A stretch of 64,000 bases of DNA, taken from the NCBI GenBank assembly GCA_002688035.1, contig NZBU01000012.1, positions 18,272 through 82,271 of the forward strand, read 5' to 3'. Each line of letters opens with the position of its first letter. Position 1 is the stretch's first letter. Below the pieces are notes generated by a model. The model did no database searches. It worked only from the letters and a program-made list of their open reading frames with translations, and was not told where the DNA came from. Positions 1 through 64,000 of the stretch are shown here, piece after piece. Both the position numbers and the translations under genes were made by a program. The stretch comes from Candidatus Iainarchaeum sp. (GTDB lineage Archaea > Iainarchaeota > Iainarchaeia > Iainarchaeales > GCA-2688035).

Positions 1-1
1 T

Positions 2-2092
2 AAAGACCCACATAGTATTCAATGCATTCTGGGTTCCGGTGAAACCCTTCCAGACACATTTATCGTAGAATTTGATATTGACACCGATCCTTCAATTTCA
101 AATATTATGAGGGCTGAGCTGTGGAGTGCAAACTTCACACCTGGTGGTCAAAGTGTTTCAACAACTGTACGAGTTGATCCCCCTGAACTATCGCTCTCGG
201 ATATGTCTGGGGCTACTTTTTCAGATTTTGTGGACATTTATGCCAAGGAAACAGGAAATGGAATTCCTCACAAAGTAATATTCTATGTTGATGGGCAAGA
301 AATTGGTTTTGTAACTGCAAGAGGGACTGCACATCCAACTGAGTTTTGGGGCCTTTTCTGGGATAGTACAAGTGTAACTGATGGGTCGCATATGCTAAAG
401 GTAAAGCCATGTGACTCACAGGTTTGCACTGACACTATTCAGCCTGTGTCAATTACGGTAGATAATGATGAGAACATTATACATATTGAGTGTTCAATTA
501 CCGATGCGGATTCTCCAATAAATGTCGGTGAATACAGTACAATCTACCTTTCATATGATGGTTTTGATCCTGAGTACGCTGATGTAATTTGCGGCGGTGA
601 AGCTTATTATAATCATGATTTGTATTGCGCAAGTAACTCATGCACTCTTTCATGTAGCCCTTATGCTTTAGAGGGGGAGCCTGAAATATTTGTTAGCCTT
701 AACTCAGACATGGGAGATGCGTCTTGCGGAAGCCAAAGAATTATTGTCCTCGGTCAGAACACCCCCCCAATAGCCCAGATTATTGAGCCGGTTCAAGGAG
801 ATTCATTTTTGGAGGGTGCAATAGTTGTTGGACAATTCACTTGCATTGAAAATGAGATTTTATTTACGAATGAAAATGGTTTATTTACTGCAATAGTCGA
901 ATCGAACATAGTGGAATCCTATGTGGGCTGTGAACTGACAATTAATGCCAACGACCAGTTTGATAATAGTGCAGAGCAAACATTTTTCCTGCCAATAAAC
1001 TTTGATAATCCAGAATTCAATTTAGTGCTGGAGAAACCTGAGCTGGTGGAAAATAACCTATTTGGTTACGGGCAAATTGTAGGATTTAGAGTTGGCATTG
1101 AAAGCAGTAGAATTAAGGGCTTGCGCAACATTAGGGTTGAGTTAAAGCCGTCTTGGTTGAATAGTCCTGTGCTACTGTCAATTGATAAGAACTCACAGTA
1201 CTTTACTGTTGCTCTTGAAATGCCGGATAAAGAAAGTAATTTGCAGGAGATTGAAGTTGGTGTTGAAGCATCTGCAATGGTTGGCGGGAAAAGAGTATTT
1301 GATTTAGAGAAATTAGAGTTGCTACTTACTGACAAGATTAACCTTGAATTTAAGTATCCAAGCTCGGAAGCCACTGTCCTAGATCCGGAGTATGCCAATA
1401 CACTTGTTGTCGCACTAACCTATCCAAATGGGGATTCAATTGAGAATGGTGAAGTTGAGGCAGTACTTGGAGTGGATGACAGGCAAGAGCCAATACTTCT
1501 AACCAAAAATGTTCAAACCGGGTTATTTGAAGCGCCGTTGAGTGAGGAATTCAAGCTTGGAAATTATGTTCTTACACTCCAGCTTGCAGATGAGGCAGGA
1601 GGCGATGAGGAATCAGTTGTAGTAAACATTTTCCAGCCATTTGACTTTGTGATGATTGCCATGCTGATCATCGGATTGTTCTTTGTGTTCTCACTGGTTT
1701 ATTTTGTCAGGAAAATCTTGAAGGAGAAGGCAGAGAAACTTGAGGAACTCAAAACCAAAATGCAGAATCTCAAAGGTATGACAAAGAGACTTCGCTATGA
1801 ATATTTCAAGCGACATATAACTGAGGATGAGTTCAAGGAAAGGCTGCTTGAAACCCAGCAAGAACTCGCAACCGTTGAGAAAAAAATTGAGAAGAAAGAA
1901 GTGGAGCCGAAGAAGAATCCAAAGGGTTTTTCCGGAAAGGAATTACAGGAAATTGATCATATAGTTAAGAGGCTTAAGCCGAAAGTTGCCAAGTTTTCCA
2001 AAGAGGAGACTTACGCCGCGCTGTTACAGGAGAAATGTTCTCCAAAACTCGCCAAAGAAGTAATCAAACAGCTTTATGATAAGAAAACCTAG
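2..2092 (+). CDS. Large membrane-anchored surface protein, 5'-truncated by window edge: Ig-like domains, one TM, cytoplasmic coiled coil with SHOCT-like segment
   Basis: Frame is open from position 2 through the ATG at 107. Beta-rich acidic Ig-like stretches (VIFYVDGQEIG), TM near aa 513-535 of the listed ORF, then YFKRHITEDEFKER. Confidence 0.7.
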   Translation, partial: KDPHSIQCILGSGETLPDTFIVEFDIDTDPSISNIMRAELWSANFTPGGQSVSTTVRVDPPELSLSDMSGATFSDFVDIYAKETGNGIPHKVIFYVDGQEIGFVTARGTAHPTEFWGLFWDSTSVTDGSHMLKVKPCDSQVCTDTIQPVSITVDNDENIIHIECSITDADSPINVGEYSTIYLSYDGFDPEYADVICGGEAYYNHDLYCASNSCTLSCSPYALEGEPEIFVSLNSDMGDASCGSQRIIVLGQNTPPIAQIIEPVQGDSFLEGAIVVGQFTCIENEILFTNENGLFTAIVESNIVESYVGCELTINANDQFDNSAEQTFFLPINFDNPEFNLVLEKPELVENNLFGYGQIVGFRVGIESSRIKGLRNIRVELKPSWLNSPVLLSIDKNSQYFTVALEMPDKESNLQEIEVGVEASAMVGGKRVFDLEKLELLLTDKINLEFKYPSSEATVLDPEYANTLVVALTYPNGDSIENGEVEAVLGVDDRQEPILLTKNVQTGLFEAPLSEEFKLGNYVLTLQLADEAGGDEESVVVNIFQPFDFVMIAMLIIGLFFVFSLVYFVRKILKEKAEKLEELKTKMQNLKGMTKRLRYEYFKRHITEDEFKERLLETQQELATVEKKIEKKEVEPKKNPKGFSGKELQEIDHIVKRLKPKVAKFSKEETYAALLQEKCSPKLAKEVIKQLYDKKT

Positions 2093-2550
2093 GAGACATA
2101 GTAAGGTTCGCTGGTATCCAAGTCTAGCTCCATTTCCTCTACAACATCGTTGTCAAGTTTTCTGTGATACAAACCAACAAACTCAAAACCCTCTTTTTCA
2201 TATAACTGCTTTGCTCTTTTGTTGGACTGTTTGACTAACAGAATAATTCTTTCTATTCCCTCTTCATTGAGCCGCTCTTTTGTAAAGTGCAAAAGTGCCT
2301 TGCCAATTCCCTTAGCTCTCTTGCTTTCTTTCACGCTTAGGCCATTTATTCGTGCAAGTGCGCCTTCAAAGAATTCTATTTCAATAAAACCCAAAAGTTC
2401 TTCTCCCTCAACTGCTTTAAAGATGATAACAAGCTCGTTCCCGAATTTTTCCCTTAGCTCCTGTTCTGTTCGCTCCACATATGGGAACTCCTGTTGGATT
2501 TGAACAATTATTTCAGGCAAATCTTTTTCTGAGGCCTTGTCTATTTTCAT
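2089..2550 (-). CDS. GNAT-family N-acetyltransferase
   Basis: Acetyl-CoA motif LSVKESKRAKGIGKALL and N..A..LYEKEGF. Confidence 0.9.
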   Translation of the reverse strand: MKIDKASEKDLPEIIVQIQQEFPYVERTEQELREKFGNELVIIFKAVEGEELLGFIEIEFFEGALARINGLSVKESKRAKGIGKALLHFTKERLNEEGIERIILLVKQSNKRAKQLYEKEGFEFVGLYHRKLDNDVVEEMELDLDTSEPYYVS

Positions 2551-3218
2551 CTTTCCCAGTCCGACAAAAATTCTTCTATTTCCTTACCGCTCACAGCACA
2601 GCCTGCAAACTTAACTGCGTACAATGCGGCTTCAAGAGCCTGTTTGGATTTTGGGATATCGCGTGCAATAAGCCCGCGTTCAAACGCAAGGGCAATAAGC
2701 TCAACGCTCCTCACAACATTTAGGCCGTCGAACATTTTTTTTACCAGCCCGGCATTATCTACATTGATACTGGCTTTTGTGTGCCTTCGCCTTTCAATAA
2801 GTTCCTTAAGTCTCTTCGGGTTCTCGATTATTGTTCTCGTGGTTCGCTCGTCGATCACAAATGTGTTGGACTCCAATTGTTTTAGTAGAGCCAATGCTTC
2901 TATTTCCCCGCTGTGTATCAATTTGACAGGTTTTCCCTTAGCATAAATTAAATTGTTGACTTTTGAGCTAATGTCATTCGCCATTTTTTTGTGTTTTGCA
3001 TCCAATCTTTTTATTTCAAGCCAGCCGTCATCCACAGCCTTCTTTATCCTAACTGCGTTAAGCTCAAAGCGCTTGATTTGAAGTGGTCTTTCAACAACCT
3101 CATAGTAAACGGACTTCGGCACGACAAAAGAGTTGTCTCCTCTAAGGCCTCTCAAAGAATTAATTAGGCAACTTTGGCTCACTGAGATAAGGCTGCTTGA
3201 GTCAAAAACAACGTCCAT
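2547..3218 (-). CDS. PIN-domain ribonuclease-like protein
   Basis: VVFDSSSLI, VYYEV, HSGEIEALAL and VIDERTTR give the PIN acidic pattern. ATGA overlap with the GNAT gene. Confidence 0.8.
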   Translation of the reverse strand: MDVVFDSSSLISVSQSCLINSLRGLRGDNSFVVPKSVYYEVVERPLQIKRFELNAVRIKKAVDDGWLEIKRLDAKHKKMANDISSKVNNLIYAKGKPVKLIHSGEIEALALLKQLESNTFVIDERTTRTIIENPKRLKELIERRRHTKASINVDNAGLVKKMFDGLNVVRSVELIALAFERGLIARDIPKSKQALEAALYAVKFAGCAVSGKEIEEFLSDWER

Positions 3219-3222
3219 ATTA

Positions 3223-3771
3223 TCACAACACTTTCCTCAGTTTTTTCAGGCGTGCGCCGATTCCCTTTGGCGCCTTCTCCTTGTCCACTATCTTTGTTGC
3301 ACCCACATACTCAAGCACACTTTTCTTGTCTGCGCCTGTCAACTCTGTTGCCTGGCTCAAACTCAGTCCAAGGGAGTAGGCGTTTGCAGCATACTTTACC
3401 CTGGCTTTTTCAAGCAAACCCTGGACAAAGTATCCAAGTTCAAAATCAATTGAGCGAAGCTCCTCGTCAATTCCGCGGACAGTTTTCTCAAAACCAGCCT
3501 TGTTCCCACTTTCAATAAAACCGATTGCTTTTTCCAAAGAGGAGATAACTTTTCTCTTAACTTTTACCCAGCGCGAGTGAGACACGATGTGTTCCTTTGT
3601 ACTAAGCTTGTGTAAAGAATAACCAATAAGGGCAATTTCAGCAAGTCGCTTGTCGTTTTCAATGGCTGCTTCCTCAATTAGGCTGTTACTCAGGATCCGC
3701 ATTCCGACAACATCACTCTTGACAAATGCGTCGCGAACCTCTTTAATATGCTTTAACAATTTGGTGTCCAT
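3223..3771 (-). CDS. Helical protein with C-terminal UPF0175-like HTH (putative PIN partner)
   Basis: YSLGLSLSQATELTGADKKSVLEY HTH-like segment; ends 4 bp upstream of the PIN gene. Confidence 0.6.
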   Translation of the reverse strand: MDTKLLKHIKEVRDAFVKSDVVGMRILSNSLIEEAAIENDKRLAEIALIGYSLHKLSTKEHIVSHSRWVKVKRKVISSLEKAIGFIESGNKAGFEKTVRGIDEELRSIDFELGYFVQGLLEKARVKYAANAYSLGLSLSQATELTGADKKSVLEYVGATKIVDKEKAPKGIGARLKKLRKVL

Positions 3772-3814
3772 AACTTAGAATTAGTCAATCCACATTTATA
3801 ATTCTTTCTGAATC

Positions 3815-4264
3815 CTAAGCAGCTTTGTTACGTGCCAGGGCAAAACTTTTTTGCCTGGCCTTTTGTCCCTGAGCCCAGTTTTGGTGTATTGCCTGCAGTG
3901 TCTGCAGTTGCTGTTGCGCTCCTTGTGCCTGGAGCGAATCCCTAACCTGCAGGAAAAAGTTTACAGTGCGCTCTGGGTTAAGCCTTGCATCCCCGGCAGA
4001 CCTTGCCCAGTTTGCCATTCTTTGCGCAAACACATTTGGCGGCATTTTAGCAATAGCCTTATGCATTTCAGCCATGGCCTGTTGAGGAGTCTTGGCAGAG
4101 AACCTTACCCTCAAACTTTCTGCAGGCACACCCATAAACCTGCGCAAATCCTCCAAATATAATCTTTGGGCTTTTGGAAGCAGTGCCCACTTCCTGGCTG
4201 AGAGTATTCTCTTATAAGCTATCCCAGCTACTTCTCTTACCCTCCGAACTCTTCCACCCGCCAT
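3815..4264 (-). CDS. Highly basic hypothetical protein
   Basis: 149-aa ORF with GGAGA RBS and Arg-rich N-terminus. Confidence 0.7.
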   Translation of the reverse strand: MAGGRVRRVREVAGIAYKRILSARKWALLPKAQRLYLEDLRRFMGVPAESLRVRFSAKTPQQAMAEMHKAIAKMPPNVFAQRMANWARSAGDARLNPERTVNFFLQVRDSLQAQGAQQQLQTLQAIHQNWAQGQKARQKSFALARNKAA

Positions 4265-4393
4265 GATTATCTCCTTTTACCTTGTTTTTTGCCTCTATTC
4301 AAATAATTTCTCTCACTTTTACTATTTAATGCTTGTTATTGCCATTTTCTCGCACAGCAAACGTTTTAATATATAAAAGATTTATTTAATTAA

Positions 4394-5725
4394 ATGATTC
4401 GTAAAATCTTGTTTTGTTTGGCGCTCTTTGCCATTGTTGGCAATAGTTTTGCGGTTAGCAGTGCAGAGGCAATAAATTTTGTCGAGAATACTAACCACCT
4501 TCTATTTGAAGGGGAGACAACAGAGATTTACCCTGCAATACTTGTTTCCCATAGTCGCGAGAAGTACTGGGTTGTAAGCGTTTTGAGTGGGGAGAGCGTC
4601 TCAGGCTTTGTTCCGGTGGAAGATGCCAGTAATGCAACAAAGCTGAATGTTGCAGATGGGAAATTAGCCAGGAAACGTCTTATTCAAACTGCTCAATACC
4701 TACGCCTGTTTGATGGCCTTAAAATCGATTTTTCAAGGCAGGGCATTTGGGTGTTCAAGAATACGGATGTTGACTTTTTTAACTCACTTTCAAACGAGCT
4801 CAAGAACGAGCGCGTTGATTTAACAACTATTGGATCAGAGCTTGATGGCTACACTGTCCTGCAGCTCATGGCGGGAGATTTGCGTGGCCAGCTTGATAGG
4901 CTTTATCCTTTGGCAACAGAGATTGCCGGGCAAATGAATGAGTTTAAGGAAGAGGAGGCAGTGTTCTTCTCAAGGCCTGATACAAACAGTCTTGTGAAAT
5001 TTGTAAAAGAGCTGGATGCAATCTATGCCCTTGTTGAAGAGTTTGACTCAAAGCGTTCTGATTACTTGGCGGACATGGATGAATTCAAACAAGGCATTGC
5101 GCAAACAGATTTGAGCATTGACAGTAAAAGGAGCCTGAATGCGCTTGCAAGTGTTCCTCCAAAAATGATTGAGGTCAGTGGCAGAATAACCAATACATTT
5201 AATATCAGGGAGAAGACAGACGAAGTTTACTTAAGCGTTCTAAACCAAAGCGACAACTTTGTGCAAAACCTCGAGCTCCGTGAGAAAAGAAGCTTGGCCT
5301 GGATGGCAATCTATGGTTTTGACGAAGAGGTTGTGGAAGCAACTAGAATACAAGGTATTAATTCGGTGAAAGAAATTATTGACCTAGTGCTGAGCGAAGA
5401 CTACTTATACCAGTGGGAGGATCAAGAGACCCTGGGGCTACTCCAGGAAAAGTGGAGCAAAACAATGGCCTACTATGATACAGGCTCTTTTGAGTCAGCC
5501 AGGAGCTTTGCAGGTGAAAGCAAGGACTATGTTCTCGAAGTATTTGAGGCAGGTTTGGTCGAACCAGAGCAGCCAATAAACACTGATCTGCTATTAACCG
5601 GAGTGGTTTTATTAATTGTTTTAATAATTATCTTATATGTGCTTAGAAACAGGGATAAGTTTGCGGCCCTGGTAAAGATGGATGATGGTGAAGAGGAAGT
5701 ATTAATTCATGAATGGGAAAACTAG
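4394..5725 (+). CDS. Secreted helical protein with C-terminal membrane anchor
   Basis: Signal peptide, helical body, TM near C-terminus. Confidence 0.75.
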   Translation: MIRKILFCLALFAIVGNSFAVSSAEAINFVENTNHLLFEGETTEIYPAILVSHSREKYWVVSVLSGESVSGFVPVEDASNATKLNVADGKLARKRLIQTAQYLRLFDGLKIDFSRQGIWVFKNTDVDFFNSLSNELKNERVDLTTIGSELDGYTVLQLMAGDLRGQLDRLYPLATEIAGQMNEFKEEEAVFFSRPDTNSLVKFVKELDAIYALVEEFDSKRSDYLADMDEFKQGIAQTDLSIDSKRSLNALASVPPKMIEVSGRITNTFNIREKTDEVYLSVLNQSDNFVQNLELREKRSLAWMAIYGFDEEVVEATRIQGINSVKEIIDLVLSEDYLYQWEDQETLGLLQEKWSKTMAYYDTGSFESARSFAGESKDYVLEVFEAGLVEPEQPINTDLLLTGVVLLIVLIIILYVLRNRDKFAALVKMDDGEEEVLIHEWEN

Positions 5726-6626
5726 TCTGGTTATTGCAATAGCACTACTGCTTTTTTCGCTGAGTGTTTATGCTTCCGAAGTCGTGGTTTCCGTTACGCC
5801 AAAGAACAAGGCACTTGATATTTTAAGTCTTTATCCGGATGAAATAGCCGAGCTTGAGATAAATGTTCTAAACAATGGTCTTGAGCCAATAGAGAACATT
5901 AACCTGCGTGTTTCTGTTCAGGAATCATTAACAATAGTGGTTGGGGGTAGGAACACGAGCATTCTGACAAAAACATTTGAGAGAATAGGTCCTGGCCAGC
6001 AGGAATTATTTTTTGTAAGTGTGAAGCCAAAGGAGTTGTCCATCGAAAAACAATTTGTGCAGGTAAATTATGGCTTTGAGACATTTACCCATGTTTCTGC
6101 AACCTATGTTGAAATAGTGGAAAGTCCCTTAGAAGTGCAAGCCAGGCTTGTGAAAAGCGCCCTTGATGTTGGTGAGAGCAGCAAGATTGTTTTAACTCTT
6201 AAAAATAAGGGTCAGCAGCCCTTAAGCAATATTTCTGCAGACATCAGGTTTCCTAATGGTATTGTGGGAAAAAGTTCTTCGCTTAAGGTCGATTCTTTAT
6301 TGGCGGGTGAGAGTCTGGCTGACAGGGAATTTGTTTTTGAATTAGATTTGAGTGTTGCCGGCGAGAAAAAGATCTTAATGTTGGTAGGATTTGAAGACAC
6401 AAAGGGGAAACATGTTCTTGAGAGAGAATTTTTTGTTGATATACAAAATCGGAGTGCTGTAATCTACTTTATTATTATTGGGATAATAATCCTGATAATA
6501 GTCGCGCTCTTTCTCAAACGCAATCCAAGTAAGGACAAAAAGGCATTGGAGCAGCCCGAAGTAAAGGAACTTGAGGGACAAGAGTTAAAGACCGTTCCAA
6601 TGGAAGGAAAAGAGATAAAGAAATAG
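5709..6626 (+). CDS. Membrane-anchored Ig-like (CARDB/COG1361-type) surface protein
   Basis: Signal peptide, two repeats with V.N.G..P..NI motifs, C-terminal TM. Confidence 0.7.
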   Translation: MNGKTSLVIAIALLLFSLSVYASEVVVSVTPKNKALDILSLYPDEIAELEINVLNNGLEPIENINLRVSVQESLTIVVGGRNTSILTKTFERIGPGQQELFFVSVKPKELSIEKQFVQVNYGFETFTHVSATYVEIVESPLEVQARLVKSALDVGESSKIVLTLKNKGQQPLSNISADIRFPNGIVGKSSSLKVDSLLAGESLADREFVFELDLSVAGEKKILMLVGFEDTKGKHVLEREFFVDIQNRSAVIYFIIIGIIILIIVALFLKRNPSKDKKALEQPEVKELEGQELKTVPMEGKEIKK

Positions 6627-7694
6627 TCAGCTATATACTTCCAAAACATCAAAGTTCTTTAGTACATACTCTTTTGGAATCCTTTGCCCCTCGTATTTGC
6701 TGCTTCCCCATAGCTTTGCATACTTCATTTTTGCAAAGTCCTTGTGCAGATGCTGCGCAGCTTCCTCAACAGTAGTTCCTTTTGGCATGGAAAGAGGTTC
6801 TGTGTAATCAACATTTCTACCCGGCTTTTTTGTGTAAACAAGTATTATGTCCAACAATTCAAATATTTTTTCCTTAAGGCTTTCGTTAATTTCTCCCTCT
6901 AAGTTGAAAGGGTTTATTGTTAACGCCTTCTTGTATACCAGTGATTCGTTTAAAGCTCTTGAAACAAGTTCAAGGTCCGCGGGCTCGTTTAGCACAACGC
7001 TTGCATGTCTAACACCCACACTTTGCAGAAAATCAACAAGTTCTTTCTCTTTTACCTTTAGGAATTGTTTTCCTGAAATTGAAATTCCTTTGTAACTTCC
7101 CTGCGAAATTTTTATTTTTGGCTTGGGTTTGTTCAGTAATATGCTCGCATTACCCAGCTCTTCTCCTAGAATGTTCTCAGCCTCATTGTTTTCCGCAACC
7201 AAAATTATCGCATCAGCGTTTCTTATTATTGCAAGCAGCTGTGGTCCATTGAATTTGCCTGAGCTGCTCCCCTTCACAATTGCCGGAATCTCAACGAGCT
7301 GGATTTTTCCGCCGTGAAAATCTAGCATTCCAACTGCGGGTTTAGTAGTTGTAAACTTATAGGGTGCGATTTCAACATCAACATTTGTTAATCTTTTTAA
7401 CAGAGTGCTTTTACCTGAGTTAGGCAATCCAACTAACACGATCTGGCCGACTCCTTCCTTTGGAACTGAGATGCTGCTTCCCTTTGCTTTTTTCTCCTGT
7501 AGCTTTTGTTTATCCATATCGCGTCTTACAGCCGCAATTTTCCTGCTAATATCTTTTCGCAGGTTCTCTCCACCCTTGTGTGCCGGAGCAAAGCGCTGCA
7601 TCTCAAGTAGTGCGGTTAGTTTGGCCTCTGGGCTTTTGGCCTGCTCGTAATTTATTCTGGCCTGATCAAATTCAAGGGTAACATTTGCTGGCAT
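6627..7694 (-). CDS. DRG/OBG-family GTPase with TGS domain
   Basis: GLPNSGKST, APYKFTTT, C-terminal TGS (HLHKDF..YAKLWG). Confidence 0.92.
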   Translation of the reverse strand: MPANVTLEFDQARINYEQAKSPEAKLTALLEMQRFAPAHKGGENLRKDISRKIAAVRRDMDKQKLQEKKAKGSSISVPKEGVGQIVLVGLPNSGKSTLLKRLTNVDVEIAPYKFTTTKPAVGMLDFHGGKIQLVEIPAIVKGSSSGKFNGPQLLAIIRNADAIILVAENNEAENILGEELGNASILLNKPKPKIKISQGSYKGISISGKQFLKVKEKELVDFLQSVGVRHASVVLNEPADLELVSRALNESLVYKKALTINPFNLEGEINESLKEKIFELLDIILVYTKKPGRNVDYTEPLSMPKGTTVEEAAQHLHKDFAKMKYAKLWGSSKYEGQRIPKEYVLKNFDVLEVYS

Positions 7695-7701
7695 AATTTA
7701 T

Positions 7702-8286
7702 CTATTGGTTGAAACACTTAAAAACCATTATTTCTTCGAAAAAGAGTTTTCTTCGCGCAATAACTGAAAAAGACAGGTCAAAAAAACACAATTTCTTGGA
7801 CGATTCTGCCTCAGAATTAAGACTGCTCTGTAAGAAAAAGCACGTTCCCTGCTCCCTCAAATGTTCAGGGAATTGCTCAAGAAAAAGGTCTAGCACTTCT
7901 CGTCCCTGCTTGCCCCCATCTGTGTCTTTCCATTTTTTCTCTTTACTTGGGACATATGGTGGATTGAATATTATGCAGTCAAATTGCTCCTTTATATTTT
8001 CAAAAAGATTGCTCTCCCTTGTCTCAATTCTCTCGCCAACTCCAAGGAGCTTGGCATTCTTTGCAGTGCATTCAAGTGCTTCTTTATTTATATCAACGCT
8101 CAGCACTTTTTTCGCGCCCTTTAGTGCGGCGCTTATTCCTTGTATTCCTGAGCCGCAACCCAAGTCCAGCACAAAATCATTTGCTTTCACTTCAACAGTT
8201 TCTTCAAGCAAAAAACTGTCTTCCCTTGGGGCATAAACGCTTGGAAAACCTGATGTTGAAACATTTGACAAATTAGCTTGTTTCAT
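7702..8286 (-). CDS. HemK2/MTQ2-type release-factor glutamine methyltransferase
   Basis: VYAPREDSFLL, LDLGCGSG, FNPPY. Start moved to ATG 8286 to avoid overlap with the upstream gene. Confidence 0.9.
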   Translation of the reverse strand: MKQANLSNVSTSGFPSVYAPREDSFLLEETVEVKANDFVLDLGCGSGIQGISAALKGAKKVLSVDINKEALECTAKNAKLLGVGERIETRESNLFENIKEQFDCIIFNPPYVPSKEKKWKDTDGGKQGREVLDLFLEQFPEHLREQGTCFFLQSSLNSEAESSKKLCFFDLSFSVIARRKLFFEEIMVFKCFNQ

Positions 8287-8293
8287 TTTGGAT

Positions 8294-9550
8294 TCATCTA
8301 AAGAATTCGCAGTGCTCCATTTCCGGATCAAGTTTGCACAGCGCTTTATCAATGTTTATTGTGTGAGTAGAATACTTACAATTTATAACTGCTGTTGGAA
8401 CCCTTTTAATTTGAAGTTGTTCTGCCAGTGTGCTATCTGCACTAAATCTTTCGCCAAGCCCTGAAAGACACTCTGCAAACTGCCCTTCATCAAACTCTAA
8501 ATCCAAACTTGCGATAAGTGCTGATTCATCACCTAAAACTGGGAAACCATAGTGGTCGCTGTCAGCACAATTTGCTCGCTCAGGGGGATCTAAAACATTG
8601 TTGTCATCGCTCCCACAATATCTCGCATAGAACGCGTTCTCTGTTTTTTGCAAGAACCCTTGTTCGTCTGCGCATGCAAAATAGCGTGCCATTGTTTCAA
8701 TATTTCCTTTCGGCATATCTGCGGGAAATAAATTCTTGCTCGCGTCTATTGGCAGGTAATGGTAGTCAAAGTCCATTCTCCCGCTATAATAATCTCTGTA
8801 AAAATTAACTGTTTCCGTTGATTTAATATAAGGAGTTCCATATGGGTCAACAAACAAGTCTACCTTCGCAAACATCTGCGCAGGATTTTCAGGAAGACAT
8901 TCTTCTGTTCCAAGCAAGTAGTCGGTATGTCTGCCTCCATCCAATCCAAGTTCTGGCAACACAAAAATATCGGTAATAATATCATATCCAACTTCAGTTG
9001 GATACTTTCTTGCAAGTAGCTCGAGCAAACCGCGCAGTGTTATTGTCCCATTTGGAGTGCTTATCTGCAATTTGTCATCGCTTCTCACAATCATACTCTG
9101 CGAAATGCTTTCCCCATCTACAAGTGCGACAGGCAATTTTGTAATACCTAGTTCCCCAATAATTCTTTTCCCGTCCTCGGTTGAAGCCTCAATTTTGTTT
9201 GCTGCAAAACCAATGCCGTTTTTGTTCAGCAACAACACAAACGAGCCATCAATTTCACATCCAGGGCAGTCGTTCGAATAGATCAAAATAAATTTTACTG
9301 TCGAATCTACTGTTCCATTTCCAGTATGGAAATCATCAGGGTTAACAGTCTCGGGTGGCTGCGAAAGTTGCAATACCGCAATAACAACGAAGATGGCCAG
9401 TATTGCCACTAGTGCGACAATGATTTTGTTCTCTTGGAACCAGTTGCCCTTCTTTGCAGCAGCTTTTTCACCTGTATTTTGCACTTTCACTATTTCTGCG
9501 CTTTTCACAGGTTTCTCAGTCTGATTACCTTGGTTGTCTGTTTCAGCCAT
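8294..9550 (-). CDS. Membrane-anchored DsbA-like protein with two thioredoxin folds
   Basis: N-terminal TM, CPGC, ITKLP and IKRVPTAVINC cis-Pro loops. Confidence 0.7.
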   Translation of the reverse strand: MAETDNQGNQTEKPVKSAEIVKVQNTGEKAAAKKGNWFQENKIIVALVAILAIFVVIAVLQLSQPPETVNPDDFHTGNGTVDSTVKFILIYSNDCPGCEIDGSFVLLLNKNGIGFAANKIEASTEDGKRIIGELGITKLPVALVDGESISQSMIVRSDDKLQISTPNGTITLRGLLELLARKYPTEVGYDIITDIFVLPELGLDGGRHTDYLLGTEECLPENPAQMFAKVDLFVDPYGTPYIKSTETVNFYRDYYSGRMDFDYHYLPIDASKNLFPADMPKGNIETMARYFACADEQGFLQKTENAFYARYCGSDDNNVLDPPERANCADSDHYGFPVLGDESALIASLDLEFDEGQFAECLSGLGERFSADSTLAEQLQIKRVPTAVINCKYSTHTINIDKALCKLDPEMEHCEFFR

Positions 9551-9624
9551 AAAATCGCCTCAAAATTCGCCTATTCTTGAGTTAATTTATTGAATCTGCA
9601 TGTTTTTAATAAACTATTGCTTTT

Positions 9625-10176
9625 TTGAGGCAAAGAGCAAAAAATAAAAAGCCTAGCAATAGGAAAGTATTTGGGGTTATGATGTCTTTAACGATATTTC
9701 TTGTAGTGCTAATAGGCGCATTGGTTTTAGGCAATATTTTGCTAGCCTTGATTAAGCCAGGGTCAGAGCAGCGAGCTGATAAAGCCGAACCAATTGAGCA
9801 GCCTAAGCTCGTTGAATCACAGGAAAAATTACCCGGCGTATTCAAATCAAATCCCTCTTTTGCGCAAGACACCGGGCAAGAGCGTGCCAACCAGCTCAAC
9901 AAGCGCATTGATCGTCTTGAATCACTTTTGCTGAAGATTAATGGCTCAAAATTCTTGGGCAAAAAGTTGAATGGAACAGTCATTGGACAAAAGCTTAGTG
10001 GCTACAACGAGTTTAAAGGAAACACGAAAATTGAGATTGCAGCCCTCAAACAGGATATTGCCCGCGTGAAAAAAGAAATTGGTATAAAAGAAAAAAAGAA
10101 TCCTGGTGAGGACTACCAGATCAACGATAAAAAATTGCACGAGCTTGTATTTCAGACAGGCGCAGGCAAAAGCTAA
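9625..10176 (+). CDS. Hypothetical single-TM protein with coiled coil
   Basis: 183-aa ORF with N-terminal TM. Confidence 0.65.
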   Translation: MRQRAKNKKPSNRKVFGVMMSLTIFLVVLIGALVLGNILLALIKPGSEQRADKAEPIEQPKLVESQEKLPGVFKSNPSFAQDTGQERANQLNKRIDRLESLLLKINGSKFLGKKLNGTVIGQKLSGYNEFKGNTKIEIAALKQDIARVKKEIGIKEKKNPGEDYQINDKKLHELVFQTGAGKS

Positions 10177-10665
10177 TTACTTTCTTTTTCTAAACAATAT
10201 AGTTGGCAATAGTATCGCTCCAATCAATGCGATTATTCCTGTTGGGATTTTCATTTCTCCAAATTCTATCCCCATGAACTCTGGGACACAAGCTTGCGCA
10301 ACATTACAGCCTGCGGCCCAATTACAAAGCTTGTCTGTCCCACCTGTTGTTTGCCAACGTAAATTGCAAACACTCTCGGTGCCAATCGCTGTGCATTTTG
10401 TTACTGCTTCTCTTGTGCCGCAGTCTCCACCAACAACACATAGGGGGGTACAAGGGCTCTGGTCTTGACAGCTTGCGCCAAAGGTACATGCACTTCCATA
10501 TCCTGCAACCAGATTATAAAAACTAGAGCAGCTCCCGCCTCCTTTTCCAAAACAAGTTGTTACACACCCTCCTCCAGTTGGGCAAGCCCCAGCTAAGGTA
10601 TTCAATGTCATAGATAAAACAAATAACAGTCCGAAAAGAAGTAAGGCAATTGTAAGCGATTTCAT
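10177..10665 (-). CDS. Small Cys-rich secreted protein with PEF-CTERM-like sorting signal
   Basis: Signal peptide, 14 Cys, VPEF then TM then RKRK tail. Confidence 0.75.
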   Translation of the reverse strand: MKSLTIALLLFGLLFVLSMTLNTLAGACPTGGGCVTTCFGKGGGSCSSFYNLVAGYGSACTFGASCQDQSPCTPLCVVGGDCGTREAVTKCTAIGTESVCNLRWQTTGGTDKLCNWAAGCNVAQACVPEFMGIEFGEMKIPTGIIALIGAILLPTILFRKRK

Positions 10666-10702
10666 TCTATATTATTGATGTCTTTCTCTTATAAAATTCT
10701 GT

Positions 10703-11386
10703 CTAATTGTCCGTTCTCCAGCTTTTTCTAATTTCTTTGTCCTTGCTCTTGTCTCTTGCAGCCTTTGCAAGCACGCTTGCCGCGCCCACCACTGGGTTAA
10801 GATCATCGGCTTTTGGCATAAATTCTACTCCTTCTAAGCCTTGATTTAAGGGGCTTCCGTCAACCAAAATCCTGCCTTTGAAGCCTTTTTCCCTGAAATT
10901 CTGCACTATTTCAGCTATCATTTCAAGCTCTATATCATTCATTGTCCTGCCTTTTCCACGCAGACTATCTATCTCACCAGCTCTCTTTGACAGCACCAAA
11001 TGCCCCTTAGAGTGCTTTAAAACCACTTTTTTGGCCCTCCCAATTTTCCCTATTTTCTTGCTGTCACGAAGCTCCCTAAGTTCATTTGTGTTCCCAAGAA
11101 CACCTGCAACAACAAAGGGCCCGAAGTTCTCACCGCGGCCTGTTTCATCAATTCCTACTAAAAGCTCTCCAACCGAGCCTATGTTATGTAGAAGTATGTC
11201 CTTGGTTTTCTCTGCGTCCTCACCCTGAATCAGCAGCTTTCCACTAGTGTAAAGCGTAACAACACTTTCCCCTATCTTAACACGCACGTCCTCATATTGG
11301 GTCTTGGTTTCAAGGGCTTCAAAGCCAGCCAAGTATTCCTTAACTGTTTTCTTCTCCTGTTCAGAAAAATTGAGGGAAATGTTCAT
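10703..11386 (-). CDS. Type 2 ribonuclease H (RNase HII/HIII-like) with N-terminal TBP-like DUF3378 domain
   Basis: VTLYTSGKLLIQG, GIDETGRG..FGP, LRDSKK, LVDG, KAD, VGAASVLAK. Confidence 0.85.
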   Translation of the reverse strand: MNISLNFSEQEKKTVKEYLAGFEALETKTQYEDVRVKIGESVVTLYTSGKLLIQGEDAEKTKDILLHNIGSVGELLVGIDETGRGENFGPFVVAGVLGNTNELRELRDSKKIGKIGRAKKVVLKHSKGHLVLSKRAGEIDSLRGKGRTMNDIELEMIAEIVQNFREKGFKGRILVDGSPLNQGLEGVEFMPKADDLNPVVGAASVLAKAARDKSKDKEIRKSWRTDN

Positions 11387-11453
11387 GCAAAAGAATACTG
11401 CTTCCTTGAATTTAAATCTTTTCAAGCAGCTAATGATCTGACAGCCTTATGAT

Positions 11454-12098
11454 TCAAAGACTTGGCTTTTCTGTTTTTTTAAATACTATAAAAGAGTATA
11501 CAACGGCCGCAAGCGCGGCAACCAATACTGTTCCAACAGCAACCCAAACAACTTGTTCAATTAGAAGTGCAGCCAGTATTGTTAGTATTCCAGCCACCAT
11601 AAATAATTTTCCACCAAGCTCATGTGTTTTATCCCAGACTTCATCATTAGCAAGTGTCCAAGGAGTTCTAATTCCAACAAAAAAGTTTCTCTTAAACTTT
11701 GGCATTAACCATCCAATCGCAGCGAACATAAAACCCAAGGGTAGTACAAAAAGCTGTGAATAATTTGCGTTCACATCAAAGTTTGGTAGCAGCGTAACAA
11801 TAAAGAATAGTCCAAAGAAAATTTGCAACACAAGCGCCATTTGCCAATACTGAGCTTCAAATGCCTTGAGGTTTTGTTTGAAAACCGCGATCTTTGGAAT
11901 TACTATAAATATCAAAAAAACAAGAGCCATTATCATGGGGAATGCAAAAGCGCCAACCCAAGCATCTCCAAATCCATCTGCCTGCCCTGCGGCATTCCAA
12001 TGTGTTGGAACAGTATTTGGCAACATCGGGTAAACAAGAAAGCCACCTATAACTGCTACGATGAGCAGGGCAAATGCAAGTGCTTTTGAAACATTCAT
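11454..12098 (-). CDS. SdpI-family membrane protein (DUF1648 + SdpI)
   Basis: LP..VPTHWN..GQADG and RNFFVGIRTPWTL..DEVWDKTH. Confidence 0.92.
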   Translation of the reverse strand: MNVSKALAFALLIVAVIGGFLVYPMLPNTVPTHWNAAGQADGFGDAWVGAFAFPMIMALVFLIFIVIPKIAVFKQNLKAFEAQYWQMALVLQIFFGLFFIVTLLPNFDVNANYSQLFVLPLGFMFAAIGWLMPKFKRNFFVGIRTPWTLANDEVWDKTHELGGKLFMVAGILTILAALLIEQVVWVAVGTVLVAALAAVVYSFIVFKKTEKPSL

Positions 12099-12175
12099 TC
12101 ATAATAATATGTACTTAACTTGTTTTTTATTGTTTCTAGTCATTCTTTTTCATTTGTGAGTTGCATCAAGTTGAG

Positions 12176-12237
12176 GGCTCAGGGTTGAGTTGTATCTTCA
12201 CAGCTTGCGCTCGGTAGGTGTTAACCTCATCATTGCC
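12176..12237 (-). ncRNA. Archaeal C/D-box methylation guide sRNA
   Basis: Minus strand: GGC-A-ATGATGA(C)-12 nt-CCGA(D')-GC GCAA GC hairpin-TG-TGAAGA(C')-12 nt-CTGA(D)-GCC. Terminal stem present; TATA-like TTTTAAG about 24 nt upstream. Confidence 0.8.
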
Positions 12238-12294
12238 GTATGTATCGTATGGTGTTAATGCCTTAAAATTAACGGTTGTTGGAAATAAAGCGTT

Positions 12295-12873
12295 TCAATT
12301 TATTTCTGAATGTCTAAAACAATTTACTTCATGATCATTCACAACGCCGACAGACTGCAGGAACGCGTATATTATCGTGGATCCGACAAAATTCATACCT
12401 CTTTTTTTGAGGTCTTTTGATATCTTGTCAGACAGTGCAGTTTTTGCAGGTATTTGTTTCCAACTCTTATATCTATTTTTGATTGGTTTGCCTTCCACAA
12501 AACCCTGTAAATATTTACTGAACGAGCCGAATTCTTTTCTAATCTCAAGGAATGCCCTAGCATTCTTGATTGCCGATTCAATCTTCAACCTGTTCCTGAT
12601 TATTCCTTCGTCTTTCATTAATCTTGCAACATCCCTTTTGCCATATTTTGCGATCTTAACAAAATCAAATCCGGAAAAAGCTTTCTTAAACTTCTCCCGC
12701 TTCTTAAGAATTGTCAGCCACGAAAGTCCGGCCTGAAAACCTTCAAGCAAAAGCATCTCAAAAAGTTTCCTGTCACTGTGCACTGGAGCGCCCCATTCCT
12801 TATCATGGTATTCTAAGTAAATTCTATTATTTTCTGGCACCCACCCGCATCTTTTTTTCACTTGCTTGTTCAA
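12295..12873 (-). CDS. tag: DNA-3-methyladenine glycosylase I
   Basis: RCGW, YHDKEWG, LEGFQAGLSW, IIRNRLKI, VNDHEVNC. Confidence 0.97.
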   Translation of the reverse strand: MNKQVKKRCGWVPENNRIYLEYHDKEWGAPVHSDRKLFEMLLLEGFQAGLSWLTILKKREKFKKAFSGFDFVKIAKYGKRDVARLMKDEGIIRNRLKIESAIKNARAFLEIRKEFGSFSKYLQGFVEGKPIKNRYKSWKQIPAKTALSDKISKDLKKRGMNFVGSTIIYAFLQSVGVVNDHEVNCFRHSEIN

Positions 12874-12937
12874 AGTCTAAAACCTCTTTCAAACCAAGTT
12901 TTCCTCTAGGGTAAAGAGTGAAGAAACATTGATTTTA

Positions 12938-13369
12938 TTACCTAACATTTCCCGCGTAGTACTGCCTTGGCTTATCAACAAATGTTTTCTTTAGTTTTTC
13001 AAAGCCAATGCTGCGGGAGATTCCATGTGATGTGACCTTTCCGACAACTTCTCCTTTCTCATTAGTTACTGCTAAGCGCCTGATATTTTTTTCATTCATC
13101 AAAGTATAAGCCTCTTTAACCTTCTCGTTTTCTCCAATTGTTATGATTGGGGCGCTCATTATCTCCTCGACTTTAACAGTGGCTGAATCAAGGCCTTTTG
13201 CCACAACCTTTTTGAGAAAGTCCCTTTCTGTGAGAACCCCCACTGGCTTGCCCTCTTTTTCCACAAGCGTGCTACCTGTTCCTTTTTCCCTCATTAAGAC
13301 AGCGGCATCCATTATAAGCGCATCATGTTTGACGCGAAGAAATCTTGTCATATTATCTTTTACAGTCAT
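12938..13369 (-). CDS. CBS-domain protein
   Basis: Tandem CBS pair (GVLTERDF, V..IMSAP, IRRLAV). Confidence 0.92.
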   Translation of the reverse strand: MTVKDNMTRFLRVKHDALIMDAAVLMREKGTGSTLVEKEGKPVGVLTERDFLKKVVAKGLDSATVKVEEIMSAPIITIGENEKVKEAYTLMNEKNIRRLAVTNEKGEVVGKVTSHGISRSIGFEKLKKTFVDKPRQYYAGNVR

Positions 13370-13476
13370 GGCAATTCCCCCCACATTTTAGTAATAATAT
13401 GTCTTGAAAGAATAAAAACATTGCTTTCGGATTAAAAAAAATAAGTAGACTCAGGGTTGGATCGAAAATTATTTAA

Positions 13477-13779
13477 TTAGCCATTGGTTAATGCAAGGAT
13501 AAAACTAGTATTTTCATTAGCCTTTAGGGAATGAACTGCATTCTCTTTCATATAGATAAATACGCCGGGTAACATGGGTATATCTTTTCCTTCAAGATTG
13601 AAGATTCCATCCCCCTCAATTACATAAACAAATCCTTGTTTTGTGGATGTATGATTAGATATATCTGTTCCCTTAGCCATACAAAACAAAGTAATATTCA
13701 ATTTATCATTCTTCACAATGTCTTTGCTCAAGATTCCTTTTTTTGGATATTCGATGAGTTCATTTATTTTTTCATCCAT
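13477..13779 (-). CDS. Cupin-domain protein
   Basis: ISNHTS..VYVIEG and ENAVHSLKA. Confidence 0.88.
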   Translation of the reverse strand: MDEKINELIEYPKKGILSKDIVKNDKLNITLFCMAKGTDISNHTSTKQGFVYVIEGDGIFNLEGKDIPMLPGVFIYMKENAVHSLKANENTSFILALTNG

Positions 13780-13810
13780 ATTAATCATCTTCTCCAGTGC
13801 ATTGATATGC

Positions 13811-14056
13811 TCAAAATGGCCATCTAAACAAATAAAAGGCAAGTAAGGTATGGGCTACAACAGAGAGAATAAAGCCCCACCAATAGTAACAGTGTTTGCT
13901 GTAAAACCATTGGAATTTCTTATTGGGCAAAAGCCTGTTCAATAACCAAACTCCGCCAATACATCTACAAGATAGTGCGACGAGCAGCAAAAACACTAAA
14001 TTAGTTATACCTAAGAGGAAAATAAGTTTTATTCCAAGTGCATAATCTAATGCCAT
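13811..14056 (-). CDS. Small two-TM membrane protein (SCRC motif, two His)
   Basis: Two hydrophobic helices; in operon with the cytochrome b5 gene. Confidence 0.75.
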   Translation of the reverse strand: MALDYALGIKLIFLLGITNLVFLLLVALSCRCIGGVWLLNRLLPNKKFQWFYSKHCYYWWGFILSVVAHTLLAFYLFRWPF

Positions 14057-14071
14057 GTTTTGCCAATCCTT

Positions 14072-14542
14072 TTATTCTGCCAAATCTCCAATATAAAGAG
14101 GTTCGCTTCTTGTTCTTGCTCCTGATGAATGTGGCGTCCCTGAACCCATCGGTCTTGTCTCAAACAAGGTTGTAGCATCTTTTCCACAACCTTCCAAGAT
14201 TGCTATTCCGCCAGGGTGTGATGAAATAAACTCTGTTACTGCATATACTTTACCGTCAAGTACCATCCAGCAATCAGTCTCAGTACTGTGTTCTGCTACT
14301 TCTTCCAAAGTGTATGTTGGCTGTAAATCTTCAGGAGGTATTGGTGGTGTGTTGTCATTGCTTGGGGGTGTAGGTGGTGTGTCGTCGTCAAGTGCAGGGG
14401 GTGGTGTTTGGCCATCAGTGTTTTCCGCATCTGTTTGAGTATCAGACTCGTCAACAGTATAGTCTGCTTCAGATTGAGTACAACCCGAAATAAGAAGCAA
14501 GACTACTAGCGCAACAATCAAAAAAACCCAATTTGTTTTCAT
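14072..14542 (-). CDS. Cytochrome b5-like heme-binding lipoprotein
   Basis: Lipobox ISGC, Pro/Asp linker, [28 protein letters not shown]. Confidence 0.9.
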
Positions 14543-14560
14543 CCAATCTCGCCTATTCTT

Positions 14561-15064
14561 TTACAGTAATCCTTCTTTTATTTCTTTAGTAAACATTACA
14601 ATATTTGTTTTCCCTAGCTTATCTGTTTCTATTACCCCGCGGTCAATAAGCCTTTGAACAATGCGATGCGATTTTACTTTACTCATTCCTGGGAGTCTTG
14701 TTAGCTCGGCCTGCAGTGCCTTTCCGTGATTCTCAATCAGCAGATTTACAAGTTTTTTCTCATCTAGATTGAGGAACTGTAAAAGCACCTCTGTATTGCT
14801 TTTCAGTGCTTCCTGTTTGATTTCGACTTTACCAGTCATCAAGTAGTATGTTCCTGCACCAGCAATAAGTGCAATGCTTGCAATTAAAGGTATTGCTGCT
14901 ATTAAAAAATCAAGTTGCTGTTTGTGTGGACAGGCACTTGTTCCTACTGCAGGACAAAAGTTTACATCACTCGTTTGTATAAGCAAAATGTTGACGCTGA
15001 ATACTGTGTAAAGAAAGGCAACCACTACAATAATGCCGATGATTAGTTTCTTGTTCTTGTCCAT
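14561..15064 (-). CDS. Membrane-anchored winged-HTH transcriptional regulator
   Basis: Two TMs flanking a C-x6-CPH loop; C-terminal QAEL..MSKVKSHRIV..L..RG HTH. Confidence 0.82.
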   Translation of the reverse strand: MDKNKKLIIGIIVVVAFLYTVFSVNILLIQTSDVNFCPAVGTSACPHKQQLDFLIAAIPLIASIALIAGAGTYYLMTGKVEIKQEALKSNTEVLLQFLNLDEKKLVNLLIENHGKALQAELTRLPGMSKVKSHRIVQRLIDRGVIETDKLGKTNIVMFTKEIKEGLL

Positions 15065-15104
15065 GGTTAAAAACAATCTTTGCTGCAAAACAATTTAAAT
15101 CTTT

Positions 15105-15932
15105 TTAATCGGTGATTTCTCCCCTTACTGAGATTATCTTTTGTTCAACAGGAATTTCTTTGCCTGAATCACCAAGTGCTTCTTCCACAATACTTTGTAA
15201 ACCAAAGCAGCATGGAACTTCCATGTGTGCGATCGTAATGCTCTTGATATTGTTATCTTTGAAAATAGCGGTTAGCTTTTCTTTGTAAAATTTTACATCA
15301 TCGAGCTTTGGGCAACCAATAACCAAAGATTTTCCTTCCAAGAATTCTGAATGAAAGTTCGCGTTTGCAAATGGAACACAGTCAGCTGCAATCAGCAAGT
15401 CAGCATCATTAAAGTATGAAGCATTGGGTGAGACCAGCATTAATTGCACTGGCCATTGCCCGAGTTCTGAGCGCTGTCTTGTCTGCTTTTCAGCCTCCTC
15501 GGCTTTCTCTTCCTTTCTAAAATCCTGCATTGCGCTTCCGGGGCAACTGTGTGGCAAAGGCGCTTTATCTTCTTTTTCAAGGGGATTATCAATCCCATTC
15601 TCTTCAAGGAATTCGGTGGCTTCTTTCAAATAACCTTCCTCGCCGTGCTCTTTCAAGTGCTCTAAATGTGCTTTGATCGTGTTTTCTCCCTTTTTTACAA
15701 TCTCTTCCATTACCTTCTTCTCATCATAGGGCTCTGCCTCTCTTTTAATAATGTGCATTGCTTCTTGCGGGCAGTGCCCAATGCACGCTCCTAATCCATC
15801 ACAATGCAAATCACTCACAAGCCTTGCTTTGTCATCAATGATTTGTAATGCTCCCTCGGGACAATTTGGAATGCATTCTCCGCAACCATTACACTTTTCT
15901 TCATCAATTTCAATAATCTCTCTTTCCACCAT
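15105..15932 (-). CDS. 4Fe-4S dicluster ferredoxin-domain protein
   Basis: CNGCGECIPNCP, CDGLGACIGHCP, CPGS, WPVQL, GCPKLD, MEVPCC. Confidence 0.92.
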   Translation of the reverse strand: MVEREIIEIDEEKCNGCGECIPNCPEGALQIIDDKARLVSDLHCDGLGACIGHCPQEAMHIIKREAEPYDEKKVMEEIVKKGENTIKAHLEHLKEHGEEGYLKEATEFLEENGIDNPLEKEDKAPLPHSCPGSAMQDFRKEEKAEEAEKQTRQRSELGQWPVQLMLVSPNASYFNDADLLIAADCVPFANANFHSEFLEGKSLVIGCPKLDDVKFYKEKLTAIFKDNNIKSITIAHMEVPCCFGLQSIVEEALGDSGKEIPVEQKIISVRGEITD

Positions 15933-15956
15933 TCTAAAATCCTCCTTGGTTTCAAA

Positions 15957-16009
15957 AGTATACTATGTAACGATTTATTTAAAACCGCGGAAGTTTCCAT
16001 ATGGAAACC
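15957..16009 (-). promoter_or_regulatory. Promoter with 16-bp palindrome GTTTCCATATGGAAAC upstream of the TATA box
   Basis: Perfect palindrome 15993-16008; same geometry as 31839-31890. Confidence 0.65.
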
Positions 16010-16022
16010 AGCTGCCTCTATT

Positions 16023-16772
16023 TTATTTCAGTTGTTGAGTGTGAATTCCGCATTCTCCTCCGCACTTGCTCGTATTTTGCCATCTTCCATCTCTTTCAAG
16101 TTGCGAGTCGAAAATTGGGTTGGTGCATGGTCCGCATCCTAGCGACCTATAACGTCTCCCATCTGGGAATTCTTTGGAATACCAGGGATGCAACTTAATA
16201 TTGTTGTCCTTAAGGTACTGCAGCACATCCTGCTCTGTAAATTCCAGAATCGGATTAACCTTTATCAGGCCACCTTTTTCCTCTATCTCCCTGTAATTCT
16301 TCCTTGTTCTCCCCTCTGTATTTCTAAGGCCGCAGATCCAGGCATCAAGGTCTTTTACAGCCGCTTTTGTTGGATCTACCTTAAGCAGCCTACAGCACTC
16401 ATCAGGACTTGCTTCATAAATCTCTTTACCTGTTCTCGCCTTTGATTCTGTCGAAACTCTGTTGAACTCTTCTGGTGGAAGAAGCTCCACATTCAAATCG
16501 TTTCCCTGCAGAACCTCTGGAATTGAATCAGCAACCAAATAAACTTTCAGGCCCAGATTCATTTCCCTGTTCATTTCCCTAAGATATTCAAATGTCTCAT
16601 TTGGCTTGTACCTAGTCATAATGGAGAAGATCTCGATACTGGGATCGACTTGCCGTGCAAGATGCACAACAACCATACTGTCCTTTCCAAAAGAACAGGC
16701 AACACCAATTCTCTTGTGTTCCTTTATTGCTTTTTCAACGATTTTTTTTGCGTGTTCGACTTTTTCATTCAT
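16023..16772 (-). CDS. cysH: APS/PAPS reductase (Fe-S type)
   Basis: SFGKDS, ECCRLLKV, GLR..EG..R, SLGCGPCT, GRW, ECGIH. Confidence 0.9.
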   Translation of the reverse strand: MNEKVEHAKKIVEKAIKEHKRIGVACSFGKDSMVVVHLARQVDPSIEIFSIMTRYKPNETFEYLREMNREMNLGLKVYLVADSIPEVLQGNDLNVELLPPEEFNRVSTESKARTGKEIYEASPDECCRLLKVDPTKAAVKDLDAWICGLRNTEGRTRKNYREIEEKGGLIKVNPILEFTEQDVLQYLKDNNIKLHPWYSKEFPDGRRYRSLGCGPCTNPIFDSQLERDGRWQNTSKCGGECGIHTQQLK

Positions 16773-16809
16773 TTTTATCTCCTCCAAAAAATTTCACAAA
16801 AAAATAATT

Positions 16810-16971
16810 CTACGCGTGGCGCAGACAATTAAAGTAATGTGGGTTGCTGTTAGCAACATGCGCAAGGCTGCTCAAAATAGGAATAGATATCTTTTCTGTG
16901 ATGAGCCTGCATAATATTCCCTGGGTGCTGAGTTTATTTACTAGTTTAGATAGCGGCAATGTTCTAATCAT
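16810..16971 (-). CDS. Possible 53-aa leader ORF upstream of cysH
   Basis: ATG 22 nt downstream of TTATAAAA (leaderless geometry); MIRTLPLSKL...NCLRHA. Confidence 0.3.
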   Translation of the reverse strand: MIRTLPLSKLVNKLSTQGILCRLITEKISIPILSSLAHVANSNPHYFNCLRHA

Positions 16972-17065
16972 ACAATATTAGAGTCTTATTCTTTTTATAA
17001 TAATTGTTGATAGAAAGATTCATATATGAATATACTGGTCTTACAGTCGTTTTTTCTCCGTAGAA

Positions 17066-17096
17066 ATGGTTTCATCAACCACTATATATGGTTTCA
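17066..17096 (+). promoter_or_regulatory. Copper-island promoter element (ATGGTTTCA direct repeats flanking TATA)
   Basis: 24/31 identity to 24308-24338 (minus strand); partial third copy at 18614-18644. Confidence 0.6.
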
Positions 17097-17119
17097 GCTC
17101 CAATGTTTGCGGTGATTTT

Positions 17120-18118
17120 GTGAAAAAAGAAGTTTCTTTGAAAATAAGTGGGATGCATTGCACCAGCTGCGAAAAGCTAATTCAAGACGGACTCTTGGAG
17201 CTCGAGGGTGTGGAAACTGTCCAAGTTAGTTTTGCAAATGAAAAAGCCAAAGTGGTTTTTGATGATAAAAAAGTCTCGCTTGACAAAATAGAGGGGGAAG
17301 TGCTGGAGCTTGGCTATGAAGTAAAAGGAAGCTCTGACAGCTCTACCAAAACAAAGAACACCACGGCCCAAAAGATGTCTATAAGGCAAGGTATTGTTTA
17401 TGGCCTGGTTCCGCACATTGGATGCATTGGTTTTATTGTGGCTTCAATTCTCGGAGCCACGATTGCGGTTGAATTCTTCAAGCCACTGCTCATGAATCCA
17501 TGGTTCTTTCACATTCTCATATTGATTTCAATCGGCTTTGCAACACTCTCCTCGGCATTCTATCTTAGAAAGCAAGGCATATTCTCAATGCAGGGCATTA
17601 AAAGAAAAAAGAAATATCTAGCCACAATGTATGGGAGTACAGTTGGAATAAACCTAATCCTGTTCCTAGTGATTTTCCCGATGCTTGCAAACCTTGACAC
17701 AGGATCTTTTGCCAATCCTACGGGTATGGTTACCTTAGCGGGAGCGCAAGGCAATTCAACTGCTTCAGATTCACTTCTGCGTTTACAATCAAACATTCCT
17801 TGCCCAGGGCACGCTCCTTTAATCTCTGGCGAACTCAAGAGCATTGAGGGGATAACAGGGGTAAAGTATGAGTTTCCGAATTATTTTGATGTTGCATTTG
17901 ACTCAAGCAAGACATCAAAGGATAAAATATTTGCTCTTGAGGTTTTTGAGATTTACACCGCAACACTAATAAGTGAGTCTCTTCCAGATCCAGAGGAGAA
18001 AGTTTCTTTCGCAGCAATACAAGAGGTTGAATCTCTTGGAACAGGAAACGTTCAGCCTTCAGGAACCTGTGGAGGGACTTGTGGCGGTGGCTGTGGTGGC
18101 TGCGGCTGTGGTGGATAA
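17120..18118 (+). CDS. HMA-domain membrane protein with second HMA-like domain and Cys/Gly tail
   Basis: GMHCTSC, about 3 TMs with PHIGC, IPCPGH, tail CGGTCGGGCGGCGCGG. GTG start after GGTGA RBS. Confidence 0.85.
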   Translation: MKKEVSLKISGMHCTSCEKLIQDGLLELEGVETVQVSFANEKAKVVFDDKKVSLDKIEGEVLELGYEVKGSSDSSTKTKNTTAQKMSIRQGIVYGLVPHIGCIGFIVASILGATIAVEFFKPLLMNPWFFHILILISIGFATLSSAFYLRKQGIFSMQGIKRKKKYLATMYGSTVGINLILFLVIFPMLANLDTGSFANPTGMVTLAGAQGNSTASDSLLRLQSNIPCPGHAPLISGELKSIEGITGVKYEFPNYFDVAFDSSKTSKDKIFALEVFEIYTATLISESLPDPEEKVSFAAIQEVESLGTGNVQPSGTCGGTCGGGCGGCGCGG

Positions 18119-18142
18119 AATTATTTTTTGGAGGTATGAAAA

Positions 18143-18607
18143 ATGAAAATGGTGAATAAGGCAATATTTTTTACAGCGCTTCTGGCATTGCTGGTAGTTT
18201 CCGGATGTACATCGAACAATCCAAACAGTGCAACAGATGCTGCAGACAATTCTGAACAAGCAACTTTTTCAATTCCTGTTGCAAGTATTGGCCAAGAAGC
18301 CAAGTGGTATGAGTATGAGTCAAACGGCACTACGATAAGATTCTTTGCGGTAAAGGGTAGTGATGGTAGTGTGAAGACTGCGTTTGACGCTTGTGATGTT
18401 TGCAATTACTCTAAAAAAGGTTATTCGCAGCAAGGCAATTTTATGGTTTGCAATAATTGCGGGAACAAGTATCCAATTGATGGTCTTGGAACAGAGAACA
18501 AGAGACCTGGCGGATGCTGGCCAAGCTATTTGCCAAACGAAGTAGTTGGCGAAAATATTGTGATACAGAAAGCCAATCTCGAGAAAGGCAGTGCTTTCTT
18601 TGCTTAA
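18143..18607 (+). CDS. DUF2318-family (predicted Fe-S) lipoprotein
   Basis: Lipobox VSGC, TAFDACDVC, GY.Q.G..MVCNNCG, GGCWP. Confidence 0.88.
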   Translation: MKMVNKAIFFTALLALLVVSGCTSNNPNSATDAADNSEQATFSIPVASIGQEAKWYEYESNGTTIRFFAVKGSDGSVKTAFDACDVCNYSKKGYSQQGNFMVCNNCGNKYPIDGLGTENKRPGGCWPSYLPNEVVGENIVIQKANLEKGSAFFA

Positions 18608-18670
18608 AGAAAAGGGGTTTGTGTTGGATTTAAATCAAGTTTCAACAAATTAGTTTGATGGTGTAAATAC

Positions 18671-20914
18671 GTGGGAAAGGAAAAAATCGAGACAGCAGGC
18701 ATTCCAATTCAGGGAATGCATTGCGCAGCCTGTGCCGTAAGAATAGAGAAGGCATTGCATAAATCACAGGGCGTTGTAAAGGCTAACGTGAATTTTGCCA
18801 ATGAAAAAGCCACCGTTGAATTTAACCCTGCTAACTCCAGTCTTGAAGAAATCTATAATATAATAAAGGATGAGGGCTACGGTATTGTGCAGGGTGGTAA
18901 GGATAGTGAGAAAGAAGCAAGGCAGAAAGAAGTAAGTGATTACAAGAGAAAAGTTATTCTGGCTTTCTTGTTGAGCAGTCCGTTAATGTATATTATGATG
19001 GCTTCAATGCTTGGCTGGCCAATACCGCAGATTATTATTGATAACAACGCGCTTGCACAATTCCTGCTCGCAACCCCTGTACTGATTGTCGGAAGACATT
19101 TCTTCATCCAGGGTTTCAAATCTCTGTTTAGACTAGTGCCTGACATGAACTCTCTTGTTGCAATAGGAGTAGGCTCTGCCTATACATACAGTTTTGTTGT
19201 AACAGTCTTCATATTATCAGGTTCAACGCTTTTCTCTGCAATGGACTTATACTATGAGGTTGCTGCTTTTCTGATAAGCTTCATTCTTTTGGGGCGCTAT
19301 TTTGAGGCAATTGCAAAGGGTAGGACTTCCGAGGCGATAAAGAAGCTTTTAGGGTTACAGGTAAAGACTGCTCTTGTTGAAAGAGAGGGCAGGGAGATGG
19401 AGGTTCCTATAGAGAACGTTAAGGTTGGTGACATAGTGATTGTAAAGCCTGGCCAAAAAATTCCTGTGGACGGGAAAATCGTGAGTGGGCACAGCAGTGT
19501 TGATGAGTCAATGATTACAGGGGAAAGCATTCCAGTGGAAAAGATTGTTGGTGACACAGTGATTGGTGCAACCCTCAACAAAACCGGGAGCTTCAAGTTC
19601 AAGGCTGAGAAAGTAGGTAAAGATACTGCTCTCTCTCAAATAATAAAGCTTGTGGAGGATGCCCAGGCAAGTAAGGCACCAATCCAGGATCTTGCTGACA
19701 AAATTTCAAATTACTTTGTGCCAACTGTAATGGGGATTGCCATAATCGCGGCCTTAGCCTGGTTTTTTGTCGGTCAAGGTTTTCTTTTCTCTCTTGCAAT
19801 TTTTATCACGGTTCTTATAATTGCTTGTCCCTGTGCAATGGGTCTTGCTACTCCAACCGCCGTAATGGTTGGAACAGGTAAAGGTGCGGAACAAGGAATA
19901 CTTATAAAAAGTGCTGCATCTCTCCAAAAAGCCCAGGAGATTAATACGGTTGTATTTGATAAAACAGGCACGCTCACAAAAGGGGAACCCGAAGTAACTG
20001 ACATATTTACTGAATCCTTGTCAAAGAAAGAAGTTTTGATGTATGCGGCTGTAGCAGAAAAGCGTTCAGAGCATCCTCTTGGAGAATCAATTGTGAACAA
20101 GGCAAAACAACAAAAGATTGTGCTAAAAGACCCAGCTAAATTTAATTCAATAACTGGCAAGGGTGTTGAAGCTAGTTTAGAAGGAAAAAATATTCTGCTT
20201 GGAAATCGCGCTTTAATGAAGGAACGTAACATTTCGGTGGAAAAGTTTGAACCTAAGCTTGCTGAGTTTGAGTCAGATGGGAAAACTGCAATGCTTGTTG
20301 CAGTTAACAAAACTGCTGTTGGAATAGTGGCGGTTGCAGATACTCTTAAAGAGTATTCAAAAGAAGCGGTTACAGCACTTCACCAAATGGGGAAACAGGT
20401 CGTGATGATTACCGGAGACAATAAGAGAACCGGTGAAGCAATAGCAAGACAGGTTGGAATCGATAAGGTTCTTGCAGAGGTGCTCCCCGAGGATAAAGCA
20501 AATGAGGTGAAGAAGCTTCAAAACACAGGAGCAAAAGTTGCAATGGTTGGAGACGGTATAAATGATGCTCCTGCCCTTGTGCAGGCTGATGTTGGAATAG
20601 CAATTGGTTCAGGAACGGACATTGCAATTGAATCAGGAGACATAGTTCTTGTAAAAGATGATCTAAGAGACGTTGTGGTTGCAATAGACTTGAGTAGGTA
20701 TGCAATGAACAAAATAAAGCAAAATTTCTTCTGGGCTTTTGTCTACAACGTTGTTGGCATTCCAGTTGCAGCAGGTCTACTATACCCTTTCACCGGTTTG
20801 CTTTTGAGTCCTGTTATTGCAGGAACCGCAATGGCTTTCAGTTCTGTAAGTGTGGTAAGCAATTCATTACTCATGAAACGCTATAAACCCAAAATAAAGA
20901 CTCGCGGAAATTAA
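18671..20914 (+). CDS. copA: Cu(I)-translocating P1B-type ATPase
   Basis: GMHCAAC, TGES, CPC, DKTGT, SEHP, GDGIND, YN and MAFSS. Confidence 0.97.
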
Positions 20915-20915
20915 T

Positions 20916-21070
20916 CTAATTTACAGCATGCTTGATAATCTCAGTAGTACAACTGTGCTTTTCTTTGCATCATTACTCGCATTTTTCTGCCCATTCGCGT
21001 TCGGCATAAGAAAAATCGCATGCCTCACAGTGAAATACTTGCACCCACCCTTCTCATATTCTTTAACCCT
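20916..21070 (-). pseudogene. Degraded small Cys/His metal-binding protein
   Basis: Start appears mutated (AGG GTT AAA), one frameshift, then HCEACDFSYAEREWAEKCE**CKEKHSCTTEIIKHAVN with in-frame TAA TGA at 20970-20975. Confidence 0.6.
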
Positions 21071-21078
21071 TAGAATCA

Positions 21079-21519
21079 CTATAGGTCTAGTTCATTAACC
21101 CACTCAGGAATCTTTTCGCCTTCAACCTTATCATAGACTGGCCAATAAGGTTTGATGTCTATTACCGGTGTGTTGTCCAAAACATCAAGGCCCTTCACTG
21201 TTATCTTGTTGCCTTCTCTTCCAAGAAGCTTTACGGTTGTAATTGCAATAGGGTTTGGTCTGGCAGGGCATCTACAAGAAAAGATTCCAACCACTGGGAC
21301 ATTAGGATTTCCCTGGGGTTTGTGAGTTATTACGTGCTTCTTAACCTTGTCCATCCAATAAACAATTATAACATGGGAATAATCATCTATTCCATTAAGT
21401 GCATCAGTGAATTCTTCGTTAAGTATTACTTCTGAAACTTCATTAGCAAAGCTTCCAAAGCGAGGTTCCTTAACATTACTTTTTACAAAACCAATTGGTT
21501 TCAAATTAATCTCGTTCAT
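21079..21519 (-). CDS. tsaA: TsaA/TrmO (YaeB/AF0241)-like SAM-binding methyltransferase
   Basis: LKPIG.V, GIFSCRCPARPNPI, GLDVLDNTPVIDIKPY. Confidence 0.9.
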   Translation of the reverse strand: MNEINLKPIGFVKSNVKEPRFGSFANEVSEVILNEEFTDALNGIDDYSHVIIVYWMDKVKKHVITHKPQGNPNVPVVGIFSCRCPARPNPIAITTVKLLGREGNKITVKGLDVLDNTPVIDIKPYWPVYDKVEGEKIPEWVNELDL

Positions 21520-21530
21520 AGTAACCTTGG

Positions 21531-22616
21531 TTATCCAAGTTCTTTAAACTCAATGCCTTTTCCAAGCGCAGCCATTTCTCTGAACACATAACTTCCGTCT
21601 TCTTCCCGTGTTCCAAGGCGCTGCATCCAAATGCTTTCAAATGAAGGGTATATTGAGAGTTCTCCCTTCAGCACGATGGCCGGAACTTTTCCAATATTAT
21701 AATCCTGAATTAAATCTGCCCCCTCGGTAGAACTAACATCAATTGTCTGCTCTTCTCCGATTGCGACAGCAAATCTTCCAAGAATGTTTTTGTGAACCAT
21801 TACATCGTAACAATTCTCACAACTTTCATCAGCAAGATAGATAATATCAATTAGTCCCTTGGTTTCCCCATTAGTAACATCGATGTAGGGTGGTGCGCTT
21901 TCAATTATATAGTAACCACTTTCTGCCTGCAGACCAGCACTTTTAAGGCTGTCTAGGATTAGTGGGTAAGCATCGATATCATCTGAGAGTAATAGTGCAG
22001 GGGCCTTTCCAATACTGTAAGTCGTGGTAAGCTCCTTTCCCTCATCTGTTGCATAACCAACTGCCTTTTCTTCACCAACAAACACGCCATTCTCTGTCAA
22101 CGAGTCAATAAAATAGCTTACATCTGCACAAACTTCACACTCATCAGCTTCAAGGATTATTGCCACGACTTTTCCAACAGTTTTGCCTGAACCAGTATCC
22201 TCGTAAGGGGCTGTTGGCTTGTCAAACACAAGTGTCTCTCCCCTCTCCTCAAAGCCGTTTGCATTTACCCTTTCAACTTCTCCTTTGAGCACAATTGCTG
22301 GTAAACGCTTTATTCCTAATTCAACTATAAGCTCTTTTGCTGCCGCAGAGTCTGCCTTTAGCCTTGTCTCACTTAGAATATTTAGGTCAGAGTTCTTGAG
22401 ATTTGCTTCTGTTCCAGAAGCAGTTACACATTCTTTACAGGAAGAGTCAATCAAAACAAGGTCTACTTTTGGAGAGGCTGACGCAAGCTTTACTTCCTCA
22501 AGCTTTGCTTTAAAGCTCTCTGAAACTTGTGGAACAGTAAACACATTGAACAATACTAGTGCGAGTAATATCCCCATTCCTGCGTATAGGATTGTTTCGA
22601 TTTCCTTATCCTTCAT
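21531..22616 (-). CDS. Membrane-anchored protein with three tandem CxxC thioredoxin-like modules
   Basis: TM, then CKEC, CEVC and CENC, each followed by an I.(R/K).PA cis-Pro loop. Confidence 0.8.
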   Translation of the reverse strand: MKDKEIETILYAGMGILLALVLFNVFTVPQVSESFKAKLEEVKLASASPKVDLVLIDSSCKECVTASGTEANLKNSDLNILSETRLKADSAAAKELIVELGIKRLPAIVLKGEVERVNANGFEERGETLVFDKPTAPYEDTGSGKTVGKVVAIILEADECEVCADVSYFIDSLTENGVFVGEEKAVGYATDEGKELTTTYSIGKAPALLLSDDIDAYPLILDSLKSAGLQAESGYYIIESAPPYIDVTNGETKGLIDIIYLADESCENCYDVMVHKNILGRFAVAIGEEQTIDVSSTEGADLIQDYNIGKVPAIVLKGELSIYPSFESIWMQRLGTREEDGSYVFREMAALGKGIEFKELG

Positions 22617-22628
22617 TTAAAAACACCA

Positions 22629-22877
22629 CTAGCATCCGCCAACCATATTTGGAAGACTTTGTAGGTTATTCTGCAAATTACTTGAAGACGAAACTTTGAC
22701 AGTGTCTTCTGACTGCAGGCTTAAACCATCAAATTCATTGTTTATTTGTTCTTTAAGGTCTGCCAACTCAATTGCTTGCACGCCTGAAAATATTATCAGC
22801 AAGCCAAGCACGGCCATTAATACAAGAACTTTTGTGTTAGCTCCGGCCTTTTCGCTTTTCTTTGTTTCTACAACCAT
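22629..22877 (-). CDS. Small single-TM protein ending in LPNMVGGC
   Basis: 82 aa, one TM, conserved tail. Confidence 0.85.
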   Translation of the reverse strand: MVVETKKSEKAGANTKVLVLMAVLGLLIIFSGVQAIELADLKEQINNEFDGLSLQSEDTVKVSSSSNLQNNLQSLPNMVGGC

Positions 22878-22878
22878 T

Positions 22879-24282
22879 TTAACAACCTCCTACCATTCCT
22901 GGTAAGTCTTTTAATTGTGAAGGGTCCTGCCCTGAAACCTGCACTCCCAAAGAAACCATATCTTGTGGGAACCACAATGTTTTCCAGCGCATAACCTCTC
23001 TCAAAACTTCTGCATCAGAGTACTCTGTGTCTCTCATTAAACCCAGTGTTATTGCTAACAGTGCTGGGTTGTGCTGACAACCACATTTTGATTTTCCAAC
23101 CTCATTAATTCCCTGCGGTCCTATCCCACAGCAGTACTCACAGCTTATTCCACGGGGGGCCGCAGCTAATTTTAAGTAGCGCTGCCATACTTCAGGACTA
23201 TTTTGCTCAACCTCGTCTGTAAATGAGTAATACCATTTAGCCAAGTAATTCAAACTGTTCACAGGATCGTCAAAAGTAATTCCCCCAAGTTCCTCACTAT
23301 AGGGTGGAGTGCCAGTAGGGTACATTGTTGCCATAACATCCTGGTCAGTTTTCGCACTCTTTAATTCCGGGAAAACTGTTGCAACTGCCATTGCTGTACT
23401 GTTTACTTCAAAAACATTTACTTTTGAAAGGTCTGCCCCGCCTACTCCATAGCCACCAGATGCCTTGGCCAGTGCCAAATCAAATGATTCTGAAATATCC
23501 CAAATTTGAACCTGGTTAAATAAAAGAATTGCAGTAACTACAAGCACACTGGCCATCAAAACATTATCCATACCCGGGCTTAGTATTGGTTTTGTTCCTG
23601 TTGTTGGGCAGGCAAGGCACTCTTTTGAATTAAGTTTGTATGATGCAAACACTAACAATGCAAGTGAAAGAACTTTTACTTCAAGTCCCTCTAACGGGAA
23701 TATGGTCAGTCCTGCACCCACTCCAACTAATGAAAGAACCAATGCGCCACAACTTGGGCAGCCCATTCCAACACCTGCAGCCACTATTCCCCCAAGGCCT
23801 GATGCACTTCCTTCTGGGTTGCGCATGATATTGTAAGCATTAACAATCAGTAAGCTGGATAATGGAATTATAATAGCCAGCGGCAAAAAATTAACAAACG
23901 TGTATTTGAACCCGCTCATCTCGGTATAGGAAAAGAGGCTGTATGAGGTGTTTGACAGCATCAGAATATAAGTGAGAATATATAGTGCGCCAGTCGTTCC
24001 AATGAATGCAAGCAGTCTTTTGTCAGTTGAAATAACGTGCTTGAATTTGTATGCGATAACTGTTGTTGCTAGCCCAAGTAAGAGTGAAACGCTTCCTGCA
24101 ACTAGAAGAGTAAGCAAAGCGTACCTGCGCGAATTCTCCATGAAATAATTAAAAAGCAAAAATTGGCTGAATGGAAATGCCATTGTTAATATGGCAAAAA
24201 GCAAAAACGATCCAATGGTTACCCCGGTAAATATTTTCGCGTATTTTTTGTCAGCTAATAACTTTTTGGCAATTGGCAACAT
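22879..24282 (-). CDS. Multi-TM Cys-motif protein ending in LPGMVGGC
   Basis: Several TMs, GCPSC, CLAC, SCEYCC, CGCQH, MVGGC tail. Confidence 0.85.
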   Translation of the reverse strand: MLPIAKKLLADKKYAKIFTGVTIGSFLLFAILTMAFPFSQFLLFNYFMENSRRYALLTLLVAGSVSLLLGLATTVIAYKFKHVISTDKRLLAFIGTTGALYILTYILMLSNTSYSLFSYTEMSGFKYTFVNFLPLAIIIPLSSLLIVNAYNIMRNPEGSASGLGGIVAAGVGMGCPSCGALVLSLVGVGAGLTIFPLEGLEVKVLSLALLVFASYKLNSKECLACPTTGTKPILSPGMDNVLMASVLVVTAILLFNQVQIWDISESFDLALAKASGGYGVGGADLSKVNVFEVNSTAMAVATVFPELKSAKTDQDVMATMYPTGTPPYSEELGGITFDDPVNSLNYLAKWYYSFTDEVEQNSPEVWQRYLKLAAAPRGISCEYCCGIGPQGINEVGKSKCGCQHNPALLAITLGLMRDTEYSDAEVLREVMRWKTLWFPQDMVSLGVQVSGQDPSQLKDLPGMVGGC

Positions 24283-24307
24283 GGTTTTCCCTTAGTTATT
24301 ATTCTAG

Positions 24308-24338
24308 TGAAACTATATATATGCTTTTATAAAACCAT
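24308..24338 (-). promoter_or_regulatory. Second copy of the copper-island promoter element
   Basis: ATGGTTTTATAAAAGCATATATATAGTTTCA on the minus strand. Confidence 0.6.
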
Positions 24339-24466
24339 CATAATTCTAAAATTAGCTCTATATCCCAAAGTATATTTTGCGAAACCGCAGGGTATTTAGA
24401 TAATTTAAAACAATATATTTGCTATCAAAAATATACTCCATCAAGTAACCTTCTGAGGGTGAAACT

Positions 24467-24577
24467 ATGGGGGCTGGATGTGGTTCCGAAGATCACGATA
24501 GTAAGGCAGAAGCTGGTCATAGTTGTCCTTGTGGTAGCGGCAAGAAGTATGAGGAATGTTGCGGAAGAGAGGAGTAA
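24467..24577 (+). CDS. Stand-alone 36-aa SEC-C motif peptide
   Basis: GAGGGTGA RBS; MGAGCGSEDHDSKAEAGHSCPCGSGKKYEECCGREE. Not in the ORF track. Confidence 0.8.
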   Translation: MGAGCGSEDHDSKAEAGHSCPCGSGKKYEECCGREE

Positions 24578-24783
24578 CTAATTAGAAATACAAAAAATTC
24601 CTCTTCTTTTAATTGCCGGTCTGCTCATAATAGTTGGCTTGGCATATTTTGTTTATCAAGGATTGCCTATTTCTCAGTATGCTGACTTTGATAGTTCTTG
24701 GTATGCCCCAAGAGCCTTGCAAAAGAAGTTATAATCTTTACTACAGATTAGACAAATAGGCAAAAAAAGAATTGTGATGCTTA

Positions 24784-25860
24784 ATGGAAACCGAAAAACT
24801 TTTACTGCAACCCAAAGACATTAAGCCATCTGTTCGTAACTGGAGCGTTCAAGGAGTCCTAAATCCCGCTGTTGCTCGTTTGCCATCAAAAAAAATTGTT
24901 TTATTTGCGCGTGTTGCTGAGCGCTCAGCCCAACACGCAAAAGGTGCTCTCCATTGCCCGGTAATAACTCACAAGAAAGGATTCAGAATTGGCGAGGAGC
25001 GCATCAGCAGGAAAGATGTTGCCAGCGTGGACGGTAATGGTATCAGGCTTAAGAATGGCATTTGCAGACTTTCGACTTTTTCTCATTTAAGAAAAGTTGT
25101 CTTGAACAAAAACGGTTTTGATATTGAGTCCATTGCAGAGAAACCAACTTTTACTGGCACTCCGCACGAGGGTCAGTATGGGGTGGAGGACGCGAGAATA
25201 ACAAAGCTCGGTCGAAAGTACTTGATGACCTATGTTTCTGTTTCTAAAAATGAAGGAGTCTCAACTTCACTTGCAATTTCCAAGAATCTTTCGCAATGGA
25301 AGAGAATGGGTATAATTTTTAGGGAACAAAACAAGGACTGCGTTATTTTTCCGGAAAAAATCAAGGGCAAGTATGTTGCCCTACATCGTCCTGAGGGATT
25401 CTTTGAATTCAGCCAACCGTCAATCTGGATTTCATACTCAAATGATCTCGTGTATTGGGGTAGAGAGAAAAGCATTATCCAGCCAAGGCCTAATTCTTGG
25501 GAGAGCCTGAGGATTGGAGCCGGAGCAGTTCCACTAAAGACCAGAGAGGGCTGGCTTGAAATTTATCATGGCGTTAAACAGGATGGTGGAAATAAAATTT
25601 ATAGTGCAGGGGCAATTCTATTGGATTTAAAGAATCCTGAAAAAATAATTGCCAGGTCTCCAAAAAACAAGCCCTTGTTCTCTCCATCCAAACAGTATGA
25701 AAAAATAGGGTTTGTCAACAATGTTGTGTTTCCAACAGGCGCGATAATTGATTTAAATAAAAAGGATTTGTTAATATATCTTGGTGCGGCTGATACTTCA
25801 ATTGCCGTGAAGAGGATGGCTTTAACTGAAGTATTCAACAACTTGGAATATATCAAATAG
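24784..25860 (+). CDS. GH130-family glycosidase/phosphorylase
   Basis: GVLNPA, GVEDARIT, NKDCVIFPEKI, LHRP, WLEIYHG, VVFPTG, GAAD. Confidence 0.92.
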   Translation: METEKLLLQPKDIKPSVRNWSVQGVLNPAVARLPSKKIVLFARVAERSAQHAKGALHCPVITHKKGFRIGEERISRKDVASVDGNGIRLKNGICRLSTFSHLRKVVLNKNGFDIESIAEKPTFTGTPHEGQYGVEDARITKLGRKYLMTYVSVSKNEGVSTSLAISKNLSQWKRMGIIFREQNKDCVIFPEKIKGKYVALHRPEGFFEFSQPSIWISYSNDLVYWGREKSIIQPRPNSWESLRIGAGAVPLKTREGWLEIYHGVKQDGGNKIYSAGAILLDLKNPEKIIARSPKNKPLFSPSKQYEKIGFVNNVVFPTGAIIDLNKKDLLIYLGAADTSIAVKRMALTEVFNNLEYIK

Positions 25861-25880
25861 GATCTATGGGAGATGGTTTG

Positions 25881-27725
25881 ATGACAGAAAAACCAAATAT
25901 GCAAGAACTTGAAAAGATTGGAAAACTTGTCCGCTATTATATTTTGGAATCAACAACCGAAGCAGGTTCAGGGCACCCTACTTCATCGCTTTCTGCCGTA
26001 GAACTTACAACAACACTAATGTTTGGGGGATTTTTCAAATTTGATGCCGATAACCCAAAAAATCCAAATAATGATAGGCTCTTATTCTCAAAAGGGCATG
26101 CTTCTCCATTACTCTACTCGCTTTGGGCGCTTGCGGGAAAAGTTAGTGAGGAAGAACTTTTAACTCTTAGAAAATTTGGAAGCAAGTTTGAGGGACATCC
26201 AATGCCAAGCTTTGAATATGCTGAGGCAGCCACAGGCTCGCTTGGACAAGGATTGTCTGTTGGAGTAGGCATTGCAATTAACGGAAAGTACATTGGCAAG
26301 CTTCCTTACAAGGTCTTTGTTTTGCTTGGTGACAGCGAGATGGCTGAGGGCTCTGTGTGGGAAGCACTAGAACTGGCCGCATACCACAAACTCGATAATC
26401 TCATTGGCGTGCTTGATGTCAACAGGCTTGGGCAGAGCAGAGAAACAATGTATGGGCACGACTTAGAAGCCTATGCAAAGAGAGTTGGCTCTTTTGGATG
26501 GCATACAATAACAATTGACGGACACAATATTGAAGAGGTCGCAAAAGCATATGAAGAAGCGTTGTCAACAAAAGAAAAGCCAGTAATGATTATTGCAAAA
26601 ACTTTGAAGGGAAAAGGCGTTTCATTTATTGAGAACAAGGACGGTCTCCATGGAAAACCATTAACCAAGGAACAATTACCAGAGGCATTGAAAGAACTTG
26701 GTGAAGTTGACAAAAGTGTGTTAGGGACAATTGCAAAGCCTGAAAACATGGAGCCTGCAAAGCCAGAGGTTAAGGGAAAGTTTGAGAAAGCTTCTTATGA
26801 GCCTGACACCGTGCTTGCAACAAGAAAAGTTTATGGTAAGGCGCTTGCCAGAATCTTCCCAAAATTCCAGAACATTGTTGCATTGGATGCAGAGGTCAGC
26901 AATTCAACTTTTTCAAAAACATTTAGGGATGAATATCCTGAAAGGTACTTTGAAATGTTTATTGCAGAGCAAAATATGGTTGGAACCGCAATCGGCCTCT
27001 CAAATCGTGGGAAGATTCCGTTTGTCTCAACATTTGCAGCATTCCTTTCCCGGGCTTACGATCAGATAAGGATGAGCCAATATTCTCAGGCAAACATAAA
27101 GATTGTTGGTTCTCATGTCGGCGTTTCCATAGGTCAGGATGGCCCATCTCAAATGGGTTTGGAGGACTTAGCAATGTTCCGTGCAATCCTAAATAGTGTT
27201 GTACTCTATCCAAGTGATGCGATTTCAGCTGACAAACTTGTTGAGGAAGCAGCAGCACACAAAGGGCTAGTTTATATCAGAACAACGAGAAAAGATACGC
27301 CACTTGTTTATGGCAATGATGAGGAATTCAAAATTGGCGGAAGCAAAGTGGTGAAGAGCAGTAATAAGGACAGTGTAACTGTTGTTGCCGCAGGAATCAC
27401 GCTACATGAAGCACTTGCCGCTTACGAGGAACTCAAGGCAAAAGACATTAACATTAGAGTTATTGATCTTTATAGTGTAAAGCCTGTTGATTCCAAGACT
27501 TTGGAAAAAGCCACTAAAGAAACCAAAGCTATAATTACTGTGGAAGACCATTTTCCTGAAGGGGGTTTAGGTGAAGCGGTAAAAAGTGCTCTTGCAAATA
27601 TGGGGGCAAAAGTGCATTCACTTGCCGTAACAAAAATGCCAAAGAGCGGTTCTCCAGATGAACTCCTCGAATATGAGGGTATTTCAAAATCTGCAATCGT
27701 AAAAAAAGTGGAAGAGGTTGTATGA
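25881..27725 (+). CDS. tkt: Transketolase
   Basis: SGHPTSSLS, TGSLGQG, GDSE..EG, FIAEQN, GQDGPSQ. Confidence 0.96.
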   Translation: MTEKPNMQELEKIGKLVRYYILESTTEAGSGHPTSSLSAVELTTTLMFGGFFKFDADNPKNPNNDRLLFSKGHASPLLYSLWALAGKVSEEELLTLRKFGSKFEGHPMPSFEYAEAATGSLGQGLSVGVGIAINGKYIGKLPYKVFVLLGDSEMAEGSVWEALELAAYHKLDNLIGVLDVNRLGQSRETMYGHDLEAYAKRVGSFGWHTITIDGHNIEEVAKAYEEALSTKEKPVMIIAKTLKGKGVSFIENKDGLHGKPLTKEQLPEALKELGEVDKSVLGTIAKPENMEPAKPEVKGKFEKASYEPDTVLATRKVYGKALARIFPKFQNIVALDAEVSNSTFSKTFRDEYPERYFEMFIAEQNMVGTAIGLSNRGKIPFVSTFAAFLSRAYDQIRMSQYSQANIKIVGSHVGVSIGQDGPSQMGLEDLAMFRAILNSVVLYPSDAISADKLVEEAAAHKGLVYIRTTRKDTPLVYGNDEEFKIGGSKVVKSSNKDSVTVVAAGITLHEALAAYEELKAKDINIRVIDLYSVKPVDSKTLEKATKETKAIITVEDHFPEGGLGEAVKSALANMGAKVHSLAVTKMPKSGSPDELLEYEGISKSAIVKKVEEVV

Positions 27726-28168
27726 AAATAATTCTTGGAGCGGATCACGCAGGATTTGCTTTAAAGGAACGCGTAAAAAAATATCTTGACCGCAAAGGAA
27801 TTGCATTCGAAGACCTTGGCACCCATTCTAAAAAATCAACCGATTATCCTGATTACGCTTTTAAAGTAGCAAAAAAAGTTGTACGCGCCAAGGGTTCGCG
27901 CGGTATACTTATTTGTGGAACTGGAACCGGGATGGTTATTGCCGCAAATAAAATTAAGGGAGTGAGGGCTGTTGCATCTACTGATAACTACTCTGCAAAG
28001 ATGTCTCGCAATGACAATGATACAAATATCCTTGGGTTAAGAGGCAGATTTTCTTCATGGGAAAAAACCAGGAAACTTATTTCAGTCTGGATTAACACTC
28101 CATTCAGCGGAAAGAAGCGCCACAAAAGAAGAATAAATAAGATGGATCGGAGGGGAACAAGTGCCTGA
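27722..28168 (+). CDS. rpiB: Ribose-5-phosphate isomerase B
   Basis: GADHAG, DYPD, CGTGTG, ANK. Confidence 0.96.
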   Translation: MKIILGADHAGFALKERVKKYLDRKGIAFEDLGTHSKKSTDYPDYAFKVAKKVVRAKGSRGILICGTGTGMVIAANKIKGVRAVASTDNYSAKMSRNDNDTNILGLRGRFSSWEKTRKLISVWINTPFSGKKRHKRRINKMDRRGTSA

Positions 28169-28799
28169 GATAAAAATTATTCCCTCGCTAATTGCAGAAA
28201 CCCAGGAAGAACTCGATGAAAGAATAAATCATATTAAGGATGCGGCAAAGTGGCTGCAAATGGATATCATGGACAAAAAATTTGTTCCAAGCAGTTCAAT
28301 TGAGTTTGATTTCGTGCTTCCAAATGGGGTATGCAAATTTGAAGCCCACTTAATGCTTGAAGATCCGGTAACTTGGATAAATAAACACGCGCACAAGGTT
28401 GACACAATTCTCGTTCATATCGAGTCTTGTGAGGATCCTGAAGCAATAATTGAGATGGTTAAAGGTAAAGGGAAGAAAATGGGTTTTGCGCTTCGCCCTG
28501 AAACCCTTGTAAGCACGGTTGAAGAGTATTTGGATAAAATTGAAGAAGTTCTGTTTATGACTGTAGAACCAGGTTTTTATGGTGCAAAATTCCTGCCTGA
28601 AACACTGGACAAAGTAAAAGAACTAAGGGCAATAGATTCCAAAATTGACATCGAGGTTGACGGCGGAATCAGCCCTGAAACAATTCGTCTGGCTTTTGAC
28701 GCAGGGGCAAATTATTTTATTTCAGGATCATATTTAATTAAATCAAATAATCCAAAAGAGGCCATCAAGTCAATGCTGAAACTCCTGCCTTCTCCATGA
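28161..28799 (+). CDS. rpe: Ribulose-phosphate 3-epimerase
   Basis: DIMD..FVP, EAHLM, MTVEPGF, EVDGG. Confidence 0.95.
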   Translation: MPEIKIIPSLIAETQEELDERINHIKDAAKWLQMDIMDKKFVPSSSIEFDFVLPNGVCKFEAHLMLEDPVTWINKHAHKVDTILVHIESCEDPEAIIEMVKGKGKKMGFALRPETLVSTVEEYLDKIEEVLFMTVEPGFYGAKFLPETLDKVKELRAIDSKIDIEVDGGISPETIRLAFDAGANYFISGSYLIKSNNPKEAIKSMLKLLPSP

Positions 28800-28863
28800 G
28801 TAATACTAGTTCCTTCTTTTTTTCTTTCTTTTTAAAACACTTTTCCTGAACAAGTTTTAGTGA

Positions 28864-29508
28864 ATGATTATGGAATCACTAGAGCAAGAGCTAAGGAAGT
28901 TACAGAAAACTACCGTGAGCAAGAAAGTAGGTCAGCGGTTGCGTGAATTCAAGTCTTTCGGCAAAAAAGATCCGAAAGAGTGGTTCTCAGAGCTGTGTTT
29001 CTGCCTTCTTACTGCCAATTCAAAGGCCCAATCAGCTCTCCAAATACAAGAAAAATTGGGTTCGGAGGGCTTTTGTAACGCCCGTTCTGAGGATGTGAAG
29101 AAGTGCATTATTTGGGCAAAGCATCGCTTCCACAACAACAAAACCAATTTCATTGTTCAGGCAAGAGAACACCTTGATATTAAGGAAAAGATCGAATTTA
29201 TTGTAGCGCAGTCTGGAGAAGAGCAGGCAAGGGAGTGGCTTGTGCACAATATCAAAGGCCTGGGGTATAAGGAGGCTTCGCATTTCCTGCGCAATGTCGG
29301 CTACTTTAACTTGGCAATTCTTGATAGGCATATCCTAAATCTGATGGCCGAGAACAAGATTATTTCTGAAAAACCAAAGAGTCTCACAAAAAAGAACTAT
29401 TTGGAAATAGAGAAAAAGTTTCAAGCCCTTGCTTTAAAACTTGGATTAATTGTTGCAGAGCTTGATCTTTACATGTGGTATATGAAGACTGGTGAAGTCC
29501 TCAAGTAA
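28864..29508 (+). CDS. ogg: 8-oxoguanine DNA glycosylase/AP lyase (Ogg2)
   Basis: ELCFCLLTAN, KGLGYKEASHFLRNVG, AILDRH, C-terminal K. Confidence 0.96.
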   Translation: MIMESLEQELRKLQKTTVSKKVGQRLREFKSFGKKDPKEWFSELCFCLLTANSKAQSALQIQEKLGSEGFCNARSEDVKKCIIWAKHRFHNNKTNFIVQAREHLDIKEKIEFIVAQSGEEQAREWLVHNIKGLGYKEASHFLRNVGYFNLAILDRHILNLMAENKIISEKPKSLTKKNYLEIEKKFQALALKLGLIVAELDLYMWYMKTGEVLK

Positions 29509-30042
29509 CTATCCTAGGATAAAATCGTCTGTGCTTGTCCAAGCTGAAAAAAGCGCGTCCAAAAACTCGAAGTGCTCTGCCTCAAAGTCCGCAAGGTTGT
29601 TGAAGAATTCTTTTGCCTCATCCAACTCTGCTTTGTTAGCTTGCGTTCTGTAGAATAGCTCTGCTTTTTTCTCTGCACGCATGGCCCAAAGTAAAATTGT
29701 TAATTCATTCTTCTCGCCGAATTCATCTATATTCTCTTTCTTGTTTGGATAAATTTTTGGAGGGGCTGGTCCACGCAAATCCTCTTTGTTTATGACTGCA
29801 AACCTGCCATCTTCTTGGAGTTTCTGTGCAACAGTGTCAAGTATCTCAAAGTGCTTTTGTTCCTGGCTCGCGAGAAACTCAAAAGCAGTCTTAAGCTCTT
29901 TTTCCTCTGTTCTCTCCGCATTCCTCGCATAAAAGTCTCTGGCCCTAGTCTCAATCTCCTTTCCTATCGCAATAGCAGTGCTTATTTCTGTGCTGTAAGC
30001 TTTTGGTATATCAGTAAATCTCGTTATTATTGTGTCATCCAT
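29509..30042 (-). CDS. Ferritin/rubrerythrin-like diiron protein
   Basis: Two E..(A)..FY...E..H repeats. Confidence 0.88.
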   Translation of the reverse strand: MDDTIITRFTDIPKAYSTEISTAIAIGKEIETRARDFYARNAERTEEKELKTAFEFLASQEQKHFEILDTVAQKLQEDGRFAVINKEDLRGPAPPKIYPNKKENIDEFGEKNELTILLWAMRAEKKAELFYRTQANKAELDEAKEFFNNLADFEAEHFEFLDALFSAWTSTDDFILG

Positions 30043-30069
30043 TTTTACTTCCCCGTTCTTTGTTCTAAA

Positions 30070-30351
30070 TTATTTTTCTGCGTTTCCTGCTGCTGACTGT
30101 TCCTTGCCTGCGCCCCTTGTGCAATAGTAGTTCCAGCGCAAAGACATTTGTCCTGTAATTGGGCAACTTGGACACAAACAACCTTTCTCTTCTTTGATTG
30201 CATTACTTTTTCCAAGTGCACAGAAAGCAAGTTCTGTTTCACCTGTTCCCTTATAACTTGGGCACTCTCCGCAAAATGTCTTACAGACTTCTTTTATTTT
30301 CTCGATTGCCTGCGTTCTCTCTTCCTCAGACATATCCTTCATTCCTTCCAT
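30070..30351 (-). CDS. DUF2769-like small Cys-rich protein
   Basis: CGECPSY, FCALGKS, GCLCPSCP, YYC..G. Confidence 0.85.
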   Translation of the reverse strand: MEGMKDMSEEERTQAIEKIKEVCKTFCGECPSYKGTGETELAFCALGKSNAIKEEKGCLCPSCPITGQMSLRWNYYCTRGAGKEQSAAGNAEK

Positions 30352-30384
30352 TTTCTCTTCGTATGTTCCTTCTATTCTTTCGCC

Positions 30385-30759
30385 TCACAATTCTTTTGTT
30401 CCTTTCCAGGTGCCGTGCATGTTACAATGCGCCAGTGCCCTCAATTCGTGTAAGTGGTTTAGTGTAACTGTGAAAACTGCGGTTGGTGCGGCTCTCTCTG
30501 ATGCAAAATCAACTCTTCCAATAAAAGTGTCTTCGCTGTACAATTCAATCCATGCTATAAAGTGTCCATGTTCATTTGGATGCGCCAAATATTCTCCAAC
30601 TTTTACACTGACTTCAAAAGCTTCTCCCTCTTTTGGAGTTCCTGAAACACTTATTACAGGAGTATGCTTTTTCTCAAGGTCACTCATTTCCTCCGAGCTC
30701 TGGCTCTTTGCAAGGTTTATTCCACAAAACAAATCCTCTTCACATTTAGGTCCAGCCAT
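30385..30759 (-). CDS. sor: Superoxide reductase (neelaredoxin type)
   Basis: EKKHTP, HP....HFI.WIEL, CNMHG. Confidence 0.93.
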   Translation of the reverse strand: MAGPKCEEDLFCGINLAKSQSSEEMSDLEKKHTPVISVSGTPKEGEAFEVSVKVGEYLAHPNEHGHFIAWIELYSEDTFIGRVDFASERAAPTAVFTVTLNHLHELRALAHCNMHGTWKGTKEL

Positions 30760-30770
30760 ATTCTTTCCCC

Positions 30771-31295
30771 CTATGATTTAATTCTCTCACCGCTTAACTG
30801 CAAATGATCTTTTTCAACTAGTGTAAGCGCGGCAAAAATTTGTTTAACTCTCGTGTTCTCGGAGTCTACTGCAGCTTTGCTGTAAAACTCTATTGCCTTC
30901 TCCTCGCGATCGTGAGATTCTTTCAGGTTGTCTTGGTTTGAAACAGCGCATTCATCAGACTTTCCCATATCTTCCTTTGGAAGCTTTAGAATTTTTCGCC
31001 ATATTGAGGCATGCTCAGCTTCAACTTTTCCCAAAGCTTTGAACAACTGCTTGCCTTCCTCATTATCTGTCTTTTCTGCAGCACAAAAATAGAATATTGT
31101 ATTTGAAATCTCAAGCTCCAATGCCTTTTCGGCATTTGCCCTGTCTTTCTCGTTTAATTCAACGTCAAATGTTTCCTTGTAATCTTTTGCTTCAACCATG
31201 AAATTCTCTTTGGCTCCGCAGAATGGGCACCTGCTAGGCTTCTCTTCCCCAATATAGGGGTTGCCACAGATTTTGCATCTAAAGAGTTTTATCAT
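30771..31295 (-). CDS. Rubredoxin plus ferritin-like protein (reverse rubrerythrin type)
   Basis: N-terminal CKICG..CPFCG, then diiron E..H motifs. Confidence 0.9.
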   Translation of the reverse strand: MIKLFRCKICGNPYIGEEKPSRCPFCGAKENFMVEAKDYKETFDVELNEKDRANAEKALELEISNTIFYFCAAEKTDNEEGKQLFKALGKVEAEHASIWRKILKLPKEDMGKSDECAVSNQDNLKESHDREEKAIEFYSKAAVDSENTRVKQIFAALTLVEKDHLQLSGERIKS

Positions 31296-31307
31296 ATTTC
31301 TTTCTCC

Positions 31308-31811
31308 TTACTCAATCTTCTTAAAATTCTCTTTCTTTGTCTTGCAGACCGGACACTCTTCCGGAGCTTCATTTTCCACAGTATGGCCACAGACTTGGCA
31401 CACAAAAATTTCTTTCTTCTCAAGGTCAGTTTCTTGTTCTATTGATTCCAGTGCTTTCTTGTAGAGCTCTGCATGTTGCTTTTCAGCCTCGTTTGCTCCC
31501 TGGAATACAATCTTCGCAGCGGCTTCTCCTTCTTCTTCTGCATCACTAATCATTTTAGGGTACATTTCATTAAATTCATAGGTTTCCCCGGTAATGGCTT
31601 CCTTCAGGTTCTCGGCAGTGCTTTTAATGCCATCCATTGTCCTAAGGTGATTTAGTGCGTGTACTGTTTCAGCATCTGCAGCTGCTCTGAATACTTTTGC
31701 GACCTGCTCAAAGCCTTCTTCCTCTGCTTTTTTTGCAAAAGCCAAATATTTTCTGTTAGCCTGGCTCTCACCTGCAAAAGCTGCTTTCAAGTTTTCCTGA
31801 GTTTTACCCAT
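31308..31811 (-). CDS. rbr: Rubrerythrin
   Basis: AFAGESQA, AETVHA, GETYE, CQVCG..CPVC. Confidence 0.96.
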   Translation of the reverse strand: MGKTQENLKAAFAGESQANRKYLAFAKKAEEEGFEQVAKVFRAAADAETVHALNHLRTMDGIKSTAENLKEAITGETYEFNEMYPKMISDAEEEGEAAAKIVFQGANEAEKQHAELYKKALESIEQETDLEKKEIFVCQVCGHTVENEAPEECPVCKTKKENFKKIE

Positions 31812-31838
31812 ATTTGATCTCCTTCCCCAATTTTTTTA

Positions 31839-31890
31839 AGTATACTAATGTAAAACTTATTAAAACCAATTTGGTATCCGGAATGAAACC
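31839..31890 (-). promoter_or_regulatory. Rubrerythrin-operon promoter with GGTATC-N6-GAAACC site
   Basis: Same spacing to AAAACC/TATA and to AGTATACT as the promoter at 15957-16009. Confidence 0.6.
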
Positions 31891-31893
31891 CTT

Positions 31894-32247
31894 TTATCTA
31901 GAGTAAGTTATTCCTGGAATTGGTTCATCTGCACTTTCCTGCTTTTTCTTTGTTTTCGCCGCTAAGTATTTCTTGAACATTTCCCAGAGTTCCTTCCCTG
32001 GCTTGCCCTTGAGAACCTTAATTATTTCCTGGCGGGGAATAGCTGGAGAAACTCCCTTAATAGGATTATAGTCTACGAGTACTATGTCATGAATCTTTGT
32101 GCTTGGCGCAAGACTTGGCTCTATATTTAGAACAAGCTCGTTACCATCCCACATTTCAATTACTGCCTGTACGCTTGCATCGCTTGCAATAACATCTTTC
32201 CCTGGCTTTATCACTTTTAGAACTTTTCCAACATGAAAATTGACCAC
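31894..32247 (-). CDS. Hypothetical protein
   Basis: 117-aa ORF, G-rich RBS-like run upstream, fills the gap. Confidence 0.75.
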   Translation of the reverse strand: MVNFHVGKVLKVIKPGKDVIASDASVQAVIEMWDGNELVLNIEPSLAPSTKIHDIVLVDYNPIKGVSPAIPRQEIIKVLKGKPGKELWEMFKKYLAAKTKKKQESADEPIPGITYSR

Positions 32248-32296
32248 TTCAAATCCCCCCTAGTCCAATAATAGTTTTTTATGATACTTAGTTCTT

Positions 32297-34036
32297 TTAA
32301 ATGGTGAATTCATCTGAGTACTTGCGCTTCAGGAAATCCAATTCCAGGTGTTTGTGTTCCTTGAGATCACTTATCACAATTCCAATTTTTTCGGCTGCAA
32401 TCTGGCTTGGAACAAGTACTATATCGGCCTTTTTCTCGTAGAGCTCACGTGCCTCTCCAACAGTTGAAGCAAGAATAATCAAATGCCGATCTGTTTTCTT
32501 TTTCTTATTAAATTCTCTGACAAGTCTCTCGTTTGTTTCAGGATCCATAACGGTCGAAACAATTATGTGCGGCTTTTTTCTCATTATATATTTAATTGTC
32601 TCGAGATCTGCGACATCACCATAAATGCAATGGAAGTTATCTTTCATGCAGCGCTTTATTACTCTTGGATCATAGTCGACTAGCAAAACATCTTCTTTTG
32701 CTGTTTTCAAACTGCGGAAAAGTTTTTGGCCTGTTTCTCCAAATCCAAGCAGAATCAGGGGATAGGGCTTTGATTTCGCACTTGAAAGCTCATCCTCCCA
32801 GAACCTTGGCTTGTTTAGTATTGGAATGTGCTTGAACAATTTTTCGTAAATCCTGTTGTTATAAAGTATGAAATATGTTGAGATGCTGATTGTTATTACT
32901 GCGACAAGAGTTACCATTGATGTGAGTTCGCCTGAAAGTTGCCCAACCTCTTCGCCCAGCAATATTACTATAAGTGAGAACTCGCTGATCTGCGCAAAGC
33001 CGGATGCAGTAAGAAAAGATGTTCTGCCCTTATATCCAAGAAAGGTCATTAGAATAAAGATAATCAATGGATTTCCAACCAAGACAATAAACGAAAAAAC
33101 CAGAGCAGGCACAAGAACTGCTGAGGAGGTAAATGGTAAACTTAGTCCCAAGTAAACAAAGAATAACACAATAAAGAAGTCCCGCAGGTAACGAAGCTTT
33201 GCAAATACCTCGTAGCTATAAGGAAGAGAGGCGATTGAAACACCTGCAATAAATGCCCCGATCTCTTTTGATTGGATAAGAATCATTGAGAGTGATGCTA
33301 GTGCAAAGCACCAACTTATTCCACCCAAGAACAAGAGGTCTTGTGATCTTGCAAGGCTGTCAAATATTCTTTTGATTAGATACTTTGAAACAATCCAAAC
33401 TACAATGGCAAGAAGTGCCAGCTTGAAAATAAAAACAAAGATTTGTTGTGAGAGAACAGCCTGTGTCCGCATTGTTGAAATAAATATTAGGGCAAGTATT
33501 GCCACAAAGTCCTGTACTAACAAGAAACCAATTGAAATCTTTGCATAAAGCGAATTAAGATCATGCTTGTCGGTCAACAGTTTTACTACAATAATGGTGC
33601 TGCTAAAGGTCAGAGCAAGTGCGATATAAGTTGACTCTATAAAACTAAAGCCAAAAACCATTGTGCCAACAACAAAACCAATTGTAAACGTGAAAGCAAT
33701 TTGCCCCAAACCAGTGATTATACTTGTTCTCCCAATATCCTTGAGAACTTTTGGATCAAGATTTATTCCAACCAAAAACAATAGGAAGGCAATCCCTAGG
33801 TCTGAGAACACTAGTACCATATCGGTAAAGCTGATCACATCAAAGAATGTGCTTCCAAGCAGTACTCCTGTTACAATAAACGCCAAAATAGTGGGTTGCT
33901 TTAGCTTTCTGAAAATAATGCCAAGTATTACTGCCGCGATTATAACCGCGGATAGCTCCATAAAGAAGCCTGGTTCTGCAACAAGACCCAATGCTACTGC
34001 TTGTTCTGCAAGAAATCCCAGTATGGTTGAAGGCAT
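32297..34036 (-). CDS. CPA2 cation:proton antiporter with KTN (TrkA-N) domain
   Basis: About 12 TMs, FSSTIIVVK, QD, QISEFS, LGFGETG, YGD. Confidence 0.93.
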   Translation of the reverse strand: MPSTILGFLAEQAVALGLVAEPGFFMELSAVIIAAVILGIIFRKLKQPTILAFIVTGVLLGSTFFDVISFTDMVLVFSDLGIAFLLFLVGINLDPKVLKDIGRTSIITGLGQIAFTFTIGFVVGTMVFGFSFIESTYIALALTFSSTIIVVKLLTDKHDLNSLYAKISIGFLLVQDFVAILALIFISTMRTQAVLSQQIFVFIFKLALLAIVVWIVSKYLIKRIFDSLARSQDLLFLGGISWCFALASLSMILIQSKEIGAFIAGVSIASLPYSYEVFAKLRYLRDFFIVLFFVYLGLSLPFTSSAVLVPALVFSFIVLVGNPLIIFILMTFLGYKGRTSFLTASGFAQISEFSLIVILLGEEVGQLSGELTSMVTLVAVITISISTYFILYNNRIYEKLFKHIPILNKPRFWEDELSSAKSKPYPLILLGFGETGQKLFRSLKTAKEDVLLVDYDPRVIKRCMKDNFHCIYGDVADLETIKYIMRKKPHIIVSTVMDPETNERLVREFNKKKKTDRHLIILASTVGEARELYEKKADIVLVPSQIAAEKIGIVISDLKEHKHLELDFLKRKYSDEFTI

Positions 34037-34096
34037 GTATAAAGGACAGTCTAACTCATTTATAATGCTTTATTGTCGGCAAAAAATTAGGTATTT

Positions 34097-34543
34097 TTAG
34101 TTGTTTTTGCAGTATCTTTCTGTTCCCTTACTCCACAAACCATCGACACACTTTGCGCGCTGCCACTTTACCATGTATCCGTTTGCAAGGCACTTGATCT
34201 GTGTATCACCAATTCCAAGGGCGCAGAATTCTCCGTGGGCATACTCTTCTCCCTTATTGCAGCCGTCATACTGGAAATTAGCTTCTTTCTCGTGCTCAAT
34301 TACAACGGTTTCTTCCATCCAAATACAGCTTCTATGCGAGCTATCCTGCGCGCAGGGCTTGCACAAAATACTTCCTTCCTCATCAAAGCCGTAAACACAC
34401 TTTCCTGCCGGACACTGCTGCGAAGCAGGCACAAAAATCTTTGCAATATCCTCGCCATAAGTAACCCCTATAAATCCTGCAAAGGCCACTAGGAAGATGA
34501 CGAATATTATTGTTTTTCTTTCAATGGCAATGCTTACCGACAT
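34097..34543 (-). CDS. Membrane-anchored Cys-rich hypothetical protein
   Basis: N-terminal TM and multiple Cys. Confidence 0.7.
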   Translation of the reverse strand: MSVSIAIERKTIIFVIFLVAFAGFIGVTYGEDIAKIFVPASQQCPAGKCVYGFDEEGSILCKPCAQDSSHRSCIWMEETVVIEHEKEANFQYDGCNKGEEYAHGEFCALGIGDTQIKCLANGYMVKWQRAKCVDGLWSKGTERYCKNN

Positions 34544-34642
34544 AGTTCTAATTATGCTTTTTCTCTTAATAAAGCTATCTTGGCTTGGTTTCAAACTCAG
34601 AAAGCTTTAAATTTGGCAAAACCCTTTAGTATTTTGGTTTAT

Positions 34643-35575
34643 ATGCCTGAGCCAAGAGACCGAGGTTTTTTCGACAAGGTGAATAACGCATTCTTCGTGA
34701 TAGTTGATAGTCTGTTTGATTTCATGGAGAAGAAGGGATGGAACATTCCAATTGAAACCAGGTTCTTCTTCCATGCTCTCTTATTTATTGCATTATTCTA
34801 CTTTGCCAGTTCTATTTTGATTGAATCATTCTATTTTGTCGAAGCCTTGCTGATATTCCTGATCATATTGACATTTTCAATTGCAAACATTCGTCCAATA
34901 CGACAGATCCTTGGCTACTATAGTAGTGATGAGAAAATTCGTTCAATCGTGAACAAGATCAACAACAACCAGGTTAGCATTAGGGCTGTAGTGGAACACT
35001 TAAGCAAAAATCTTTTGCCACCACATCTCACGCTCAGTATTATTCATGCTTATCAAAAGAAAGCAAAAACCCTGCCACCGCGATTAATCAAGGCAGTGCT
35101 TCGCCAGCCACCAAGCCTTGATATTGTCACAGAAACAATAAAGAATGATTTGACAGATTCCGATTTCAGTGTGATGATGAGCCAATACAAGAACATGCTT
35201 AACAAGGACACTTTGTTAAAAGTGATTAAAAGTCAAAAGCTCAGTGCCAACAAGATTCGTGATACACTGTTCTTTCAGGAGTCGGCTTACAAATCCATAA
35301 AAGAGATCGCGGCCTCAACAACCGACAATGCCCTTATAGATGTTCTTGTGATTGAAAAAGAGGCTTACAGGGCCAAGCCTCTGCTCAAAAATTTTCTAAG
35401 AAACCACCACTTCTTTATTTCAATAACCCTGCCTTTAATAATTGCCATGGCGGTTACAATCCCACTTTACTATAGTTATGGAATTGTCTCTGGCGTGATA
35501 GGGTTTACTCTTTGGGTAATCTTGTTTGAGTTCTTCCACGCATACTTTATACAGGAAATCTACTTCAGGGTGTAA
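34643..35575 (+). CDS. Hypothetical membrane protein (TM pairs at both ends)
   Basis: Long ORF with hydrophobic termini. Confidence 0.75.
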   Translation: MPEPRDRGFFDKVNNAFFVIVDSLFDFMEKKGWNIPIETRFFFHALLFIALFYFASSILIESFYFVEALLIFLIILTFSIANIRPIRQILGYYSSDEKIRSIVNKINNNQVSIRAVVEHLSKNLLPPHLTLSIIHAYQKKAKTLPPRLIKAVLRQPPSLDIVTETIKNDLTDSDFSVMMSQYKNMLNKDTLLKVIKSQKLSANKIRDTLFFQESAYKSIKEIAASTTDNALIDVLVIEKEAYRAKPLLKNFLRNHHFFISITLPLIIAMAVTIPLYYSYGIVSGVIGFTLWVILFEFFHAYFIQEIYFRV

Positions 35576-35578
35576 AAT

Positions 35579-36163
35579 TTGGCGTTGTTATTTGTAACTG
35601 GAAATGAGCATAAGTTTGATGAAGTAAGCGCTATGCTCAAAAGCTTTGATATTGAGCTTCATCGCAAATCATTTGATTTCATTGAACCGCCGCTCCCTAC
35701 ACTCAAAGCAATCGCGTTGTCTAAGGCTGAGCAGGCATTTGAAAAATTTAAGGTTCCACTCATTGTTGAGGATACAGGAATTTACTTTAAGGCCTACAAC
35801 AATTTTCCAGGAACAGAACCAAAGCGTGCATTCAACGCACTTGGTCATGACGGTCTGCTCAGACTCCTCAAAGGCAAGAATCGAGAAGTATTCTTCCACA
35901 CGGTCATCTGTTTTTATGAGGGCCAAAACGCCAAACACTTCTTTGAGGGAAAGCTGGAAGGAAAAGCAACAACAAAAGTAATCAAGCCAAATGCAAATGT
36001 AATGCCATACGAGAAAATCTTTATTCCAAAGGGAGAGAAGCGCTCTCTAGCAGAAATTCCACGTAGCGAAAAGAATGTCTTTTCGCATAGGGCAATTGCA
36101 ACCCACAAACTCGGGAAATGGCTCAAAGAGAAGGCTTTGGACGACTTATTGGACTCAATATAA
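35579..36163 (+). CDS. rdgB: Non-canonical purine NTP pyrophosphatase (HAM1/ITPase)
   Basis: FVTGN.HK, VEDTG, FPG, EKN..SHR. Confidence 0.93.
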   Translation: MALLFVTGNEHKFDEVSAMLKSFDIELHRKSFDFIEPPLPTLKAIALSKAEQAFEKFKVPLIVEDTGIYFKAYNNFPGTEPKRAFNALGHDGLLRLLKGKNREVFFHTVICFYEGQNAKHFFEGKLEGKATTKVIKPNANVMPYEKIFIPKGEKRSLAEIPRSEKNVFSHRAIATHKLGKWLKEKALDDLLDSI

Positions 36164-36205
36164 GTTTCTTAAAGTTATGCCGCCACTTCTTATTTATCAA
36201 ATAAT

Positions 36206-36321
36206 GCGGGGATCCCATAGCGGCAATTGGGTCAGGCTTAGGCAGTTTGTTAGACTGTTTCTTCAAACTGAAGTGACCTGATGGCTTAGTGCCTTCGGGG
36301 GTTCGAGTCCTCCTCCCCGCA
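36206..36321 (+). tRNA. tRNA-Leu(TAG) with 33-nt intron at 37/38 (36243-36275)
   Basis: Acceptor GCGGGGA/TCCCCGC, anticodon stem TCAGG/CCTGA, long variable arm, GGTTCGAGTCC, BHB-like junction. Confidence 0.92.
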
Positions 36322-36334
36322 AAAATTAGTTTTG

Positions 36335-36958
36335 TTAAATTAGTCCTTTTTTTGGAAGGTCCTTTACTTTCTTCGCGCCTTTCTTCAACTTTGAGATTAG
36401 TCTCTCCCTTTCTTTCTCCCTTGGGAGTAGTACCCATCCGCCCTTGTCAATTTTTGCATTGGCCACGATGTGTATCAGGCCATCCTTGTCGCGGATCCTT
36501 GTTTTTCTCAAGTCCACTTCTACTATTTCTCCTTCAACACTGCCAACTTTAATTCTGTCACCCAAGTCAAAGTGCTTGTCTCCTAACAAAAGGATTCCGC
36601 CAACAACATCTGCCAAAGAATCTTTTACTGCAAGCGCAATTGCAAGTCCTGCAAGTGTTCCACCAGCAATTAGTGTTGCAAATATTTCATCCTGCCCAAG
36701 CTGACCAACAAGCCACACAATAACAAAAAACCAGGCAATCCATCCGATAGCCCTGTAAGCAAGGTACTCCAAATCAGGGTTAAAGTCAACTTTGTCAAGA
36801 GCTTTTTTGATAAGTTTTTGTAAGATATATATCCCGATGTATGCGGCGAAAAGTGTTCCACCAACAAATAGTAGTAATGGCAGAGCTCCGGCAAAAGTAG
36901 CATATACTTTGTCCAGCCCTGAAAAGATTGATTCAAATCCTACGAGTTCTCCGGCCAT
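36335..36958 (-). CDS. mscS: Small-conductance mechanosensitive channel
   Basis: GLAIALAVKDSLAD..GG, F.LGD.I, G.I.EV.LRKT. Confidence 0.9.
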   Translation of the reverse strand: MAGELVGFESIFSGLDKVYATFAGALPLLLFVGGTLFAAYIGIYILQKLIKKALDKVDFNPDLEYLAYRAIGWIAWFFVIVWLVGQLGQDEIFATLIAGGTLAGLAIALAVKDSLADVVGGILLLGDKHFDLGDRIKVGSVEGEIVEVDLRKTRIRDKDGLIHIVANAKIDKGGWVLLPREKERERLISKLKKGAKKVKDLPKKGLI

Positions 36959-37019
36959 TGTAATCACTTAATCCATTAGGCTGCTTTAGTTTAAATACTT
37001 TTTGTGGACGGCTTCTTTT

Positions 37020-37223
37020 ATGGGTGAATGTAAAAAAGATTCAAATAAGAGCAGGTGCAATTGTACTTATGAGCCTTGTTCGCGAAAAGGTGTTTGCTGT
37101 GACTGCATTACCTACCACTTGAAAATGGATGAGCTTCCGGCATGCTGTTTTAGCAAGAGTGCAGAGCAGAGCTATGATCGAAGTATAGAAGCGTTTATTG
37201 AAGACTACAAAAACAGGAAATAG
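37020..37223 (+). CDS. Small Cys-rich protein (DUF6485-like)
   Basis: [20 protein letters not shown]...ELPAC.F. Confidence 0.85.
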
Positions 37224-37232
37224 ATTTTTTAT

Positions 37233-38258
37233 CTAGTCTTTCTTGAGCAAGTCGCCGACATTAAATTTCTTTCTCTCGGGTTCTGGTTTTGGTTTCCAAG
37301 AGCCACCACCAAAAGCCCATTTTCCCTGGGACTGCGGTTCGTCTTTACTCGTGCTTGAGTCTTCAAGCACACTACTTGTTATCTCAGCGTCTTGATCGGA
37401 GGGACTGTAAATTGTTTTCTCTTTCTTCTTAAGTTTTGGCATTTTGGGCAGTGAAATTTTGCCCTTTGCAATCATAATTGCTATTGCGGCAATAACTATT
37501 AGTGCTCCGATGGTTGCAAGTGCTGTCTCATTCTGAATTGCCTTAAAAGAAATAAATCCTGTTGAAGTAAATTCCTCGGTCTCCTCTTCCATTGCAGCAA
37601 GCTTGCCGCCTTGTTCGTTAACTGTTTGCTCAAGTGCAGAAAGCTCTAAATCTGTTGCATCAGCACTTGTTTTCACTTCTCCCTGTATATTATCAAGAGT
37701 AGAATTAATTCCATCAATCTTATCCTGCAGCTCTGCTGAAGTTGCCTTTGCTGCCAGCGCACTCTCTAAGTCTACAACCTTTGCTTTCAAATCATCAATA
37801 TCATTTGCATAACTCATTATTGTTTCTTTCAAAGAGTTGAACTGTGCGCTATACTGTTCCTCAAAATCTTTTGAAGCAGGAATAAAAACATCAATCTGTA
37901 CGCTCTTTTGACCCTTACCAATCTCCTCAACCTTTACAGTGTTCTCGCCCTCTGCACTAAAACCGCTTACAAGCAAGTAAATTGTGTTGCTTTCAATTAG
38001 AGTGTTCTCTGTCAAATTCAGTACAACGCTTTTGTCAACGCTCTTAACATAGATTTTGTTGCTGCTAACGGTTTCAAGCGAAACAATGGTGTTGTCATTT
38101 ACTTGCACTATGGCCTCGTTAAAAGTGTCTAAAGCATCAAACTCAACTAAAATCGAGAAAGCAGTATTTGCTGCCACCTCTGCTGGCGCGCTAAGATTCA
38201 TAGCACTTGCACTGCTGACAAGCATAACCAATGCAATGGCAAAAAGAATTCTTTTCAT
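37233..38258 (-). CDS. Secreted coiled-coil protein with C-terminal TM and cytoplasmic tail
   Basis: Signal peptide, coiled coil, STGF then TM. Confidence 0.75.
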   Translation of the reverse strand: MKRILFAIALVMLVSSASAMNLSAPAEVAANTAFSILVEFDALDTFNEAIVQVNDNTIVSLETVSSNKIYVKSVDKSVVLNLTENTLIESNTIYLLVSGFSAEGENTVKVEEIGKGQKSVQIDVFIPASKDFEEQYSAQFNSLKETIMSYANDIDDLKAKVVDLESALAAKATSAELQDKIDGINSTLDNIQGEVKTSADATDLELSALEQTVNEQGGKLAAMEEETEEFTSTGFISFKAIQNETALATIGALIVIAAIAIMIAKGKISLPKMPKLKKKEKTIYSPSDQDAEITSSVLEDSSTSKDEPQSQGKWAFGGGSWKPKPEPERKKFNVGDLLKKD

Positions 38259-38319
38259 GTTGATCACATAAAATAGCGCCGTAATACTATTTAAATATTC
38301 CCTCGGAATCTTCAATTAG

Positions 38320-38392
38320 GGGCCTGTGGTCTAGTGGCTAGGATGCCGCCTTCACATGGCGGAGATCGGCGGTTCAATTCCGCCCAGGCCCA
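38320..38392 (+). tRNA. tRNA-Val(CAC)
   Basis: GGGCCTG/CAGGCCC; CCGCC-TTCACAT-GGCGG; GGCGG-TTCAATT-CCGCC. Confidence 0.96.
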
Positions 38393-38399
38393 TTTGGAA

Positions 38400-40712
38400 C
38401 TATTTTTTGTTGACCGTGTGCACAAAAAACAGGCCATTGGCATAAATTTTGTCAAGTTCTTCAAATTCAATGGTTTCGTGCCAGAGATTATTGCCAACCG
38501 GCTTCTCATCCAAAAAGATTGAGCGATTCACCACATAGTCGATGTCATACTTATCTAAAATGGCTGGGTTCTCGGTTTTAATGAACTCAAAGCTATCAAG
38601 AATCATTTCCTCGTTAGCATATTCGACAGCCAAATCCGCACTTGATTTCCTTTGTGTAAGATGGATGAACTGGTGTCCAAGATAGGGTTCGTTCAAGAAG
38701 TTCGCGTTTGTGGAAGTGTTCTCGCTAATATACTTGAAAGAACTTTGTGCTGCAGGAACAACAGGGTAGAATGAAATTGTAATCAAGAACATTAAGGCAA
38801 AAGTAACTGCGAAAAGCATTCCGATTGAATATTCTGCCAAACGGTTTTCAAGCAAGCGCTTTGGAAACAGTAAGCCTATGAAAAGTGCGAATGCTGTTGT
38901 GGCAATAACATTTATCCGGTAAGAAACAAACAACTGAATGGCAATGAACAACGTGAGGAACAAGCCCACGCGAATCGCAAACTTATCAACCTTAATCTCT
39001 TTTGTGAGAATGAATGGCACAATATAAAGTGCAATCAATGCTACAAGTGGCAAGTAGTCCAAGAAAAAGCCATATATGGGAATGCTCCACAAGTAACCCC
39101 AGACATTGTACTGTGCTTGGTTTGGAAGGCCATAGCGCATTAGTGTTGGCAGGAAAAGTACAAGTGCTACAGCAATTCCAACTGTCAGCGCTTTCACACT
39201 TGTTTTGATTGTCTGCATCTTTGTGAGCACGATTGGGAGTGCCACAATGAACATTCCAAGAACCGGTGTTTGCACAAATGTTCCAAGTCCAAGTGCTATC
39301 CCACTATGCAAAGGTTTCTCCTTTCTAAGCAGGAAAAGGGAAGTGAAAAGGAAAGAATAACTTATCACATGCCTTATGTTAAAACTAAAATCGGCGAACA
39401 TAAAACTCCCGAGGAAAAGAGCGATGAGTGCCAAGTAACTTCTTTTATCTCCAAAGCCATAACTGCGGAAGAACAATAGTGCGGAGGCAATAAATGCTAT
39501 TTGCGCTAGAATCATTATTATTGCATAAGCCTGTTGGGTATCCAGCCCAGTAAGCCATGATACTCCCGGGTTAATGAAGAAATAACCCGACATATACCCA
39601 AATGGTTTGGTGCCGAGGAAACTGAATGAATCGGTAAAAGGCACTTCTTCCTGAGTCATAATTGTTTGGCTCTGTCTCTCGTAGAATACGGTCCAAGAAC
39701 TGTAATAGCTTGTTGTAAACATGTTGAAGAAAAATGAAGAAAATATAAGGATGAACAGCAGCAGCAAAAGTAGTGGTGAAACTTTCAAATAGTCCCTCAG
39801 GCTTTTCTTGCCAAGAGGGCATTTGTTCTCAAAGTTTTTTCTAAATGCGAGGGCTAGCACCAAGGTTATTATCGAAACGATTAGCAGGAAGTTGAATGCT
39901 GACAAAGCATTACCTAATTCCAAACCAAAGAACACAACCATAAGTATTGTGAAAAATGAAAGAATGCTGTAAGAAAGCTTTTCAAGCAAATCTTGTTTTG
40001 GGAAAACAAAGAACGCCAGCACGCAAAGTAGTGCCGAAACAATTAGAATTCCAAGGAATGGGTTCATTGCAAAGCCGCGTTCTTTTGAAACTGTGAGAGT
40101 TTGTTCTGCTCCCTCGAATTGCACGCTAACCTTATTGCCCCCATCAGCCAAACTTATTCTCTCATCCGACTCAAAGTTTTCACCCGAAAAATAAACGCGA
40201 TGATCAAGCTTGTCATTTACAAAAATTTCCAATGGCTCGTAGGAGAGAGCGTCATTGTTTTCAACCTTGATGTTTATAGTGTCATTCTCAAGCTGCGTCA
40301 CACTAATTGTTGGAGTTGTTCGCTCAACATTTTCCTTGAGAACTACATGGTAGAAGAGCCTGTGCACCCCAATCAATATTTCAACTTTATTATCGCCTCG
40401 TGAAAGATCTTCACTCGCAATGCATTTCCCAAGCTCTTGTTCTTGGGCAAGATCAACTTCTCCTTTCCCTAGAACCTTGTCGTTTGCTATGACTGAGTAT
40501 GCTGCGATGGTGGGCAAGTCATAATTGCTCTGAATTTTGGCAGTGAAGCATGCTTGCTCTCCCACGGCTATTTCTTTGTCAAATCTGAGTAGGAATACCT
40601 CGCCATGATTGCTCTTTGTTGCCCACTGACCCCAGTAAAGGGACCCAAGTAAGGTCAAGCTCAGAACAATGGCTACGGCTATAAAAGTAATCAAAAAGCT
40701 GTTTTTTTGCAT
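38400..40712 (-). CDS. Polytopic membrane protein, GT-C glycosyltransferase-like, with N-terminal extracellular beta domains
   Basis: About 14 TMs; C-terminal domain (ILDKYDIDYVV) typical of GT-C/STT3-like proteins. Confidence 0.6.
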   Translation of the reverse strand: MQKNSFLITFIAVAIVLSLTLLGSLYWGQWATKSNHGEVFLLRFDKEIAVGEQACFTAKIQSNYDLPTIAAYSVIANDKVLGKGEVDLAQEQELGKCIASEDLSRGDNKVEILIGVHRLFYHVVLKENVERTTPTISVTQLENDTINIKVENNDALSYEPLEIFVNDKLDHRVYFSGENFESDERISLADGGNKVSVQFEGAEQTLTVSKERGFAMNPFLGILIVSALLCVLAFFVFPKQDLLEKLSYSILSFFTILMVVFFGLELGNALSAFNFLLIVSIITLVLALAFRKNFENKCPLGKKSLRDYLKVSPLLLLLLFILIFSSFFFNMFTTSYYSSWTVFYERQSQTIMTQEEVPFTDSFSFLGTKPFGYMSGYFFINPGVSWLTGLDTQQAYAIIMILAQIAFIASALLFFRSYGFGDKRSYLALIALFLGSFMFADFSFNIRHVISYSFLFTSLFLLRKEKPLHSGIALGLGTFVQTPVLGMFIVALPIVLTKMQTIKTSVKALTVGIAVALVLFLPTLMRYGLPNQAQYNVWGYLWSIPIYGFFLDYLPLVALIALYIVPFILTKEIKVDKFAIRVGLFLTLFIAIQLFVSYRINVIATTAFALFIGLLFPKRLLENRLAEYSIGMLFAVTFALMFLITISFYPVVPAAQSSFKYISENTSTNANFLNEPYLGHQFIHLTQRKSSADLAVEYANEEMILDSFEFIKTENPAILDKYDIDYVVNRSIFLDEKPVGNNLWHETIEFEELDKIYANGLFFVHTVNKK

Positions 40713-40809
40713 GTTTTTTCATATACAAATGGACGGGAAATATTTAAATTCCAAGCTTTTAAGCGCAAGAAATAAATACTGGCTTTACACTAGGTATTAG
40801 TGGTGGGGA

Positions 40810-41496
40810 ATGGACAGAGGAGAATTTGCTAACCTAGTCAAGAGATTTGAGAAACAGCTTTTCAAGGCGAAAAGCGGTTTTAAAGAGGCCAGTGAAACCA
40901 CTGCTTCATTCAAAGAATCAATCTCCTTCCTGGAACAAATTGAGCAGGAAATTTCCAAAAACCCTTCTTTTGCAAAGGACTTCCAGCTTCTTTCAATGGA
41001 AAACAGCAGTGTCTCAGCCTGGAAGAAGACCACTGCAATGGTTGATGCTTTGAAAACTCTTCTTGAAGAGGGAGAGGAGAGCCAGGCAAACGCAAATCGC
41101 TTCTTGGAATCTTTTAGAAACTCGCGAGCATATGCTTTTCCCGATTCAAAGTCAACAATTTCTTTTCTGCAGAGCCTTGCAGATATCTTTTCAATCTCAA
41201 AGTTCGAACTAAAGCCCCAATTTATCGGAACTGTTGACATGGCTGTGATAACAAAAGACCTGAAGCTTAAAGCTGATAAAAATTTTATGAACTTCAATGT
41301 TACTGAGATCAAAAAAGTGATGAAATCCTTGATTGACAACAAGGATGCCCGCAACCTTGTTTTGGAGGGTAGAGGCATAAAAGTGTTTTGGCAGAACCCG
41401 CGCTTGCTAAGAGTTGATGCAAAGCATGATCAACTCAGGTCTTTGGATAAAGTGTGCAATGTTTTCCGTGGCGAGTGCGTGGAAAAAATAGTCTGA
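40810..41496 (+). CDS. Hypothetical protein
   Basis: 228-aa ORF with GGTGG RBS. Confidence 0.75.
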   Translation: MDRGEFANLVKRFEKQLFKAKSGFKEASETTASFKESISFLEQIEQEISKNPSFAKDFQLLSMENSSVSAWKKTTAMVDALKTLLEEGEESQANANRFLESFRNSRAYAFPDSKSTISFLQSLADIFSISKFELKPQFIGTVDMAVITKDLKLKADKNFMNFNVTEIKKVMKSLIDNKDARNLVLEGRGIKVFWQNPRLLRVDAKHDQLRSLDKVCNVFRGECVEKIV

Positions 41497-41498
41497 TT

Positions 41499-42794
41499 TT
41501 ACTTTGTAAAAGCACTTGCCGTTACTCCGGCATCCCAACTGAACCTTGGTCTAATTTTGACCATCCAAATTTTCTCAGTGTTATCATCAATGATTAGAGC
41601 ATATCCCTTGCTCTTTGGCATCTCGGCATACAGGTGATCAAAATCCTGGTGCAAGTAACTTGGGCGTAAAGCGGCGACAGCTTCAATGTCTGGTTTTGAA
41701 GTCATTCTGTGCGAGATAAACAAATCACATTGGCTTATTGCATCAGGATGCAGTTTGTTTGGGCGCTGTGTTGCAAGCAGCAAACTTAAGCCCGGTTGTC
41801 TCCCAACCCTCACCCATTCCAAAAGCACTTGTAGTGCAAGGTTATCAGAATCTTTTGGCATGAACATATGTGCCTCATCAATCAGCATCCACACAATTGG
41901 CATTGCCGATTCTCGCTTTTGTCCCTTTAACACTTTCATTTCCTCTTCTTTTCTAAATAGCATTCTTTCCTCAAACAGTTTTTTTCCAAGGAGTGCAACA
42001 ATTATATCTCTTGTTCCCTCCATTCCAACTGCCTGCCTGTAAGCACTCACATCAATAACAGTTATTTCCCCGGCCTTTGCTATCTCACTAAGCCTTGTTC
42101 CCTCTTTCTCGATGATGCCCCAGGTCTTCGCAACTTTTAACCTGTTTATCATTGCCTGCTTTACGAGCTTTGTGCTCTCAGCATCATTCTTTATTGCGGC
42201 AATGAGCTCGTCAATTCCATAGTAGCTTCCAAGCTTTTTCTTCACTTCATCTACAACACGCGTAATAAGTACTCCTTCAGGATCCTTCCATGTTAGTTTG
42301 AACAAAGCCATCCACTCAACAGCATCGAGCTCTGCTGCTTTCAGCGTAAACGCGCCACTGACAGGAAGTCCCTTTTCCTTGTAAAAATCGAGTTTTCCCT
42401 TTGGGACAAGAACCCTCACATTTGTTTCAGCTGGCTTTAAGTCCCAGTTCGCCAGCTCTTTCTCATTCTCTTTGTTTGCGAACTTAAGACTCCAGAATAT
42501 TCCGACTGTGTCAATTGTTATAATAGAAATCCTGTTCTTTATCTCGGGCTCCAGCCTTGCAAACTCTTCAAGCATGACGGCCATCGTGTACGATTTCCCG
42601 CCTCCACGCTTGCCGCAAACTAGGACAAGATGCGGTTTTGAGAGATCCATAAAGATTTTTCTGCCGAGAACAGGTTTTTCTCCCTTTGATAATAATACTT
42701 TTCCAATATAGCCTGTGCCCTTAAATTTGTATTTGGCAATGTCTTTTGGGGAGCGCCCTACAATGGATTTGGATTTACCTAATTCAATAGCCAT
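41499..42794 (-). CDS. HerA/FtsK-superfamily (DUF87) ATPase
   Basis: H...CGKRGGGKS, MLIDEAH, GRQPG, LATQRP. Confidence 0.9.
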   Translation of the reverse strand: MAIELGKSKSIVGRSPKDIAKYKFKGTGYIGKVLLSKGEKPVLGRKIFMDLSKPHLVLVCGKRGGGKSYTMAVMLEEFARLEPEIKNRISIITIDTVGIFWSLKFANKENEKELANWDLKPAETNVRVLVPKGKLDFYKEKGLPVSGAFTLKAAELDAVEWMALFKLTWKDPEGVLITRVVDEVKKKLGSYYGIDELIAAIKNDAESTKLVKQAMINRLKVAKTWGIIEKEGTRLSEIAKAGEITVIDVSAYRQAVGMEGTRDIIVALLGKKLFEERMLFRKEEEMKVLKGQKRESAMPIVWMLIDEAHMFMPKDSDNLALQVLLEWVRVGRQPGLSLLLATQRPNKLHPDAISQCDLFISHRMTSKPDIEAVAALRPSYLHQDFDHLYAEMPKSKGYALIIDDNTEKIWMVKIRPRFSWDAGVTASAFTK

Positions 42795-42847
42795 GTTGCA
42801 AATAAGACGCAGTTAAGGTATTTAAACTTTAACATCCTTTTATCTAA

Positions 42848-43333
42848 TTGATTCTTGTGGCAGCTGCATTGAAACAACAGGAAGAAGAATTAAGACTTCT
42901 AATTCGAAAGATTGATACTGAGATAGTTGCTTTTGAGAAGCTTAAGACCGAGGTCAGTGTGAAAAAAGCCAAGATAGAGAAGTCTGTTAATGTCGCAGGA
43001 CTACAACCAGTTCCAATTAACATTGCGCCACACTCCGGTTCTGCTGATAATCTTGTGCGAGAGCTAGAGCAGCATGTTCTTGCTCTTAACAAAGTAAAGA
43101 ATTTTATCAATGGCAAGTTGAAAGTAGTGATAAAGGAAGAGGAACTGCTTGCAGAACTCCAAAAAGAGTATGGAAAGGAAGTTAATATCAAAAAGCATCC
43201 TAACGGGGAGTTCGAATTGGTTTTCTCGGATGATGGGACAAAGGCGGCTTTCAAGGCGCTTGAAAAAAGCAAGGGCATGCTTGAAACCGTGAAGAAGAGC
43301 GTTCAATCTTTAACAGAAGAACAAAAAGAATAA
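42848..43333 (+). CDS. Coiled-coil hypothetical protein
   Basis: 161-aa K/E-rich helical ORF. Confidence 0.7.
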   Translation: MILVAAALKQQEEELRLLIRKIDTEIVAFEKLKTEVSVKKAKIEKSVNVAGLQPVPINIAPHSGSADNLVRELEQHVLALNKVKNFINGKLKVVIKEEELLAELQKEYGKEVNIKKHPNGEFELVFSDDGTKAAFKALEKSKGMLETVKKSVQSLTEEQKE

Positions 43334-43345
43334 TTTACTATTTTT

Positions 43346-44173
43346 CTAACGCAGGTATTCCAGCGTATTTTGAACTATTCCCGGTGTAAGCGCAGGGTCA
43401 TAGTTGAAATAGATTGTTTTTCCCAGCAATGTTTTCTTTTCCATTATTGCAGGGAAGCTTTTTGACGAGCCCTCATCCTCAATTATGGCAACAGTGCTTC
43501 CAATAGGCTTAACATCAAAAGTCTTCAAAGAGTATGGCGGCAAACTCGGGCTTGCAGGAGCATTCTCTACTCCAATCATTATCTTGTGGGATATATCTTG
43601 TCTCTTGATCCTGCCTTGCAGTGAAACAACGGTTTCACAGGTTGGCTTTTCGCCTTGTCCAATATCACATTCAACAGGCATAATTGTTCCAAAGTTTGAT
43701 TTCCACCCAATAACATCTGCTGCAACACTTCCTTCCGGCCCACTCCGATAAATTCCTGAATCTAATACTACGATGAGCTTTCCGCCTGTTCTAACAAAGT
43801 TCTCAATCGCTTCCCCAAACTGCCTGCTTACACTCTGTCCAAACGCGCTATCTGCTAAATGCTGATCTAAGAGCACGATGTCATACTGCTCTAATTGTTG
43901 CCCAGGGGTTGTCTCAAATTGAGTGGCATCTTGGATCTTATAATAAACCAAGCTGTTGTCCTGATCCAAAATTGTTACAAGTGCCTGGCTCGGCGCACCA
44001 ATAATAAGCATCTCAGTTTTTGGAGTGGGGGTTTCTAAAGGAATTTTCCACACTCCACTGAAATAGACTGCTCCAACAATTATGAGGAATACTGCAAGAA
44101 TTGCTAACTGTTTGTTCTTAGGAATGTTCAGAGAGAATCCTTCTCCACCCATTTCCTCACCCATCTCACCCAT
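43346..44173 (-). CDS. Single-TM protein with GATase-like alpha/beta domain (paralog A)
   Basis: LEQYDIVLLD, IENFVRTGGKLIVV; C-terminus nearly identical to 52025-52900. Confidence 0.75.
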   Translation of the reverse strand: MGEMGEEMGGEGFSLNIPKNKQLAILAVFLIIVGAVYFSGVWKIPLETPTPKTEMLIIGAPSQALVTILDQDNSLVYYKIQDATQFETTPGQQLEQYDIVLLDQHLADSAFGQSVSRQFGEAIENFVRTGGKLIVVLDSGIYRSGPEGSVAADVIGWKSNFGTIMPVECDIGQGEKPTCETVVSLQGRIKRQDISHKIMIGVENAPASPSLPPYSLKTFDVKPIGSTVAIIEDEGSSKSFPAIMEKKTLLGKTIYFNYDPALTPGIVQNTLEYLR

Positions 44174-44311
44174 TACAATCAGAACTAATAAACCAAAACT
44201 TGAATATAAATGTTTGCCTTTGATGCTTGTGCCCGGTAACTATCTTTTGTGAAACAATTTCACATTTATACTTTAAACTCACCTATATTATAAAATAAAG
44301 GAGGGGAAAAT

Positions 44312-45211
44312 ATGAAAAAATATTTGTTTCTATTGGTTTTCTCGGCACTTGTTTTCTCAGTGTTAGTTCTGGCTTTGAAACCAGACTTTCAAGCTGTAGA
44401 GATAAGAAATCCTGTTACAAGCGATGTGAAAAACGGTGTTGTGATACCGGCAAAAGCAGTTGAAGTAACTCCAAACATTTTCTATCTCGGAGCAACAACC
44501 GATGAGGGTAGAGTTGTAGAGGGTTATGCAATAGTAACTCCAAAGAAAGCTAAAGCAAAGGGCACATGCAATAACAACAATGTGTGTGAGCCTGAACTTG
44601 GTGAAAAGAATAATTGCTCTGATTGTAGCGGTGGCGGAACTAATACAGGAGAAAGCACTTGTTATGGTTTCCTTGCAAAGGGTGCCAAATGGAAGACGAC
44701 TGAACCATATGTTGTTAACCCATCTAACACAAGCGGTCTAAATGAAGCATTCGTAGCAAGTAATTTGGACACCGACATTGCTAAGTGGGAAAATGCAGCA
44801 GGCACCAATATTATTGGGGCAGGTTCTGTAACAAGTGATCTTCTTGTTGCCGATATGGTTGCAACTGACGGAAAAAACGAGGTTTACTTTGGCAGTATAT
44901 CCGACTCAGGCGCAATTGCCATAACAATTGTGTGGGGGATATTTAGGGGCCCACCGGGCCAGAGAGAGCTTGTTGAATGGGATCAAGTGTACGACCAAGT
45001 AGACTTCAATTGGAGTAGCAGTGGAGAAGCCGGAAAAATGGACTTTGAGAACATTGCAACCCATGAGTTAGGTCACAGCGTGGGACTAGGGGATTTGTAT
45101 ACTGTGGAGTGCTTGGAAGAAACGATGTACGGATATGCATCTGAGGGTGAAACAAAAAAGAGAACCCTTGAATCCGGAGACATTACAGGAATACAAGAGC
45201 TTTACAACTAG
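44312..45211 (+). CDS. Secreted matrixin-like (metzincin) metalloprotease
   Basis: Signal peptide, HELGHSVGLGD, Met-turn ETMYG. Confidence 0.9.
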   Translation: MKKYLFLLVFSALVFSVLVLALKPDFQAVEIRNPVTSDVKNGVVIPAKAVEVTPNIFYLGATTDEGRVVEGYAIVTPKKAKAKGTCNNNNVCEPELGEKNNCSDCSGGGTNTGESTCYGFLAKGAKWKTTEPYVVNPSNTSGLNEAFVASNLDTDIAKWENAAGTNIIGAGSVTSDLLVADMVATDGKNEVYFGSISDSGAIAITIVWGIFRGPPGQRELVEWDQVYDQVDFNWSSSGEAGKMDFENIATHELGHSVGLGDLYTVECLEETMYGYASEGETKKRTLESGDITGIQELYN

Positions 45212-45212
45212 A

Positions 45213-45245
45213 TGGGCTGTAAGCCCACTCTTTTTCTTTTTTTTT
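45213..45245 (+). terminator. Hairpin plus T-tract terminator
   Basis: TGGGCT-GTA-AGCCCA followed by a long T run directly after the stop. Confidence 0.6.
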
Positions 45246-45327
45246 AAGAATCAGAGAACTATTTGTCTGCAACAATAATTTATCTTGTCTTATTGCGAAC
45301 GCAACAGTAGTTTTGCTTGTGCCAATC

Positions 45328-45567
45328 CTAGCTACCCAGCGCTTTCTTTATTGCTTCAACATCGAAGCCAACAATTATTTTACCGTTTATATCCAGTACT
45401 GGTACACCCATTTGTCCGCTCTTCTTTATCATTTCGTTCATGGCGTCCTTATCGACTGAAACGTCCTTGTGTTCGTAAGGGATCTTGTTTTCGTCGAAAA
45501 ACTCTTTTGCCATTTGGCACCAAGGACATGTTGGGGTTGAATAAACTATTACTTTTGCATCAGCCAT
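45328..45567 (-). CDS. Glutaredoxin-like (NrdH/YruB) protein
   Basis: YSTPTCPWC, GQMGVPV, IVGFD. Confidence 0.95.
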   Translation of the reverse strand: MADAKVIVYSTPTCPWCQMAKEFFDENKIPYEHKDVSVDKDAMNEMIKKSGQMGVPVLDINGKIIVGFDVEAIKKALGS

Positions 45568-46030
45568 TTAATTCGCCTCCTAATGTTAAAATATTCACCA
45601 AACTATTTAAATGTCTTGTTTTGAAATAGGGTTGAAAATTGTTATTTCATTTGTTACCCTACTCTAGAACTTCGCACATCTTTTCCTGCAGTTCGTCTTC
45701 CACCAAATTCTTGAGGTTTTTGTACGCTTTCTTTCTTTCGCTTCTTTTCTTCAGCGCACTCAACTCGTCGCAGGTGAGACTTTCCACAAGTTCTTTTTCA
45801 TCGTGTATTTGTTTTATGGTTATCGCCTCTTTAATTGAAAGGGATGGGGCAACCACGAACGGTGGTTGCCGCCTGAGGACACTCGCTTTTCACAGCGTTT
45901 GTCTTGCCTTGCTAAGGTTTTTTTGCGAGCCCTTCAGGGTTTGACAAAATATCCCAACACCTATAATTTATATACCCAATATACTTACGATACCTATCTA
46001 TAAAAGGAGTATGGTTTCTATAATTATATT

Positions 46031-46390
46031 ATGCAAAAAGAATGTCCTGTTTATGGAGTCGTAGATTTTGTCGGCAAGCGCTGGACTTTGCTAATTCTAC
46101 TTGAGCTTTACAAGGGAGAGCACAAACGCAAGCGTTATACCCATATAAAAAATTCTCTGCCAAATATAACGCCTAAAATTCTTTCAGCAAGACTAAAAGA
46201 ACTTGAGAAACAGGGAATGCTCAAGAAACAAATTTCTGCAAAAACTTTTCCAATTAAATCAGAATATTATTTAACCCCGAGGGGAGAAGACTTTATTAAA
46301 ATCATTAAAGGCATAAAACGCTGGGGCTTGAAATGGAAGATTAGTAACGAACATTGCGAGACCATGAATTGCGAAGAATGTGATTTTTGA
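46031..46390 (+). CDS. HxlR/DUF24-family transcriptional regulator
   Basis: CPV...GKRWTLLIL, ITPKILSARLKELE, EYYLT; C-terminal C-x4-C-x2-C. Confidence 0.93.
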   Translation: MQKECPVYGVVDFVGKRWTLLILLELYKGEHKRKRYTHIKNSLPNITPKILSARLKELEKQGMLKKQISAKTFPIKSEYYLTPRGEDFIKIIKGIKRWGLKWKISNEHCETMNCEECDF

Positions 46391-47340
46391 TGACTGAAGA
46401 GGTATTTGACACAATAATTATCGGCGGTGGAGTAGCCGGATTGGGTGCGGCAGTTTACTGTGGCCGGTTTCAAATGAAAACCCTTATTCTAACTGAGAAA
46501 AAAGGCGGGACAATAATTCTTACAAAGGACATTGGGAATTACCCCGGCTTCAAGAATATTACGGGAATGGAGCTAGCGAAAAAGCTTGAGGAACATGTCA
46601 AAGAGTATGGTGTTGAAATTCAAACAGGAAAAGTGACAAAAGTTGAATCTGACAAAGTCGAGGGAAATTGCTTCAAAGTATTTGTTGGTGAGAAAAGCTT
46701 TCTAACAAAAACAATAATCTTTGCAACAGGAACCGAGTGGAAAAAACTTAAGGTTCCAGGTGAAGAAGAATTCACGGCAAAGGGAGTTCACTACTGCGCA
46801 CTGTGTGACGGGGCAATCTATAAGGATAAAGTAATCGGCGTTGTTGGTGGAAGCGACTCTGCAGCCAAAGAAGCTTTACTGTTAACTGAATATGGGAAAA
46901 AAGTTTTCATAATTTACCGTAAGGAAGAAATACGCGCAGAACCAATCAACTACGAGCGCGTAAAAGAGAACAAAAAAATAGAAATAATAAACAACACAAA
47001 TGTTGTTGAGATTAAAGGCAACAAAACAGTAACAGGAATTGTACTTGACAAGCCCTACAATGGTTCGAAAGAATTCAAACTTGACGCTCTCTTTGTTGAG
47101 ATTGGACATATCCCACTCTCAAACCTGGCAAAAGACTTGGGTCTAGACCTCAATGATAAACATGAGATAAAAGTTGACAGGGATTCCAAGACAAACATAA
47201 ACGGAGTGTTTGCTGCAGGAGATGTTGTTGACACCCGCTTCAAGCAGGCAATCACTGGAGTTGGAGAGGGCGTGCAAGCGGCTTTCTCCGCATACCAATA
47301 TATTAATAATAACAAATTGACATCTGCGCCTAGTAACTGA
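46390..47340 (+). CDS. trxB: Thioredoxin reductase
   Basis: IIGGGVAG, GVHYCALCDG, VGGSDSA, FAAGD, KQAIT. Confidence 0.94.
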   Translation: MTEEVFDTIIIGGGVAGLGAAVYCGRFQMKTLILTEKKGGTIILTKDIGNYPGFKNITGMELAKKLEEHVKEYGVEIQTGKVTKVESDKVEGNCFKVFVGEKSFLTKTIIFATGTEWKKLKVPGEEEFTAKGVHYCALCDGAIYKDKVIGVVGGSDSAAKEALLLTEYGKKVFIIYRKEEIRAEPINYERVKENKKIEIINNTNVVEIKGNKTVTGIVLDKPYNGSKEFKLDALFVEIGHIPLSNLAKDLGLDLNDKHEIKVDRDSKTNINGVFAAGDVVDTRFKQAITGVGEGVQAAFSAYQYINNNKLTSAPSN

Positions 47341-47609
47341 GGATTGAAGGCTCGCTTAAATTCAGAGTTGAGTCAAACAAGCGCCCAAGTTACACAGGCA
47401 AACTTCTTTCTTCTCTGCGGGAACAATTTGGTGGCCATTCAATCAAAAAGCCAGAAATAAGACATTAACTAATTTTTGATTTTCACAGTTTTTCTTTTAG
47501 TTAATGTTTTCTTTTTTTAAAAAGAAAAAATTAAGGCAAAGGAGGGGGCATTGAATGGGAGGAGGTGTGCTCTAGCAAAGGAGGTGGGGGTTGGGAGTAG
47601 AATAGAAAT

Positions 47610-48113
47610 CTACAAATTCCTCGCTAAATACAGTACCTTCCTCCCTGATTGTATCTTATTCAAATGCCCGTCCTTAAACAGTTTGTTTAAGCGCTGAGAT
47701 GCGGCATTACTTCCTTTGTAGCCAAGTTCTGCCCTAACTTCTTCGGCAGAAACCTGGCCCCGAGTGTGGACCAGATGGATTATCATCTGGTCCTGTTCTG
47801 GCAAGATCTGAGTTGAGGAGAGCTGTGGTTGGGGTGTTGGGGTTAAGGAGTTTGTGTTGTTCGCTGTACTCTCCGTCTTTAGTTTAAGCATGATCTGATC
47901 ATATTTGTCAAAAATATTTTCCAATATCTTGTTTGTTTTTTCTCTTTCTTCAGCCAGCTTAAACAAAAGCATAGCCATAAACATGGGGTCCTTGTTGTGT
48001 TTGTATATTTCTTGGATATCCATGTTTAACTCATTGAACTTTGGGGACATCTTCTTTAGGATTTCCCCCTCCAAGACTTTGGAACTATCTTTGATTGAAT
48101 CATGACTTTCCAT
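47610..48113 (-). CDS. Coiled-coil plus C-terminal winged-HTH DNA-binding protein
   Basis: VSAEEVRAELGYKGSNAASQRLNKLFKDGHLNKIQSGRKVLY. ATG 48113 lies about 27 nt below TTTATATA. Confidence 0.78.
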   Translation of the reverse strand: MESHDSIKDSSKVLEGEILKKMSPKFNELNMDIQEIYKHNKDPMFMAMLLFKLAEEREKTNKILENIFDKYDQIMLKLKTESTANNTNSLTPTPQPQLSSTQILPEQDQMIIHLVHTRGQVSAEEVRAELGYKGSNAASQRLNKLFKDGHLNKIQSGRKVLYLARNL

Positions 48114-48167
48114 TGTAGTATCATGATACACTCATGACATATATAAAGCTTCCCTTTTCGGAGTCTT

Positions 48168-48297
48168 TGCACAAAAAGGGAGCACAATTTAGGATTTCAA
48201 ACCCCTTTTTTGTGCAAAAGGTCATCCTGCACATTAAGGGGTTTCTTGGAATTAATCAGGTTTTGGGCTATTTTGAGCCCTTTTTTTTGTGCAGTTT
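48168..48297. repeat. Four copies of CCC(T/A)5-8GTGCA in alternating orientation
   Basis: 48168-80(-), 48202-16(+), 48228-41(-), 48278-93(+); further copies at 48728-41 and 49570-82. Confidence 0.85.
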
Positions 48298-48306
48298 CCC
48301 CACGGA

Positions 48307-48681
48307 TTATGTTTTTGCTGTTTCAAAAACAGGCTTGCTTTTCCAAGCGCACACTATAAGGACGACATAAATAATTGGCATAATTAAAGAGTCTGCAGGG
48401 TGCGAGAGGAGATAAATTATTTTAACAATTCTCTCGATAAACCAAAACACAGGTAAGACTAAAGCCAAATAAAAACCAAACTTGCTTTTTTGAAATAATA
48501 AACCAATGGTGATTATTAATAATGCAAAATCTAACCCTATTTCAAAAGGCAACAGAGGATAACAGGTAACAAACTCAGAACTACAACCTAAAAACAACAG
48601 TCCTACAAAATTCAATATGCCAAGTAAAAAAACCACGCCCAGAAGAACTAAGCAAATTACCCACCAATCTTTTGATTGCAT
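48307..48681 (-). CDS. Small four-TM hypothetical protein
   Basis: 124 aa, hydrophobic, AT-rich DNA. Confidence 0.7.
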   Translation of the reverse strand: MQSKDWWVICLVLLGVVFLLGILNFVGLLFLGCSSEFVTCYPLLPFEIGLDFALLIITIGLLFQKSKFGFYLALVLPVFWFIERIVKIIYLLSHPADSLIMPIIYVVLIVCAWKSKPVFETAKT

Positions 48682-48831
48682 TCACTTTTTTAATGTCTTT
48701 TCTTCTATTTTGATCTTTCGCCACTAACCCTTATTTGTGCAGAATAGGGGTTTTTTTGTGTTCTGGTTAGGGGGAAATATTAGTTTATAATATTGGAATT
48801 AAATAAATACAAGTTTGATCTACAGTAAGGC

Positions 48832-49545
48832 ATGAACTTAGTTGATCGCTTGCTTGACTTGTTCGGATTGAATAGACTATTAAAGGTAAAAAATAGAAAG
48901 AAAGAGATTGAGAAAGGTATTGAAGAGTTTCTTGAAAGTGTTGAACAAAAAGAAGGAAAAGAGATTGCAAATCAAACAAGAGAGATCACTCTATTGAAAA
49001 CATCCTCTTGGTTGTCCTTAACCGATGAAAATATCATTAAAATATTGCATAGTATTGTTTCAGGATTAAAAGGTAAAACAGTACTTATGCCGCCAAGATT
49101 CCGAATTAAAGAGCCAAAGTTAAGCATTCTTTTACCAGAAAAAAAATAATCGTCAAAGCCAACTGAGTATTACGAAATTTACAAAGAACTTCCACCCATT
49201 TGTAATGGAAATTGGTTACCTCATGAAGAATACTGCGCAAGATTGCAAGCACATGAAAATAGTGAAAAATTTAAAGCGTTAAAAAGAAGATTACTGCTCA
49301 AGAGAGGAACTGAATGTGAATACTGCGGTAAAGAATCTGACCGAGAATCTGATTTTGATTTGCATCATGAAAGTTATAAACATGCAGGTGATGAACGCGA
49401 TGATGAAGTTAAGATTGCTTGTCATCAATGCCACTTTAAGCAAACAATGTTACAGAAAGGACTCACAACAGAGAACTATGTAAACCATATCCAAGATAGG
49501 TTTCAAAAAAAGCTTACAGACTATGAATACTATGAAATTTTTTAA
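48832..49545 (+). pseudogene. HNH endonuclease interrupted by one in-frame TAA (49147-49149)
   Basis: The two listed ORFs share a frame with 31 sense codons between them; CEYCG...DLHH...CHQCH. Confidence 0.6.
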
Positions 49546-49634
49546 TCTTTCTATTTAACTCTTATAACTCCTTTTTTGTGCAGTTTCGAGAAGTGGGCAA
49601 TAAAGTTAAATACATTGGAAAATAATCTATTAGT

Positions 49635-51017
49635 ATGCCTGCGAAGAAAAGACCACTGCTTGAAAGAATGGCTAGGGCCAGGAAGCTGAAAAGGATTCGT
49701 ACAGAGCGAAAAGTAACTAAGTCTAGGCATGAAGGCATCAGGGTTTTAAGAAATATATCCGCAATAAGGCGGTTTAGGCAGGAGGCAAAAGGAAAAGCGG
49801 TAACAAGACTTGGCTTTGGCAAGGAGGAGAACCGTGCTTTTGAACATGTCGCGGGATTAATGCGTAAAAGTGGCTTGTCGGTTAGAACAGATGCGTTTGG
49901 AAATCTTTATGGTCGGCTTGAAGGCAAGAGTTCAAAAGTGGTTATGGTTGGCTCACATTTGGATAGTGTGAGGAGAGGCGGAGCATTTGATGGGGTTTAT
50001 GGAGTTACTGCTGCACTTGAAGCCCTGAATAATATAAAGGCCACTGGAAACCCAGCCCATCCTATTGATCTTGTCGTATGGAGATGCGAGGAATCAGCCA
50101 GATTTAACAAAGCAATGCTTGGAAGCAATGCTGCTTTGGGCAAACTCACTGCCGAGGATTTAATACGAACAGACGCAAACGGTGTTACTCTTAGAAAAGC
50201 ATTGGAACAAAATGGTTTAACTTACAAGCCCGGACAGCAGCTAATTAATCCACAAAATGTCCTGTTATATATTGAGCCTCATGTTGAGCAAGGAGATATC
50301 CTGGCTCGTGCCAAAAGAAAAAGAATTGGAATTGTAACAAGAATTGCAGGTCCTGAAAGATATGAACTTACTTTCAAAAGCCATTCGGCTCATTCTGGCG
50401 CAACTCCAATGGGGCGCAGGCACAGAAAGGATGCTAATGTGGCGGCCTCAAAGGCAACTGTTAAAACAAGAAACCTAGCTTTAAGAGCCAATCATATTTC
50501 AAGAATTTTAGGTCCAACTGTTTCGCAGGCAGTACACAAAGGCCCAATAGTCGGAACCGTAACCCAAATGAGAACAGTGCAAGGTAGCCTTAATACTATT
50601 CCAGGGATGGTCAGAACAACTCTTGATGTAAGGGCCTTGTCTACGCATCAAAGAGGAAAGCTTGCAAAAAGAATAATTACGGGGGTTAGAAAAGCCGCGT
50701 TAAAAGAAGGGGTTTCACTAGATGTAAAAGAACTCTCCAGAAGTCCGCCTGTTTCAATGAGTGCCAAAAATGTTACTCTTCTTGAAAGAGTGTGCAGAGA
50801 AAATGGTATTGTCCATAGAAAGATGCCTTCCGGCGCAGGGCATGATGCATCCAATCTCCAGAAAGCAGGAATACCTAGCGCAATGTTCTTTGTGCCAAGC
50901 GAAGGTGGCTTTGCGCACAATCCTCATGAAAGAACGCATATAAAAGATCTGGGTGCCGGCGTAGTCCTGCTAACAAAATTCTTACATGGCGTGGCTAAAG
51001 TTAGTCCTGTCAATTAG
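49635..51017 (+). CDS. M20-family N-carbamoyl-amino-acid/allantoate amidohydrolase-like protein, unusually basic
   Basis: DAFGN, GSHLDSV, GAFDG, CEE.ARF, E.HVEQG, HSGATPM, SGAGHDA, HNPHE. Confidence 0.88.
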   Translation: MPAKKRPLLERMARARKLKRIRTERKVTKSRHEGIRVLRNISAIRRFRQEAKGKAVTRLGFGKEENRAFEHVAGLMRKSGLSVRTDAFGNLYGRLEGKSSKVVMVGSHLDSVRRGGAFDGVYGVTAALEALNNIKATGNPAHPIDLVVWRCEESARFNKAMLGSNAALGKLTAEDLIRTDANGVTLRKALEQNGLTYKPGQQLINPQNVLLYIEPHVEQGDILARAKRKRIGIVTRIAGPERYELTFKSHSAHSGATPMGRRHRKDANVAASKATVKTRNLALRANHISRILGPTVSQAVHKGPIVGTVTQMRTVQGSLNTIPGMVRTTLDVRALSTHQRGKLAKRIITGVRKAALKEGVSLDVKELSRSPPVSMSAKNVTLLERVCRENGIVHRKMPSGAGHDASNLQKAGIPSAMFFVPSEGGFAHNPHERTHIKDLGAGVVLLTKFLHGVAKVSPVN

Positions 51018-51030
51018 TCTGTTTATTAAT

Positions 51031-51537
51031 CTAAGAGAATGAGATTGCCACAGGCACTTTGAGAATCTTGTTTAGAATTTCCTCAAGCCTTTCTCTTTCT
51101 GATGCAATCTTTTTCATGTCGCGCTCGTCAATAATCGCTTTAAGTTCCTCGCCCTCTTGCTTGAAGACTTTGTTTACTGCCACAACTCTAATTCTACCCA
51201 TCACTTGCTGGATAGTATCTTTTGGGTCAGAGAGTTCTACAACGCGAACCTTTTTCCCAAGGACCTTTTCAAGTGCCTTAATGTTCTTGCCTTCTCGGCC
51301 TATGAGGGCACCAACATTTCCCCTCGCGAAAATGATTATGATCTTTGGGAGTTCAAATGCGCGCACAAGCTCTGTTGCGAGCAAAAACTTCTTGTTCTCA
51401 AGCTTGTTAATTGCCTTGGCTAGCTCGAAATCAATTTGCGTAATCTGCCCGGCTTTTAGCTTTGCCTTGCAGATCATGCAGAGTTTCCCGTATTTTATGT
51501 CTTCTTTGCAAATAGGCCCTTTCACTAAAAACACCAC
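51031..51537 (-). CDS. NusA-like KH-domain protein with N-terminal Cys motif
   Basis: PIC..D....LC..C and GALIGREGKNIK.L...LGKKVRVVE. Confidence 0.82.
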   Translation of the reverse strand: MVFLVKGPICKEDIKYGKLCMICKAKLKAGQITQIDFELAKAINKLENKKFLLATELVRAFELPKIIIIFARGNVGALIGREGKNIKALEKVLGKKVRVVELSDPKDTIQQVMGRIRVVAVNKVFKQEGEELKAIIDERDMKKIASERERLEEILNKILKVPVAISFS

Positions 51538-51598
51538 TTCTGAATAACTAAACTAAAATTAATAAGAATTGAAAGATGAAAAAGAAAGTCTTCCACTT

Positions 51599-51889
51599 TT
51601 ATTTTAACAATTGTATTTCAATGGCAGAAACCTTTAGTAGGTTTCCTTCGTCTGTAGTAATCTCTTCAGTAGCAATCTTGATGTCATTGATTTTTGTATC
51701 GGTAACAAACTTGTTCTTCACAATTTCTGCTACATCAACAGCTCTGCTGATTGCTTTTCCACGAGCCTTGAGCATAACCTCGTTTGCTCCCTGGTTCATC
51801 TGAGTTACAACAGCCAGGACGTAGCTCATTGTTCCTTTTTTGCCCACAAAAACAACGTTTTCATTGCCACTTGATTTTTCCCCTGCCAT
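51599..51889 (-). CDS. albA: DNA/RNA-binding protein Alba
   Basis: [35 protein letters not shown]. Confidence 0.97.
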
Positions 51890-52024
51890 TTTTCCCGCAC
51901 CTCCGCGCGAACTACTGTTCAATGAAAAAGACAACAATTACGATTGTGTTGTCTCAAATCTATTGTACTGCACAATCATTTAAAGGCTATTGTTAAAAGA
52001 AAAGAAGGAGGTGGAAACCTGCTT

Positions 52025-52900
52025 TTATCGCAGGTATTCCAAGGTATTCTGCCATATGCCTGGCGTTAGTGCCGGGTCATAATTAAAGTATAGGCTCTTT
52101 CCCATAATCAAGCGCTTCTCGACTATTGCAGGATAATAACTCTGTGTTACCTCGTTCTTGATGTAAGCAACTTGGTTTCCTGTTGGCTTTACATCAAAGG
52201 TGAACAAGGTCAATGGAGGGTAACTTGGGTCTGCCGGAGCAACCTCAATTCCTTGCATTATCCGGTGGTCAAAGTCATTCCTGTATACTCTTCCTACTGT
52301 GTGAATAGGTTGTTTACAGGTTGGAACATCGTTTTGTGCCCTATCACATTCGGCTGGTATGATTTCGCCAAAGGTTGCTGTCCACCCAATAATGTCTGAG
52401 GCAATGCCTGTTCCATATATTCCGCCTGAACGGTAAATTCCTGAGTCCATTATTACTACAAGTTTTCCGCCTGTTTTAACATAGTTCTCAAGGGCTTCTC
52501 CAACTTGCCTACTTACACTGTGATCATATGCGGTGGTTCCAATATGCTGGTCTAATACTACCATATCATACTGCGCCAGTTGCTCTTCGGGGGCAACATT
52601 TATTGAGGCAGCATCTCTAATCCTAGCATAAATAAGATCTTTGTCTTGGTCAAGCATTGCAAGCATTTGGGCTGATGGTTGTCCAATCACAAGCATTTGG
52701 ATTGGCTCACTCTCCTCAAAAAACGGAATGTCTACGACATCAAACCTATTTAACAAAAAAACTGCTATAATAACAATCAGAATCAGGGGAATAAGTCCCT
52801 CTAAGTTTCTGGTAATCTTTGATTTTATTCCTTCATCATAACCGTAATCTGCTGCAGGAGCAGCTCCAGCGTCGCCCTCAGGATACATCTTATTCACCAT
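52025..52900 (-). CDS. Single-TM protein with GATase-like alpha/beta domain (paralog B)
   Basis: LAQYDMVVLD, LENYVKTGGKLVVI, YFNYDPALTPGI.QNTLEYLR. Confidence 0.78.
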   Translation of the reverse strand: MVNKMYPEGDAGAAPAADYGYDEGIKSKITRNLEGLIPLILIVIIAVFLLNRFDVVDIPFFEESEPIQMLVIGQPSAQMLAMLDQDKDLIYARIRDAASINVAPEEQLAQYDMVVLDQHIGTTAYDHSVSRQVGEALENYVKTGGKLVVIMDSGIYRSGGIYGTGIASDIIGWTATFGEIIPAECDRAQNDVPTCKQPIHTVGRVYRNDFDHRIMQGIEVAPADPSYPPLTLFTFDVKPTGNQVAYIKNEVTQSYYPAIVEKRLIMGKSLYFNYDPALTPGIWQNTLEYLR

Positions 52901-53013
52901 CTCCAATTAATTTGTTAATCTATACTATTCTTACCTTTCATTCTATTTAAACCTTTCTTTCTGCCCCAAATCAGGCAATTAAATAAATGCTTTTCTCATT
53001 TATAAAGCTTTCT

Positions 53014-54051
53014 CTAACCCTTGATGATACCATAGTACATATTCTCTAATGGCAGCAAATATACACCTTTGTCAAAGCCCTCAAGTTTTGGGTTTGCATA
53101 GAGCTCAGGGGGCATTGCATAATATATCACTCTTTCACCAACTCCACTTGTTACAATCATTGGAGTGCTTCTGCTAAAATTAGCGTCTCTCAGGCCTGGG
53201 GGGGTGTCAAGGCTCGTGCCTGTGACAATCTTGGTGCCAAAGTCAAGGCTCAGCACTTCTGTTGTTATGCCCCCGCTGAGCGTATTTACAATTGCAAAGT
53301 CCTCTTTGTCAAAGACCCAGAGTGGAAGCTCGACTGACATTCCTCTTATTAGCGGGTGTTCAAGACTTGGTTCTGGTTGTAGACTTCCGGCATAAACTGG
53401 CTTGTCGTTTTTGCAGGGGGAGATATCACAAAAATTTCCCCTATAAGTTAGGGACAAAAGTTGGTCAAAAGAAATCATTAGGTCTCCTTGCTTTCTTGCC
53501 CAGGGCCCAAGCTTAATGTGTTCATTGGTATCGTCTTGTCTCTCATTTAGATAAAGATATTCGTCTGTAACAATCTGTCCATTAACAATACTTTGCCCGA
53601 GTTCTGTTCCGGCATCCCCGGTCCAAACCAAGCGGCCACCTGTTCCATAATAATCTATGAATGCCCGCAATTTCTCGGTTGAAATCTTCCTAGCACGCTC
53701 TACTATAACCAAATGGTAGGGCCTAAGATTTCCAGTATTCACTCTATCAATGTGCAGGGTGTCAGCCCTCACGCCCAAAAACTCCGGGTTGGCAAGCATG
53801 TCCTGCAAACTACAGTACTCATCAGTACATCCTCCAATAGGGTTGCCCAGACCACTGTCACCATAAACTATGAGAACTCTTGGGCCTCCTGTAGCATAGC
53901 CCATGACTCCCCAGTAAAGCTCGCACCCAAATGGAACCGAACTACACTTTGCAATACCTGTGAATACAAGTATGAAATAAAGAAGCACTAGCAAACCCAC
54001 TAGTATTAGTATGTGCGAGCCATCCTTAATCATCTTTCTAATGTCTGTCAT
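53014..54051 (-). CDS. Single-TM protein with GATase-like domain (distant paralog C)
   Basis: LRPYHLVIVE, FIDYYGTGGRLVWTGDAG, HPLIRG, VIYYAMPP. Confidence 0.7.
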   Translation of the reverse strand: MTDIRKMIKDGSHILILVGLLVLLYFILVFTGIAKCSSVPFGCELYWGVMGYATGGPRVLIVYGDSGLGNPIGGCTDEYCSLQDMLANPEFLGVRADTLHIDRVNTGNLRPYHLVIVERARKISTEKLRAFIDYYGTGGRLVWTGDAGTELGQSIVNGQIVTDEYLYLNERQDDTNEHIKLGPWARKQGDLMISFDQLLSLTYRGNFCDISPCKNDKPVYAGSLQPEPSLEHPLIRGMSVELPLWVFDKEDFAIVNTLSGGITTEVLSLDFGTKIVTGTSLDTPPGLRDANFSRSTPMIVTSGVGERVIYYAMPPELYANPKLEGFDKGVYLLPLENMYYGIIKG

Positions 54052-54074
54052 AAAATCACTCTGGAGCTAATAAT

Positions 54075-55250
54075 CTATTTGTTTTTAGTATTTAAAACAG
54101 TTGCTTTTGGTTCTTTGTCAAGCGGAATCGAGCGAATGGCTAGGGGTGCGATGAATGCTGTGATTGTTGAAAGCAGAATTAACGCGGTAATTATGTCTGC
54201 GCTCAGCAGTCCTGACTCAAGCGCTACAAATGCAACGGCAAGTGTTGTGGATAACTGGGGAGTAGTGGCAAAGCCTATCAGCAGGCTTTCTTTTACCGAA
54301 AATTTGAGCAGGTATTTTCCACCTATAAAACCACTGATTACCTTTGAGGCTATCAGGCCTGTTACTATCAGCGCGGATGAAATAAGTACTTGGGACGAGA
54401 GTAGTAATCCAAGGTCTAGCCCCATGCCAATTATGAGGAAGAATATTGGGATGAAAAAACCATAGCTGATAGTCCTTATTTTCTCCTCCACTTTTCCCCT
54501 TATAGAGTCACTAAGTATTATGCCGATTACAAATCCTGCAACAATAGCGTGCATTCCAAGTGATTCAAATAGAACTACTGTGGCAATCAGTATTGCGAAA
54601 ACAAAGCGCAGCTGGCTCTCGAACAAATCTCGGCCTCTCTTGTTATAGTGGTATAATTGTTCTATTCTGGGAATGAGAAGTTTGAGCAGGAAAGGGATCA
54701 ATATTATGAGTGGAATGTAAATGATTAGTGGCAAAGCTGTTTTAGGTGTAAAGTTTTGCAGTACTATGGCGAACAGCAGCAAACTTATCATGTCCTCAAA
54801 AACCGTTGCCGAAACAATGGTTTCCCCAATCCTCCTGTTCAGTAACCCTCGTGCTTCAAGGGAAGGAATTATGATTGCAACAGAGGAGGAGATAAAAGCG
54901 ATTCCAAGAATATAGGAGGTTATCACACTCTGCGTTAAAAACCAGGCGATTCCAAAGCCGGTTGCAAACGGGATTACCCCATTTAGAAGTGCCAGCACGA
55001 ATATTTCTTTTTCAAGGCGCTTGAATGAACCGGTTTTTATTTCGCTGCCCGCAATAAACATTAGGAACACAAGGCCAATTCCACCCAGGAACGATATTGT
55101 GGGATCAACACTCACAATATTTAAAACAGGTCCAATGATAACTCCAGCAACAATCAGAGCGGTAACATAGGGCAAATGCAGCCTCTTAAATAAGTCTGAG
55201 AAAATGAGTCCCGCGAATAGGAGGACAAAAAAACTCAATAGTGCAGTCAT
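54075..55250 (-). CDS. CPA2 cation:proton antiporter (no KTN domain)
   Basis: GLVFLMFIAG.E, SSVAI, FED, FFIPIFF...G. Confidence 0.92.
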   Translation of the reverse strand: MTALLSFFVLLFAGLIFSDLFKRLHLPYVTALIVAGVIIGPVLNIVSVDPTISFLGGIGLVFLMFIAGSEIKTGSFKRLEKEIFVLALLNGVIPFATGFGIAWFLTQSVITSYILGIAFISSSVAIIIPSLEARGLLNRRIGETIVSATVFEDMISLLLFAIVLQNFTPKTALPLIIYIPLIILIPFLLKLLIPRIEQLYHYNKRGRDLFESQLRFVFAILIATVVLFESLGMHAIVAGFVIGIILSDSIRGKVEEKIRTISYGFFIPIFFLIIGMGLDLGLLLSSQVLISSALIVTGLIASKVISGFIGGKYLLKFSVKESLLIGFATTPQLSTTLAVAFVALESGLLSADIITALILLSTITAFIAPLAIRSIPLDKEPKATVLNTKNK

Positions 55251-55356
55251 CCGTTGTTTTATTATTGGAAGTGTTATAAATTAGTTTCCAAGGCCAAAGA
55301 GTCCGGACAAAAGCTTTAAAAAGAGCCCCCGGGACAATTTAGTTAAGTGATTCTAA

Positions 55357-55530
55357 ATGGTTAAACTGAAAAGAGGACCAACAACTACCGGTCCAAGCAG
55401 TTCGCTTGGAATAATGCGTTTCTTTGACGCAGATACCGCCGGCCCAAAGCTGAGTCCTGAATTTGTCGTAATAATCGCTGTAGCACTTATAGCTGTTGTT
55501 GTAGCTGCAAAGCTATTGCTTGGATTCTAA
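55357..55530 (+). CDS. secG: Preprotein translocase subunit Sec61beta
   Basis: 57 aa; P.S.LGIMRFFDAD..GPKLSPEFV plus TM. Not in the ORF track. Confidence 0.9.
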   Translation: MVKLKRGPTTTGPSSSLGIMRFFDADTAGPKLSPEFVVIIAVALIAVVVAAKLLLGF

Positions 55531-56495
55531 AGAGTTGAGCGTTCTTTTTCAACGAGTTGCTTTGCTTTCTTTATTTCGCTTGGATAATGCTTTCCTCTGT
55601 AAAGAACCTTTGCTTCAGCTTCACTTGCATTAAAGGCTTTCTTCAATATTTCTGTTGCCTTTTCGTGGTCAAAGCGCTTGCAGGAAACGACATCTATTTT
55701 TGCAAATCCCTGCAAAGGATAGGTGTGAATTGTGATGTGTGATTCAGCTATGATCACAAAACCGCTTAGGCCTGAGTCCTCTTTCTTTGGCGCCTTATAT
55801 TCTATGATATGTGCTTCTGAAATTTTTTGCATTCCAATTTTTGCAGGAAACTCGTTCAAAATCTTTTCAACAAACTTTTTATCCCCAAGTTTCTTTGCAT
55901 TGCACTTGTACAAGTCCAAAGCGAGCTGTGGCCCGTAGTCTGCACTAAATTTTTCGAGAAAAAGTGGCATTGCCTTATCAATTAAATTGTAAGCCAGGTC
56001 AAATGCGAAGAGCAGGAAAAAGTATTCAAAGTTTCCTGTTACAAAGCCGATTGCAATGGCTCCAATCTCTAGTGAGAGCCTTACACTAACCACTTTCTCC
56101 ACAAGCCTATTCACACTTTTATCTTTTTCCTTTATCTTATCAATAAAATCGTTTAGTATTTCATCTAAGAAACCGAGTAGCAAGAATATTACTAAAAATG
56201 GAAAGTTGATCGCCGGGAAGCCAAAGAGAGAAGCAAAAATGAATAGGGCTGCCACTGCAAACTGGTGCTCCCGTGAATCAATCTTTCCAGCTATAAGCAC
56301 ACCAATAGTAATTGCAATAATGATTGTTGCAAACTCGGTTGAAATGGTAATAAGAAATCCTGCCAATAGGCCATAGGTTATACCTGTTAGGTATGGTAGC
56401 ACAGGGTGCTTTGACTTGAATGGCTCATCAACAAAGTTGTCTGTCATCTTTGTCAGCAGGCCATCCAGAAAAGCTAGCAGGTAGAAAAAAATCAC
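55527..56495 (-). CDS. speD: Fusion of an N-terminal polytopic membrane domain and a pyruvoyl-dependent S-adenosylmethionine decarboxylase
   Basis: About 6 hydrophobic helices, then G.QL.LDLY.C, GLSG..IIAESH.TIHTYP and D..SC. Confidence 0.85.
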   Translation of the reverse strand: MIFFYLLAFLDGLLTKMTDNFVDEPFKSKHPVLPYLTGITYGLLAGFLITISTEFATIIIAITIGVLIAGKIDSREHQFAVAALFIFASLFGFPAINFPFLVIFLLLGFLDEILNDFIDKIKEKDKSVNRLVEKVVSVRLSLEIGAIAIGFVTGNFEYFFLLFAFDLAYNLIDKAMPLFLEKFSADYGPQLALDLYKCNAKKLGDKKFVEKILNEFPAKIGMQKISEAHIIEYKAPKKEDSGLSGFVIIAESHITIHTYPLQGFAKIDVVSCKRFDHEKATEILKKAFNASEAEAKVLYRGKHYPSEIKKAKQLVEKERSTL

Positions 56496-57409
56496 AGTAC
56501 TCCCTTCTCTTTCAATGAAGCTGCAATCAGTGGGAGTGCAATTGTTGCATCACAGTGCACTTGCACACTGCTCCCTTTCTCTTTTATTTTGCCCCAGCTC
56601 TTTGCTTCTTTTGTTTGTGCTCCTGAGAGCGAACCATCGTACTCGACAGCTGTTGAAACATAAACCGCGTAATCCAAGCCATCACGAACAAGGTTTGCGC
56701 CAATAATGTGGTGCTTGCTGATTCCCCCGCCAAGGATTATTGCTGCAGTTTTCTCAGCGTTGAGTACTGTGTCAGCCAGTCTCTTCATGTCCTTTGTAAC
56801 ATCAACCACAAAGTCTGCATGCTCCTGTTTGAAAAAGTACATTTGCAATCCAATTGCCCCATCCGTAATTCCCGGGCAAAAAACAGGAATGTTGTTTTTA
56901 GTGCAGTGATGCAAAAAGCTTTCCTCAGGAAGCGTGCTTCCAATAAACTCGTTCAACTCACTAGGGCTAGTGCTCTTATCTTGAGCATATAATTCGCTGA
57001 ACCATGGCTGTATTTTTTCCTCAAGAATCTCAAAGCCTTTGTTTTCAACAAAAATGTTTCCAATTCTGTTAACTCCTTTCTTGTGGAGCTCAATGTCATC
57101 AACATTAAACGCGCCTTTCCCATAGGGCATAAAGCTCTTGATTATATCGTGGTCAATACTTCCAGCAGTTGTGACGATTGCATCAACAAACTTTTTCTCA
57201 CACATCTCCCTCACTATTCCGCGCAGGCCTGATGCCATCATATTCGCGGTAAACCCAAGAAATATGGTGCAGTTCTCTTTTTTCATTTGTTCAATAAGCT
57301 CAACGGCTTCAGCAAGGTGCGATGCCTGGAACCCAGTGTCTTTCATCTGCCCAATAATATCTGCAGCGCCTTGCTTGTTGTTCAATTTAATATCGCTAAT
57401 CTTTTCCAT
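56492..57409 (-). CDS. dys: Deoxyhypusine synthase
   Basis: TGFQA, FTANM.ASGLR, NRIGN, TDG, GGGISKHH, DGSLSGA..EA.SWGK, DATI. Confidence 0.97.
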   Translation of the reverse strand: MEKISDIKLNNKQGAADIIGQMKDTGFQASHLAEAVELIEQMKKENCTIFLGFTANMMASGLRGIVREMCEKKFVDAIVTTAGSIDHDIIKSFMPYGKGAFNVDDIELHKKGVNRIGNIFVENKGFEILEEKIQPWFSELYAQDKSTSPSELNEFIGSTLPEESFLHHCTKNNIPVFCPGITDGAIGLQMYFFKQEHADFVVDVTKDMKRLADTVLNAEKTAAIILGGGISKHHIIGANLVRDGLDYAVYVSTAVEYDGSLSGAQTKEAKSWGKIKEKGSSVQVHCDATIALPLIAASLKEKGVL

Positions 57410-57414
57410 TTTTT

Positions 57415-57510
57415 ACCACCTCCAATTATATCTAGAAAAATTAGTGCAATGAAACTTTGTTAGGTGGTCTTGGTTTCATAGAAGAATTTGCTCCGAAAGT
57501 GTATTTAAAG
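57415..57510 (-). promoter_or_regulatory. dys leader: TATA box, leaderless uORF MKPRPPNKVSLH (57479-57441) and anti-SD/SD pair
   Basis: TTTAAATA at 57509-57502; ACCACCT (57468-62) is complementary to SD AGGTGGT (57421-15). Confidence 0.7.
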
Positions 57511-57526
57511 CTTTCATTTGGCTTTT

Positions 57527-60400
57527 TTAGGCCTTTAATTCGATTGCAAACTCTCTTTCCAGCAGCGTCTCCATTTTCTTGCCTTCAACCACTTTCATCT
57601 TGGTGTTGGTGCCTTCCTCAATCTCTTTCTGGTATTTCTTGAGGAATTCTGGATCACTGCTAGCAATAAGAAGCTCTACTGTTTGCTGTGGCACAAGCTT
57701 TGCTTTTTTTCTCTCGTCCTGGATTTTCCTGCGCAGCTCCTGCAGCCCCCACTCTTCTTTGAGTGCGGCATCAGTTTCTGTGCTAAGCAAAGCAATTACT
57801 CCTGCAACCTCTGTTTCAGCATACTGGCCCTTAGGCTTTGCCTTTACCTCAACAGCCTTTTTCACATTACATGACCTTGCAATAATTGGCAGAACATTCT
57901 TGAATTCTTTTCCTGTCTTTGAAACAATTGCAACTTCTTTGAGAGGCCATCTTCTCCTCAATTTCTCTTGCTCCCTTAGAGCAAGAACCGCCTGCACAAT
58001 ATCTATTGCATTAGCCATCTCTTTCTCAAGTTTCTCATTAACCATCTCTTTGTTGGTTGTGGGTAGTCCAAGCAAATGAACTGAGTCTGGTGCTTTTCCA
58101 ACTGCAGTCTGTTTTAATTGCTGGTATAAGTGTTCTGTTATATGCGGGGCAATTGGCGCAAGCAGTCTTAAGAGCGTGTCCAAGCAAACGCTCATCGTCC
58201 TGTTCACTGCATCATCCTCACGGGCCCTAACAAGCTTTATATATGTTCTGGAGAAATCCTCCATTACAAATTTCTCGATTGCCTGCACCCCCTTGTAGTA
58301 AGTGTAGGTCTCGTAAGCGTCAATGGCATCATTCACCGTGCTATAGAGCCTGCTGAGAATCCACTTATCCTCTACTTCCAACTCTTTTGTGTTCAATGGG
58401 CTAGAGTCAAGCAGTTTTACATCAAGGTACATGCTTGCATAATTGTAAGTGTTGAATAGAACATTGAAGAACTTGCCAATATCCCTAAAGTTATCCCAAT
58501 TAAATGCAAAGTCCTCTCCTCTAGAACTCTGCACAAGGTAGTAGCGCAGGAAGTCGGTGTTGTACTTTTCAATAACTTCTTTTGGCGAAACAATGTTTCC
58601 CTGGCTCTTTGACATCTTCCTTTTGTTCAAATCAAGAACAAGACCGTGAACCACAATATTCTTGAACGGCTTTTTGTCAAATGCAATTGTGCTAAGTATG
58701 AGCTCTGAGTTCCACCAGCCCCGGAACTGGTCTGTTCCCTCCCAATTCAAGTCTGCGGGCCAAAACTTTTCAAATAGCTTTTTGTCACGAGGATATTCAA
58801 GCGCAGCCCAACTACTTACCCCTGAGTCAAACCAAACATCAAGAATTTCTGAAACCCTTTGCATCTCCTTCCCACACTTGCACTTTACCTTTACTTTGTC
58901 AATCATTGGCTTGTGCGGATCTGGAATCTTTTGCCCAGTTTCTTTTTCCAACTCATCAACAGAACCAAACACGCGCTGTTCTCCACATTCACACTTCCAA
59001 ACAGGAACAGGGCTTCCCCAATATCTTGCTCTTGAAATCGGCCAGTCTCCCAAATTCTCTAACCAGTCATGCATTCTTCCCTGCATAAACTTTGGAACCC
59101 AGTTGACTTCCCTGTTAAGTGAAACCATCTTCTTCCTAATTTTTTCAACATTGAAAAAATATTGAGGGAGTGCGAGCATCAGTAGCGGGCTTTTGCATCT
59201 CCAGCAAAGAGGATAGTCGTGAGTATAATCATGCTTGTAGACAAGCGCACCCATTTCCTCCAAATCTGCTATAATATCTTTGTCAACAACCCTTGCTTTT
59301 TCACCAGCATACTTTCCGGCCTCTTCTTTGAGCGAGCCATCTATGTTCACAGGGTTTATTGCCGGCAAACCAGCTTTTCTTCCTTCATCAAAATCCTCTT
59401 TTCCATGGCCAGGCGCGGTATGAACCAAACCAGTTCCTTCATCCAGATTTACATGTCGCTCACTCAATATTACACGATAAGCGTTTTTCAGTTTTCCAAG
59501 TTTTAGGTTAGGGGTTAAAGGGTTCTTATACTGTGTTCCATCAAGCTCTTTTCCCTTAACAGTTTTCTCTATAGAGAAGCCGGCCTCAATACTATCCATT
59601 AATTCCTGTACTTTTTCCTTCGCAATAATCCAGGTTTCTCCATTACTCATTTTCACAAAGTCGTACTCGTATTTTGGGTGCACCATTATCCCCATGTTTC
59701 CAGGTAGAGTCCATGGCGTTGTCGTCCAAATCAAAAAATAAGTGTTCTCCAAGTTCTTTGCCTTGAATTTCACATAGACTGCGGTATCAGTTTGCTTGCT
59801 GTACTCAATTTCGTTAAATGAAACAACTGTTTCGCAGTGCGGGCAAACATGTACAGGGTATATTCCTTCTGTAAGAAATCCTTTATCCGCTCCCTGTTTG
59901 AATGTCCACCAAACAGTGTCAATATACTCGCGACTCAGTGTAAGATATGGGTTCTCCCAATCCATCCAAATCCCGAGGTTTTGGAATTCCCCATTCATTA
60001 CATTAATAAATTCTGTTGCAAAGTGCCTGCACTCTTTTGTGAATTTCTCAACACCATAAGTTTCAATATCTTCCTTGCACTTAAAGCCGTGCTTTTGCTC
60101 AACCTTTATTTCTGTTGGAACTCCGTGCGTATCGTATCCTGCGCGGGCAAAAACATTGTAACCCATCATCCTGCGCGAGCGAATGCTAACATCCTTCAGA
60201 ATCTTGTTAAGGGCTGTTCCCATGTGGATATGACCTGTTGCGTAAGGGGGACCGTCCATAAAATAGTATGGCTTCTTCTGTTTGGAAGACTGGACCTTAA
60301 CCTTGTCGGCAATCTTCTCTTTGGCCCAGAACTTCTTGATTACATTCTCCTTTTCTCCGGAGTATGCTTCCAACTGCTTTTTTTCGCTCACATCATTCAC
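57527..60400 (-). CDS. ileS: Isoleucine--tRNA ligase (archaeal type)
   Basis: DGPPYATG.IHMG, WTTTPWTLP, GTGLVHTAPGHG, DW.ISR.RYWG, KMSKS. Confidence 0.97.
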   Translation of the reverse strand: MNDVSEKKQLEAYSGEKENVIKKFWAKEKIADKVKVQSSKQKKPYYFMDGPPYATGHIHMGTALNKILKDVSIRSRRMMGYNVFARAGYDTHGVPTEIKVEQKHGFKCKEDIETYGVEKFTKECRHFATEFINVMNGEFQNLGIWMDWENPYLTLSREYIDTVWWTFKQGADKGFLTEGIYPVHVCPHCETVVSFNEIEYSKQTDTAVYVKFKAKNLENTYFLIWTTTPWTLPGNMGIMVHPKYEYDFVKMSNGETWIIAKEKVQELMDSIEAGFSIEKTVKGKELDGTQYKNPLTPNLKLGKLKNAYRVILSERHVNLDEGTGLVHTAPGHGKEDFDEGRKAGLPAINPVNIDGSLKEEAGKYAGEKARVVDKDIIADLEEMGALVYKHDYTHDYPLCWRCKSPLLMLALPQYFFNVEKIRKKMVSLNREVNWVPKFMQGRMHDWLENLGDWPISRARYWGSPVPVWKCECGEQRVFGSVDELEKETGQKIPDPHKPMIDKVKVKCKCGKEMQRVSEILDVWFDSGVSSWAALEYPRDKKLFEKFWPADLNWEGTDQFRGWWNSELILSTIAFDKKPFKNIVVHGLVLDLNKRKMSKSQGNIVSPKEVIEKYNTDFLRYYLVQSSRGEDFAFNWDNFRDIGKFFNVLFNTYNYASMYLDVKLLDSSPLNTKELEVEDKWILSRLYSTVNDAIDAYETYTYYKGVQAIEKFVMEDFSRTYIKLVRAREDDAVNRTMSVCLDTLLRLLAPIAPHITEHLYQQLKQTAVGKAPDSVHLLGLPTTNKEMVNEKLEKEMANAIDIVQAVLALREQEKLRRRWPLKEVAIVSKTGKEFKNVLPIIARSCNVKKAVEVKAKPKGQYAETEVAGVIALLSTETDAALKEEWGLQELRRKIQDERKKAKLVPQQTVELLIASSDPEFLKKYQKEIEEGTNTKMKVVEGKKMETLLEREFAIELKA

Positions 60401-60549
60401 TTTCCTTTCTTCATTTTCTTCTCTTTCGCAGCTTTCATCTTTACTTTTTTTCTTCTTGCCATTTCCTGTGCATGCTTTTTTGGACCCACTTTCTTTTGCC
60501 TTACTTGTATTGTCCTTGCAGGCTTTTGACTTCTCCTATTTGCACGCAT
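60397..60549 (-). CDS. 50-aa extremely basic protein
   Basis: GGTGA RBS, 22/50 Lys+Arg, stop overlaps the ileS GTG start (GTGA). Not in the ORF track. Confidence 0.65.
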   Translation of the reverse strand: MRANRRSQKPARTIQVRQKKVGPKKHAQEMARRKKVKMKAAKEKKMKKGK

Positions 60550-60571
60550 GATTTCACCCTGTGCTTTTATT

Positions 60572-60646
60572 TGGGTCTGGGAGGATTTGAACCCCCGACC
60601 TGCGGCGTATAAGACCGATGCTCTAGCCAGGCTGAGCTACAGACCC
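60572..60646 (-). tRNA. tRNA-Ile(TAT)
   Basis: GGGTCTG/CAGACCC-A; D arm GCTC/GAGC; TCGGT-CTTATAC-GCCGC; GGGGG-TTCAAAT-CCTCC. Confidence 0.9.
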
Positions 60647-60787
60647 GTTCAAGATTATTTGAGCTATTATTAGTTTTATATAGATAACTATGCAAATCAG
60701 AAGTAGTTTTATGCCAGTATCCGACATTCACCCAGTATTTGTGAATTCTTGTACATAAAAAAATTAGTCCCGGAAAACGTTAAAAAG

Positions 60788-61141
60788 CTATTCGTTGCTC
60801 AGCTCTTTCTCACTCAAATTGTTTTCCTCGTTGAGCCGAGCTGGACCCTCTGCGCTCTCCTCAATGCTCCCATACTTTCCAATGTTCAGCCTAATGCTGT
60901 GCTTAAAGATTGTAGTGTAAGCATTCTCAATTTTGTAGGTTCGGTCTTTCTCAATTTTTTCAATATTCTTGTCCCACAACGAGAGTAGAATGGATGCAGT
61001 TTCATCTCCCACCAGCAATTCTGCCACACGATGCATTTCTCCACTATCTCTTAGCATTACTTCGCGCGGCTCTCCCGTGTCCCCTGCCTTCACAATCAGT
61101 GAAATCTTTTTCTGCAAGGGCTTTATTTCCTCAACCTTCAT
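60788..61141 (-). CDS. ssb: Single OB-fold single-stranded DNA-binding protein
   Basis: HRVAE.LVGDETASI.LSLWD, I.NAY, LNIGKYG. Confidence 0.9.
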   Translation of the reverse strand: MKVEEIKPLQKKISLIVKAGDTGEPREVMLRDSGEMHRVAELLVGDETASILLSLWDKNIEKIEKDRTYKIENAYTTIFKHSIRLNIGKYGSIEESAEGPARLNEENNLSEKELSNE

Positions 61142-61200
61142 TTCAAACTTGGGGTGCCAATTTCTTTTAAACCTAGAGCGGTCTAGGCTTTTTTAAAAAA

Positions 61201-61229
61201 AATAAAAAAAGAGCGGGAACTAGCCCGCT
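61201..61229 (-). terminator. Hairpin plus T-tract terminator
   Basis: AGCGGG-N6-CCCGCT followed by T runs on the minus strand. Confidence 0.5.
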
Positions 61230-61918
61230 TACTTGATGCTTTTCTTTATTTCGCCTGCAAAGCTTTGTATTTCTTTCTTAAATGTCAGACCAAATGAGAC
61301 ACCGACAACAATACCAACCGCTATTGCAATGCTCCATAGGAATGGTGTCAGGAAGATCTGAAGCAACTGTACAAGAATCTGTACTTTAGCTTCTCCAAGC
61401 ACAAGTGTAAGTGCGAGGATCCCCGCGAACAACACTACAATCAACTCGGTCATGCTTGAAACCATTTTCTTAAACCTGTGTTGAGTTGCATCCAGTGCAT
61501 TCTTAAGGTATCTACCTAACAGCAAGCCAAGTATCATTACCAGCAATGCTGCTAGCACTTGCGGGATGTAGAAGACAAGTGCCTCTACAAATTGGCTTAG
61601 TCCCTGTAGCTTGATTGAGTCAGCTGCTACCCACAGTGAAACCCAAATAATATACCACTTGACAAAGCTTCCGATCAAAGCGGACATTTCTTTTCCGCCG
61701 ATCGCCGCAGTAAGGTTTTGTTCATCGATCCATTGGTCAATTTTGGTGCTTTGCAATATCTTTATTACTATCTTTTTTATTATCTTCCCGAGGAACCATC
61801 CGATTACAATTATGGCAATCGCAAGGATCAGCGCAGGAACAACGTCAACAAACGAATCCCAAATTTTGAAAGCTGCTTGCTTCATTCCATCACTAAACTG
61901 TGAAACCAAATCAACCAT
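61229..61918 (-). CDS. TM_helix-repeat membrane protein (MscS-associated/CmpX-like)
   Basis: Two P.L..A..I...G repeats; G..FGL near the C-terminus. Confidence 0.8.
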   Translation of the reverse strand: MVDLVSQFSDGMKQAAFKIWDSFVDVVPALILAIAIIVIGWFLGKIIKKIVIKILQSTKIDQWIDEQNLTAAIGGKEMSALIGSFVKWYIIWVSLWVAADSIKLQGLSQFVEALVFYIPQVLAALLVMILGLLLGRYLKNALDATQHRFKKMVSSMTELIVVLFAGILALTLVLGEAKVQILVQLLQIFLTPFLWSIAIAVGIVVGVSFGLTFKKEIQSFAGEIKKSIK

Positions 61919-62069
61919 TGTTGAATCACCAATTAATAGAACGCTTTTGCTCTTTTTAAATCTTTTCAGGGCTTCGTTCATTAGCCTTTTTCAAAAAGGT
62001 GGATTGACGAATAATTCTCCTTTGTGTCCACAATAAACCTTATTATTGATTTTGTTCCAATACTTTGGC

Positions 62070-62621
62070 ATGGTAATTGTTGCAACAGTTGGAATGCCCG
62101 GTTCAGGCAAAAGCGAAGCGGCTGATGTCTTTATTGCAAAGGGCTTTGACTACATTCGCTTTGGCAAAATTGTTGTGTCCGAAGTCAAGAAGCGTGGGCT
62201 TCCAGTAGAAGAAGATTATGAAAGGCAGATTCGCGAGGAGTTTCGTGAAAGATATGGTATGGCTGCAATGGCCATTCTAAACATTCCAAAAATCGAGGCC
62301 TCGGTAAAAGCAAAGAATGATGTTTTGATTGACGGGCTTTACAGTTGGGAGGAACTAATTGTTTTGCGCGAACGCTTCCCAGGCCTAAAATTATTGGCTG
62401 TTTATGCTTCGCCTGAAACACGCGCCAAGCGCCTTGCAAAAAGAAAGATTAGGCCTTTGACTGCTGAGGAACTTTCATCTCGCGACAGGGCAGAAATTGA
62501 AAACTTGCACAAGGGTGGGCCTATAGCCATTGCTGATTACACTGTTTTAAATGAAACTACCAAACCAAATTTTTTGGCGGAAGTAAAAAAAATTGTGACA
62601 AAAATAAAAAGAAAAAAATAA
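62070..62621 (+). CDS. UPF0200 / dephospho-CoA-kinase-like P-loop kinase
   Basis: GMPGSGKS, IDG..S.EE, R..RL..R, RD..E, ADY...N. Confidence 0.85.
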   Translation: MVIVATVGMPGSGKSEAADVFIAKGFDYIRFGKIVVSEVKKRGLPVEEDYERQIREEFRERYGMAAMAILNIPKIEASVKAKNDVLIDGLYSWEELIVLRERFPGLKLLAVYASPETRAKRLAKRKIRPLTAEELSSRDRAEIENLHKGGPIAIADYTVLNETTKPNFLAEVKKIVTKIKRKK

Positions 62622-62644
62622 AAAAATAGAAAAAGGGGAATGAT

Positions 62645-64000
62645 TTACATCATTCCGCCCATGCCTGGTGGCATTCCGCCCATGCCTGGTGGCATTGGTG
62701 GCTCTTTGCCCTTGCTGCTTCCCGCGATTATGTCATCAATACGCAGAATCATTTCCGCGACCTCTGTTCCGGAAGCAATTGCTTGAGTCTTGACTTTCAT
62801 TGGCTCAATGACGTTCTTTGCATTCATATCGGCAAGCTTTCCTTTTATGACGTCAACTCCAATGTACTTTCCGTCCTTTGCTCTGTGCTTTGCTCTCAAG
62901 CTAACCAAAGTGTCCAAGGGATTCATTCCTGCTGTTTCTGCAAGAGTCCTTGGAATTTCCTCTAGTGTGTTAGCGAAGGCTTCGATTGCAAGCTGTTCTC
63001 TTCCACCAATTGTGTGTGCGTAGTCGCGCAGCCTTGTGGCGATTTCAACTTCAATGCTTCCGCCTCCTGCGACAACTTTTCCACTTTTGATTACTGTTGC
63101 AACAGCCATCAAAGCGTCGTGAACAGCTCTCTCTGCTTCGTCCACCACATGCTCTGAACCGCCCCTTATGAGCATTGAAACACTCTTAGGGTTCTTGCAG
63201 CCCTCAACGAAAACCATGTCGTCTCCGGCAATCTTTTTCTCGCTCACTGTTGCGGCTTTACCAAGGTCTGAAGCTGAAAGATCTTCTAACCTTGTCACAA
63301 TCGTTCCGCCTGTAGCTCTAATAAGAGCATCCATATCGGATTTCTTGACTCTACGTACAGCTGCAATTCCTTCTTTTGCAAGGAAGTGCTGTGCTAAATC
63401 ATCAATGCCTTTCTGGCAGACAACAAAGTTTGCTCCGCTTTTCTTTATTTGCTCAACCATCTTTTTCAGCATGCCTTCTTCTTGGTCTAGGAAAGCCTGC
63501 ATTTGTTCAGGTGAACTAATCTCGATTTTTGCGTCTGTCTCTGTGCTCTTTATTTCAAGTGCAGCGTCAATCAAAGCGATTTTTGCATCACCGATTTTCT
63601 TTGGCATTCCACCTTGCACTATTTCCTTGTCTATTAAAAGGCCCTTGATTAGCTTGCTGTCTTCGAGTGAAGCGCCCTGCTTTTTCTCAACCTTGACATT
63701 GTCAATGTCGATGCCAATCTCGTTGTTCTCGTTGTCTGTAACCTGGACTATTGAGTTAACAACAAGGTCTGCTAGCTCTTCTGCTGCCTCTGCAGCCTTG
63801 CCGGTCATTGATGTTAGGGCAATGTTTCTCAAAGCTTTCTTGTCATCATACTTTACGTCCTCGGCCACTTTCTCAAGTTCTTCTCTGGCCTTTTTTGCCG
63901 CTAAACGGTAACCCTTTATGATAATACTTGGGTGTATGTCGTCATCAAGCAGTTCTTCTGCTCTCTTCAACATTCCGCCTGCCAAGACAACTGCACTAGT
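62645..64000 (-). CDS. Thermosome (group II chaperonin) subunit, 5' part beyond window
   Basis: IHPSIII.GY, CQKGIDD, GGGS.E, MILRIDD, GGM tail. Confidence 0.97.
   Translation of the reverse strand, partial: TSAVVLAGGMLKRAEELLDDDIHPSIIIKGYRLAAKKAREELEKVAEDVKYDDKKALRNIALTSMTGKAAEAAEELADLVVNSIVQVTDNENNEIGIDIDNVKVEKKQGASLEDSKLIKGLLIDKEIVQGGMPKKIGDAKIALIDAALEIKSTETDAKIEISSPEQMQAFLDQEEGMLKKMVEQIKKSGANFVVCQKGIDDLAQHFLAKEGIAAVRRVKKSDMDALIRATGGTIVTRLEDLSASDLGKAATVSEKKIAGDDMVFVEGCKNPKSVSMLIRGGSEHVVDEAERAVHDALMAVATVIKSGKVVAGGGSIEVEIATRLRDYAHTIGGREQLAIEAFANTLEEIPRTLAETAGMNPLDTLVSLRAKHRAKDGKYIGVDVIKGKLADMNAKNVIEPMKVKTQAIASGTEVAEMILRIDDIIAGSSKGKEPPMPPGMGGMPPGMGGMM

Follow-up and report, generated by a model that had tools for sequence, protein, structure and literature searches.

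Two adjacent genes from a Candidatus Iainarchaeum genome, which we call BIG and SMALL, encode proteins with the same cysteine-ended tail and form the core of an operon that is undescribed so far and widely conserved in archaea. Its most likely task is to deal with copper, or with the damage done by copper, on the outside of the cell by means of cysteines carried on flexible arms. The pair lies in a 64,000-nucleotide stretch of DNA (the window), and the gene order BIG, SMALL, a membrane-anchored triple-thioredoxin protein (TRX3) and CcdA is conserved across DPANN archaea. Few envelope functions are annotated in these archaea and in comparable small-genome bacteria, and how they cope with copper is largely obscure; they live in anoxic waters, in which copper has its highest toxicity, as Cu(I).

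Two adjacent proteins share a conserved C-terminal tail

BIG (467 aa; 22879-24282, minus strand) ends in ...LKDLPGMVGGC and SMALL (82 aa; 22629-22877, minus strand) in ...LQSLPNMVGGC. An earlier note on this DNA had pointed to a common LPxMVGGC end written in different codons, and the DNA agrees: the tail of BIG (LPGMVGGC, residues 460-467; 22882..22905, minus strand) is encoded with CCA GGA ATG GTA GGA GGT TGT TAA, and that of SMALL (LPNMVGGC, residues 75-82; 22632..22655, minus strand) with CCA AAT ATG GTT GGC GGA TGC TAG. Among the 2574 ORFs of the whole 745-kb assembly (M-start, at least 40 aa), these two are the only ones that end in GGC or contain MVGGC anywhere, and the sharing of the tail by neighbours is far beyond chance. 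That the proteins are otherwise dissimilar, as the note also held, is true only in part. BLASTP found similarity in the last 14 residues (E 8e-4), a weak membrane-helix match and nothing else, but profiles of the two membrane anchors match each other (hhalign 96%, E 4.3e-9, 34 columns).

Conservation of the tail, which the note had left to be checked, is strong. MVGGC forms the C-terminus in 116 of 119 BIG homologues, yet the domains of these homologues are only ~45-65% identical. BIG has an MVGGC end in all 80 related DPANN loci that we compared, and a small ORF with the same tail adjoins it in 75 of them; three of the other five loci are truncated by a contig end. When 215 genomes of the window's phylum were scanned, the tail DNA pattern was present in 22, mostly doubled within a genome with copies ~250-300 bases apart, and the reversed pattern, used as a control, did not occur. 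Within the family to which the window belongs, none of the 22 other genomes had the pattern, and the system is patchy in its distribution. A full-text literature search for 'MVGGC' returned no relevant paper.

The earlier note offered a modification tag as one role for the tail, and we found no support for this. The tail might mark the proteins for an enzyme that processes, sorts or lipidates them, since it is common to two unrelated-looking proteins, M-V-G-G-C agrees with the residue pattern of a lipobox and a bacterial-type Lgt (PF01790, E 1.2e-78) is found in 7 of the 80 loci. We consider this very improbable. Lgt is missing from the other 73 loci and from the window's genome, and where present it is explained by N-terminal lipobox-like signals in neighbouring proteins (families f157 and f162, DUF411 and an FtrD-like protein); no peptidase- or sortase-like family recurs nearby except an M48 peptidase paired with a BlaI-like repressor. 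A lipobox closes an N-terminal signal peptide, whereas the motif here follows a polar segment and closes the whole protein; with cysteine as the last residue, we rejected BIG and SMALL as bacterial lipoproteins modified by Lgt.

Domain organization of BIG and SMALL

BIG, for which we collected 152 homologues, matched no family in searches of Pfam, NCBIfam and PDB sequences; the earlier note had allowed that the family might already have an unrelated function, and no such assignment turned up. From the N-terminus, it is made up of a membrane module with CPxC, one further membrane helix (the seventh), an outer helical domain with a Cys/His cluster, and the tail. Hydropathy showed about seven hydrophobic segments; the loops at residues 1-13, 79-89 and 214-235 are rich in K/R, and by the positive-inside rule the C-terminal domain should lie outside the cell. 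The membrane module (residues 1-235; 23578..24282, minus strand) carries two Cys pairs. One of them, GCPSCG (residues 174-179; 23746..23763, minus strand), sits midway along the fifth hydrophobic segment, as the note had placed it, and is invariant as GCPxCG in all eight long BIG forms (alignment A4). The note had also put CLAC and SCEYCC...CGCQH inside the membrane, and neither placement holds: CLAC (residues 222-225) is in a K/R-rich loop placed in the cytoplasm, and the second motif (residues 380-404) is in the globular C-terminal domain, placed outside. The latter corresponds to a cluster C381-E-Y-C384-C385-G ... C400-G-C402-Q-H404 (23071..23142, minus strand), and an alignment of 60 sequences shows no variation at its C, E, CC, G, CGC and H.

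AlphaFold2 modelled the membrane anchor (ending FNQxQI) plus the outer domain (residues 236-467; 22882..23577, minus strand) with pLDDT 88.9, and residues 283-467 alone as an all-helical domain with pLDDT 92.7 and pTM 0.90. Confidence falls only in the last ~15 residues, to 66-77 and then to <50, including the last three. We suspect, because of this low pLDDT, that the tail is a flexible, mobile arm. With Foldseek the outer domain had no match at E<=0.001, and the best VIA-align match, the periplasmic thiol oxidoreductase CcmH (2hl7_A, Z 4.4, rmsd 3.5, 75/82 residues), scores below the tool's own meaningful level; the modelled domain thus appears to be a fold without a recognised relative. CcmH is a three-helix bundle with an LRCxxC loop. 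It offers a small helical domain outside the cytoplasm with redox cysteines, fed by DsbD/CcdA through a thioredoxin-like protein, and BIG may be alike in this, but besides the weak score BIG has no Pfam CcmH match, its Cys pattern is another one, and no cytochrome c machinery is found among its neighbours. A CCG domain of the HdrB/DsrK type, whose motif is given as CXnCCGXmCXXC with n about 31-39 (PMC2754724), was rejected: PF02754 did not match BIG, and the spacing there is C-x2-CC-G-x13-C-x-C.

SMALL starts with a short stretch predicted to be cytoplasmic, crosses the membrane once in a helix ending VQAxEL, and continues through a linker of 30-46 residues (a narrow range) with 23% Ser into the tail; across 71 sequences (alignment A3), L75, M78, V79, G80, G81 and C82 never change. 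Judged by its sequence, SMALL is the membrane anchor of BIG followed by a Ser/Gly leash of ~40 residues and the tail, with nothing more, and would be in effect one tethered cysteine. That it is a stripped-down copy of BIG had escaped the earlier note.

The predicted cytoplasmic N-termini of both proteins are rich in His (11.6% in BIG and 18% in SMALL, where the background is 1.8%), with at least four His in 53 of 91 BIG sequences, and we count this as a metal-like feature. The copper mechanism that we propose below assigns no role to these segments, which lie on the cytoplasmic side.

BIG and SMALL travel with a thioredoxin/CcdA branch

A single base separates the stop codon of BIG from the ATG of SMALL, and the next two genes follow after 12 and 11 bases. 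The first of these encodes TRX3 (361 aa; 21531..22616, minus strand), with an N-terminal membrane helix and three thioredoxin-like modules carrying CKEC, CEVC and CENC. The window protein has weak thioredoxin matches in Pfam and NCBIfam, just below the cut-off in Pfam (PF13192, 23.6 vs 24.8), and a homologue from another locus (L043) exceeds that of PF00085 (28.7 bits vs 23.5); 50 sequences keep the CxxC motif of every module as well as three (K/V)(L/x)P motifs downstream, which together would place TRX3 in the thioredoxin fold. TRX3 is found in 62 of the 80 loci and CcdA (PF02683) in 52, on the same strand. These constant partners, a thioredoxin/CcdA reducing branch and not copA, went unremarked in the earlier note, which had correctly listed a triple-CxxC thioredoxin protein and then TsaA downstream. 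The last gene of the array encodes TrmO/TsaA (21079..21519, minus strand; PF01980 E 7.9e-31, TIGR00104), a tRNA methyltransferase that has no clustering counterpart in any of the 80 loci and is probably incidental.

In other loci the fourth gene is normally a CcdA, scoring 61.3 bits against the Pfam cut-off of 27.1 in one representative (L078) and carrying lSPC and GWtaC.GPiL in its consensus. The window lacks CcdA, and PF02683 had no match in the window's own genome (61% complete). Window excluded, CcdA is nearby in 1 of 7 loci with long BIG vs 51 of 73 with short BIG (Fisher p 0.0065, a value overstated by the relatedness of the loci). In the window, the fused GCPxCG membrane module with its cytoplasmic CxxC appears to replace CcdA.

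This module is not itself a CcdA. The N-domains of seven BIG proteins had no Pfam match at E<=10, the module profile reached only 8.6% in hhalign against 46 CcdA neighbours (PF02683, CcdA/DsbD_TM), and both cysteines stand together as GCPxCG in one helix, not in PC-type motifs of two separate helices. A profile of the module recovered at least 811 representatives at E<=1e-3, mostly membrane proteins of 150-225 aa with the same CPxC and no family name.

The company of CcdA homologues and thioredoxins also recalls sulfur oxidation. SoxY is a beta-sandwich protein partnered with SoxZ; its reactive Cys belongs to a mobile peptide rich in Gly at the C-terminus (GGCGG), and it works with companion CcdA-type and thioredoxin genes (SoxV, SoxW/SoxS), a set that the arrangement of BIG and SMALL resembles. 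The CsoR family, found near relatives of BIG, also includes persulfide sensors. The carrier SoxYZ is described as binding Sox intermediates through a cysteine (PMC5336275). By analogy to SoxY or DsrC, the Gly-flanked terminal Cys could bear a persulfide or sulfane adduct that BIG loads or unloads, with Trx/CcdA rescuing dead-end adducts, and a PAPS-reductase-like gene (16023-16787) lies in the window. We regard such a sulfur carrier as quite improbable. No Sox, Dsr, rhodanese or TusA is found among the recurrent neighbour families, where copper ATPases with the Cu(I) signature are found instead; the Cys of BIG is the very last residue, the BIG model is all-helical with no strands of three or more residues, and variants with a His tail exist. 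BIG was rejected as a SoxY-type carrier, the tails being similar in kind only.

Electrons could be the sole cargo. In that case CcdA or the CPxC module, together with TRX3, would feed electrons to BIG as a new helical oxidoreductase, and copper would never be bound. The terminal cysteines of BIG and SMALL would be shuttle thiols, by which surface proteins with wrong oxidations, such as those left by copper or oxidant stress, would be reduced or isomerised. The constancy of TRX3 and CcdA favours this relay, as do a monothiol thioredoxin-like protein (f142, WCxYT) in 28 loci and, weakly, the structural match to CcmH, which its low Z of 4.4 weakens; flexible C-terminal redox arms occur in thioredoxin reductase, Erv2 and MerA. 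The His-rich N-termini speak against it, and so do two BIG-like proteins (P0175 and P0179) that have a His-rich tail in place of the Cys tail. Since histidine can substitute for cysteine as a metal ligand and not in disulfide exchange, we count these two for a metal.

Copper genes near some BIG loci and near bacterial relatives

The operon faces a convergent copA, as the earlier note had stated: CopA (18671..20914) is on the plus strand and has E1-E2 ATPase, Hydrolase and HMA domains. P1B-1 ATPases are recognised by CPC in a membrane helix, YN....P, M..SS.....N/S and an N-terminal HMA CxxC. The window protein carries CPC, YN....P and M..SS.....N, and by these features is a Cu(I) ATPase of the P1B-1 type. 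Across the 80 loci, a P-type ATPase/HMA gene lies within 6 kb of BIG in 12, where ~1% would be expected for a single-copy gene, and 8 of 12 long ATPases near BIG have the CPC, YN....P, M..SS signature. DUF411 (CopG-like) is found in 18 loci and MerT-HMA in 6; DUF411 stands between BIG and SMALL in five (L008, L010, L015, L040 and L077) and directly after BIG in two (L009 and L014). The earlier note would have given up its reading had the tail not been conserved or enriched near metal ATPases, or had the family a known unrelated function; none of these was found, and its overall interpretation is partly supported.

At least one of CopA, DUF411 and MerT-HMA is within 6 kb of BIG in 30 loci, and all three are absent from that distance in 50. 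Together with the redox nature of the constant partners, these 50 loci weigh against a copper reading and for a relay of electrons alone. The insertion of DUF411 between BIG and SMALL weighs the other way, as does the bacterial family described next, which is found inside CsoR-CopA operons; on balance we think a pure thiol-disulfide relay rather unlikely.

This family, BIG2, has the same fused CPxC module, and its core matches that of BIG (CC...C.H; hhalign 89%, E 2.3e-6). Its tails end in ...GCGV, without the Met of MVGGC, and a Cys is within the last three residues in all 76 BIG2 ORFs. Among 72 BIG2 loci, a copper ATPase is found in 28, a CsoR-family repressor in 17, a TlpA-like protein in 12 and DUF411 in 7, and DsbD-like membrane proteins occur in 18, 15 and 10. 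The full Cu(I) signature is present in 17 of 24 neighbouring ATPases, with CPH in most others, and the CsoR-family neighbours show C-H-C, which we take to be the Cu(I) type, in 6 of 17 and C-H-H in 11.

Transport inward is conceivable as well. As in MerT/MerP, cysteine pairs would be present outside, in the membrane and at the cytoplasmic face, so that arm and cluster could take Cu(I) or Hg(II) outside, the mid-membrane GCPxCG carry the metal across, and the CxxC or the His-rich tail on the cytoplasmic side receive it. Many of the 146 listed module representatives have, ~50 residues after the membrane CxxC, a second Cys or CxxC before a basic C-terminus; the His-rich tails are cytoplasmic, MerT-HMA accompanies BIG in the 6 loci mentioned, and DsbD_2-HMA fusions occur in 10 BIG2 loci. 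Nevertheless, we judge Mer-like uptake improbable. CcdA is an electron carrier, and most BIG forms rely on it: the short ones are single-helix proteins paired with a canonical CcdA (SPC, GWtaCxGP). BIG also has no sequence relation to MerT or HMA, and the operons adjoin efflux pumps and efflux-gene repressors, which import would oppose.

A putative relay for Cu(I) at the cell surface

Our preferred reading, in which we place about even confidence, is an extracytoplasmic cysteine relay for Cu(I) with thiols kept reduced by thioredoxin and CcdA; copper binding and the direction of transfer are what we infer. BIG would be anchored in the membrane and present, outside, the helical domain with SCExCCG...CGCxH and the unstructured arm ending LPGMVGGC. 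Cu(I) on the outer side of the membrane, such as that released in efflux by the facing CopA, would be caught by the arms through their terminal thiols and the nearby Met and handed to the Cys/His cluster of BIG, which would keep or forward it. The branch from CcdA (or the CPxC module) to TRX3 would convey reducing power out of the cytoplasm, so that the relay thiols would stay reduced or be re-reduced after copper-catalysed oxidation. Besides the 50 loci named above, the patchy distribution, the lack of Met in BIG2 tails, the C-H-H pattern in 11 of 17 CsoR-family neighbours and the His-rich N-termini left without a role count against this reading. The swinging Cu(I)/thiol carrier of the earlier note gains from the conserved tail, the enrichment of copper genes and the low pLDDT of the tail, while copper binding and arm movement are its conjectural part.

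We also hold it possible, with somewhat less than even confidence, that DPANN archaea and small-genome bacteria share an unrecognised extracytoplasmic copper-handling superfamily. Its novelties would be three: the outer helical domain with its Cys/His cluster, as a new fold, the CPxC module as a new transmembrane relay (at least 811 representatives), and C-terminal 'fishing-line' cysteines. The sole job of SMALL would then be to hold one cysteine on a ~40-residue leash at the cell surface, shuttling Cu(I) or reducing equivalents between the CopA exit, BIG and the thioredoxin branch.

The nearest analogues are copper-tied thioredoxin pathways fed by CcdA or DsbD, ScsB/ScsC and TlpA with ScoI. 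TlpA acts with the copper chaperone ScoI. ScsB is described as a DsbD-class electron transporter (PMC3322552). Here too, a membrane protein with a Cys pair and an anchored thioredoxin-fold protein would serve Cys targets outside, with a genetic link to copper genes. They differ from the present system in that the target, BIG, is helical, of no known family, and has a C-terminal Cys arm accompanied by a free-standing tethered one; TRX3 has three modules, and in the window the fused module stands in for CcdA. CopG, which is reported to bind a Cu4 cluster through CxCC and Met and to act in anaerobic copper resistance (PMC7558416), resembles BIG in having a Cys cluster (CxCC in CopG, CxxCC and CGC in BIG) with Met nearby, and DUF411 genes lie inside some BIG operons. 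BIG, however, is membrane-anchored with a terminal arm, all-helical and not thioredoxin-like; PF04214 matched neither BIG nor the 60 members of alignment A2, and we rejected BIG as a CopG/DUF411 protein.

Out of this analysis come a four-gene module that is conserved, two protein families so far without a name (BIG/BIG2, and the membrane module with CPxC) and, in SMALL, a minimal protein with one tethered cysteine; expression and testing should be easy for all of them. Should the arms carry copper, metal would be handed on outside the cytoplasm by a new design; should they carry electrons, the DsbD/CcdA network would have a new branch. In both cases a name would be found for several hundred proteins now listed as 'hypothetical'.

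Other genes near the window operon

Upstream of CopA on the plus strand are an FtrD-like protein (18143..18607; PF10080, the DUF2318 of the earlier note) with the lipobox-like signal LLVVSGC, and a 350-aa HMA membrane protein (17066..18118) that closes, on the outer side, with a run of Gly and Cys (...GTCGGTCGGGCGGCGCGG) at its C-terminus and is weakly like the MerT-HMA neighbours of other loci (tblastn E 4e-5). A membrane-anchored winged-helix regulator (DUF7343; 14561..15088, minus strand; PF24034 E 1.1e-9) matches by tblastn the MarR/DUF7343 cluster found beside BIG operons elsewhere, a family present in 19 loci.

A cysteine tail shared by two adjacent proteins

The 467-aa membrane protein of the window (BIG, 22879–24282, minus strand) ends in LKDLPGMVGGC, and an 82-aa protein encoded one base downstream (SMALL, 22629–22877, minus strand) ends in LQSLPNMVGGC. 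The earlier note had claimed that the two tails are written in unlike codons, and the DNA confirms this. BIG and SMALL are the only ORFs ending in GGC in the entire 745-kb assembly (2 of 2574). It seems to us scarcely credible that the tail serves as a tag. In line with the same note, a triple-CxxC thioredoxin-like protein (here 361 aa) and then TrmO/TsaA come downstream on the same strand; the gaps are 12 and 11 bases. On the plus strand the operon is faced by three genes, which encode a membrane protein with an HMA domain, a protein resembling FtrD (PF10080) and CopA. The facing CopA carries the Cu(I) signature.

With BIG as the query we obtained 152 matches, most of them 256–300 aa long and covering just its last ~230 residues at about 45–65% identity. 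MVGGC forms the C-terminus in 116 of the 119 homologues listed among these matches, the three exceptions being one MVGEC, one MVGVC and one incomplete sequence. When a single genome was scanned for each species, 185 relatives emerged, and our neighbourhood counts use the best 80 of these loci. The labels of all 80 are of DPANN type (Woese-, Aenigm-, Micr-, Alti- and Iainarchaeota, Nanoanaerosalina); ‘Methanosarcinales’ on some of them is the depositor’s label only. BIG ends in MVGGC at 80/80 loci, and 75/80 have an adjoining ORF of 55–134 aa (starts being first-ATG calls) that ends in LPxMVGGC and nearly always lies directly downstream of BIG. Three of the five loci missing SMALL end at a contig edge.

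Within the window’s phylum, the tail pattern was found in 22 of 215 genomes, typically as two matches 250–300 bases apart, while a reversed control pattern gave no match. The window’s family has 22 other genomes, and all of them lack the tail pattern; the module is therefore accessory and patchy.

Two further stretches of the window touch on this neighbourhood. The HMA membrane protein heading the facing cop operon (17066–18118, plus strand) has a Gly/Cys-rich C-terminus (...GTCGGTCGGGCGGCGCGG), and by hydropathy its C-terminal domain is extracellular, which makes it a further Cys-bearing flexible C-terminus within the window’s copper neighbourhood. Upstream of the cop operon (14072–16787, minus strand) are PAPS-reductase-like, 4Fe-4S ferredoxin-domain, DUF7343 membrane regulator and cytochrome b5-like genes; the DUF7343 family also recurs near BIG operons in other loci.

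BIG and SMALL as proteins

The C-terminal part of BIG consists of a membrane helix ending in FNQxQI and a globular domain, which AlphaFold2 predicted to be all-helical (pLDDT 92.7, pTM 0.90); over the last ~15 residues pLDDT drops to 66–77 and then below 50. The motifs S-C-E-x-C-C-G, C-G-C-x-H-N-P-A, W-K and F-P-x-x-M are invariant, as is the tail. Comparison of the C-terminal domain with Pfam and NCBIfam assigned no family (59 of 60 members had no match, one a chance-level match), the BIG profile matched no PDB sequence at E≤10, and Foldseek with both BIG models found nothing in the PDB at E≤0.001. A first VIA-align run was dominated by the long anchor helix, so the globular part was folded again alone; its top row was then the periplasmic thiol oxidoreductase CcmH, with a Z of 4.4 that is weak by the tool’s notes. 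A search of the ESM Atlas returned only unnamed archaeal clusters.

SMALL has a short, often His-rich N-terminus, one helix ending in VQAxQLxxLK, a linker of 30–46 residues (median 39, 23% Ser) and the terminal NLPxMVGGC. In a word-based search, the 82-aa protein retrieved nothing but itself. Because its anchor profile matches that of BIG (hhalign 96%, E 4.3e-9), SMALL looks like a BIG without the globular domain. Prediction of a BIG–SMALL complex gave scores of 0.30 and 0.26, where the mark is 0.32, and weighs neither way. From the K/R-rich N-termini and loops, the positive-inside rule would place both tails and the BIG domain outside the cell.

Three other assignments were considered and rejected. 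A double-glycine leader, cut after GG, would release one residue only, and no C39-type peptidase was named among the recurrent neighbours. A lipobox does not fit, since the Cys is the final residue and follows a polar segment. For a CCG domain of the HdrB/DsrK type there was no Pfam match in BIG, and the spacing, C-x2-CC-G-x13-C-x-C, differs.

Redox and copper genes near archaeal BIG

ORFs within 6 kb of BIG were clustered across the 80 loci; these loci, like those of the bacterial family described below, are related, so counts across them are not independent. The recurrent gene order is BIG, SMALL, TRX3, CcdA. TRX3, a membrane-anchored triple-thioredoxin protein of ~375 aa with three conserved CxxC motifs and a downstream Pro after each, is found at 62/80 loci, and CcdA (PF02683, with typical SPC and C.GP motifs) at 52/80. 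TsaA has no counterpart at any of the 80, and for this reason we treat it as incidental. A monothiol thioredoxin-like protein (f142) occurs at 28 loci and DUF411, which is CopG-like with CGCC and Met-rich, at 18. Other recurrent neighbours include DUF7343/MarR membrane regulators (19), DUF835-HTH (17) and a BlaI-like repressor (13), the last paired at 12 loci with an M48 protease, a pairing of repressor and protease like that of BlaI/BlaR. We rejected this BlaI/CopY-family repressor as a copper-sensing CopY, as its 13 sequences hold no Cys motif. Four further recurrent unnamed families are Cys- or His-rich. Copper ATPase/HMA genes are present at 12 of the 80 loci and MerT-HMA at 6; a Mer-like import relay we consider quite improbable.

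Seven loci (L002:4644–5414, L003, L005, L007, L050, L052 and L080), all DPANN-labelled, encode beside the operon a prolipoprotein diacylglyceryl transferase of bacterial type (Lgt; PF01790, E 1.2e-78). Signals resembling a lipobox occur in several of the neighbouring proteins at these loci.

An unnamed CPxC membrane module

Eight BIGs, the window’s included, are long (452–473 aa). Their N-terminal module has about six helices and, in mid-membrane, an invariant GCPxCG (23578–24282, minus strand, in the window). CcdA lies near only one of seven long-BIG loci, the window being excluded, versus 51 of 73 short-BIG loci (Fisher p 0.0065, a generous value given that the loci are related); nor was it found in the window’s genome, which is 61% complete. 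Comparison with neighbouring CcdA proteins by hhalign and of the N-domains with Pfam led us to reject the module as a divergent CcdA. In our view the module stands in for CcdA and would relay electrons, or a thiophilic metal, across the membrane.

A word-based search for stand-alone modules gave just two weak matches, and the family surfaced in a profile search, with 811 representatives at E≤1e-3, of which 98 reach E≤1e-10. They are mostly membrane proteins of 150–225 aa that retain the mid-membrane CPxC, and in many a second Cys or CxxC follows ~50 residues on, ahead of a basic C-terminus; CLAC of the window’s BIG occupies this position. Of 30 proteins sampled, 29 had no Pfam family and one had a fused cytochrome c domain. 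Two representatives, P0175 and P0179, are BIG-like, with the CPxC module, a C.YCCG...CGC.HA core and a His-rich tail (H..HGGAG.DG.HGL) that lacks the tail Cys.

A related bacterial family in copper operons

The same profile search uncovered BIG2, a family of ~500-aa proteins that join the CPxC module to another outer domain (YRPCC[NG]N...DCNHG...FWFP) and end in ...GGxGCGV. Its core aligns with the CC...C.H...FFP core of BIG over 59 columns (hhalign 89%, E 2.3e-6). A metagenome scan gave at least 576 relatives, of which 80 loci were retained. All 76 complete ORFs have a Cys at one of the three final positions, and in 68 the C-terminus fits C-[GSAN]-[VAITQ]; a small partner with a matching tail was found at one locus only (L127).

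Among 72 BIG2 loci, a copper ATPase is present at 28, DUF1573 at 23, a CsoR-family repressor at 17, a TlpA-like thioredoxin at 12, and DUF411 and a DsbA-like protein at 7 each. DsbD-like membrane proteins form three clusters, at 18, 15 and 10 loci; one member of the first passes PF02683, and in the last an HMA domain is fused on. Of 24 ATPases, 17 bear the full Cu(I) signature and most of the others CPH. The genes around BIG2 are of bacterial type (peptidoglycan-binding, LysM, FtsW/RodA, OmpR-type regulators).

One operon form reads CsoR-CopA-DUF1573-DsbD-like-BIG2-DsbD_2/HMA (e.g. L142:5851–6756, L150:5980–6891). Small Cys-rich unnamed proteins (g136, g145, g146) also accompany BIG2.

A proposed metal or thiol relay

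Two things are common to BIG and BIG2: next to the outer domain there is a Cys-pair module of the membrane, in some cases joined by a thioredoxin, and there are copper efflux genes. These features are consistent with a cysteine relay that would handle Cu(I) and be kept reduced by CcdA/TRX3. A metal role is favoured over pure disulfide chemistry because the cytoplasmic tails are His-rich (11.6% and 18% versus a background of 1.8%), because P0175 and P0179 bear His-rich rather than Cys tails, because DUF411 is inserted between BIG and SMALL at some loci, and because BIG2 sits within CsoR-CopA operons. Counting against it, redox proteins are the constant partners of BIG, and 50 of the 80 BIG loci have no metal gene within 6 kb. 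A relay that repairs disulfides under copper stress and binds no copper would agree with these last two observations; we think it unlikely. Weighing them against the metal-favouring features, we regard the Cu(I) relay as an evenly balanced proposition. That the system is instead a sulfur carrier appears highly improbable.

Extracytoplasmic thiol/copper systems fed by CcdA are already known as a general kind. What is new is the BIG outer domain, without a family or structural match; the membrane module with CPxC, which has no name; a conserved C-terminus of eight residues common to two proteins; and SMALL, which is little beyond a tethered cysteine. Literature searches on the tail motif and on DPANN thioredoxin and copper topics turned up no description of these parts, and no paper retrieved mentioned DPANN.

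Other observations

An unnamed, cytoplasmic-looking family recurs beside archaeal BIG (f161; L009, L014, L015, L033, L038, L054), with the pattern DLSxxEDLSxAxMNLxSLEEHFxF...WCISKHLL...DCCKE and no Pfam or NCBIfam name. Judged by its conserved motifs, a family beside bacterial BIG2 (g170; L114, L142, L152, L155) appears to be the same.

The window’s genome is archaeal and contains two full-length matches to archaeal SSU rRNA (C7:14518–15997 and C10:14653–16136; 1397 and 1410 bits). They lie on separate contigs of the assembly, which is 745 kb long and 61% complete, and could reflect two operons or a mixed bin. ARAGORN placed a tRNA-Ile with the anticodon TAT at 60572–60646 (minus strand) of the window, an uncommon solution for AUA decoding.

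Follow-up and report, generated by a model that had tools for sequence, protein, structure and literature searches.

The locus and its repeat copies

The window, a 64,000-nucleotide stretch of Candidatus Iainarchaeum sp. DNA, comes from a 745-kb assembly that is 61% complete, and its named relatives are labelled Iainarchaeum, Diapherotrites or Micrarchaeota. The repeats treated here lie between a conserved outer flank on the minus strand (51031..51937), consisting of a NusA-like KH gene (51031-51537) and alba (51599-51937), and a minus-strand gene for a 166-aa protein with a coiled coil and a winged helix (hereafter wHTH; 47610..48110), whose promoter is the insertion site. A sequence-only reading of the window had started the wHTH gene at 48131; the start is most likely 48110. 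The same reading reported six repeat copies, and we confirm these, with TGCAC/GTGCA cores at 48168, 48212, 48228, 48289, 48737, and 49578, as well as the alternating orientation of the first four and the occurrence of TTTTTTGTGCAGTTTC at either end of an AT-rich block (48294-49569; GC 33% versus 41% for the window). All 5 occurrences of CCC-W5-8-GTGCA in the 745-kb assembly fall at this locus, as do 6 of the 11 matches to the looser CC-W5-8-GTGCA, a clustering whose Poisson probability is negligible. Scattered single 13-mer matches in relatives fall mostly within coding genes (13 checked). A search for an RNA element at the locus gave no score near the gathering threshold. Elsewhere in the window, ARAGORN predicts a tRNA-Ile with anticodon TAT (60572-60646), which is unusual in archaea and may be a miscall.

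Reading outward from the wHTH gene, TCATGA palindromes at 48100, 48121, and 48132 cover its start region (48100..48137), followed by a BRE-TATA box on the minus strand (48139..48153; 8.1 bits) and by 9 bases (48154..48162) that correspond to the target duplicated in relatives and have no partner copy beside a left end in the window. The first repeat copy comes next (48163..48180), and its position and sequence type are those of the terminal inverted repeat in the right end of a complete element described below. Beyond it are an internal motif, M1 (GGTTYRRAAWCCWAA; 48187..48203, minus strand), and a subterminal inverted pair (48203-48216 and 48228-48241). The minus strand of 48197-48277 translates to LKIAQNLINSKKPLNVQDDLLHKKGV plus a stop, that is, 26 codons and a stop codon that lies within M1.

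The remaining three copies (48278, 48728, and 49570) correspond to the third unit seen in left ends of relatives and are best assigned as left-end-type units. All are on the minus strand. One (48278..48298) adjoins the right end, the remainder of its left end apparently lost, and resembles the third units of intact left ends; the next (48728..48762) would be a decayed left end in which a third unit and a degenerate second unit stand 20 bp apart; and the first two units are unrecognisable beside the last (49569..49587). Between these units lie putative passengers. A 124-aa hydrophobic ORF (48307..48681, minus strand) has no family match and no homologue among the other collected loci. What had been described as a 105-aa ORF and a separate HNH gene turns out to be a single 237-codon frame with a C-terminal HNH domain (48832..49545, plus strand), interrupted by one stop (49147-49149). 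This stop is a sense codon in the contigs of 2 of the 4 sequencing runs and is thus a strain variant or an assembly error; the contigs of the sequencing runs gave no credible junction that skips the cargo. An allantoate-amidohydrolase-like M20 gene with a basic N-terminal extension (49635..51017, plus strand) also lacks a homologue among the other collected loci; it is accessory here and possibly the passenger of an older element.

The repeats as ends of IS5-family transposons

Comparison with relatives makes it almost certain that these repeats are the ends of IS5-family transposons and of their transposase-less derivatives, gathered at one reused site. The metagenome contig L182 carries a whole autonomous 6-kb element at the same wHTH promoter position, in which a three-unit left end is followed by passengers and by a 412-aa transposase that terminates within the right end, the whole flanked by an exact 9-bp duplication. 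The left end consists of the terminal repeat and two further direct units, 18 and 20 bp apart, and the right end of an inverted pair, the transposase stop, and the terminal repeat. Both terminal inverted repeats are found in L182, L187, L044, L047, L180, and L194, and the window has the right end only. Scanning metagenomes for the terminal unit close to the wHTH operator yielded 31 loci, about one-third of which are not wHTH promoters.

The L182 transposase (P0118) matches the NCBIfam IS5 model NF033579 at 150.8 bits (cut-off 140) as well as PF01609, and its family search returned no Mutator family match. Its closest relatives form a supported clade in a quick, midpoint-rooted tree built without any IS903 sequence, and several of their C-termini run through KPLNVQ toward HKKGV. 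These transposases have a zinc-ribbon-like N-terminus and a C-terminal tail encoded inside the right end. The translated LKIAQNLINSKKPLNVQDDLLHKKGV is 71% identical over 24 residues to one of them (P0126) and 61% over 28 aa to another (P0120), so it is the 3' tip of a transposase gene, and by this homology three of the four alternating copies form an intact transposon right end (48163-48277). In the window's own 61%-complete assembly we found no left terminal repeat, no partner for the 9-mer, and no intact transposase.

The same architecture occurs on an IMG/VR contig encoding a related 407-aa transposase, with three direct units at one end and, at the other, an inverted pair plus terminal unit, the inverted-pair end overlapping the last transposase codons. 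Among 12 pattern matches in IMG/VR, 1 is beside a transposase, 3 are end-like with no transposase nearby, and the rest are seemingly unrelated. A passenger-carrying relative with equal end architecture and a 10-bp duplication was observed on a virus-labelled IMG/VR contig (L104, 1359-5150). We also observed a second IS subfamily (L257, L271, L262, and L272) whose terminal repeat is one base shorter and whose duplications are apparently 11 bp long, and a complete MITE of about 100 bp, composed of three direct units, M1, and the terminal repeat, directly preceding the BRE-TATA of another gene (L142, about 7690-7800, reverse strand; G013:C106). M1 is kept at unchanged spacing after decay of the terminal repeat in L004, L008, L015, L044, L047, L050, and L194, and may be under selection or host-derived.

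The wHTH gene, its operator, and its neighbourhood

A match to the wHTH gene is present in 36 of 41 genomes, at a single locus in each. The structure model of the protein shows a long helix and a C-terminal wHTH, and its fold matches are generic wHTH regulators; the best of them, the centromere binder AspA (E 4e-4), does not stand out from those to ordinary repressors. The TCATGA pair at the wHTH start is the sole such pair in the assembly, and at least 2 TCATGA copies occur at all 19 additional wHTH orthologues. Copies are spaced by 11 bp and then by 10 or 20-21 bp, near helical phase, and lie partly within coding sequence. The site of the wHTH protein is likely the TCATGA array just past the TATA box and not the TGCAC repeats. 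Since the array spans the start region, autorepression is suggested, and we regard the array as the likely operator of an uncharacterised, order-wide regulator.

The usual order in 23 mapped loci is alba, sometimes a KH gene, a variable stretch, and then wHTH. Where alba was located, it is separated from wHTH by as little as about 140 bp, without an ORF, at 4 loci and by as much as 8 kb, holding 10 ORFs, at the other extreme, and copies of the direct-repeat motif are interspersed among the variable genes. A family scan of 17 ORFs from six of these gaps identified PIN, HicA, HicB (2), aldehyde dehydrogenase, HAD hydrolase, and YbjQ proteins, along with two weak matches; 8 had no match. A HerA-like ATPase (window 41499-42794) is usually found just downstream of wHTH. 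It is mostly 431-436 aa long, with lengths of 845-863 aa at four loci (L041, L045, L034, and L055), where the longer form likely contains an intein.

Target duplication and a fixed register

We compared 22 candidate left ends with the 9-mer at the right end of their own locus. Eight matched at 9/9, representing 7 distinct loci, and 3 at 8/9, while cross-locus control pairs matched at 9/9 in 8 of 434 cases. The low-scoring candidates are mostly inner units by inspection; three plausible left ends scored 2/9, 6/9, and 6/9.

The element end lies 16 bp upstream of the wHTH TATA box, and the 9-mer directly abuts the BRE. The 9-mer itself is variable, with 26 distinct sequences among 30, and the 14 bases that follow it are a conserved BRE-TATA whose columns are strongly conserved. 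Its weak consensus, at most 1.2 bits per position, means that sequence may contribute to targeting. A promoter model learned from the window's assembly gave its best score at offset 9 from the element end.

Thirty loci were picked by the wHTH protein alone, and 27 of them could be scored for register. The terminus stands exactly 25 bp before the first TCATGA in 19 of these 27 (17 of 20 in the window's family and 2 of 7 outside it), and one more has a match at 64 bp. Three members of the window's family that have no terminus retain M1 at 63-66 bp. Order-wide, the register pattern is found in 32 of 196 genomes from nine families and in none with the reversed control; this pattern contains only five bases of the element end, and full ends were seen in the 13 loci inspected. 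Ends in register are also present in four further families. Among the 19 additional orthologues, there is 1 intact end, 1 degenerate end, and several M1-like relics recognised by eye, the rest having none. Because the genomes are related, these register counts overstate independence.

Stacked elements and a second transposase clade

Directly across the 9-mer, 7 of the 13 left ends examined adjoin an older right end that is still intact; another 4 adjoin a decayed one, and the other 2 have none. Intact ends are promoter-proximal and decayed ends distal, an arrangement indicating that newcomers likely insert next to the promoter. L260 and L274 contain SWIM-type transposases that are about 41% identical to P0118, fall on a separate tree branch, and have different terminal repeats; at the wHTH promoter both duplicated the same 9-mer, meaning that the same cut was used. 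Several left ends sharing one common 9-mer were observed in L137 and L138 (G162:C19 and C54), and this 9-mer is also present at the G162 wHTH promoter on another contig. These arrays are likely a single large stacked island split by assembly.

Ends at other promoters

A program found 56 termini away from wHTH genes, 6 of which have a BRE-TATA at offsets 8-10. Inspection by eye discarded 17 of the 56 rows, which were doubtful or proved to be inner units or left ends taken in reverse; none of these had a BRE-TATA in register. This left a BRE-TATA at offsets 8-10 for 5 of 22 right ends of the AAAG type, the terminal type of the window, and for 1 of 17 of the AAG type. The background frequency of BRE-TATA is 0.4% genome-wide and 4.2% in upstream regions, and the binomial probabilities are 0.002 and 0.005 with kinship ignored. 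An automatic second pass, chance matches included, counted 3 among 21 termini resembling right ends and 1 among 18 resembling left ends. Most ends at other loci have no promoter in register. Judging from these motif matches, the promoter-edge preference outside the wHTH gene looks real and is partial.

A proposed model of promoter-guided insertion

Element anatomy, duplications, register, and stacking are all read directly from the sequences, and from them we infer, with somewhat more confidence than doubt, that the ends sit 16 bp before the wHTH TATA box through repeated insertion guided by promoter-bound TBP-TFB. The footprint of TFB ends at the BRE. As the staggered cuts would flank 9 bp that touch the BRE, TBP-TFB would be the simplest guide. 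The transpososome would cut where the TFB footprint ends on its upstream side, and such a cut would leave BRE, TATA box, and operator intact and the promoter whole, so that the site could be used again. Each newcomer would separate the preceding right end from the promoter and displace older elements outward. The displaced elements would lose their transposase and ends and leave their passengers behind (toxin-antitoxin, nuclease, membrane, and metabolic genes), and recombination between direct units would shorten elements to MITE-like forms. More speculatively, wHTH protein bound at TCATGA might hold TBP-TFB at the promoter without polymerase and so turn it into a hotspot; archaeal repressors are known that block polymerase yet leave TBP-TFB bound. 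A complex prediction for the transposase with a TFB core taken from a relative scored 0.02, which speaks neither for nor against such guidance, and TFB was not found in the window's own 61%-complete assembly. In its fullest form, the proposal would be that a broad group of archaeal IS5 transposases reads TBP-TFB and inserts flush at the BRE, that in these small archaea an autorepressed promoter serves as a standing dock where accessory genes are taken up and stacked, and that the host has kept M1, a piece of the right end, as an upstream element of its own; we put this forward tentatively, as something rather less than probable.

The register could also have been inherited from one ancient insertion, with later elements landing beside the existing end or at a preferred 9-mer and no promoter factor involved. 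An older right end, intact or decayed, precedes 11 of the 13 left ends, which fits such end-guided insertion equally well. Relics of the inner motif at equal spacing in several more families and the weak consensus of the 9-mer also agree with it, and an IS5 member is described as creating hotspots beside existing copies, on a 10-kb scale, in the portion of PMC11335895 that deals with them. What makes us consider this history unlikely is that L182 inserted with no older end upstream, that the same offset occurs at unrelated promoters, that clades with different terminal repeats used the same cut, and that intact ends are promoter-proximal and decayed ends distal. A guide of another kind would be the wHTH protein itself, which on its TCATGA operator might recruit the transposase in place of TBP-TFB, like a host-encoded TnsD. 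In each of the 19 in-register cases the first TCATGA lies 25 bp away, the assembly has no second operator pair of this kind, and 18 of 39 right-end-like termini are at the wHTH gene, a share taken from collected loci that are enriched for this locus. The operator, however, is beyond the TATA box, whose distance is equally constant, the offset is maintained by ends at other promoters that have no TCATGA, and in many orthologues the operator is present with no end beside it. Recruitment by wHTH therefore seems to us quite improbable.

The sequence-only reading had offered two explanations of its own. One was a replication origin or centromere-like site read by the wHTH protein, in keeping with a nearly universal, single-copy wHTH gene, a locus-specific motif, and AspA as the top fold match (E 4e-4). 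This explanation has to be given up almost entirely. The array encodes a transposase tail, the in-register terminus is absent from 8 of 27 scored orthologues and from most of the 19 others, and the AspA match does not exceed those to ordinary repressors. As that reading had noted, the window has no cdc6; both cdc6 matches of the assembly are on other contigs (C4 and C5), and in the complete genome G038 cdc6 is about 515 kb distant from the locus. Skew in 21 sampled stretches of G038 and in the window's contig C12 was uninformative, with no clear replichore pattern or interpretable switch, and no ParA or ParB families were found among the neighbour genes scanned, which were part of the window's genes. 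The other explanation, recombination sites that delimit gene cassettes, survives in part. Comparison of the locus in relatives revealed, as it had predicted, a conserved wHTH gene with repeats and variable cargo, and the repeats do bound that cargo; they do so as ends of DDE transposons with 9-bp duplications rather than as sites of conservative recombination. An integron-like or Xer/dif-module array driven by a tyrosine recombinase would account for direct-repeat units between passengers, and a tyrosine recombinase family is present in 38 of 41 genomes. Yet the locus-specific 9-bp duplications and the DDE transposase inside the ends, the lack of a recombinase-like ORF in the ORF lists of the arrays, and the failure to find a tyrosine recombinase in the window's own 61%-complete assembly make such an array extremely improbable. 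Phage-type attP with arm sites was dropped as a candidate, along with Xer/dif, given the 9-bp duplications and the transposase tail.

Significance and comparison with known systems

The locus shows how small uncultured archaea can acquire and exchange accessory genes at a single safe position with no integrase involved. With a single 412-aa transposase, defined ends, and a base-exact target, the way in which a simple IS locates a promoter can be tested directly using purified TBP and TFB, and the system could yield a neutral-site delivery tool for archaea. The locus is also a caution against taking every repeat array next to a wHTH gene in such genomes for an origin. We came across no description of this site, or of IS5 elements directed to promoters in archaea, in a literature search that covered neither ISfinder nor the supplements of PMC3942029 and of PMC13343696, where such elements may be listed, and a term search of the main text of a 2026 archaeal IS survey found no mention of promoter, TATA, hotspot, or target site (PMC13343696).

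The elements are like other members of the IS5 family (IS903, ISAba13, and passenger-carrying or MITE derivatives) in having a single DDE transposase, terminal inverted repeats, and a 9-bp duplication, and their termini presumably resemble those of IS903. A 9-bp duplication is described for the IS903 composite Tn602 in the part of PMC9282650 that treats it. They are unlike known IS5 elements in that a single site at a promoter edge is reused, exact to the base, throughout an order, in tandem stacking and multi-unit ends, and in the zinc-ribbon-like N-terminus and the C-terminal tail within the right end of the transposase gene. IS5-family hotspots described in the passages of PMC11335895 on this subject are kilobase-scale regions bound by H-NS.

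Tn7 at attTn7 reuses a neutral site beside a conserved gene, where elements and decayed islands stack, and the locus described here is similar in having one reused neutral site beside a conserved gene and stacked elements. In contrast to Tn7, there is one transposase and a 9-bp duplication, and neither TnsB, TnsC, or TnsD genes nor other dedicated targeting proteins were recognised in the ORF lists.

The closest precedent for a fixed distance upstream of a promoter is that of TnGBS and ISLre2, which like ISKra4 insert 15-17 bases upstream of the -35 box and in most cases turn their right end toward the promoter (PMC3942029); here the distance is 16 bp before the TATA box. For TnGBS-type elements, contact with the initiation complex is proposed and not shown in that text (PMC3942029). 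Those elements use a Mutator-like transposase and sigma-A promoters at many targets, whereas here an IS5 transposase would act at an archaeal BRE-TATA with one dominant gene, so that fixed-distance promoter targeting, described there for Mutator-like bacterial elements, would extend to the IS5 family and to BRE-TATA promoters.

A further parallel would be with eukaryotes. The retrotransposon Ty3 acts through its integrase at Pol III genes, where interaction with the factors has been shown, whereas for the elements described here it is inferred. In yeast, Ty3 integration is tied to the TBP-containing initiation complex, through TFIIIB/TFIIIC (as cited in PMC3942029). If true, the reading of TBP-TFB by archaeal IS5 elements would be a prokaryotic counterpart of Ty3 targeting.

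Follow-up and report, generated by a model that had tools for sequence, protein, structure and literature searches.

Among described enzymes, the closest to the gene reported here are the arginine decarboxylases SpeDA of the Marinimicrobia/Diapherotrites/Woesearchaeota group and the class 1B S-adenosylmethionine decarboxylases (AdoMetDCs), such as that of Thermotoga maritima (1TLU/1VR7; TIGR03330). According to PMC10407285, SpeD homologs in genomes that carry no SpeE or other arginine decarboxylase (ADC) but do carry an agmatinase are themselves arginine decarboxylases, ADC activity is recorded for one Diapherotrites and one Marinimicrobia homolog from gene clusters of the speB-speY kind, and the ADC clade adjoins that of the ornithine decarboxylases (ODC). 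The described SpeDA members are small (131 aa in Marinimicrobia) and clustered with SpeY, a homolog of deoxyhypusine synthase (DHS) that couples agmatine and makes free polyamine (PMC13625781, 2026). In Haloferax, according to PMC5178350, an ADC of the PvlArgDC type, DHS and an agmatinase-like gene beside aIF5A occur with no spermidine pathway, and it was proposed that DHS transfers agmatine and that the agmatinase-like enzyme completes deoxyhypusine; the Haloferax DHS lacks His288 and was inactive with agmatine in vitro, and agmatine also serves TiaS there. Deoxyhypusine synthesis in archaea without spermidine has been an open question since that work, and an agmatine-dependent archaeal DHS is raised as a question in PMC13625781 as well.

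The gene described here shares with SpeDA the SpeD fold, the catalytic residues, the clustering with a DHS-family gene and a genomic setting in which an agmatinase-like gene is present while SpeE and other ADCs are missing; it differs in being membrane-linked and coupled to a canonical, aIF5A-type DHS. With the Haloferax route it has in common a likely ADC, DHS and an agmatinase-like gene beside aIF5A, with no spermidine pathway, whereas its DHS keeps His288. SpeDA enzymes and the Haloferax proposal are already known. A membrane-fused SpeD homolog beside a canonical DHS, and the membrane family itself, were not found in a literature search from which subscription journals were mostly excluded, and the word "membrane" does not occur in the main text of PMC10407285.

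A fused gene overlapping dys

The window, by which we mean the whole stretch of 64,000 nucleotides analysed, belongs to a Candidatus Iainarchaeum genome (G000) that is 61% complete. The features under discussion are as follows.

55527..56495, minus strand: fusion gene, 322 aa, an unnamed 7-helix membrane domain plus a predicted pyruvoyl decarboxylase of the SpeD fold
55950..56495, minus strand: aa 1-182, the membrane domain, for which 7 helices in an N-out/C-in arrangement are predicted
55587..55940, minus strand: aa ~186-303, the decarboxylase domain of SpeD fold, which is of the long-loop HT[YF]P type and likely an arginine decarboxylase (SpeDA)
55740..55745, minus strand: predicted self-cleavage site E251/S252, aligned with the T. 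maritima ESH; the Ser would become pyruvoyl
56492..57409, minus strand: dys, assigned as canonical archaeal deoxyhypusine synthase, 305 aa, its stop overlapping the fusion start
57527..60400, minus strand: 957-aa gene upstream of dys, which from its sequence we take to be ileS; also upstream of dys in many relatives
60572..60646, minus strand: tRNA-Ile(UAU), a tRNA with which agmatidine (TiaS) would not be needed

On the minus strand 55527-56495 is a single open frame, while the plus strand there is full of stops. The start codon is GTG, preceded by AAGGGAG and overlapping the TGA stop of dys as GTGA, the overlap that the original prediction had pointed to, and the protein contains the motifs KMTDNFVDE, GKIDSREH, GFLDE, E251/S252-H and S271-C272. 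Frame, motifs and homologs bear out the earlier claim that membrane helices run in frame into an intact AdoMetDC-type domain. A Logan contig covering 55825-56430 in runs X1 and X2 reads across the domain junction at ~55940-55950 and agrees with the window throughout, two runs whose pieces are identical and may stem from one data set or from the source sample (X3 does not cover the junction); this contig answers the proposed raw-read check for a stop between the domains in the negative, as do the 12 genomes, out of 71 in the phylum with the membrane domain, that carry the fusion without an internal stop. In the 90% protein set 26 matches to the fusion protein were found, of which 19 are further fusions of nearly full length with 51-70% identity, and over all searches both domains occur together in 41 proteins, with the SH...H motif intact in 40 and the remaining one a fragment. 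The fusion is kept across five families plus a Micrarchaeota protein, and named homologs come from Diapherotrites/Iainarchaeum, Micrarchaeota, Aenigmarchaeota, Nanoarchaeota and Thermoplasmatota. An assembly artefact or frameshift is rejected by the junction-bridging contig together with the conserved two-domain homologs, and the fusion is a real, conserved archaeal gene. In G021 one copy (G021:C51, L035) stops ~20 residues into the enzyme domain while a whole copy lies on another contig, and in G012:C53 (L015) a remnant of the enzyme domain follows the membrane gene.

Several other genes of the window were recorded. A 57-aa single-helix membrane protein (55357-55530, plus strand), which presumably resembles Sec61-beta, is convergent with the fusion and overlaps its stop by 4 bases. 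Three lineage-specific membrane-anchored proteins (53014-54051, 52025-52906 and 43346-44173, all minus strand) have weak ThuA/GATase-like matches or no Pfam match, and homologs of these three come after the fusion in several relatives. The plus-strand gene at 49635-51017 encodes an M20 amidohydrolase whose N-terminus is extended by a long and strongly basic segment.

Substrate of the fused decarboxylase

Over residues ~187-303 the decarboxylase domain scores 94.9 bits with PF02675 and 82.6 with the AdoMetDC equivalog TIGR03330 (cut-off 75.65), a cut-off also passed by speB/speY-linked homologs (76.5 and 79.2). Foldseek places it with 1vr7/1tlu at E 3e-8 to 6e-8 and TM(target) 0.87 (rmsd 1.8-2.1 A). 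With class 1B AdoMetDCs it shares this fold and the E/SH, His and Cys positions; it differs by a loop ~6 residues longer before the GxS/TG strand, by HT[YF]P-x in place of HxWPE, by the membrane anchor and by the lack of an aminopropyltransferase partner. T. maritima W70 is replaced by Y/F in 40/40 fused domains and E72 is retained in 4/40, two residues that we take to be AdoMet-binding, while the HTxP proline is retained in 39/40. A conserved 'gamma' Pro, which may be the HTxP Pro, is given as a mark of true AdoMetDCs in PMC10407285 (Fig. 8). S252, H257 and C272, the equivalents of S63, H68 and C83 in T. maritima, which the same text names as catalytic residues of SpeD, are present in 37/37 fused rows. 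Catalytic Ser/His/Cys and modelled fold both fit the class 1B SpeD-fold pyruvoyl decarboxylases, to which the domain would belong.

Four types of SpeD homolog occur in the phylum: short-loop HxWPE proteins beside SpeE/BpsA, ODC-type proteins, HTWKE proteins and long-loop HT[YF] proteins, the last type being common to the fusion, to homologs in speD-speB-speY and nspC/aguAB clusters and to DHS-fused homologs. An identity as SpeDC ornithine decarboxylase was rejected, as the fusion has IIAESHITIHT in place of the ODC-type centre QLIETSL.SGH (PMC10407285 Fig. S5) and the ODC rows sit on a long branch of their own. Eleven fused enzyme domains form one group (96/85). A 98/97 branch separates this group, together with the speB-speY-, aguAB/nspC- and agmatinase-linked, DHS-fused and ODC-type homologs, from all 6 SpeE/BpsA-linked AdoMetDCs; this tree has 45 rows, 12 of them chosen from 28 agmatinase-linked metagenome loci, and the clade placement uses speB-speY-linked proxies for the assayed SpeDA proteins (PIN84875, PIS27863). 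The same split appears at 93/94 in a 26-row tree with long, ODC, HTWKE and metagenome rows removed. The nearest stand-alone homolog of the fusion enzyme, at 41% identity, is encoded in a speD-speB-speY cluster, and a Marinimicrobia protein belongs to its 90% cluster. G034 has a pair of almost identical speD-speB(-speY) clusters (C31 and C61; L146, L147) whose SpeD likewise falls into a 90% cluster with a Marinimicrobia protein, and these gene clusters would reflect either recent transfer or binning contamination. Among 80 long-loop metagenome loci, partly chosen by the [YF] pattern and many of them short, agmatinase was found at 28, SpeY at 2, DHS at 1, SpeE/BpsA at 0 and no marker at 51. Loss of the E72 equivalent was ruled out as a marker of the ADC clade, since 29/80 of these long-loop homologs keep the Glu after the Pro.

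Genome content was compared for the 12 fusion genomes, which are 61-99% complete. Canonical SpeE was found in 0/12, and neither SpeE over the cut-off nor BpsA in 7/12, three of which are 91-99% complete; weak SpeE-like matches in longer frames occur in 5/12, G000 included. BpsA is present in 2/12, each time beside its own separate short-loop HxWPE SpeD. PvlArgDC, the ADC type covered by the search, was found in 0/12 fusion genomes versus 8/26 non-fusion genomes, nspC in 0/12 and an arginase-family gene in 11/12. An argH-like match was absent from 9/12, over the cut-off in 2 and partial in 1. An AdoMetDC would be expected with its obligate aminopropyltransferase partner, a place among the SpeE/BpsA-linked sequences and the HxWPE motif, none of which is seen for the fusion in these incomplete genomes; the setting of SpeDA, namely no SpeE, no other ADC among those searched and agmatinase or aguAB present, is what these genomes show. 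The window contains no spermidine synthase, as had been noted before, yet a 719-aa membrane-fused SpeE-like protein is encoded ~1.6 kb past the window end (L001:610-2769, plus strand), ~10 kb from the fusion. It scores 106 versus 249 for speE and has GLGAG/EPSNP where one canonical SpeE of G057 has GGGDG/DSSDP, and membrane-fused SpeE homologs have been doubted as spermidine synthases in PMC5178350.

From tree position, motif and genome content, the fusion enzyme is probably an arginine decarboxylase paralog that converts arginine to agmatine, not the AdoMetDC of the original prediction, which had mentioned arginine-decarboxylating paralogs in passing. SAM or spermidine is less likely as substrate than arginine or agmatine, and none of the results points to a host as the source, as the original prediction had suggested.

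The membrane domain and its linkage to dys

For aa 1-179 no Pfam or NCBIfam family scored above cut-off. DUF554, PstC and ArtQ were rejected as identities, as they appeared as sub-threshold matches in 3/39 rows. The best E value in a PDB sequence-profile search was 0.28, an Atlas search returned unnamed archaeal clusters without a named match, and Foldseek against PDB and BFVD with the domain model gave nothing at E<=0.001. The wide VIA fold search reached a best Z of 6.8 over partial helical stretches, and three prenyltransferase domains among its top six rows (Z 6.5-6.7) cover <60% of the model and fall in the noise range for helical bundles; these fold searches prove neither a new fold nor the absence of relatives. 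Thus, the earlier suggestion to search this domain alone by HMM and structure led to no named family and no clear fold match, and the domain is an unnamed archaeal family without a clear PDB match. By profile search the family comprises 835 clusters at 50% identity. Among the best 150 family matches the longer proteins carry AdoMet_dc in 16/28 cases and no family in 12/28, the 28 scanned including one added from another search and leaving aside a 5446-aa repeat match.

AlphaFold2 on 117 rows predicts seven long helices and one short amphipathic helix (pLDDT 94, pTM 0.89), and the full-length fusion model retains both domains (pLDDT 92). Lys/Arg counts per row are 2.0-5.1 in loops 1, 3 and 5 and the C-terminus versus 0.0-0.2 in the even loops, which places the former inside, so that the enzyme would face the cytoplasm. 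This predicted C-in topology is consistent with the earlier expectation that the beta chain would remain membrane-tethered after autocleavage. K16, D19, D23, K71, D73, D111, E112, N115, R139, D166 and Y169 are near-invariant (107-117 of 117 rows), and H77-Q78 is invariant within the fused subgroup. The motifs DxxxD and DExxND sit with the invariant Lys/Arg at one interface, and the conserved polar residues all point toward the predicted cytoplasmic side; an enzyme or sensor pocket therefore fits at least as well as a pore. The acidic and basic conserved residues would suit an amino-acid ligand.

Decarboxylase-antiporter pairs such as AdiA/AdiC and the chlamydial AaxB/AaxC likewise bring together a polyamine-pathway enzyme and a membrane protein, and the AdiC/AaxC-type transporters are APC/MFS-like. 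The 180-aa membrane domain of the fusion matches neither APC nor MFS by profile or fold search; against known transporter families (APC, MFS, SMR, ABC permease) there are scattered weak matches only, and compared with UbiA, CDP-alcohol transferases and prenyltransferase-like enzymes the Asp motifs are present while fold matches are partial. The membrane-fused SpeE-like proteins (PMC5178350) are a further polyamine-pathway enzyme paired with a membrane protein.

The window DHS scores 364.4 with PRK01221 (cut-off 350) and 338.8 with TIGR00321 (304), and 149 with the SpeY model PRK02492, far below its 500; on these profile scores it is classed as a canonical archaeal DHS, not SpeY. It retains the equivalents of His288, Asp243, Glu323, Trp327 and Lys329 and has Gly where the human enzyme has Asn292, which contacts the ligand according to PMC7226451 and PMC7773846. 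The same Gly is found in 29/30 canonical-type DHS segments of the phylum, spermidine-synthase genomes included (Sulfolobus has Trp), and as a sign of agmatine use it is weak because such relatives share it. In G057 and G067 a stand-alone membrane gene and dys occur with a full AdoMetDC and SpeE set and with the same Gly in DHS; therefore neither the dys-membrane gene pair nor the Gly proves agmatine use.

The membrane domain was found in 71/215 phylum genomes, and 77 of 78 places were analysed (the second fragment of the G208 match was dropped). Dys is adjacent at 34 of the 42 loci outside a sister clade, clade B, in many families and fused or not, the genomes being kin and the locus counts not independent events. 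Twelve of the 42 are fused; dys directly precedes 11 of these, and the twelfth lies where its contig ends. Among the stand-alone genes, 22 have dys <=320 bases upstream. At 1 further locus dys follows immediately, 4 others are close to BpsA+SpeD or to agmatinase-like genes, and the last 3 are free of markers. The proposed survey of stand-alone homologs thus came out in favour of a tie to polyamine genes. Three gene orders recur, namely dys-membrane gene-aIF5A-agmatinase, dys-membrane gene-agmatinase, and agmatinase-SpeD/DHS fusion-membrane gene. The dys link holds whichever decarboxylase the genome carries, and G035, G129, G136, G148, G155 and G168 have dys and the membrane gene with none of the two decarboxylase types searched. 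The fused label requires 5 changes on the membrane tree, yet the fused enzyme domains group together, a pattern that a single fusion followed by several losses or splits would produce.

Further fusions were seen in the phylum. A SpeD-like domain is fused directly to DHS in G071 (L066:3220-4551, minus strand, 444 aa) and G054 (L021:171-1241, plus strand), in both cases flanked by an agmatinase gene on one side and a stand-alone gene of the membrane family on the other. An ODC-type SpeD homolog is fused to a canonical spermidine synthase in G057 and G067 (L120:96-1397, minus strand; L121:1075-2436, plus strand), adjoining a short-loop AdoMetDC, with similar long frames in G054 and G071; this is of a different kind from the SpeD-SpeD fusions, which PMC10407285 reports as not found in archaea. 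G034 has, besides a lineage-type DHS, one with a eukaryote-like active-site segment (G034:C153, L108; Asn and Asp at human positions 292 and 316), 1.9 kb from a membrane-family gene.

Clade B splits off in the membrane-domain tree (35 rows, support 96/99). Within the phylum, 29 of its rows have genes for a KaiC-like ATPase and for roadblock-like and GGR-like proteins nearby, the other 6 have none of the markers, and 0 have dys. At 80 loci in named genomes of other archaeal groups, GGR-like FAD proteins (36), FIST (22), KaiC (20), roadblock-like proteins (20), B12 radical SAM (17), AsnC (17), FilR1 (11), kinase/response regulators (11) and flavin amine oxidases (8) were counted near the clade B gene, and no DHS, agmatinase or SpeD. 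The conserved module (L153-L232) consists of a KaiC-like ATPase, the membrane gene (sometimes in tandem), roadblock-like, FIST, a GGR-like FAD protein or amine oxidase, and B12 radical SAM with an AsnC regulator. A lipid-enzyme reading from two loci (UbiA, PcrB) was dropped, as neither marker recurs in these 80 loci.

Likely fate of agmatine and competing readings

Agmatidine on tRNA-Ile is the usual essential sink of agmatine in archaea. A TiaS domain was found in 0/20 phylum genomes (13 of them >=90% complete), while the 4 control archaea gave a positive result. With TiaS not found and a tRNA-Ile(UAU) in the window, agmatine likely goes to aIF5A modification. In G000, aIF5A lies directly upstream of the agmatinase-like gene.

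We considered a supply module, in which the membrane domain brings arginine and the enzyme makes agmatine for DHS and the agmatinase-like enzyme. The C-terminal domain would be cytoplasmic and would cleave itself at E251/S252, so that the beta chain would stay attached to the membrane domain and a ~71-aa alpha chain would carry the pyruvoyl group; the tethered enzyme would then probably decarboxylate arginine to agmatine. Use of this agmatine for aIF5A deoxyhypusination without spermidine is slightly favoured. DHS might transfer the guanidinobutyl group and the agmatinase-like protein, whose gene adjoins that of aIF5A, might then take off urea; the other path would lead through putrescine/homospermidine. 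Transport is the weakest step: only tentatively do we take the membrane domain as an uptake route for the DHS substrate pool that hands over to the tethered enzyme, with arginine as the substrate of fused forms and arginine or agmatine that of stand-alone forms. Among readings that cover the dys link and the fusion as well as the scarcity of argH, the supply module is the simplest, and as a whole we regard it as plausible, somewhat short of an even chance. It is doubtful that the domain is a new archaea-wide transporter fold which in DPANN takes up arginine and passes it on directly to a tethered ADC of the pyruvoyl type, feeding an agmatine-using DHS, with no tRNA role for agmatine.

The cytoplasmic clustering of the conserved residues would also suit an amine or amino-acid sensor or scaffold that regulates or anchors an arginine decarboxylase and DHS with no transport at all. 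The dys link that survives whichever decarboxylase is present and the company of clade B, where KaiC, FIST, roadblock-like, AsnC, FilR1 and kinase/response-regulator genes recur, point the same way; yet no known signalling output domain is attached and the only fusion partner seen, in 16/28 long matches scanned, is a metabolic enzyme, so that we hold this unlikely. The DxxxD and DExxND motifs with their invariant Lys/Arg could instead form a metal/diphosphate-type Asp-Lys-Arg site of an integral membrane enzyme that modifies lipids or amines, with the decarboxylase supplying the amine. GGR-like FAD proteins (36/80) and flavin amine oxidases (8) near clade B, single loci with UbiA or PcrB+HAD, and the prenyltransferase rows of the VIA search speak for such an enzyme, but those Z values fall within helical-bundle noise and the tight dys link stays unexplained, which makes it quite unlikely.

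A true AdoMetDC making dcSAM for spermidine, with a membrane domain that imports or senses SAM or polyamine, would account for the TIGR03330 score, the T. maritima fold match, the kept Pro and the SpeE-like gene ~10 kb away in G000. This is very unlikely given the tree position, the 7/12 fusion genomes without SpeE over cut-off or BpsA, the separate AdoMetDC kept by BpsA genomes, and the non-canonical nature of the SpeE-like protein, of a kind doubted in PMC5178350. Import of spermidine by the membrane gene for an ordinary DHS, the ADC serving pH balance or free agmatine/putrescine and the fusion being an operon accident, agrees with the active-site residues retained in DHS and with the six genomes that have dys and the membrane gene without either decarboxylase type. 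We consider it highly improbable, as the fusion is kept over five families and a Micrarchaeota protein, G054 and G071 have an enzyme of this type joined to DHS itself, and no TiaS sink was found.

The automatic label "S-adenosylmethionine decarboxylase" on the fusion proteins is probably wrong, and the locus opens a first way to approach the function of this large archaeal membrane family, which has neither a name nor a clear solved fold. It offers a small, non-halophilic set of decarboxylase, DHS, agmatinase-like protein and aIF5A, and because searches of the genomes of this set revealed neither spermidine synthesis nor TiaS, the question of an agmatine-dependent DHS becomes testable in E. 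coli or in vitro. If the supply module holds true, it would represent a compact spermidine-free module for aIF5A modification.

What the first reader, a model, noticed from the sequence alone, without database searches (positions are those of the whole stretch)
57409..57510. Candidate aIF5A/polyamine-sensing translational attenuator: a Pro-Pro uORF whose stall codons are the anti-SD of deoxyhypusine synthase
Seen: a BRE/TATA box (GAAAGC-TTTAAATA, TATA at 57509-57502) lies about 23 nt upstream of an ATG, the geometry of a leaderless mRNA. That ATG opens MKPRPPNKVSLH* (57479-57441), which ends 31 nt before dys. The Arg-Pro-Pro codons (agA CCA CCT) contain ACCACCT, a perfect 7-nt complement of the dys SD core AGGTGGT. 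ATGAAAC/GTTTCAT form a 7-bp stem whose loop holds this anti-SD, giving a possible H-type pseudoknot. Established: DHS uses spermidine to modify a/eIF5A, which rescues ribosomes at diprolyl motifs; PPN is a strong EF-P-dependent stall motif in E. coli. eIF5A/polyamine-responsive uORFs exist in eukaryotes and Pro-rich leaders in bacteria. Inference: when modified aIF5A is scarce, a ribosome stalls on RPPN, covers the anti-SD and frees the dys SD, inducing dys and the coupled speD. I know of no such feedback loop described in archaea.
Basis: partly seen in the sequence, partly recalled or inferred. Interest (0 to 1): 0.92.

Follow-up and report, generated by a model that had tools for sequence, protein, structure and literature searches.

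The report
Conserved diprolyl leader peptide before dys
A tiny upstream reading frame whose Arg-Pro-Pro-Asn core is conserved sits at the very start of the messenger for the enzyme that activates the proline-stall rescue factor aIF5A in a group of DPANN archaea, so it is a good candidate for a stall-sensing leader peptide in archaea.

Summary
On the minus strand, TATA (57509-57502) lies 22 nt before an ATG. This is the modal leaderless spacing in this genome. The ATG opens MKPRPPNKVSLH* upstream of dys-speD.

In the Iainarchaeota family of the window, 11 of 21 assessable genomes carry a leaderless mini-ORF at this position:
- Five encode an invariant RPPN core: MKPRPPN*, MHRPPN*, MLKLRPPN*, MLKLRPPNCN* and the window's copy.
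- Six encode MFTLPI*/MFTLPT*.

Further copies occur in three other families and one metagenome contig, always directly before dys.

Substitutions are almost all synonymous (RPPN 5 of 5; MFTLPI 8 of 9). Indels come in threes, and the TATA-ATG spacing is fixed. Selection therefore acts on the peptide.

The leader persists where dys is replaced by a 43%-identical type and where speD is replaced by a PLP decarboxylase.

- The 7-nt anti-SD match is perfect only in the window.
- Real codons pair with the SD no better than synonymous ones.
- The 7-bp stem and the pseudoknot are not conserved.

aIF5A or polyamine sensing is a well-motivated inference, but no expression data exist.

Verdict: a probable translated regulatory leader peptide, and a new variant of a known kind.

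The parts
57510..57515 (-). Purine-rich BRE-like element GAAAGC directly upstream of the TATA box
   Evidence: The same GAAAGC/GAAGGC element is aligned in the 5 RPPN-class leaders. The name BRE is my reading, not a test.
57502..57509 (-). TATA box TTTAAATA of the dys-speD promoter
   Evidence: It is invariant in all 5 RPPN-class leaders and near-invariant in the MFTLPI class. Genome-wide, the first ATG after TTTAAATA is most often 22 nt away, as here (8 of 91 sites). Of the 20 sites with an ATG at 18-27 nt, 12 open ORFs of 50 aa or more.
57441..57479 (-). Leaderless upstream ORF MKPRPPNKVSLH* (12 codons plus TAA)
   Evidence: Positional homologues are MKPRPPN* (G004), MHRPPN* (G010), MLKLRPPN* (G006) and MLKLRPPNCN* (G014). 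The window copy has lost the stop that follows Asn in three of the relatives.
57459..57470 (-). Conserved core codons AGA CCA CCT AAC (Arg-Pro-Pro-Asn)
   Evidence: The 5 copies show at least 5 substitutions, all synonymous and none changing an amino acid (binomial P about 0.001).
57462..57468 (-). ACCACCT, a perfect complement of the dys SD core (the 'anti-SD')
   Evidence: The helix is worth -8.3 kcal/mol and is present in the MFE. The match is perfect only in the window, and the codons are not tuned for pairing in relatives.
57449..57455 (-). GTTTCAT, the 3' arm of a 7-bp stem with the uORF start ATGAAAC (57479-57473)
   Evidence: -3.1 kcal/mol. It is not conserved in G004 or G010. Chance expectation is 1.4%.
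57436..57440 (-). T5 run directly after the uORF stop; a possible archaeal termination or pause signal
   Evidence: All 5 RPPN-class leaders have a T4-T6 run starting 39-42 nt from the uORF ATG in the alignment. In one search, G004's longest run was scored at nt 29 because it has two T4 runs. Across all leaders, T runs of 5 or more occur in 9 of 15 against 6.0 expected from dinucleotide shuffles, which is not significant.
57415..57423 (-). Shine-Dalgarno GGAGGTGGT of dys
   Evidence: It is complementary to the 16S 3' end ...GGATCACCTCCT found at G000:C10. SD-like 4-mers peak at -14 to -9 before ORFs in this genome.
56492..57409 (-). dys, deoxyhypusine synthase (305 aa)
   Evidence: Pfam PF01916, E 3e-111. 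NCBIfam NF002294 364 bits (cut-off 350) and TIGR00321 339 bits (cut-off 304).
55527..56495 (-). speD fusion: an N-terminal domain of about 190 aa with no family match, plus a C-terminal AdoMet decarboxylase. Its start overlaps the dys stop.
   Evidence: PF02675, residues 191-301; TIGR03330 82.6 bits, cut-off 75.65. The same arrangement is found in 11 of the 13 uORF-bearing loci compared; the other two contigs end shortly after dys.
57527..60400 (-). ileS, isoleucine-tRNA ligase; the upstream neighbour and not part of the element
   Evidence: TIGR00392 837 bits, cut-off 621. In G038 and G043 the leader stands behind a divergent gene instead.

Best explanation
The element is a translated, leaderless regulatory leader peptide (uORF) of the dys-polyamine operon.

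Proposed sequence of events:
1. Transcription starts at or next to the ATG at 57479, 22 nt after the TATA box.
2. A ribosome loads on the 5'-terminal AUG and translates a peptide whose selected part is Arg-Pro-Pro-Asn.
3. Pro-Pro-X peptide-bond formation needs a/eIF5A, and aIF5A needs the deoxyhypusine made by DHS from a polyamine. Ribosome dwell time on the uORF should therefore report the supply of modified aIF5A, and indirectly of polyamine.
4. A long-lived ribosome on the first 30 nt or so then changes expression of dys and the coupled decarboxylase gene.

In the window, the most concrete coupling route is release of the strong dys SD from pairing with the Pro codons. This coupling step is the weakest part of the model and may differ between lineages.

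Shown: the uORF, its position, its peptide-level conservation and its exclusive link to dys.

Inferred: translation, stalling, aIF5A dependence, and the direction and means of coupling.
For: 1. Conservation
- In the family of the window, 11 of 21 assessable genomes carry a mini-ORF at the same place: 5 RPPN class and 6 MFTLPI/T class. The other 10 have dys directly behind ileS. Two further genomes were not assessable.
- Outside the family there are copies in G038, G175 and G043 (variant MHCIFTQYPI*) and on one metagenome contig, L032.

2. Peptide-level selection
- RPPN core: 5 of 5 minimal substitutions are synonymous (P about 0.001).
- MFTLPI class: 8 of 9 are synonymous or keep the stop (P 0.0002). 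Without the copy found only by the pattern it is 7 of 8 (P 0.0008).
- Variable sites in the MFTLPI class fall at codon position 1 in 1 of 6 codons, position 2 in 1 of 6, and position 3 in 6 of 6.
- N-terminal length differences in the RPPN class are 3, 6 and 9 nt.
- In G043 the ATG became ATA, and an in-frame ATG 9 nt upstream takes over together with a shifted TATA.
- Identity to consensus is 0.92 in the uORF against 0.56-0.63 in its flanks.

3. Leaderless geometry
- TATA-ATG spacing is fixed at 22 nt (RPPN) or 23 nt (8 of the 9 MFTLPI copies; G175 has a TTTAAAAA box instead of TTTAAATA).
- 22 nt is the genome-wide mode. Of the 20 TATA sites with an ATG at 18-27 nt, 12 open long ORFs.
- Two pattern hits in other genomes were ordinary leaderless genes.

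4. Specific link to dys
- The MFTLPI pattern hit 8 of 215 genomes of the phylum, once each, always directly before dys. The reversed control gave 1 hit.
- The leader stays with dys when the upstream gene is divergent.
- It stays when dys is a 42-44% identical type (G006, G014, G018, G022).
- It stays when speD is replaced by a PLP-dependent decarboxylase.

5. Pathway logic
- aIF5A is present in G000.
- Polyproline pausing is reported in Haloferax ribosome profiling (PMC7261190, passage read).
- eIF5A is needed at a PPW uORF motif of AZIN1 and in termination (PMC8705083, passages read).

6. Coupling in the window
- The SD-uORF helix is in the MFE.
- The mean unpaired probability of the RBS rises from 0.43 to 0.57-0.62 with 30-33 nt covered, and to 0.95 with 49 nt covered.
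Against: - No RNA or ribosome data exist for this lineage, so the TSS and translation are inferred.
- The larger class (MFTLPI*) has one Pro and no Pro-Pro. An aIF5A explanation there rests on the shared Pro two residues before the stop.
- Two of 5 RPPN uORFs, including the window's, have lost the stop after Asn.
- Ten of 21 family genomes manage without any such leader.
- The anti-SD pairing is not conserved. Duplex energies are -12.3 kcal/mol in the window and -8.4 to -9.6 in relatives, about the mean of synonymous variants.
- The predicted change in RBS access on uORF occupancy is +0.52, +0.03 and +0.07 in the three RPPN-class leaders scored. The MFTLPI class ranges from -0.32 to +0.20.
- The whole-leader fold is not more stable than shuffles (z -0.45).
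- All sequences are related MAGs, so the statistics overstate independence.
Confidence: 0.5

Rival explanations
1. The uORF is a direct polyamine sensor of the MAGDIS type. The very short nascent peptide (6-7 residues, with Pro two residues before the stop) slows termination when polyamine is high. The ribosome parked at the 5' end then lowers expression of dys and the decarboxylase. aIF5A is not the sensed quantity.
For: - Both classes are 6-8 codons long in most copies and share Pro at position -2 from the stop: PN*, PI*, PT*.
- The second cistron is AdoMetDC or another decarboxylase.
- The mammalian AdoMetDC uORF is a hexapeptide near the 5' end. It stalls at termination in a polyamine-dependent way (PMC2811004, passages read).
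- In several MFTLPI-class leaders, occupancy of the uORF is predicted to lower RBS access: L005, L008, L009 and L032.
Against: - The window's copy and G014's copy have moved the stop 5 and 2 codons away from Pro-Asn while keeping RPPN. This points to an elongation event rather than a termination event.
- There is no sequence likeness to MAGDIS.
- There is no scanning in archaea, so the eukaryotic blocking logic does not carry over.
Confidence: 0.15
2. Coupling is transcriptional. The uORF ribosome controls whether RNA polymerase terminates at the T run that follows the uORF, either intrinsically or through aCPSF1/FttA. This would resemble bacterial tna or pyrBI attenuation. SD pairing would be irrelevant.
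For: - All 5 RPPN leaders have a T4-T6 run starting 39-42 nt after the uORF ATG, at an aligned position (longest-run positions). In the window it is 57440-57436.
- Nine of 15 leaders have a T run of 5 or more between the uORF and the SD.
- In G038 and G043 the run cannot serve a co-directional upstream gene, because that gene is divergent.
- U-tracts and aCPSF1/FttA terminate archaeal transcription (PMC8716108, PMC7515710, PMC11616081; search listing and abstract starts only).
Against: - Nine of 15 is not above the 6.0 expected from dinucleotide-preserving shuffles. One MFTLPI-class leader (L079, G018) has no T run longer than 2.
- Where ileS lies upstream, the run could simply be its terminator.
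- No attenuator of this type is known to me in archaea (recalled).
Confidence: 0.12
3. The uORF is translated but senses nothing. It is a constitutive 'starter' cistron of a leaderless transcript that delivers ribosomes to, or opens, the SD-led dys start. The peptide is constrained only to be translated and released quickly.
For: - The leaderless first cistron followed by an SD-led gene matches how this genome is organised: both leaderless and SD signals are present.
- Half of the family does without the uORF.
Against: - A Pro-Pro-Asn core is the opposite of a fast-translating peptide, yet it is the invariant part.
- Two unrelated peptide classes are each held constant.
- The 31-60 nt between the uORF stop and dys (about 90 nt in the G043 variant) is long for termination-reinitiation.
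Confidence: 0.1
4. The Pro codons sense charged tRNA-Pro or proline supply, as in classical amino-acid attenuation or the mycobacterial leaderless polycysteine uORFs.
For: Leaderless short ORFs with repeated codons act as amino-acid sensors in mycobacteria (10.1101/834739; search listing and abstract start only). The window has three Pro codons among 12.
Against: - The downstream genes are not proline genes.
- The MFTLPI class has a single Pro.
- Arg and Asn flanking the Pro-Pro are as conserved as the prolines.
Confidence: 0.05
5. The region is not translated. The conserved 12-21 nt are an RNA or DNA element, such as an operator at the TSS or a protein-binding hairpin, or the ORF arises by chance.
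For: - In the MFTLPI class the uORF start ATGTTTACC is complementary to a conserved downstream GGTAAACAT-like element. This holds in 7 of 9 copies, some with G-U pairs or one mismatch.
- In the window ATGAAAC pairs with GTTTCAT.
Against: - The nucleotide sequence varies exactly where the peptide does not: third positions, and AGG to CGG.
- The start, the frame and a stop are kept in all 15 copies, through indels of 3, 6 and 9 nt.
- No Rfam family matches.
Confidence: 0.05

Closest known systems
AZIN1 (and ODC-homologue) uCC upstream conserved coding region with a Pro-Pro-Trp motif, sensed through eIF5A and polyamines (eukaryotes)
   Same: Both are a short upstream coding region with a conserved Pro-Pro-X motif in front of a polyamine-pathway gene. 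The a/eIF5A family factor is the natural reader of the motif (PMC8705083, passages read).
   Different: - Here the organism is an archaeon with no cap and no scanning, so ribosome queuing to select a start cannot apply.
- The uORF is leaderless, has an AUG start and is 6-12 codons long.
- The regulated gene is the aIF5A-modifying enzyme itself.
- Nothing is experimentally tested.
MAGDIS hexapeptide uORF of mammalian AdoMetDC mRNA
   Same: Both are a tiny (6-7 codon) uORF at the extreme 5' end of a messenger that encodes AdoMetDC. The peptide sequence, not only the ORF, is what matters (PMC2811004, passages read).
   Different: - There is no sequence similarity.
- AdoMetDC is the second cistron here, after dys.
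- The stall in MAGDIS is at termination, whereas two RPPN copies have displaced stops.
- The coupling logic must differ in a non-scanning system.
Bacterial leader-peptide attenuators that free a sequestered SD (ermC type), and EF-P-dependent proline-rich leaders
   Same: In the window, the leader codons can pair with the SD of the downstream gene. A ribosome parked on them is predicted to open it. EF-P pausing in leader peptides affects attenuation in E. coli (PMC5021804; listing and abstract start only).
   Different: Pairing is neither conserved nor tuned by codon choice in relatives. There is no SD for the leader itself, because it is leaderless. The domain of life differs.
Mycobacterial leaderless polycysteine short ORFs (cysteine-responsive attenuators)
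   Same: Both are a leaderless short ORF as the first cistron of an operon. The ORF acts in cis through ribosome dwell time on a run of special codons (10.1101/834739; listing and abstract start only).
   Different: Those sense an amino-acid supply for its own biosynthetic operon. Here the downstream genes modify a translation factor and make polyamine, so the sensed quantity would be the factor's activity.

Membership tests
Regulatory leader peptide / stall-sensing uORF (general class) | A short ORF upstream of, and on the same transcript as, the regulated gene | tested here: met
   The ORF at 57479-57441 lies between the only TATA box of the spacer and dys. The same layout is seen in 15 leaders. 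The shared transcript is inferred from the promoter geometry.
Regulatory leader peptide / stall-sensing uORF (general class) | Conservation at the peptide level rather than the nucleotide level | tested here: met
   RPPN core: 5 of 5 substitutions synonymous. MFTLPI class: 8 of 9. Codon-position periodicity is 1/6, 1/6, 6/6. Indels are multiples of 3.
Regulatory leader peptide / stall-sensing uORF (general class) | The uORF is translated and the ribosome pauses on it | not testable with these tools
   No RNA holder was listed for this sequence. This needs ribosome profiling or toeprinting.
Regulatory leader peptide / stall-sensing uORF (general class) | The pause changes expression of the downstream gene | tested here: inconclusive
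   Predicted RBS opening is clear in the window (0.43 to 0.57-0.95) but inconsistent in 12 relatives. T-run enrichment is not significant.
a/eIF5A- and polyamine-responsive uORF (AZIN1 uCC type) | A conserved Pro-Pro-X motif in the upstream coding region | tested here: met
   RPPN is invariant in 5 of 5 copies of the window's class. It is not present in the sister class MFTLPI.
a/eIF5A- and polyamine-responsive uORF (AZIN1 uCC type) | The downstream gene belongs to the polyamine/hypusine pathway | tested here: met
   dys plus AdoMetDC, or dys plus a PLP-dependent decarboxylase in G006.
a/eIF5A- and polyamine-responsive uORF (AZIN1 uCC type) | The pause depends on eIF5A activity and on polyamine level | not testable with these tools
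   Only the presence of an aIF5A gene could be shown (G000:C9:60000-60341, TIGR00037 117.8 bits).
SD-sequestration attenuator (ermC type) | Leader codons pair with the SD of the regulated gene, and this pairing is under selection (conserved or covarying) | tested here: not met
   A perfect 7-nt match exists only in the window. Real codons rank 30, 118, 166, 148 and 54 of 192 synonymous sets for duplex energy, and 29, 154 and 118 of 192 for ensemble pairing.
   Stem 1 is worth -3.1 kcal/mol and helix 2 -8.3 kcal/mol in the window. Stem 1 has no counterpart in G010 or G004. No pseudoknot-aware folding tool was available.
Transcription attenuator with a terminator after the leader ORF | A termination signal between the leader ORF and the regulated gene, more often than chance | tested here: inconclusive
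   T runs of 5 or more occur in 9 of 15 leaders against 6.0 expected. The T run is positionally conserved within the RPPN class.
Known RNA families (Rfam 15) | A match at or above the gathering score | tested here: not met
   Only two chance-level matches in 56000-59000 (E 3.7 and 9.4, far below gathering scores).

The most novel reading that the evidence does not exclude
This would be the first nascent-chain or translation-factor-sensing leader peptide described in Archaea. It would form a closed homeostatic loop:
- The enzyme that activates aIF5A (DHS), together with a polyamine decarboxylase, is controlled by a leaderless Arg-Pro-Pro-Asn mini-ORF.
- Translation of that mini-ORF itself requires active aIF5A.

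The sister peptide MFTLPI* would be a second, non-polyproline aIF5A- or polyamine-dependent arrest motif that evolved at the same site.
Probability: 0.4. Interest if true: 0.9.

Novelty: new variant of a known kind. Interest (0 to 1): 0.8.

Why it matters
- Stall-sensing leader peptides are textbook regulators in bacteria and eukaryotes, but I know of no characterised archaeal example (recalled). My searches found none for dys, and the 2026 review read in passages contains no occurrence of the words leader peptide, uORF or feedback.
- A Pro-Pro uORF in front of the enzyme that makes the Pro-Pro rescue factor functional would be a very direct feedback design.
- It would show that the polyamine pathway's 'fondness for uORFs' (PMC2811004) extends to archaea by convergence.
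- It would give a compact, portable reporter of aIF5A activity.
- It offers a natural experiment: two peptide classes, two DHS types and two decarboxylases behind one leader.
- It also shows that leaderless mini-ORFs in archaeal MAGs can be recognised from codon-level conservation alone.

Tried and rejected
- Rfam scan of 56000-59000 at E up to 10 gave only noise.
- Whole-leader folding stability is not unusual (z -0.45).
- Anti-SD covariation was tested two ways, by ensemble pairing and by duplex energy against all 192 synonymous RPPN codon sets. The real codons are unremarkable, so selection for pairing was rejected.
- A conserved 'ribosome on the uORF opens the RBS' effect was rejected as a general feature. 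Changes range from -0.32 to +0.52.
- T-run enrichment after the uORF is 9 of 15 against 6.0 expected, which is not significant.
- RPPN-type uORFs were sought elsewhere with a TATA-anchored pattern in 196 genomes. There were 5 hits: 3 dys leaders and 2 ordinary leaderless long genes. The control gave 2. This pattern allowed at most 9 nt before the Pro codons, so it missed G006 and G014. Those were found later by reading dys upstream regions directly.
- Upstream regions of aIF5A genes in 4 genomes have no comparable uORF.
- dys upstream regions of 19 more distant genomes of the order were fetched. In 18 a start could be placed, and none has either class.
- None of the loci with lower DHS identity, including contigs labelled Micrarchaeota, Thermoplasmatota or Aenigmatarchaeota, has either class. 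In total 10 of 60 distinct loci were positive, all from the close group. A Micrarchaeota contig (L038) has MGSRPN* but no TATA at the right distance, so I treated it as chance.
- Sequencing runs: no RNA holder was listed, and read laying was not used.
- RNAalifold on the RPPN alignment failed because of my column cut and was not repeated.
- One search used one locus in the wrong orientation. It was discarded and redone.
- Paper supplements are closed. The uORF tables of the Haloferax ribosome-profiling paper (PMC7261190) might show whether dys has a uORF there, but I could not see them.
- Not used: structure, complex, protein-atlas and protein-database tools, because the peptides are too short.
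Full report
**What is in the window.**
All features lie on the minus strand.
- ileS (60400-57527; TIGR00392 837 bits) is followed by a 117-nt spacer.
- Next comes dys (57409-56492; PF01916 E 3e-111; NCBIfam equivalogs above cut-off).
- A gene whose GTG overlaps the dys stop follows (56495-55527). Its C-terminal 110 residues are AdoMet decarboxylase.
- The spacer reads GAAAGC-TTTAAATA (57515-57502), 22 nt, ATG (57479), MKPRPPNKVSLH, TAA (57443-57441), TTTTT (57440-57436), GGAGGTGGT (57423-57415), six A, then the dys ATG.
I only correct the SD to 57423-57415 and the 3' stem arm to 57455-57449.

**The organism.**
- The window is part of a 745-kb, 12-contig genome bin that is 61% complete and has 41% GC.
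- Its closest named relatives are 'Candidatus Iainarchaeum' MAGs and archaeon GW2011_AR10 (record titles). It is therefore a DPANN archaeon of the Iainarchaeota.
- The genome uses both start modes. After an exact TTTAAATA, the first ATG is most often 22 nt away (8 of 91 sites). Of the 20 sites with an ATG at 18-27 nt, 12 open ORFs of 50 aa or more.
- TATA-like hexamers peak at -30/-29 before long ORFs. SD-like 4-mers peak sharply at -14 to -9.
- The 16S 3' end is ...GGATCACCTCCT, so the dys SD can form 9 pairs with it.
- The uORF ATG sits exactly at the modal leaderless distance.

**Chance level of the window features alone.**
- The leader fold is not unusually stable (z -0.45).
- A complement of 7 nt or more to the RBS occurs in 4.2% of dinucleotide shuffles, and a 7-bp stem with the 5' end in 1.4%.
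- Once the peptide contains Pro-Pro, pairing with a G-rich SD is almost automatic. Of 192 synonymous RPPN codon sets, 96 give a complement of 5 nt or more and 16 give 7 nt or more.
- No Rfam family matches.
- Taken alone, the window would be a weak case.

**Relatives change the picture.**
I located dys in 56 of 61 related genomes. I read its upstream region in 60 distinct loci, then in further loci fetched by pattern or by coordinates.

Two conserved mini-ORFs occupy the same position, starting 22-23 nt after the TATA box.

*Class A (the window's class)*
- G000: MKPRPPNKVSLH*.
- G004: MKPRPPN*.
- G010: MHRPPN*.
- G006: MLKLRPPN*.
- G014: MLKLRPPNCN*.

These five come from four genera.

*Class B*
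- MFTLPI* in G020, G021, G011, G018, G022, G038 (AR10), G175 and the metagenome contig L032.
- MFTLPT* in G013.
- A variant, MHCIFTQYPI*, in G043.

*Distribution*
- In the family of the window, 11 of 21 assessable genomes have a uORF (5 class A, 6 class B).
- In the other 10, dys follows ileS with little or no spacer.
- Two genomes were not assessable: in one the contig ends inside dys, and in the other no dys was found.
- The promoter and the initially transcribed region align between the two classes, so they are positional homologues.

**The conservation is at the peptide level.**
- RPPN core: the codons are AGA/AGG/CGG, CCA/CCC/CCT, CCT/CCA and AAC. That is at least 5 substitutions, all synonymous (binomial P about 0.001 against a neutral synonymous fraction of 0.25).
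- The residues before the core differ in sequence and length (6, 3 and 9 nt), always in multiples of three.
- Class B: 8 of 9 minimal substitutions are synonymous or change one stop codon to another (P 0.0002). Without G175, which only the pattern found, it is 7 of 8 (P 0.0008).
- Variable sites in class B fall at codon position 1 in 1 of 6 codons, position 2 in 1 of 6, and position 3 in 6 of 6.
- Identity to consensus is 0.92 inside the uORF against 0.63 and 0.56 in the flanks.
- In G043 the ancestral ATG is ATA, and an in-frame ATG three codons upstream has taken over, again at leaderless distance from a TATA box.
- Caveat: the class B pattern allows only synonymous variants at most positions, so hits found only by it cannot add amino-acid changes. 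Six of the nine copies came from the protein-based search. G018 and G022 are dys-upstream regions of family genomes that I would have read anyway. The sequences are relatives, so the P values are indicative only.

**The leader belongs to dys.**
- The class B pattern hit 8 of 215 genomes of the phylum, once per genome, each time directly before dys. The reversed-pattern control gave 1 hit.
- In G038 and G043 the upstream gene is divergent rather than ileS.
- In G006, G014, G018 and G022 the dys behind the same leader is only 42-44% identical to the window's dys.
- In G006 the gene overlapping the dys stop is a PLP-dependent decarboxylase of the Orn/DAP/carboxynorspermidine fold, not speD.
- The constant partners are therefore the uORF, dys and a decarboxylase.
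- The more distant relatives lack both classes: 18 further upstream regions in the order, and the loci with lower DHS identity, among them contigs labelled Micrarchaeota, Thermoplasmatota or Aenigmatarchaeota.
- aIF5A genes, present in G000 and in 3 of 4 relatives searched, have ordinary short leaders.

**How it may work.**

*Shown*
- A peptide-constrained, leaderless mini-ORF at the head of the dys operon.

*Established elsewhere*
- Pro-Pro-X synthesis needs EF-P or a/eIF5A.
- DHS makes aIF5A's deoxyhypusine from a polyamine.
- Haloferax ribosome profiling suggests polyproline pausing (PMC7261190, passage read).
- eIF5A is required at the PPW motif of the AZIN1 uCC and also speeds termination (PMC8705083, passages read).
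- The AdoMetDC MAGDIS hexapeptide stalls at termination with polyamine (PMC2811004, passages read).

*Inferred*
- Dwell time on RPPN reports aIF5A or polyamine status and tunes the operon.

- In the window, the Pro codons pair with the SD (-8.3 kcal/mol, and the helix is in the MFE). Covering 30-33 nt raises mean RBS accessibility from 0.43 to 0.57-0.62. Covering 49 nt raises it to 0.95.
- In relatives this is not a selected property. Duplex energies of the real RPPN codons with their own RBS are -9.6, -8.4, -8.7 and -8.6 kcal/mol, against -12.3 in the window.
- The ranks among 192 synonymous sets are 30 (window), 118, 166, 148 and 54. An ensemble version gives ranks 29, 154 and 118.
- The predicted accessibility changes are +0.03 and +0.07 in two other class A leaders, and -0.32 to +0.20 in class B.
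- The 7-bp stem is weak (-3.1 kcal/mol) and lacks a counterpart in G004 and G010.
- SD unmasking is thus plausible for this genome but is not the conserved principle. The pseudoknot is unsupported.

**Other structural clues.**
- In class B, a downstream element (GGTAAACAT, with variants GGCAAACAT, GGTAGGCAT and GGGGTAAAT) is complementary to the first 9 nt of the uORF in 7 of 9 copies.
- In the window the analogous pair is ATGAAAC/GTTTCAT.
- A hairpin that hides the 5' AUG after the first ribosome has loaded would suit a mechanism that depends on the pioneer ribosome.
- All 5 class A leaders carry a T4-T6 run beginning 39-42 nt from the AUG, at an aligned position. U-tracts with aCPSF1/FttA terminate archaeal transcription (PMC8716108 and others; listing and abstract starts only).
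- Across all 15 leaders, however, T runs of 5 or more (9 leaders) do not exceed the dinucleotide-shuffle expectation (6.0).
- I keep transcription attenuation as a rival for the coupling step.

**Comparison with what is known, and novelty.**
- The element works like the eukaryotic eIF5A- and polyamine-responsive uORFs and like bacterial leader peptides. Its leaderless layout resembles the mycobacterial polycysteine uORFs (10.1101/834739; listing and abstract start only).
- It is not a member of any of these families by sequence. The defining functional features (translation, stalling, factor dependence) cannot be tested with these tools.
- I ran four searches: archaea/uORF/leaderless/hypusine; archaea/leader peptide/ribosome stalling/attenuation; deoxyhypusine synthase/upstream open reading frame/polyamine/archaea; and aIF5A/polyproline/archaea/stalling. 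None returned a paper describing such a leader.
- The 2026 review on proline-rescue factors, read by word search only, has no occurrence of leader peptide, uORF, feedback or polyamine.
- The library is limited and supplements were closed, so this is absence in what I could search, not proof.

**Verdict.**
- My estimates: about 0.85 that the uORF is translated and under peptide-level selection. About 0.5 for the full statement that it is a Pro-motif pause sensor tuning dys. About 0.2 that SD unmasking is the coupling route in this genome.
- Novelty: a new variant of a known kind. Interest: 0.8.

Noticed in passing
window 55527-56495 (-): AdoMet decarboxylase is fused to an N-terminal region of about 190 aa that is hydrophobic by eye and has no Pfam or NCBIfam match. 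The full-length fusion aligns in most relatives (query residues 1-320).
   Followed up: partly
L096/L117 (G006), L097 (G014), L079 (G018), L082 (G022): Two deoxyhypusine synthase types only 42-44% identical sit behind the same conserved leader, even within one genus. In G006 the gene overlapping the dys stop is a PLP-dependent decarboxylase (weak lysA/nspC likeness) instead of speD. This suggests in-place replacement of the operon's genes under a fixed leader.
   Followed up: partly
L005, L007, L008, L009, L032, L079, L082, L085 (40-50 nt after the uORF ATG): A conserved element, GGTAAACAT with variants, is complementary to the first 9 nt of the MFTLPI uORF. Variation is by G-U pairs or a single A-C mismatch. 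In several leaders it abuts a second hairpin that holds the dys SD and start codon.
   Followed up: partly
L002, L003, L096, L097 (between the T run and the SD): A conserved GGAGCC(G) element lies 25-35 nt before dys in 4 of 5 RPPN-class leaders. The window lacks it and has a 14-nt shorter spacer that brings GGAG next to GTGG, creating its very strong SD.
   Followed up: no
L018 (G008), at the ileS stop: A 7-codon ORF, MKFWQLI*, starts in an ATGA overlap with the ileS stop, 72 nt before dys. It has nucleotide likeness to the MFTLPI uORF and may be a diverged, translationally coupled version.
   Followed up: no
G000:C12:84807-85265 (about 2.5 kb beyond the window end): A spermidine-synthase domain (PF01564, 94 bits) lies inside a 722-aa open frame, so a third polyamine gene lies near the dys-speD operon.
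   Followed up: no
L038/L039 (Micrarchaeota-like contigs), 113 nt before dys: A short ORF, MGSRPN*, resembles MHRPPN* but has no TATA box at leaderless distance. Probably chance.
   Followed up: partly
G000 contigs C5, C8, C11, C12 (list): Seven other short ORFs (1-47 codons) start 18-27 nt after an exact TTTAAATA, for example MSILRFKDVICV on C12. They may be further leaderless mini-ORFs or chance.
   Followed up: no
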